Below are positions 1 through 8,190 of a stretch of DNA of 8,190 bases, piece by piece. How positions within the stretch are numbered: position 1 is the first letter of the stretch; each line of letters begins with the position of its first letter. Both the position numbers and the translations under genes were made by a program. The DNA is from an archaeon (GTDB lineage: Archaea > Asgardarchaeota > Thorarchaeia > Thorarchaeales > Thorarchaeaceae): the NCBI GenBank assembly GCA_024275415.1, contig JAJRZD010000123.1, positions 1 to 8,190 on the forward strand, written 5' to 3'. The notes under the pieces were generated by a model. It was not told the DNA's origin, ran no database searches, and saw only the letters and a list, made by a program, of their open reading frames with translations.

Positions 1-141
1 CGTAAAGGATCTATCATTGACTACTATATGTCCACATGATGCAATGGGACCGCATCGATATAGGGTAGTCATCATTGCGGGTACAAATGAGCCAAGAACC
101 CGCATATTTCAAGCATCAGTTGAATGGTGAATGACCAATGC
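1..141. repeat. Terminal direct repeat, copy 1 (identical to 8050-8190); closes the window into an 8,049-bp loop
   Basis: Base-by-base comparison: cgtaaaggatctatcattgac...gaatggtgaatgaccaatgc occurs at 1-141 and 8050-8190 with no mismatch. Confidence 0.98.
126..130 (+). promoter_or_regulatory. Shine-Dalgarno-like GGTGA for gene 1 (second copy at 8175-8179)
   Basis: GGTGA, a typical archaeal SD core, lies 7 nt upstream of the ATG at 138. Confidence 0.6.
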
Positions 142-1304
142 CCGAAGGACTTGCTGTACTAAAATGGGATGATGAACTCGGTCCGGTGGTCACCGCAAAG
201 ACCCCCAAGGGACTGAAACTCGGTCTTGACCCGACGACCTCAATGCGTGTTTATGGCATTGCAACGCTGGGCGAAACAGAAGAGGCACAAAGACCCGGAT
301 TTTCCTCTCTACCATTTCCCGACTTCAAGCTGGCTGTGTATTATGGTGGTTTGAACATGCACCTGAAGGGGCTGCCTTCTATGGTATTCCTCGTGCTGGG
401 GACTGACGAGGATCCTGACGCTTACAAGGATGCATTGCCTGAGATTGCCACTCAGATATTTCTGAACGCAGAAGGCAACGCCTATACGGCACTTGTACCC
501 AAGCTGTACAAACAGATATCCCGGTACACTCACATGACACCCGAACAGCGTCAGGCGTCTGTCGTCAATGACCCAGTGCGTCGTGCGATTCTGCAATCAT
601 TGATGAAACGTGGTTCTATCCTTTCGACCGACCTCGAGCAGCTTATTTTCGAAGAAGTAGGTAAGAAAATCGATGTGGAGATGGTGCTTCGTCCTCTCGT
701 AAAGATGGGAATCATTACGACTGGGTGGGTGGAGGGTCTCTCTTCTGAGGTAGTACATCTCACCCGTGCAATCCTCATCCAGAGAACTATTCCCGCTGAT
801 ACAGTGAAACAGCTCCGTTCTGGATATGCATCTACAGATGTTGCTAAGCAATACATTTCTAGCACGAAACGCTATCACAAAGAGTATATCGCACGGCTCA
901 GGATGAACCTCCATGAAACAGTCTGGCATGAAGCCGAAGAATTGGCAAGGATCATCCTTGACTTTGATTCTTATGACATTATTCAGCTCTTACGAAAAGG
1001 GCCTCAGATTCAGTCAAGTATTCCAGCTCTTCTCGACTTGAAAGAGTCCGTTGTGAAGAAAAAGATTCGTGAACTGGAAAAGAGCAATATCACTATCACA
1101 ATTGCGGATGACGAAGGCATCAAGCATGTATTCCTAAAATGCAACCCAGAGGTTCTCACCGTTTACCCTGAATGGCTTGTCGAGCGAACAGTGGATCTCT
1201 ACAATGAAGAAGATATCCAGTCCCGACAGGCAGTCCACTATCTTGAGCAATTGAAGATCAACCACCCGAGCAACGTTTCTGCAAAGTCAAAGGAGGCGCT
1301 CTAA
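138..1304 (+). CDS. Cytoplasmic protein with putative N-terminal longin/uDENN-like domain and two winged-helix-like domains (Asgard-type hypothetical protein)
   Basis: 388-aa ORF with SD and no TM segment. The N-terminal beta-strand plus WDDELGP (aa 10-16, nt 165-185) resembles the [FW]DxxxGP start of longin/uDENN domains. aa ~145-210 (DPVRRAILQSLMKRG...LRPLVKMGII) and aa ~275-335 (DSYDIIQLLRKGP...VVKKKIRELEKSNI) follow the wHTH pattern. Domain calls are by eye. The ORF is certain; the product is moderately certain. Confidence 0.75.
   Translation: MPEGLAVLKWDDELGPVVTAKTPKGLKLGLDPTTSMRVYGIATLGETEEAQRPGFSSLPFPDFKLAVYYGGLNMHLKGLPSMVFLVLGTDEDPDAYKDALPEIATQIFLNAEGNAYTALVPKLYKQISRYTHMTPEQRQASVVNDPVRRAILQSLMKRGSILSTDLEQLIFEEVGKKIDVEMVLRPLVKMGIITTGWVEGLSSEVVHLTRAILIQRTIPADTVKQLRSGYASTDVAKQYISSTKRYHKEYIARLRMNLHETVWHEAEELARIILDFDSYDIIQLLRKGPQIQSSIPALLDLKESVVKKKIRELEKSNITITIADDEGIKHVFLKCNPEVLTVYPEWLVERTVDLYNEEDIQSRQAVHYLEQLKINHPSNVSAKSKEAL
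1291..1296 (+). promoter_or_regulatory. Shine-Dalgarno AGGAGG for gene 2, embedded in the 3' end of gene 1; stop and start abut (TAAATG)
   Basis: aggagg at 1291-1296, TAA at 1302-1304, ATG at 1305-1307. This indicates translational coupling in an operon. Confidence 0.75.
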
Positions 1305-4300
1305 ATGAATACACAACAACGTCTGATTCTACTCATCGGTTTCTCTGTCCTATTCATGCTCCCCATGCTGACAGGGACACCTACCTCTCAATCAATCACT
1401 CCGAAGGTAAATCCTACAATGAGCATCGCTAATGTGGATGAAACCACCCCGTGGTGGAATGCTACGTATCACTATCGAATCCATGTCAATATCACGGATA
1501 CGAATTCTACTCCTCGGGTAGATGTGCCAATGTCCATGTGGTTCTCCTTCGATAACAACACCTGTTACAAGAACTCGATTCGGGTGACAGATGCCAATGG
1601 ACATGAAGTCCCATCACAAGTCTACAATACGACTTCTTGGGAGGATCCTGATTATTTCTCCGGTGCTACAGTATTCTGGTATGCTAACGTTTCAGCAGAT
1701 AGCACCGCCACATATTGGATTTATTTCTCAGAACTCAAATCGATAGAGATTCCCAACTATGAACCCGTCGTCTGGTTTGCACGAACCACTGGAACTCTTA
1801 CCGGTAAGTTCAGTCCGAACTTCTGGAGCTTCAGAGGCGATTGGTACAATGTCACCATGTTGAGTGCTTCTGGAGGCAAGATCACAAATGGTGCACACAA
1901 GATGGCTGATGGCTCATGGAATTGGGATTGGGGCACGAATCGAGGAAGCATGCATTGGAACCCAGACGGTCTGGGTGGTCAGACGACGAACAATCTCAAC
2001 CCCATAGCAGGAACCACTTTTGTGAACGAGGAAGGGCCTCTGTTCATCAATTATACCACTCAGCTGCCATTTGGCTCCTATGCCAAGATGAACGTCACTT
2101 ATACCTTCTACAGGTGGGGCTGGATAACCAGAACCTATATTCTCTATAGTGGGTCTACCAGCGGCAGTGGACGAACTGATGAGTGGGTGTTCTATCCATA
2201 TATCACAACTGGCGCAATAGAAGTGGCCGAGGATTTGACTCAGACCTCATACTCTAACTGGGTCGGATCATCAAACAAAGGGAAGCCTGCTGGCTTTGGC
2301 TGGTGGAATCCTAATGGTATCTCCCACGGCACTGTCAGGATCACACACGACAGCTGGAATACTGACCCAGCGTACCCGAATAACTATGACAACTACTATT
2401 ATCGTTGGTGGGATTATAGCTCCTACGAGTTCTGGGACACTGTGATTCCTACGATCTACGCACAGCCTGGGACTGTGCTTGAGGAACGGGTCGCCTTTGC
2501 TGCTTGGAACGGCAGTGAGGGTGCGGATGGGTATATGCGGGTCTTCAATGCCACCTCACGATACCTACCGCTCCTTAAAGAGAAGGGCGAAGTGTCCTCT
2601 TATTCTTTCAAAATCAATGTGAAGGACTTGGGCGGTTCGAATATCGAGGGTGTCAATGTGACCCTTTTTGATCAGAACACCGGCGAAAGGCTGATCAAAG
2701 CCTCTGGTGGTGTGTACACGGCACTTACCGACTCAAATGGCAATGTCACTTTTATTGGACTGTTCAACCAGACCTACAGGATTGACGCATGGATTGATAG
2801 TTCCACTTGGTTACAGCCTCAATTGGGTTCCACGGGCATGAACGTCACTTGGAGTGGCACTCGTGTTGCAGATGGCCCATTCACTCCTGTAGGCATTGTT
2901 CTTGACCTGGCGTCAATCAATATACACCTTAGTGACCTCATGGGAGACAGTCTTGCATCTGTCGGGGCTCAGACGATTCAAGTCCGAGTCTACAATGCCT
3001 CTGACCCAAATCGAGCTAATTGGCGGTATCTTGATTATGAGGCGACAGACAGCTCTGGAGACCTTACGTTCTTCCGACTACCAAAATGTGACTGGGTGTT
3101 CAACTTTACCTATTCAAATACGGACACAGGGCATATCTACACAGAAGCTGACCTCGGGAATTATATCTCATATTCAATACCTGCTACGGACATCACTGGT
3201 GACCTGTCCCGACCGAACTGGCAATTGCCATTGATCACGCTAGACTTCAATGTCAAGGCGTATGATGGTGCGAATGTGGAAACCGCTTATGTCCGTCTAT
3301 CAAAGCGAGGAACAGGGGATCCCATTGCGACAGGTGTGACTGATTACTACAATGTCACTCGTTTCACCGATGCTAATGGCAACGTCACTTTCTACAGAAT
3401 CCTGAATGGCACTTGGAACATCTATCTCTATCGCAATGATGATTTTGGTCAGACTGCATTTAACGACACAGAATCCGTTACGAATGTCCAAGGATATGAG
3501 CAACACGATCTAGTGATTCCGCTTACGTGGCTACGAGTTCTAGTTCAGGATGACAGCGGCTATCGTGTGCCAAGTGCAAAGGTCGATGTCAAGGTCAATG
3601 GACAACCACTGGTGACAGCCTACACAGACTCGTCGGGTTGGTACAACTTCACATGGATCATGGCAAATGATTCATCCATCCCAGTGGCATATACTGTGGA
3701 TGTAACCAAGCAAACCAGCTCAAGTACAAACGTTGTAGTGTATGCATCTTTCGACTATCTATATCACAATACGATAACAATTACCGGGCTTGCATACGGC
3801 TCGTTATATACCGAATTGAATGCCACAACATCCACATATTCATGGAAATATGGTGACAATAGAACTTTCATTATAGGATGGTACAATCGCACTGGATCTG
3901 ATGATGCGTCTGCTGTTGACACTCCTCTCACGAATTACAATCTGGGGCGGATGAATTTTAGCATCTACTGGCAGAATCAACTGGTAGGCATCGGATGGTG
4001 GAACAGCACATCACCTTCCTACATCGCACACAGTGCATCAGATGGCATTTACTTTACGCTCATCATTGATACAATCCATTTCAAGATGAACGCAAGTGGC
4101 TATCCCTATCTCATAAAGATCAACGCCTCAGCACCGGGGTACTCGACAACCGATATCTACACTATCACGGTTGTCATCACTCCTGCATCCACAGTCAGAA
4201 ATGGAGTGACATCAGATGTTCAGTACTGGAGTGATGGTTTCACCTTGTTTTACTCATTGACAACATCTCCAGAAGGCAGAAACACATTCAACCTGACAGC

Positions 4301-7300
4301 TCTTGACTACTTCAATTACACAGTCTATGACGGCTCGAGCGCTATCTCATCTGGTACCCTATCAGACATAGGTGGTGGGATTTATAGATTCACAGATGCT
4401 ATACTGAATGCATCCGATGCAGGTGACTACAGCGTATTGATATGGTTGCACAAGTTCAATTATCAGAATCATTCCTTTACTGTATCACTGACCATCAATG
4501 CAGTTCCCACATCGCTTTCATGGTCGAGCCCTCCCGGTGATTACACCTGGGGTTCTGGGAGTGAGATTACTACGCTCCTCTTCTATGACAATTGGCATAA
4601 CACTTCAATTCTCACCGCAGACTCCATTGTTCTGCAGTGGATCAATGTAGATACTGGAGAGATTGTCCTTACTGATACATCTACTCTTTTGACTTACACG
4701 TATAACAGGGATATAGTCGCCAATGGGACTTGGCAAATCCACGCATATGTTTCCAAGTCGAATTTCATCGGCAGCGATGCTCTCTCGTTGGTATTTACCG
4801 TATCCCCTGTGACCACTCAGATTATTCTGACCTCCTCAAATGAGGTGACTGTGGCATGGGGCAGTGAATATGCGACGTTCGACTTCGACTACGAACATGT
4901 ATCTCCCACTTTGGCTGTTGCAGGTGGTGAAATAATTGCTATCGATTGGACTGGTGAATACAGTCTGGTGGACAATGGCGATGGCTCATACCAGTTGAGA
5001 TTGCTCCCTGTCCAAGAGGCTGCGAATTACACCTTCACATTCTATATGTGGATTGCAAACCGTACGAAGGCATCTGCCACCGTCACGGTGAACGTTCTCA
5101 TTCCTCTTGAGGTGAGGGCTGTGGCAGGTTCATCGATACAGGATCCGATAAGCGAGTACTGGACAAGGAACTTCACGCTGCAGATCAATGCGGGTGATCT
5201 TTCGAATGTATCCACTTACGTTTCTGGGGTGACCGTCACCTACACATTCGCAGCAGGTGGCATCTCAGGGGTTATGACCGAGAACATGAGTGGCCAGTAC
5301 TACTATATCGAGTTTCCTGCAAGCTCGGCTCCCGGACCAGGGATATATGAGATTAATATTGACGCAACAAGGGTTGGATGCACAGGGACGACAACCTCAA
5401 TATTTATTGAAGTGATTGCCACCCCGACTCTGGCTGCTGCTGAAACTCAGCTGCTCACTGTCTACTATGCCGATATCTTGGATTTGAATTTCACATGGAC
5501 TACTTCGATTGATGACCATGCTGGGGTTTCTGCCCCTGACAGCGTGACAATCTCGCTATGGAAAGGCATCAACCAGATCAACTCGGATATAGGTGGTGTT
5601 ATCGACTTTGGGAACGGTTCTTACACATTCCAAGTCAACACCAAGACACTGCAGATGACTGCCGACTCCCCGCTTGCTCCAACTGGCTACTACTTTGTCA
5701 TCACTATTAACAAGCTGGGCTATGGCGACCCACTGGCTGTCACGATCATCGTGCTTGTCCTCCAGACACCGACCGAGATGACTGCCGACCAGATTGATCC
5801 CGTTGTGTGGTCTGAAACCCTGACAATCAATGTTCATCTGAAAGATATTATCCACTCGGAGTACGTCTGGGAGAATGCGACTGTGACTCTGATATATGGT
5901 GGATTTGCGCAGAACTTTACTTCCCTAGGCAATGGGACTTTCACGATATCCTTCGATTCCCAGCTTGCCTTCAACTCTTCCGATACACCCCATCATGCCA
6001 CCATCGAGTATACACTACCAAACTACATCGACGGCTCGATAGGTGTTGATGTGCTTGTGAACCCAGTTGCTGCGAGTATTGTCCTCGACACGCTTGAAAA
6101 TGCATATGACTGGAACTCCACCTTTGCATTAACCCTCGCAATTGTTCTGGACTCCAACTCACTGATTCGGGTTAATGTCACCAGAGTGTACTTTTATTGG
6201 ACTGGCTACCCCACAATCCAAGGCACACTCGTTTATGATTCGACATGGAGCGATTATCGAGGGACAGTTGATACAGGAAAAGTGCCAGCAGGGGCACGGA
6301 CGCTAAACATTGTCGCGGAGAGGCAGAACTACAGCATCCCAGTTGTACAAATCAACCTGACCGTTCGCGAGTTGGACACCGAACTCACACCCGATACGGA
6401 AGCCCTCTTCGTCATCTTTGGCGTGGATCAGAGCGCTGAGGTTCGTTTCACCTATGTAAGTGGTTCGAATGTGCTTGAAGGAGCCACGATGACTTTCCTT
6501 TGGGCTGGATTGGAGCGTAGCGCGTCATGGGCGGACGGGGAATACGTTTTCCAGTTCAATCCTTCTGGAGATTCTTCTTTGGTCGTCCCTGGCACTTATG
6601 TCTTGAACTTCTCGGCGTCGTTGATGAATTACACCTCACAGACCGCAAGTGTGGTTCTCCATCTCTCGGCTGCGACTGATATAGTCGGCGGTCCATTCAG
6701 AGTGGAAGAAGGACAGAGTTTCATCCTGATCTTTGCATATTGGGATATGGTGAATGACCGTCCAGTGGGAGCCACAGCATCAGTCCAGTACATCATTGGT
6801 GGCGTGACTCATGATGTGGACGCTTCTCAGTTCAACGGCACTCATTATCTAATCCCGCTGACTGCCTCCGAAGTAGGTGAGATACGAACCGAGCCCTATC
6901 TGATACAGATTCTTGCTAGTGCTCCTGGATATCAGAACTGGACACAGTCTGTATCAAAGACTGTCCAAGTCTATATTCTCAGCCCAACAGTCAACGTGTT
7001 GGGGCTGTTCACCGTTCAGCGCGATATACTGTTCCTTGTGATTGCGATGACAGGGTTCTTTGCGTTCATTGCTGGTGCCGGAATCGGCATTCAGCGGTGG
7101 CGAATCCCCCATGTTATCAAGCAGATCAACAAGGCAATCAAGCAAATGGAGGCCGGGAAGGTCGCTAGCGTCGAGGGAATAAAGAGCATGGGACAGGTCA
7201 TCGCCGAGATACTCGCTCCAGGGTTAGCTGAGCTGGACATCGAAGCCCCAATCATCGACTCGATTTCTGAAGGGATGTTCTTAGGAGCTGAAGAGCCTGA

Positions 7301-7883
7301 GGACATCCTGAGCGAGCTTGACACTCTGGACGACCTGATTGAGGAACCCGATGTGGTTCCCGAGGACAGTACGGTTGATTTCGAGGCTGAACTTGAGGCA
7401 GAGCTTGACACGATTGTTGAAGAAACACCAGTCGAAGCCGAGCCAGAAGTTCCCGCGGTCAAAGAACCTGAAGCAGAATCTGAGGACATGGAAACAGATA
7501 TCGAGAAATCCGATATTGACGAGGACAGTGAGCCAGAGTCTGAGGAGGTCGAATCTGTTCCAGAACCCGATGAATCTCCAGAGGTTGAAGAACCCTCAGA
7601 AGACGTTGTTAAGGAGTCCATCGAGGAGTCTGATGAATCCGATGAGGTGGATGCGCCTCTTGACAATGAGGTTTCTGAACCTGCCGAGATTTCCGAGCCC
7701 GAATCTGACTCGACTACTGATCAAGAGGTTGAACCGACTGAATCAGAGGAATCTCTACCAGATGCGGATGATACAGTCGATGAACAAGAGCAGGAGGATG
7801 TAGAGGACATTCTGGATCTGGAAGACGAGGATGAATTATCCGATAGCCTTCCTGATGACGATTGGGATGAGGCCATCGAATAG
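1305..7883 (+). CDS. Giant single-pass cell-surface glycoprotein (adhesin or S-layer-associated type) with DUF2341-like domain, CarboxypepD_reg-like and Ig-like repeats, and an acidic cytoplasmic tail
   Basis: 2192-aa ORF. The N-terminal hydrophobic signal is LILLIGFSVLFMLPML. The ectodomain is T/S/Y/N/V-rich and beta-like, with ~55 N-x-S/T sequons by manual count. The TM helix is aa 1908-1929 (ILFLVIAMTGFFAFIAGAGIGI, nt 7026-7091), followed by basic QRWR...K residues (positive-inside rule) and a D/E/P/S-rich tail. Confidence 0.9.
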   Translation: MNTQQRLILLIGFSVLFMLPMLTGTPTSQSITPKVNPTMSIANVDETTPWWNATYHYRIHVNITDTNSTPRVDVPMSMWFSFDNNTCYKNSIRVTDANGHEVPSQVYNTTSWEDPDYFSGATVFWYANVSADSTATYWIYFSELKSIEIPNYEPVVWFARTTGTLTGKFSPNFWSFRGDWYNVTMLSASGGKITNGAHKMADGSWNWDWGTNRGSMHWNPDGLGGQTTNNLNPIAGTTFVNEEGPLFINYTTQLPFGSYAKMNVTYTFYRWGWITRTYILYSGSTSGSGRTDEWVFYPYITTGAIEVAEDLTQTSYSNWVGSSNKGKPAGFGWWNPNGISHGTVRITHDSWNTDPAYPNNYDNYYYRWWDYSSYEFWDTVIPTIYAQPGTVLEERVAFAAWNGSEGADGYMRVFNATSRYLPLLKEKGEVSSYSFKINVKDLGGSNIEGVNVTLFDQNTGERLIKASGGVYTALTDSNGNVTFIGLFNQTYRIDAWIDSSTWLQPQLGSTGMNVTWSGTRVADGPFTPVGIVLDLASINIHLSDLMGDSLASVGAQTIQVRVYNASDPNRANWRYLDYEATDSSGDLTFFRLPKCDWVFNFTYSNTDTGHIYTEADLGNYISYSIPATDITGDLSRPNWQLPLITLDFNVKAYDGANVETAYVRLSKRGTGDPIATGVTDYYNVTRFTDANGNVTFYRILNGTWNIYLYRNDDFGQTAFNDTESVTNVQGYEQHDLVIPLTWLRVLVQDDSGYRVPSAKVDVKVNGQPLVTAYTDSSGWYNFTWIMANDSSIPVAYTVDVTKQTSSSTNVVVYASFDYLYHNTITITGLAYGSLYTELNATTSTYSWKYGDNRTFIIGWYNRTGSDDASAVDTPLTNYNLGRMNFSIYWQNQLVGIGWWNSTSPSYIAHSASDGIYFTLIIDTIHFKMNASGYPYLIKINASAPGYSTTDIYTITVVITPASTVRNGVTSDVQYWSDGFTLFYSLTTSPEGRNTFNLTALDYFNYTVYDGSSAISSGTLSDIGGGIYRFTDAILNASDAGDYSVLIWLHKFNYQNHSFTVSLTINAVPTSLSWSSPPGDYTWGSGSEITTLLFYDNWHNTSILTADSIVLQWINVDTGEIVLTDTSTLLTYTYNRDIVANGTWQIHAYVSKSNFIGSDALSLVFTVSPVTTQIILTSSNEVTVAWGSEYATFDFDYEHVSPTLAVAGGEIIAIDWTGEYSLVDNGDGSYQLRLLPVQEAANYTFTFYMWIANRTKASATVTVNVLIPLEVRAVAGSSIQDPISEYWTRNFTLQINAGDLSNVSTYVSGVTVTYTFAAGGISGVMTENMSGQYYYIEFPASSAPGPGIYEINIDATRVGCTGTTTSIFIEVIATPTLAAAETQLLTVYYADILDLNFTWTTSIDDHAGVSAPDSVTISLWKGINQINSDIGGVIDFGNGSYTFQVNTKTLQMTADSPLAPTGYYFVITINKLGYGDPLAVTIIVLVLQTPTEMTADQIDPVVWSETLTINVHLKDIIHSEYVWENATVTLIYGGFAQNFTSLGNGTFTISFDSQLAFNSSDTPHHATIEYTLPNYIDGSIGVDVLVNPVAASIVLDTLENAYDWNSTFALTLAIVLDSNSLIRVNVTRVYFYWTGYPTIQGTLVYDSTWSDYRGTVDTGKVPAGARTLNIVAERQNYSIPVVQINLTVRELDTELTPDTEALFVIFGVDQSAEVRFTYVSGSNVLEGATMTFLWAGLERSASWADGEYVFQFNPSGDSSLVVPGTYVLNFSASLMNYTSQTASVVLHLSAATDIVGGPFRVEEGQSFILIFAYWDMVNDRPVGATASVQYIIGGVTHDVDASQFNGTHYLIPLTASEVGEIRTEPYLIQILASAPGYQNWTQSVSKTVQVYILSPTVNVLGLFTVQRDILFLVIAMTGFFAFIAGAGIGIQRWRIPHVIKQINKAIKQMEAGKVASVEGIKSMGQVIAEILAPGLAELDIEAPIIDSISEGMFLGAEEPEDILSELDTLDDLIEEPDVVPEDSTVDFEAELEAELDTIVEETPVEAEPEVPAVKEPEAESEDMETDIEKSDIDEDSEPESEEVESVPEPDESPEVEEPSEDVVKESIEESDESDEVDAPLDNEVSEPAEISEPESDSTTDQEVEPTESEESLPDADDTVDEQEQEDVEDILDLEDEDELSDSLPDDDWDEAIE
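1452..1730 (+). other. DUF2341-like domain within gene 2 (aa ~50-142)
   Basis: The pattern WWNATYHYRIHVNIT...NSIRVTDANGHEVPSQ...ATVFWYANVSADSTATYWIYF matches the W-x-Y-R-x-x-I...(D/S)IR...Y-x-YY(G) layout I recognise for DUF2341 in archaeal and bacterial surface proteins. No HMM was run. Confidence 0.65.
2601..3780 (+). repeat. Four carboxypeptidase-regulatory-like (transthyretin-like beta-sandwich) protein repeats in gene 2
   Basis: A recurrent [FLI]x[VL]xDxxG...TDxxGx[VLY]xF motif: TDSNGNVTF (2727), TDSSGDLTF (3045), TDANGNVTF (3366), TDSSGWYNF (3624). Spacings are 106, 107 and 86 aa. Confidence 0.75.
3800..6990 (+). repeat. About ten divergent Ig-like stalk repeats of ~100-125 aa in gene 2
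   Basis: Module boundaries recur at nt ~4182, 4506, 4806, 5103, 5424, 5769, 6063, 6369, 6669 and 6984 (VVITPAST, TINAVPTS, FTVSPVTT, NVLIPLEV, EVIATPT, LVLQTPT, VLVNPVA, LTVRELDT, LHLSAATD, VYILSPT). Internal beta-hairpins are DIGGGIY, DNGDGSY, ENMSGQY, DFGNGSY, SLGNGTF and WADGEY. The similarity is at protein level only. Confidence 0.75.
7092..7880 (+). other. 263-aa predicted cytoplasmic region of gene 2: juxtamembrane amphipathic helix, then an acidic low-complexity (disordered) tail from ~7290
   Basis: Follows the TM helix. RIPHVIKQINKAIKQMEAGK is helical and basic. From EEPEDIL onward the sequence is dominated by E, D, S, P and V, with no N-x-S/T sequon. Confidence 0.8.
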
Positions 7884-7916
7884 GATGTGTTGTCACAGGT
7901 ATCACAGAAAACCCAA

Positions 7917-7948
7917 GAAATGAGCCCAAAAAGGCTCATTTCCTTTTT
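7917..7948 (+). terminator. Hairpin plus T-tract, probable transcription terminator of the operon
   Basis: Perfect 10-bp stem gaaatgagcc (7917-7926) / ggctcatttc (7933-7942) with loop caaaaa, followed by ctttttctatttct. It begins 33 nt after the gene 2 stop. Confidence 0.75.
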
Positions 7949-8050
7949 CTATTTCTTAATTAATGTAATTCATACATGCTACCTTTCTCATTTTTAAAAA
8001 AGAGGTCACACAGGATTTTCTTATTAGTAACTGGATGTTCTATTTATTCC
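7941..8050. promoter_or_regulatory. AT-rich intergenic patch, likely containing the operon promoter
   Basis: 30 G+C in 110 nt (27%), visibly lower than the coding sequence. It lies between the terminator and the gene 1 leader once the ends are joined. TATA-like candidates are tttttaaaaa (7991-8000) and tatttatt (8041-8048), but neither has a convincing BRE. Confidence 0.4.
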
Positions 8051-8190
8051 GTAAAGGATCTATCATTGACTACTATATGTCCACATGATGCAATGGGACC
8101 GCATCGATATAGGGTAGTCATCATTGCGGGTACAAATGAGCCAAGAACCCGCATATTTCAAGCATCAGTTGAATGGTGAATGACCAATGC
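8050..8190. repeat. Terminal direct repeat, copy 2 (identical to 1-141); its last 4 nt (atgc, 8187-8190) are the start of gene 1 again
   Basis: Exact match to positions 1-141. The window ends 4 nt into the gene 1 reading frame. Confidence 0.98.

Follow-up and report, generated by a model that had tools for sequence, protein, structure and literature searches.

Does a contig that begins and ends with the same letters represent a circle of DNA, or the trace left in an assembly by a repeat in a linear chromosome? The question is raised by the window, i.e. the whole stretch of 8,190 nt analysed here, which is the entire contig C109 of a Thorarchaeota metagenome-assembled genome (MAG) in 127 contigs (G000). 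The initial annotation described it as a closed loop of 8,049 bp made of exactly one two-gene unit, and considered a host-dependent gene-cassette episome, an excision switch and a collapsed tandem amplification, keeping as a fall-back an artefact produced by a repeat flanking a single-copy locus. The present analysis favours this fall-back, on the basis of a paralogous operon, of synteny, of the connections of the assembly graph and of a simulation: with a probability of roughly 0.85, the window is a single-copy chromosomal segment that was turned into a self-loop during assembly, and not a DNA circle.

The two-gene unit and its products

The features of the window on which the argument relies are the following (all on the forward strand):
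1-141: terminal 141-mer, copy at the contig start, including most of the 5' leader and the ATGC of gene 1
1-379: exact repeat of both operons in its probable full extent, i.e. the leader and the first ~80-81 codons of gene 1 and of its paralogue gene 1'
125-129 and 8174-8178: Shine-Dalgarno-like GGTGA, 8 nt before the ATG by direct reading
138-1304: gene 1, whose 388-aa cytoplasmic product is conserved across Thorarchaeota and probably combines a longin-like N-domain with winged-helix domains
1305-7883: gene 2 ("type B"), for a putative type-I surface glycoprotein of 2,192 aa
7917-7942: terminator-like hairpin followed by a T-run, directly 3' of the gene 2 stop
7958-8049: IGR-b, a diverged second copy of the operon promoter region, homologous to IGR-a on contig C68
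8013-8027: promoter-like (TATA/BRE-like) motif GGATTTTCTTATTAG, ending 22 nt before the 141-mer
8050-8190: terminal 141-mer, copy at the contig end, with the same letters as 1-141

Several elements of the initial description were borne out. The identity of the two ends is exact, and 141 nt is the longest exact terminal overlap of the window; the real ORFs are only two, gene 1 abutting gene 2, and they account for 96.2% of the joined 8,049-bp unit, in agreement with the ~96% reported; the terminator announced after gene 2 corresponds to the hairpin and T-run listed above. The absence of replication or mobility genes was likewise confirmed, since no family related to replication, integration, transposition or capsids is present among the Pfam and NCBIfam matches of the window ORFs, which consist solely of a weak winged-helix (wHTH) match and of Ig-like/CarboxypepD_reg domains.

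The features predicted for the gene 2 protein are a signal peptide, the Ig-like/CarboxypepD_reg domains, one C-terminal transmembrane segment (1906-1924) and an acidic tail of 268 aa, and the protein contains 55 N-X-S/T sequons vs 24.5 +/- 3.8 in shuffled sequences. The tentative assignment of gene 1 is based on its predicted structure (mean pLDDT 73.6), in which residues 1-135 align by VIA-align with longin domains (Z 8.3, rmsd 3.4-3.6, 105-120 aligned residues) and residues 255-345 with the ArsR/SmtB wHTH (Z 8.9); the alignment with the GATOR1 structure 8fw5_B reaches Z 8.9 but with an rmsd of 12.3. Foldseek found no match to the model in the PDB at E<=0.001, a sequence search of the PDB returned nothing meaningful (best E 0.22), the Pfam family HTH_20 scored below its cutoff and NCBIfam holds no family for the protein of gene 1 or of gene 2. 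Orthologues of gene 1 with 61-76% identity are present in 45 of the 85 other genomes of the family (E<=1e-60). An exact-protein look-up in public assemblies had nothing on record, and the closest relative in a search of 5.8 billion proteins is only 76% identical, so that this search provided no second assembly of this species. No public metagenome contig contains an exact match to a 31-nt core of the repeat described below, and no sequencing run was listed for the window or for gene 1 alone.

The composition of the unit is host-like: the tetranucleotide usage of C109 falls at the 85th percentile of the 8-kb chunks of the MAG, and that of the paralogous unit described below at the 90th. On this basis, the reading of the window as foreign DNA was rejected.

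Entry, probable exit and a second operon

In this MAG, 55 distinct 141-mers are common to contig ends, and the overlaps tested all have a length of precisely 141 nt; therefore, 141 is the k of the assembler, as the initial annotation had suspected. C109 is the only self-overlapping contig of the MAG. Contrary to the earlier claim, its loop is not closed: the terminal 141-mer is also found, as an exact reverse complement, at C68:1-141, and thus the loop can be entered in the graph from chromosomal sequence. The presumed circle does not start at an arbitrary point but at a vertex where the k=141 graph branches. The other end of C68 joins C125, which carries at 3627-353 the three genes preceding the operon in related genomes, and the conserved downstream neighbours of the operon are carried by a further contig, C8.

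C8 starts within a paralogous gene 1', from residue 42, with 72% amino acid identity to gene 1. Gene 1' is followed by gene 2', whose product is 33% identical to that of gene 2, and by a gene for an Arf-family GTPase (Pfam Arf, E=6e-12). Over its nucleotides 1-121, the reverse complement of C8 matches window 259-379 without a single difference. The two sequences first differ at 380, the C8-specific bases including C at 380 and G at 386, and beyond this point their identity per 100 nt declines to 97, 87, 75, 71, 62 and 59%. These 121 identical nt make the end of C8 the likely exit from the loop. Of the entry and exit edges that the initial annotation proposed to look for, the entry, via C68, is seen in the contig overlaps; the exit toward C8 is inferred.

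The two operons would hence share a repeat that is identical over at least 141 nt and probably over 379 nt, on the assumption that the 117 nt of gene 1' absent from the MAG (window 142-258) are identical too. In the chromosome, window 8050-8190 would then be the leader and start codon of gene 1'. A repeat limited to the 141 nt, the vertex then having two exits, was also considered. In that case gene 1' would have to diverge as early as window position 142, in the middle base of a Pro codon. This reading was rejected because ATGCC is found in 11 of 11 aligned relatives and because the 121 nt matched by C8 indicate that the identical stretch continues much farther.

These observations suggest how the loop may have arisen. 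Two paralogous operons, each encoding a longin/winged-helix protein and a giant surface glycoprotein, would lie head to tail between conserved flanks, and the chromosome would run from C125 to C68, gene 1 and gene 2, gene 1' and gene 2', and the rest of C8. The full order would begin with a thiolase-like gene (C125), an inserted gene X (C68), promoter-a, the leader, gene 1 and gene 2 (C109), and would end with promoter-b, the leader, gene 1', gene 2', the Arf-like GTPase and the remaining part of C8. Gene conversion would have homogenised the two leaders together with the initial ~80 codons of both gene 1 paralogues. In a de Bruijn graph with k=141, the end of the first operon would enter the same k-mers as its own beginning, and the loop would close on the 141-mer because the leader and the start of gene 1 are identical in the two operons. 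The exit branch toward gene 1', marked by the first difference at 380, would have remained unconnected, about 20 junction k-mers being missing or pruned, presumably owing to low coverage. The overlap would be exactly k because this branch was lost, and the assembler would have released a unitig starting and ending on one 141-mer. In a simulation, the k=141 graph of such a linear locus, deprived of 20 junction k-mers, produced unitigs identical to C109 and to the reverse complements of C8 and C68, the one of C8 matching from its first base. The initial annotation had pointed out that a self-loop needs a cause, and the simulated linear locus supplies one.

False circular contigs generated by repeats in de Bruijn graph assemblies have a terminal overlap of length k on a unitig that starts and ends at one repeat vertex. 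C109 resembles them in that its overlap equals the final k (141), its vertex is common to another contig, genomic direct repeats exceeding k in length would lie on both sides of its unit, and simulation reproduces the contig exactly. Unlike the usual cases, the repeat is neither a mobile element nor an rRNA but the homogenised promoter-proximal part of two tandem paralogous operons, and the exit branch was lost. A simple check follows for MAGs assembled with MEGAHIT: a terminal overlap of length k should be taken to mean a circle only when its k-mer is absent from the ends of all other contigs. In the present case, the result disqualifies C109 as a candidate gene-cassette episome of an archaeon.

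The locus in related genomes

The search for the operon in a linear context in relatives, also proposed in the initial annotation, gave positive results. In G042, a genome of another genus (98% complete, 10 contigs), a tandem pair lies within a contig of 1.55 Mb in the order upstream block, gene 1, type-B giant gene, gene 1', type-A giant gene and downstream block. The type-B giant gene is 56% identical to gene 2 over its full length, and the type-A one is 42% identical to gene 2'; the tandem has a period of 8,066 nt, and its intergenic gap measures 302 nt, vs 303 nt in G000. Single units between the same flanks were found in six other genomes (G003, G006, G007, G013, G014 and G017). Two of them belong to the same genus as G000 and have only one unit at the locus, of type A in G003 and of a short type B in G006, vs B plus A in G000; since unit content differs between species of one genus, units have been gained or lost over evolutionary time. 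That the intact pair comes from another genus, and that these two closer genomes have a single unit, speaks against the tandem reading. The Thorarchaeota have one or two tandem units of a putative longin/winged-helix gene plus a giant surface-glycoprotein gene upstream of an Arf-like GTPase.

An autonomous episome relying on host machinery and merely sharing 141 nt with the chromosome would account for the overlapping ends and for a joined unit without truncated genes. This explanation is extremely unlikely: the loop is wired to C68 and C125, its genes are orthologous to those of the linear chromosomal units of G042 and G006, the intergenic region at its 3' end is paralogous to, though diverged from, the promoter region that C68 carries in the chromosome, and the presumed circle has no replication gene, a host-like composition and a start set by a branching vertex.

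The collapsed amplification of the initial annotation does find a counterpart in a tandem, but in one of old, diverged paralogous operons, whose gene 2 proteins are ~33% identical. A true amplification, with at least two identical 8,049-bp units upstream of the C8 operon, is very improbable. A direct repeat of ~379 nt would permit unequal crossing-over, and the graph, with its entry from C68, its self-loop and its lost exit, fits more than one pass equally well; nothing, however, requires more than the single pass that we infer, the sole intact example, in G042, consists of a single type-B and a single type-A unit, and none of the family genomes searched has more than two close copies of gene 1.

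It is just as improbable that part of the population contains the 8,049-bp unit as an excised, non-replicating circle and that the chromosome retains only the type-A operon. A de Bruijn graph cannot separate a tandem pair from a one-operon chromosome plus a circle sharing the repeat, so that the contigs fit both forms equally well; in addition, the length of the direct repeats would suffice for homologous recombination, and unit content varies within the genus. Nevertheless, a circle lacking an origin would be lost by dilution, and the simulated linear locus fully explains the loop without it. The excision switch proposed earlier is not supported either: no integrase or other recombinase gene was found by Pfam and NCBIfam among the window ORFs, and the att core sought at the flanks was not found as a sharp boundary, homology extending ~92 nt upstream of the repeat (~77%) and fading gradually beyond 379 on the other side.

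A mixture of strains, in which the type-B unit is still linear and chromosomal but present only in some members of the sampled population, the others joining C68 straight to the type-A operon, would be compatible with the 4.5% contamination of the MAG, with its many branch vertices having a third branch not binned and with the different unit content of the species of the genus. This polymorphism is not needed to account for the contigs, as indicated by the simulation, and it appears very unlikely.

Homogenised leaders and diverged surface proteins

Under the preferred reading of a chromosomal tandem pair, the two halves of each unit have followed different courses. The gene 1 copies have 96.9% amino acid identity within G042 and 100% at their 5' end in G000, and giant genes are 31-33% identical across types vs 42-62% within a type across genomes. 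It appears that the regulator-like gene 1 evolves in concert, that the surface proteins diverge and that the content of units varies by species. In bacterial families of variable surface proteins, tandem paralogous genes are partly identical through gene conversion (concerted evolution). The thorarchaeal locus is similar in having a conserved, homogenised 5' region and strongly diverged gene bodies; unlike those families, it has no recombinase, invertible promoter or array of silent cassettes. The C8 copy corresponds to an Asgard gene cluster in which a longin/winged-helix (NPRL2-like) protein and a giant surface glycoprotein are encoded together with a longin-Arf-like GTPase. Gene 1 and gene 2 of the window are paralogous to the first two members of this cluster; unlike it, the window unit lacks a GTPase gene and represents an additional copy, on the upstream side, of those two members only.

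The ~379-nt repeat might itself be functional, if recombination between its copies popped out or duplicated the type-B unit and the self-loop derived in part from real circular or amplified molecules. We consider this very improbable; if true, the cells of one population would differ in the presence or copy number of a giant surface glycoprotein, and an Asgard archaeon would possess a recombinase-free copy-number switch.

Each of the two units is preceded by its own promoter region. IGR-a is the stretch preceding the 141-mer on C68, and the alignment of window 7958-8190 with C68:232-1 has 91% identity over 234 nt, a span that takes in the 141-mer; outside it, in the 92 nt before each copy, IGR-a and IGR-b are ~77% identical. 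The motif GGATTTTCTTATTAG is found in both copies of G000 and, slightly altered, upstream of gene 1 in 11 relatives. From its spacing of 22 nt, the 141-mer would begin at about the start of transcription. Since each unit has its own promoter-like motif, both are probably expressed.

Content of the window and its gene products

An assembly artefact (probability about 0.85) is the best account of the 8,049-bp loop that the initial annotation had read as closed; it would have arisen where two tandem paralogous operons begin with the same long sequence. As a circular DNA molecule the loop is not considered real, and the locus behind it is ordinary chromosomal DNA, of moderate interest for evolution. 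The same annotation was correct in its sequence description, namely identical 141-nt ends, two genes, 96% coding, a terminator and no replication or mobility gene. The first and last 141 nt of the window coincide, this being the longest exact terminal overlap; once the ends are joined, the two genes fill 96.2% of the 8,049 bp, all remaining ORFs of at least 60 aa lying within or antisense to them:

138-1304, + strand: gene 1, ORF of 388 aa, abutting gene 2
1305-7883, + strand: gene 2, ORF of 2,192 aa, directly after gene 1
7917-7942: hairpin with a T-run, 3' of gene 2

Pfam and NCBIfam searches of the window proteins revealed no replication, integration, transposition or capsid family. The composition of the window's contig (C109) falls at the 85th percentile of the 8-kb chunks of its host, the MAG G000, assigned to Thorarchaeota (Asgard archaea) by the names that homologues bear, and that of the paralogue on contig C8 at the 90th; being host-like, it argues against a foreign origin, and an autonomous episome is extremely improbable.

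The gene 1 protein is conserved in Thorarchaeota (29 sequences aligned, mean column identity 76%). In its predicted structure (mean pLDDT 73.6), residues 1-135 match longin domains (Z 8.3) and residues 255-345 match ArsR/SmtB winged helices (Z 8.9); GATOR1 and SEA subunits also rank high among the structural matches, with large rmsd, and Foldseek with this model gave no significant match. An NPRL2-like protein would be compatible with these matches, which do not establish it. Gene 2 encodes a predicted type-I membrane protein with a signal peptide, an ectodomain of ~1,880 aa containing Ig-like/CarboxypepD_reg domains, one transmembrane helix and a tail of 268 aa that is 38% Asp plus Glu; its N-glycosylation sequons number 55 against 24.5 +/- 3.8 expected.

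Entry into and probable exit from the loop

In G000 (127 contigs totalling 3.53 Mb; completeness 92.9%, contamination 4.5%), 55 different 141-mers are common to contig ends and all the suffix-prefix overlaps tested measure exactly 141 nt, so a 141-mer that two contig ends have in common shows only that they adjoin in the final k=141 de Bruijn graph, which bears out the earlier suspicion that 141 was the assembler's k. These 141-mers provide ready scaffolding links, e.g. C125-C68-C109-(gap)-C8. At most branch vertices only two of three or more contigs are binned, and thus short or strain-variant branches were left out of the bin.

The loop is not closed, in that contig C68, read as its reverse complement, ends in the closing 141-mer of C109 as well; the far end of C68 has one 141-mer in common with the start of contig C125. 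The 92 nt of C68 preceding the 141-mer are a diverged homologue, ~77% identical, of window 7958-8049, and both copies contain a promoter-like motif that 11 relatives have also conserved ahead of gene 1:

8013-8027: promoter-like motif GGATTTTCTTATTAG, in C109 and C68

C125:3627-353 codes for carboxyltransferase-like, biotinyl-carrier-like and thiolase-like genes, and the same three lie upstream of the operon in relatives. C68 carries gene X (L003, 480 to beyond 1730, + strand; ~713 aa up to the contig end), placed after the thiolase-like gene and before the operon; G000 alone has it, the relatives examined showing no counterpart at this position. The gene X product is signal-anchored and has a weak match, below cutoff, to a GH42 trimerisation domain (E = 0.0016). 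In all orthologues (L006-L016) a gene 1 leader of ~140-200 nt follows the promoter-like motif (in the window, 8050-8186 = 1-137); leader sequences vary between genera, most having a GGGAC(C)/GGACC motif, and the fold of the G000 leader (-38.2 kcal/mol, z = -2.09 vs shuffles) is only mildly unusual.

On the other side, C8 ends inside gene 1', which has 72% aa identity to gene 1 from residue 42 onward and is followed by gene 2' (2,419 aa, 33% identical to gene 2) and by genes that are the operon's conserved downstream neighbours in the related genomes G003, G006, G007, G013, G014 and G017, the first being:

L030:4882-5760 = C8:47781-48659, - strand: Arf-family GTPase, first gene after gene 2' (Pfam Arf, E = 6e-12)

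This small GTPase, of 292 aa with an N-terminal extension of ~120 aa, shows 75-84% identity across all relatives examined, and its gene is left out of the duplicated unit. Window 259-379 is 100% identical to nt 1-121 of the reverse complement of C8; past 379, identity per 100 nt falls through 97, 87, 75, 71, 62 and 59%, with the first difference between gene 1 and gene 1' at window position 380. The identical stretch of both units therefore probably spans window 1-379, i.e., the leader plus 81 codons. The 141-mer at the gene 1' end of C8 is common to none of G000's binned contigs, making that end a dead end.

Graph simulation of the proposed tandem locus

With full k-mer coverage, a repeat of 379 nt should form a unitig of its own, 379 nt long, and leave no contig that overlaps itself. 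The proposed linear locus was simulated in a k=141 graph by joining the reverse complement of C68, the body of C109, its intergenic region and leader, positions 142-258 (assumed identical) and the reverse complement of C8. All edges kept, the graph gave four unitigs; removal of only 20 junction 142-mers (starts 239-258, second copy) gave three, of which the first is identical to C109 (8,190 nt, 141-nt self-overlap), the second begins at the first base of the C8 reverse complement and the third is the C68 reverse complement. The 121 nt common to C8 and C109 equal the previous MEGAHIT k (119) + 2; a contig of the k=119 round may have been passed on with the junction unbridged by reads. A repeat of exactly 141 nt with two exits was rejected; under it the Pro-2 codon of gene 1' would have to have another second base, yet 11/11 aligned relatives have ATGCC.

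A de Bruijn graph is alike for one pass through the loop or many, and several passes, with the unit amplified, are an unlikely reading; it is also alike for a tandem arrangement or a chromosome plus an excised circle, the latter being equally improbable. Public assemblies, public metagenome contigs and a protein search yielded no second assembly of this species, and a look-up of sequencing runs listed none.

The tandem in a second genus and the evolution of the locus

Among 86 family genomes scanned for gene 1, two close copies occur only in G000 and in G042, a genome of another genus (98% complete, 10 contigs). The linear context that the initial annotation had proposed to look for in related MAGs was found here: on one 1.55-Mb contig, the upstream block is followed by gene 1, a type-B giant gene (the kind of gene 2), gene 1', a type-A giant gene (the kind of gene 2') and the downstream block. 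The type-B gene is 56% identical to gene 2 over its full length and the type-A gene 42% identical to gene 2'; the unit period is 8,066 nt vs 8,049 nt in G000, and the gap from giant gene to gene 1' is 302 vs 303 nt. The G042 locus is the arrangement proposed for G000, seen unbroken.

Giant genes of the same type are orthologues across genomes (type B 53-56%, type A 41-62% identical, only 31-33% between types), so that the duplication predates the split of the two genera. For gene 1, similarity is far higher between the copies of one genome than between genomes (in G042, 96.9% aa identity, vs ~69% to either G000 copy), a pattern that indicates concerted evolution by gene conversion, of which the 100%-identical 5' tract of G000 is the local expression. 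In G042 (L026+L027, G042:C1, offset 1214000), the gene 1 copies 10423-11604 and 18489-19670 have 91% nt identity over the whole gene. The two giant genes differ strongly, except for a 265-nt patch towards their 3' ends (17413-17677 and 26016-26280) that is 97% identical. Both ends of the unit would seem to have undergone gene conversion.

Between the same conserved flanks, G003 (L028) has one type-A operon, G000 (C109 + C8, L030) and G042 have type B then type A, and G006 (L025) has one shortened type-B operon, whose giant gene of ~700 aa matches gene 2 residues 4-114 + 1584-2104. As content varies within the genus, units would have been acquired or lost in the course of evolution, plausibly via recombination between the repeats; a presence/absence polymorphism between strains, with the unit still chromosomal, has a slightly smaller probability than the excised circle. 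Contigs or open frames also end inside the first 64-171 gene 1 codons in several further fragmented Thorarchaeota MAGs (G024:C37:3-194, G043:C343:9-359, G100:C77:4111-4623 and G046:C221:6562-7071), where a similarly homogenised 5' repeat may have interrupted assembly too.

Follow-up and report, generated by a model that had tools for sequence, protein, structure and literature searches.

Why would a soluble protein with a longin fold be encoded in direct translational succession with a giant surface glycoprotein that carries a long cytoplasmic tail? The window, by which we mean the whole 8190-bp stretch of DNA analysed here, is an entire contig and holds one such pair, gene 1 (g1) and a giant, with no GTPase gene of its own. 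The explanation we consider probable is that the pair is one unit of a tandem g1-giant array, in which g1 would be an adaptor linking swappable giants to an Arf-like GTPase.

A coupled gene pair on a contig with identical ends

The g1 open reading frame (388 aa) ends with a TAA at 1302-1304 that directly abuts the ATG of the giant at 1305-1307, and an AGGAGG lies within g1 at 1291-1296. A sequence-only reading had singled out this TAAATG junction with its internal AGGAGG, and the reading frames and junction bear it out. Such tight coupling is not a single case but recurs in orthologues, the gap between g1 and giant being 0-2 nt in the orthologous loci L005, L006, two ENA contigs, G003, L009 and L012. 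The features of the contig are as follows.

1-141, + strand: left copy of an exact 141-bp terminal repeat (g1 5' leader and first 4 coding bases)
1-438, + strand: tract in common with a paralogous g1 copy on contig C8
138-1304, + strand: g1, cytoplasmic longin domain, winged helix, helical linker, ArsR-like winged helix and conserved C-terminal segment
1291-1307, + strand: coupling junction (AGGAGG, 5 nt, TAAATG; AGGAGG to ATG, 8 nt)
1305-7883, + strand: A-type giant surface glycoprotein, 2192 aa, type-I topology
7917-7952, + strand: terminator-like hairpin and T-run, 34 nt past the giant stop codon (z = -3.7)
8007-8029, + strand: promoter-like motif (CAAGATTnTCTTATTAG type), ~160 nt ahead of the following g1 start
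8050-8190, + strand: right-hand 141-bp repeat, with which the next g1 unit begins

The identical first and last 141 bases raise the question of whether the contig is a free circular element of 8049 bp, plasmid-like or an excised cassette, carrying only g1 and giant A. An exact terminal overlap is what assemblers leave on circular paths, no other contig of the 127 in the assembly has one, and a ring of this size is compatible with the assembly graph taken alone. We nevertheless regard a circle as very improbable. The same repeat, in reverse complement, ends contig C68, which overlaps contig C125 by 141 bp beside the orthologous thiolase gene, and it runs on as an identical tract into the g1 copy on C8. 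Moreover, a relative (G003) carries both units in tandem, as g1-A-g1-B-Arf, on a 1.55-Mb contig with a spacing of 8066 bp, against 8049 bp in the window. The window contig has no replication, partition, integrase or mobility gene, and in GC content it matches the genome (47.7% versus 47.0%). We infer that the window is most likely a tandem unit of a g1-A-g1-B-Arf arrangement rather than a circle. It would then be one g1 and giant A unit of a chromosomal array in a Thorarchaeota genome, in the order thiolase, one antisense surface-protein gene and g1-giant A, followed on C8 by g1'-giant B, an Arf-like GTPase and four proteins that are small or coiled-coil.

The giants fall into two old types, A and B, of which A is the rarer. 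Relatives with the same flanking genes show five layouts: g1-B, g1-A, g1-B-A, A-g1-B and g1-A-g1-B. The two g1 copies of this genome are mosaic: their identity is 92% for aa 42-212 and falls to 52% for aa 213-380. On the nucleotide level, identity to the end of C8 is 97-100% for bases 259-438, while the 3' half of g1 reaches just 43-70%. We read the shared tract at 1-438 as a putative gene-conversion tract and as the probable cause of the assembly break. The tails of the window giant A and the C8 giant B are 55% identical. G003 has two g1 copies that are 96% identical and two tails that are 97% identical, and its giants share 33% identity. At one locus (L009), the giant after g1 is only a deleted remnant, and in another genome (G077) an extra A giant also precedes g1.

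Domain architecture of g1 and its neighbouring giant

A structure model of g1 (mean pLDDT 75) and a fold search uphold the longin and winged-helix assignment first made from the sequence; the modelled fold is an NPRL2-type longin domain with two winged helices.

138-536, + strand: longin domain (aa 1-133, fold search), with W10-D11 and G15-P16 just ahead of strand 2
555-773, + strand: first winged helix (aa 140-212), Z 8.0-8.6 against the cullin WHB, TA0346 and Rpa2 winged helices
774-1271, + strand: predicted docking half (aa 213-378), with a helical linker, an ArsR/SmtB-like winged helix (aa 255-345) and an invariant TVYPEWL...HYLxxL segment

The top fold matches of the longin domain are GATOR1 8fw5_B (Z 10.3, rmsd 2.7, 120 aligned) and the SEA complex 8adl_S (Z 9.8), and Foldseek rows for full-length g1 include GATOR1 subunits (probability 0.75-0.98, E ~2e-3). 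W10-D11 and G15-P16 are nearly invariant, with the W, D and G retained across 23 distant homologues, and the WD-x3-GP spacing equals that of W33-D34/G38-P39 in C9orf72. The GP motif has been reported to be specific to GAP-type longins (PMC12290439). Across the g1 family, no arginine of the longin domain is invariant, and g1 alone is therefore unlikely to be an arginine-finger GAP.

The giant likewise has the type-I layout that had been proposed for it, with an ectodomain then put at ~1,900 aa. A signal-like hydrophobic segment at the N terminus (aa 6-25) and one further transmembrane-like segment (aa 1907-1929), followed by basic residues, delimit an ectodomain of ~1,880 aa and a tail of 263 aa. 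Its parts are as follows.

1392-2609, + strand: A-type head (aa 30-435), opening with a DUF2341-like WWN..Y.YR motif
2610-7019, + strand: stalk of beta-sandwich/Ig-like domains (aa 436-1905), from profile scores
7023-7091, + strand: transmembrane helix
7095-7274, + strand: conserved juxtamembrane segment (aa 1931-1990), predicted g1 docking site
7275-7439, + strand: two more conserved tail motifs, LLxELDxLD and DFEAELEAEL (aa 1991-2045), outside the predicted g1 interface
7440-7880, + strand: strongly acidic, variable distal tail (aa 2046-2192)

The ectodomain contains 55 N-x-S/T sequons where ~25 are expected from composition, and the tail contains none and is 38% Asp+Glu. In the stalk, CarboxypepD_reg (33.5 bits, cut-off 32.3) and an Ig_DR_A0283-like domain (27.7, cut-off 27.1) score above their thresholds; Big_1, SdrD_B and SpaA all fall under theirs. 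The head, whose DUF2341 name comes from a fused relative, is the most conserved region within type A (67-79% identity) and the most divergent from type B (21-28%). When A and B giants are compared, identity is 60% in the juxtamembrane segment and 21-33% in the ectodomains. Among the invariant tail residues is an IP..IKQI core.

Predicted docking, a proposed GTPase link and competing explanations

In other genomes, the downstream side of a close g1 orthologue was read at 12 loci, and at each of them a tail-bearing giant comes next. An Odinarchaeum g1 homologue lies two genes from a type-I protein of 1552 aa with a tail of ~200 aa, and at least seven representative proteins, from Lokiarchaeota or Promethearchaeota according to their source names, combine in one chain an ectodomain, a transmembrane segment, a basic juxtamembrane motif resembling that of the giant, and the g1 module. 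The neighbourhood survey that the sequence-only reading had called for thus finds g1 next to, or fused with, tail-bearing giants, and does not contradict the proposed module. In orthologous loci, the g1-giant pair is followed by a conserved Arf-like GTPase and four further genes, and two distant g1 paralogues in the same genome each precede an N-extended Arf-like GTPase, which gives substance to the small-GTPase link suggested earlier. We found no sequence similarity between the g1 longin domain and the GTPase N-terminal extension, so any pairing of these two is hypothetical. The caveat that this might be a common uncharacterised Asgard gene pair was well placed: it is a common Thorarchaeota gene set, with g1 matches of E ~1e-150 or better (61-76% identity) in ~45 of the 87 genomes of the class.

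A complex of g1 with the giant, also part of the original proposal, is supported by modelling. With giant aa 1926-2045, g1 gives a median ipSAE of 0.84 over three runs, a measure of model confidence obtained with self-built input alignments, and the best of three controls gives 0.00; 58 of 80 solved complexes reach this value, as do 2 of 110 mismatched pairs. The runs share at least 61% of contacts, with a partner pLDDT of at least 61. The C-terminal half of g1 is predicted to sit on the juxtamembrane segment, contacting it through aa 213-262 and 340-378; residues 346-388 are disordered in the monomer model yet fall within this predicted interface. Predicted contact residues are enriched at conserved positions in both chains (odds ratios 3.3 and 3.4; p = 0.002 and 0.006). 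These models suggest that g1 binds the giant tail. The C-terminal interface motif FPEYL...HLxLL is also kept in g1 paralogues without an adjacent giant, so the groove may serve another ligand or an internal contact. Strict one-to-one pairing is weakened by L012, G011 and G081, where one g1 serves two giants, since the tails of the two are just 65-75% identical (L012 and G011, both tails read).

Taken together, sequence and model evidence largely supports the receptor-adaptor interpretation, every checkable inference having held. In the mechanism we favour, the giant would be a type-I surface protein that bears glycans, with a head particular to its type, a long beta-sandwich stalk and a conserved segment of ~60 residues just inside the membrane, which cytoplasmic g1 would clamp with its C-terminal half. 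The N-terminal half, a GAP-type longin (WD-x3-GP) with the first winged helix, would be held near-identical between copies by gene conversion and would face shared cytoplasmic machinery, most plausibly the Arf-like GTPase. With swappable giants, a docking half and a shared N-half, the gene set may thus tie alternative surface proteins to one small-GTPase switch. Surface engagement could be reported inward, or the giant could be placed on the cell; the direction of signalling, like any GAP or GEF action of g1, is presumptive.

That second outcome shades into a different explanation, rather unlikely in our estimate, wherein g1 transduces no signal but solely serves the biogenesis, trafficking or positioning of the giant. 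It would hold the tail while the giant is inserted into the membrane or afterwards, and together with the GTPase would determine where on the cell the giant sits. Translational coupling would give matched production, docking is predicted on the juxtamembrane segment, one giant can stand in for another while the module stays the same, and, from the part of the literature covered, longin/roadblock proteins with small GTPases often act in localisation, as in MglA/MglB polarity. Yet there are g1 paralogues that sit beside Arf-like GTPases and have no giant, which argues that the core job of the family is not giant-specific, and the fusions keep the g1 module permanently on the mature protein, a better fit to a resident adaptor than to a transient chaperone. 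This explanation differs from the adaptor one solely in the direction of action. The second winged helix invites a further alternative, that g1 is a membrane-tethered ArsR-type transcription factor, sequestered by the giant tail until a surface signal frees it to regulate genes, its own operon included. This helix resembles ArsR/SmtB and MarR repressors (Z 8-9.2, fold search; profile E = 0.001 to a Sulfolobus MarR-type regulator), and the conserved promoter-like motif stands at a comparable position upstream of g1 in 12 of 12 copies compared. Pfam HTH_20 is passed by the C8 copy (34 bits, cut-off 27) but not by the window g1 (19 bits). Net charges of -5 (second winged-helix region) and 0 (first) are atypical for DNA-binding surfaces, winged helices in eukaryotic longin GAP subunits such as those in the GATOR1 rows serve protein contacts, and the conserved pairing is with GTPases; we consider a transcription factor improbable.

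Relation to known longin systems and surface proteins

New here are the A/B giant typing, the five locus layouts, the putative g1 gene conversion and the controlled docking prediction, together with the finding that the window spans a complete contig whose ends overlap by 141 bp and most likely represents one tandem unit. A conserved gene set appears to have in this unit a second, exchangeable "front end"; as the set goes on to an Arf-like small GTPase, surface protein, regulator and GTPase can be tested together. The catalogue of Liu et al. (bioRxiv 10.1101/2020.10.19.343400) lists an Asgard 'NPRL2-like' longin family that most likely includes g1; where the term occurs in its main text, this family is not connected with giants at the cell surface, A/B cassettes, tail docking or an operon with an Arf-like GTPase.

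Among eukaryotic longin GAP complexes, we compared GATOR1 NPRL2-NPRL3 (Rag), C9orf72-SMCR8-WDR41 (Arf) and FLCN-FNIP (RagC). Like these, g1 has a longin domain, structurally nearest a GATOR1 subunit, with winged helices after it, and is genetically tied to Arf-family GTPases; like C9orf72, it has a GP ahead of strand 2, preceded by a WD at a distance of five residues. Unlike them, it has no DENN module and no family-wide longin arginine finger, no second longin subunit was identified for it, and its predicted dock is a surface-protein tail rather than a lysosomal scaffold. In Ragulator/LAMTOR1, the EGO complex (Rag GTPases) and bacterial MglA-MglB, as far as the sources covered go, roadblock/longin-fold proteins tether a small GTPase, or control it, at a specific place on the membrane; MglB, for one, is a prokaryotic roadblock GAP for a Ras-like GTPase. 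Those systems are anchored by a small lipidated protein or by a landmark at the cell pole, whereas here the anchor would be a 2,000-residue extracellular glycoprotein, and g1 carries additional winged helices and a separate, predicted docking half. The giant itself was compared with archaeal surface proteins and adhesins that carry DUF2341-like heads and Ig-like repeats. Like them, it has a signal peptide and a DUF2341-like motif in its N-terminal part, beta-sandwich repeats rich in sequons, and an anchor in the membrane towards the C terminus. It differs from archaeal adhesins in its cytoplasmic tail, the first 60-115 residues of which are the part most conserved between giant types, and in having what is predicted to be a dedicated, translationally coupled cytoplasmic partner.

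A coupled gene pair and its neighborhood

The contig C109 (8190 bp) is one of 127 contigs in the 3.5-Mb Thorarchaeota genome G000 (GCA_024275415.1), and it is filled by two genes, here called g1 and the giant. Its features are as follows.

1-141 and 8050-8190: exact 141-bp direct repeat
138-1304 (+): g1, longin/winged-helix protein, 388 aa
1291-1296: AGGAGG, afterwards the TAA of g1 abutting the ATG of the giant
1305-7883 (+): giant, surface glycoprotein, 2192 aa
7091-7666 (-): 191-aa open reading frame (ORF), antisense to the giant
7917-7952: hairpin and T-run after the giant stop codon (z = -3.7)
8007-8029: CAAGATTnTCTTATTAG-type motif

On re-reading the sequence, the TAAATG junction with its internal AGGAGG was as the sequence-only reading had described it. 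The claimed gene pair, with a type-I giant carrying a 263-aa tail, was likewise borne out by the ORFs, the single transmembrane helix and the sequon contrast. Apart from a signal-like N-terminus (aa 6-25), the giant has a single hydrophobic helix (aa 1907-1929), with basic residues after it. We counted 55 N-glycosylation sequons in the ectodomain, where about 25 would be expected, and found no sequon in the tail. Pfam recovers prealbumin/Ig-like beta-sandwich repeats, with CarboxypepD_reg and Ig_DR_A0283-like matches exceeding cut-offs. The tail is 38% Asp+Glu and includes a conserved segment of 60-115 aa. The 191-aa antisense ORF overlaps the region coding for this acidic tail and is probably a by-product of GA-rich codons, not a gene.

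The GC content of the window agrees with that of the genome, and scans of the window for Rfam families, tRNAs and tandem repeats found none. The 5' leader of g1 (1-150) has no unusual structure (z = -1.5), and its sequence differs between genera except for a promoter-like motif. The CAAGATTnTCTTATTAG-type motif lies upstream of g1 in 12/12 copies compared, about 160 nt away in the window, and resembles a BRE/TATA promoter followed by a long leader.

Other Thorarchaeota, on long contigs, have carboxylase subunits and a thiolase ahead of g1 and the giant, followed by an Arf-like GTPase (263-300 aa), 3-4 small or coiled-coil proteins and an acyl-CoA dehydrogenase. The canonical set of G000 is on another contig, C8, where a second g1 copy (g1', 72% identity to g1) precedes a giant of 2411-2419 aa that is 33% identical to that of the window. 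After this giant come an Arf-like GTPase of 292 aa, extended at its N-terminus by 120 aa, and proteins of 183, 129, 439 and 113 aa. Two distant g1 paralogues in G000 (C127:40484-43029 and C28:43390-45350; 379 and 368 aa) each precede an Arf-like GTPase with the same 120-aa kind of extension, and neither adjoins a giant; a 1288-aa transmembrane protein lies about 9 kb downstream of the C127 copy. Because these paralogues stand beside an Arf-like GTPase without a giant, the g1 family appears tied to Arf-like GTPases independently of the giant, by genetic linkage only. The C127 cluster also includes a Ras-like GTPase and a TPR protein.

Beyond Thorarchaeota, in the complete genome of Odinarchaeum LCB_4, a type-I protein of 1552 aa with a roughly 200-aa tail stands two genes downstream of a g1 homologue. 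A whole g1 module is fused to a signal peptide, a long sequon-rich ectodomain, a transmembrane helix and a basic juxtamembrane motif of the K-I-P-x-F-V-K-K type in seven representative proteins or more, some of which are named Lokiarchaeota or Promethearchaeota by their sources. In the Thorarchaeota genus g11, the search with g1 as query gave only a distant g1 paralogue (E ~1e-22) and no close orthologue in 19/28 genomes, which suggests that the cassette was lost or replaced there, or dropped out in assembly.

Giant types, locus layouts and the pseudo-circular contig

The giants fall into two main types that share 30-34% identity. Type A takes in the window giant plus six database clusters, two being partial; its members are 50-65% identical to one another and, if complete, about 2170-2230 aa long. 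Type B, the majority of giants, measures about 2320-2450 aa. The database protein P0297 is the sole representative of a third type. Within each type the head (aa 30-435) shows the strongest conservation, and between types it shows the greatest divergence. An A head is present in 11/87 genomes of the class, spread over 7/17 genera. A model of it (aa 30-440, from a 7-sequence alignment) reached a mean pLDDT of 38.9, with only about residues 20-120 folded, and an Atlas feature search returned unnamed bacterial clusters only, besides weak matches below 0.9 to PcRGLX-like lyase sandwiches and DUF4861 that are leads only.

In one of the 11 A-head genomes, from the window's own genus, the giant is an internally deleted remnant. 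At this locus (L009:5053-7477, GCA_029210805.1) the A-type giant is reduced to ORFs of 91 and 693 aa, which retain head residues 1-85, stalk residues ~1144-1459 (numbered from aa 441), the transmembrane helix and an 84% identical juxtamembrane segment (giant aa 1931-1990). Judged from its sequence, it is an internal deletion that spares the tail.

Comparing loci between the same flanking thiolase and Arf genes, we observed five layouts.

Gene order between the flanking thiolase and Arf genes (G and L numbers denote relatives)
g1-B: most genomes
g1-A: G014, G009
g1-B-A: G011, G081, L012
A-g1-B: G077
g1-A-g1-B: G003

The repeated ends of the window contig can be read against these layouts. Contig C68 terminates in the same 141 bases as the window ends, and beside the orthologous thiolase it shares an overlap of exactly 141 bp with C125. 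The first base of contig C8 corresponds to window position 259; from there to 438 the two contigs are 97-100% identical, and beyond that identity is 43-70%. The 141-bp overlaps resemble breaks of a k = 141 assembly graph at a repeated 5' region of g1, and the graph passes from the chromosomal flank into a repeat of about 400-530 bp, then through the A unit and the repeat a second time to the B unit. Such a graph is compatible with a tandem array and also with a circle plus a single chromosomal copy.

A small circular plasmid or an excised mobile cassette would account for the exact 141-bp terminal overlap, but the repeat connects to the chromosomal contigs C68/C125 and C8. Moreover, we found no replication, partition, integration or mobility genes on the window contig, which holds only g1 and the giant, and the tandem form itself occurs in G003, where g1-A-g1-B-Arf stands on a 1.55-Mb contig with a unit spacing of 8066 bp against 8049 bp in the window. 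We therefore read the window contig as most likely a tandem unit and consider a circle very improbable. We also rejected a merger of two strains with alternative cassettes in the assembled genome, because the 3' flank of giant A enters a g1 promoter and leader, not the upstream region of the Arf gene. Between the thiolase and g1, G000 has an antisense gene for a surface protein of about 830 aa (C125:1-360 plus C68:480-2618) with a Thr-rich linker, a transmembrane helix and a KKR stop-transfer; the thiolase-g1 gap of relatives is intergenic spacer only, about 150-380 nt.

Domains of g1 and its predicted docking on the tail

The g1 protein is strongly conserved, with 65-76% identity to proteins from Thorarchaeota assemblies and a nearly invariant stretch of 215 N-terminal residues. 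Going by the names of its closest database proteins, the genome belongs to Thorarchaeota. Its AlphaFold model (mean pLDDT 75; residues 346-388 below 50) has the following parts.

aa 1-133: longin-like alpha/beta domain
aa 140-212: first winged helix
between the two winged helices: helical linker
aa 255-345: second winged helix
after the second winged helix: C-terminal segment, disordered in the monomer model

The assignment of longin and winged-helix domains, made initially from sequence alone, held up in structural comparison, which returned longin domains of GATOR1 and SEA and winged helices of the ArsR/SmtB type. In an exhaustive comparison the longin domain (model residues 1-146) matched GATOR1 best (8fw5_B, Z 10.3, rmsd 2.7, 120 aligned) and the SEA complex second (8adl_S, Z 9.8), with VAMP7 and a Lokiarchaeota longin ranking after (Z 8.7-9.2). 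The second winged helix matched ArsR/SmtB-type repressors at Z 8-9.2. A domain-wise structural aligner was needed, since a Foldseek search of the PDB with full-length g1 gave no row at E <= 0.001, listing several GATOR1 subunits at weak E-values. A profile search against PDB sequences found only MarR/ArsR-type winged helices, matching the second one, and no longin protein; NCBIfam gave no match.

The first 60 residues inside the membrane are 60% identical between A and B giants, versus 21-33% for the ectodomains and 30% for the transmembrane helix, and 20 aligned tails have a mean column identity of 65% over 120 residues. Following the suggestion that the two products form a complex, g1 was modeled with giant residues 1926-2045, using alignments as input for both chains and the median of three runs. 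The predicted complex reached an ipSAE of 0.84, a model confidence, versus 0.00 for the best of three controls; this score is attained by 58/80 solved complexes and 2/110 mismatched pairs. We know of no solved complex of this kind, so a memorized structure is unlikely to underlie the score. The runs share at least 61% of contacts, with a partner pLDDT of at least 61. In the predicted interface, g1 residues 213-262 and 340-378 lie against tail residues 1935-1985, and it takes in the C-terminal segment of g1 left disordered by the monomer model. Predicted contacts are enriched in conserved positions on both chains (odds ratios 3.3 and 3.4, p = 0.002 and 0.006). The invariant core of the tail reads I-P-x2-I-K-Q-I and MG..I.E.LAPGLA.LD, and g1 carries the segments T-V-Y-P-E-W-L and H-Y-L. 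As a caution, the interface motif FPEYL...HLxLL is conserved also in g1 paralogues without an adjacent giant. The tail motifs LLxELDxLD and DFEAELEAEL (window 7275-7439, giant aa 1991-2045) are conserved, acidic and outside the predicted interface, and may be candidate sites for other components or another partner. Four giants from other genomes (P0280, P0281, P0287 and P0297) have an alternative conserved C-terminal motif, ..ELI..LP..VKESM.EE.L.KLSKKEL.AL..S.., which is missing from both G000 giants.

The two g1 copies of G000 are mosaic. They share 92% identity over aa 42-212 and 52% over aa 213-380, a divergence equal to that of copies from different genera; the N-terminal half was evidently homogenized by gene conversion, and the docking half (aa 213-378) was not. 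For the docking half of the window copy, the nearest match (63%) is the g1 of a congener in which the giant survives as an A-type remnant, its juxtamembrane segment 84% identical. In G003, the g1 copies are 96% and the juxtamembrane segments 97% identical, with giants only 33% identical. Between A and B giants, the juxtamembrane segments are 75-77% identical in G077 and G011, with lineage-specific features in common, 65% in L012 and 55% in G000. These few anecdotal cases fit co-evolution of tail and docking half, with a longin half that may serve a shared partner.

A proposed resident adaptor between surface protein and GTPase

A GP motif ending the loop ahead of strand 2 is reported to be specific to GAP-type longins, the class of NPRL2, FLCN, SMCR8 and C9orf72, and in C9orf72 an essential W33-D34 stands five residues ahead of G38-P39 (2025 study, PMC12290439). 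The g1 protein has W10-D11-x3-G15-P16, a spacing identical to that of C9orf72. Its G15-P16 lies just ahead of strand 15-22 and is at least 90% conserved among 20 Thorarchaeota orthologues; distant homologues keep the Gly, not the Pro. The W, D and G are retained in 23 diverse homologues with identity down to 18%, W and D being nearly invariant. A search of the longin domain for an arginine finger found no Arg invariant across the family; R37 is conserved in close Thorarchaeota orthologues only and sits in a low-confidence loop of the model. Subunits of the C9orf72, NPRL3 and FNIP type have no arginine finger. Lacking a family-wide conserved Arg in this domain, g1 looks closer to the finger-less partner type (C9orf72, NPRL3) than to a GAP that acts alone. 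In the GAP-type longin class, a second longin subunit forms the catalytic pocket as part of a heterodimer. A candidate for such a partner is the stretch of 120 aa that extends the Arf-like GTPase at its N-terminus; a profile comparison of the GTPase and g1 alignments gave no meaningful match (probability 0.2). Members of the class stimulate GTP hydrolysis by GTPases of the Rag or Arf family, and for g1 it is genetic linkage to Arf-like GTPases that was shown. The g1 protein most likely belongs to the Asgard NPRL2-like family catalogued by Liu et al. (bioRxiv 10.1101/2020.10.19.343400).

We find most support for g1 as a resident adaptor, with a C-terminal half that would rest on the juxtamembrane segment of the giant and a GAP-type longin half that would be turned toward the Arf-like GTPase and the helical proteins whose genes lie downstream of the B unit. 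Such a system could either signal surface engagement inward or place and traffic the giant. The ArsR/SmtB fold of the second winged helix could instead suggest a membrane-tethered transcription factor. We consider this less likely, because the region 259-345 is acidic (net charge -5), the window g1 scores 19 bits against a Pfam HTH_20 cut-off of 27 bits (g1' on C8 scores 34 bits), and every g1 paralogue is paired with a GTPase. ArsR/SmtB repressors are also stand-alone dimers with a basic DNA-binding surface, whereas this winged helix is embedded in a 388-aa multidomain protein.

As an elaboration of the adaptor reading, we tentatively propose, as a possibility still on the doubtful side, a Thorarchaeota outside-in system in which giant receptors with swappable A or B heads, each head type having its own ligands, dock via the conserved juxtamembrane segment on a longin adaptor, whose homogenized C9orf72/NPRL2-like N-terminal half regulates a single Arf-like GTPase and coiled-coil effectors. 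If true, this would be a prokaryotic forerunner of the coupling of receptors or cargo to small GTPases in eukaryotic adhesion, endocytosis or nutrient sensing. Our literature search found no description of a link of the g1 family to the giant, to an Arf-like GTPase operon or to a docking interface. New contributions are the typing of giants as A or B, the five layouts of the locus, a tandem unit as the explanation for the pseudo-circular contig, the mosaic of g1 attributed to gene conversion, a docking prediction run against controls and mapped to residues, and the WD-x3-GP observation.

The giant has the traits of archaeal glycosylated surface proteins, namely a signal peptide, beta-sandwich repeats, sequon enrichment and a C-terminal anchor. 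It differs from archaeal adhesins and S-layer-like proteins, which usually have little or no cytoplasmic part, in its 263-aa tail. Eukaryote-like small GTPases number in the dozens in Asgard archaea, as do longin or roadblock proteins. Asgard regulators are hard to match to their GTPases because operons are rarely shared (PMC10933270). This locus offers a matched set of a surface protein, an adaptor with the GAP-type longin motif, an Arf-like GTPase and a predicted, mutable docking interface of about 60 residues, and its A/B cassettes, together with a mosaic adaptor of common N-terminal half and diverged docking half, amount to an experiment of nature on specificity. Should binding and GTPase regulation be confirmed, longin/GTPase signaling coupled to a membrane receptor would be older than eukaryotes.
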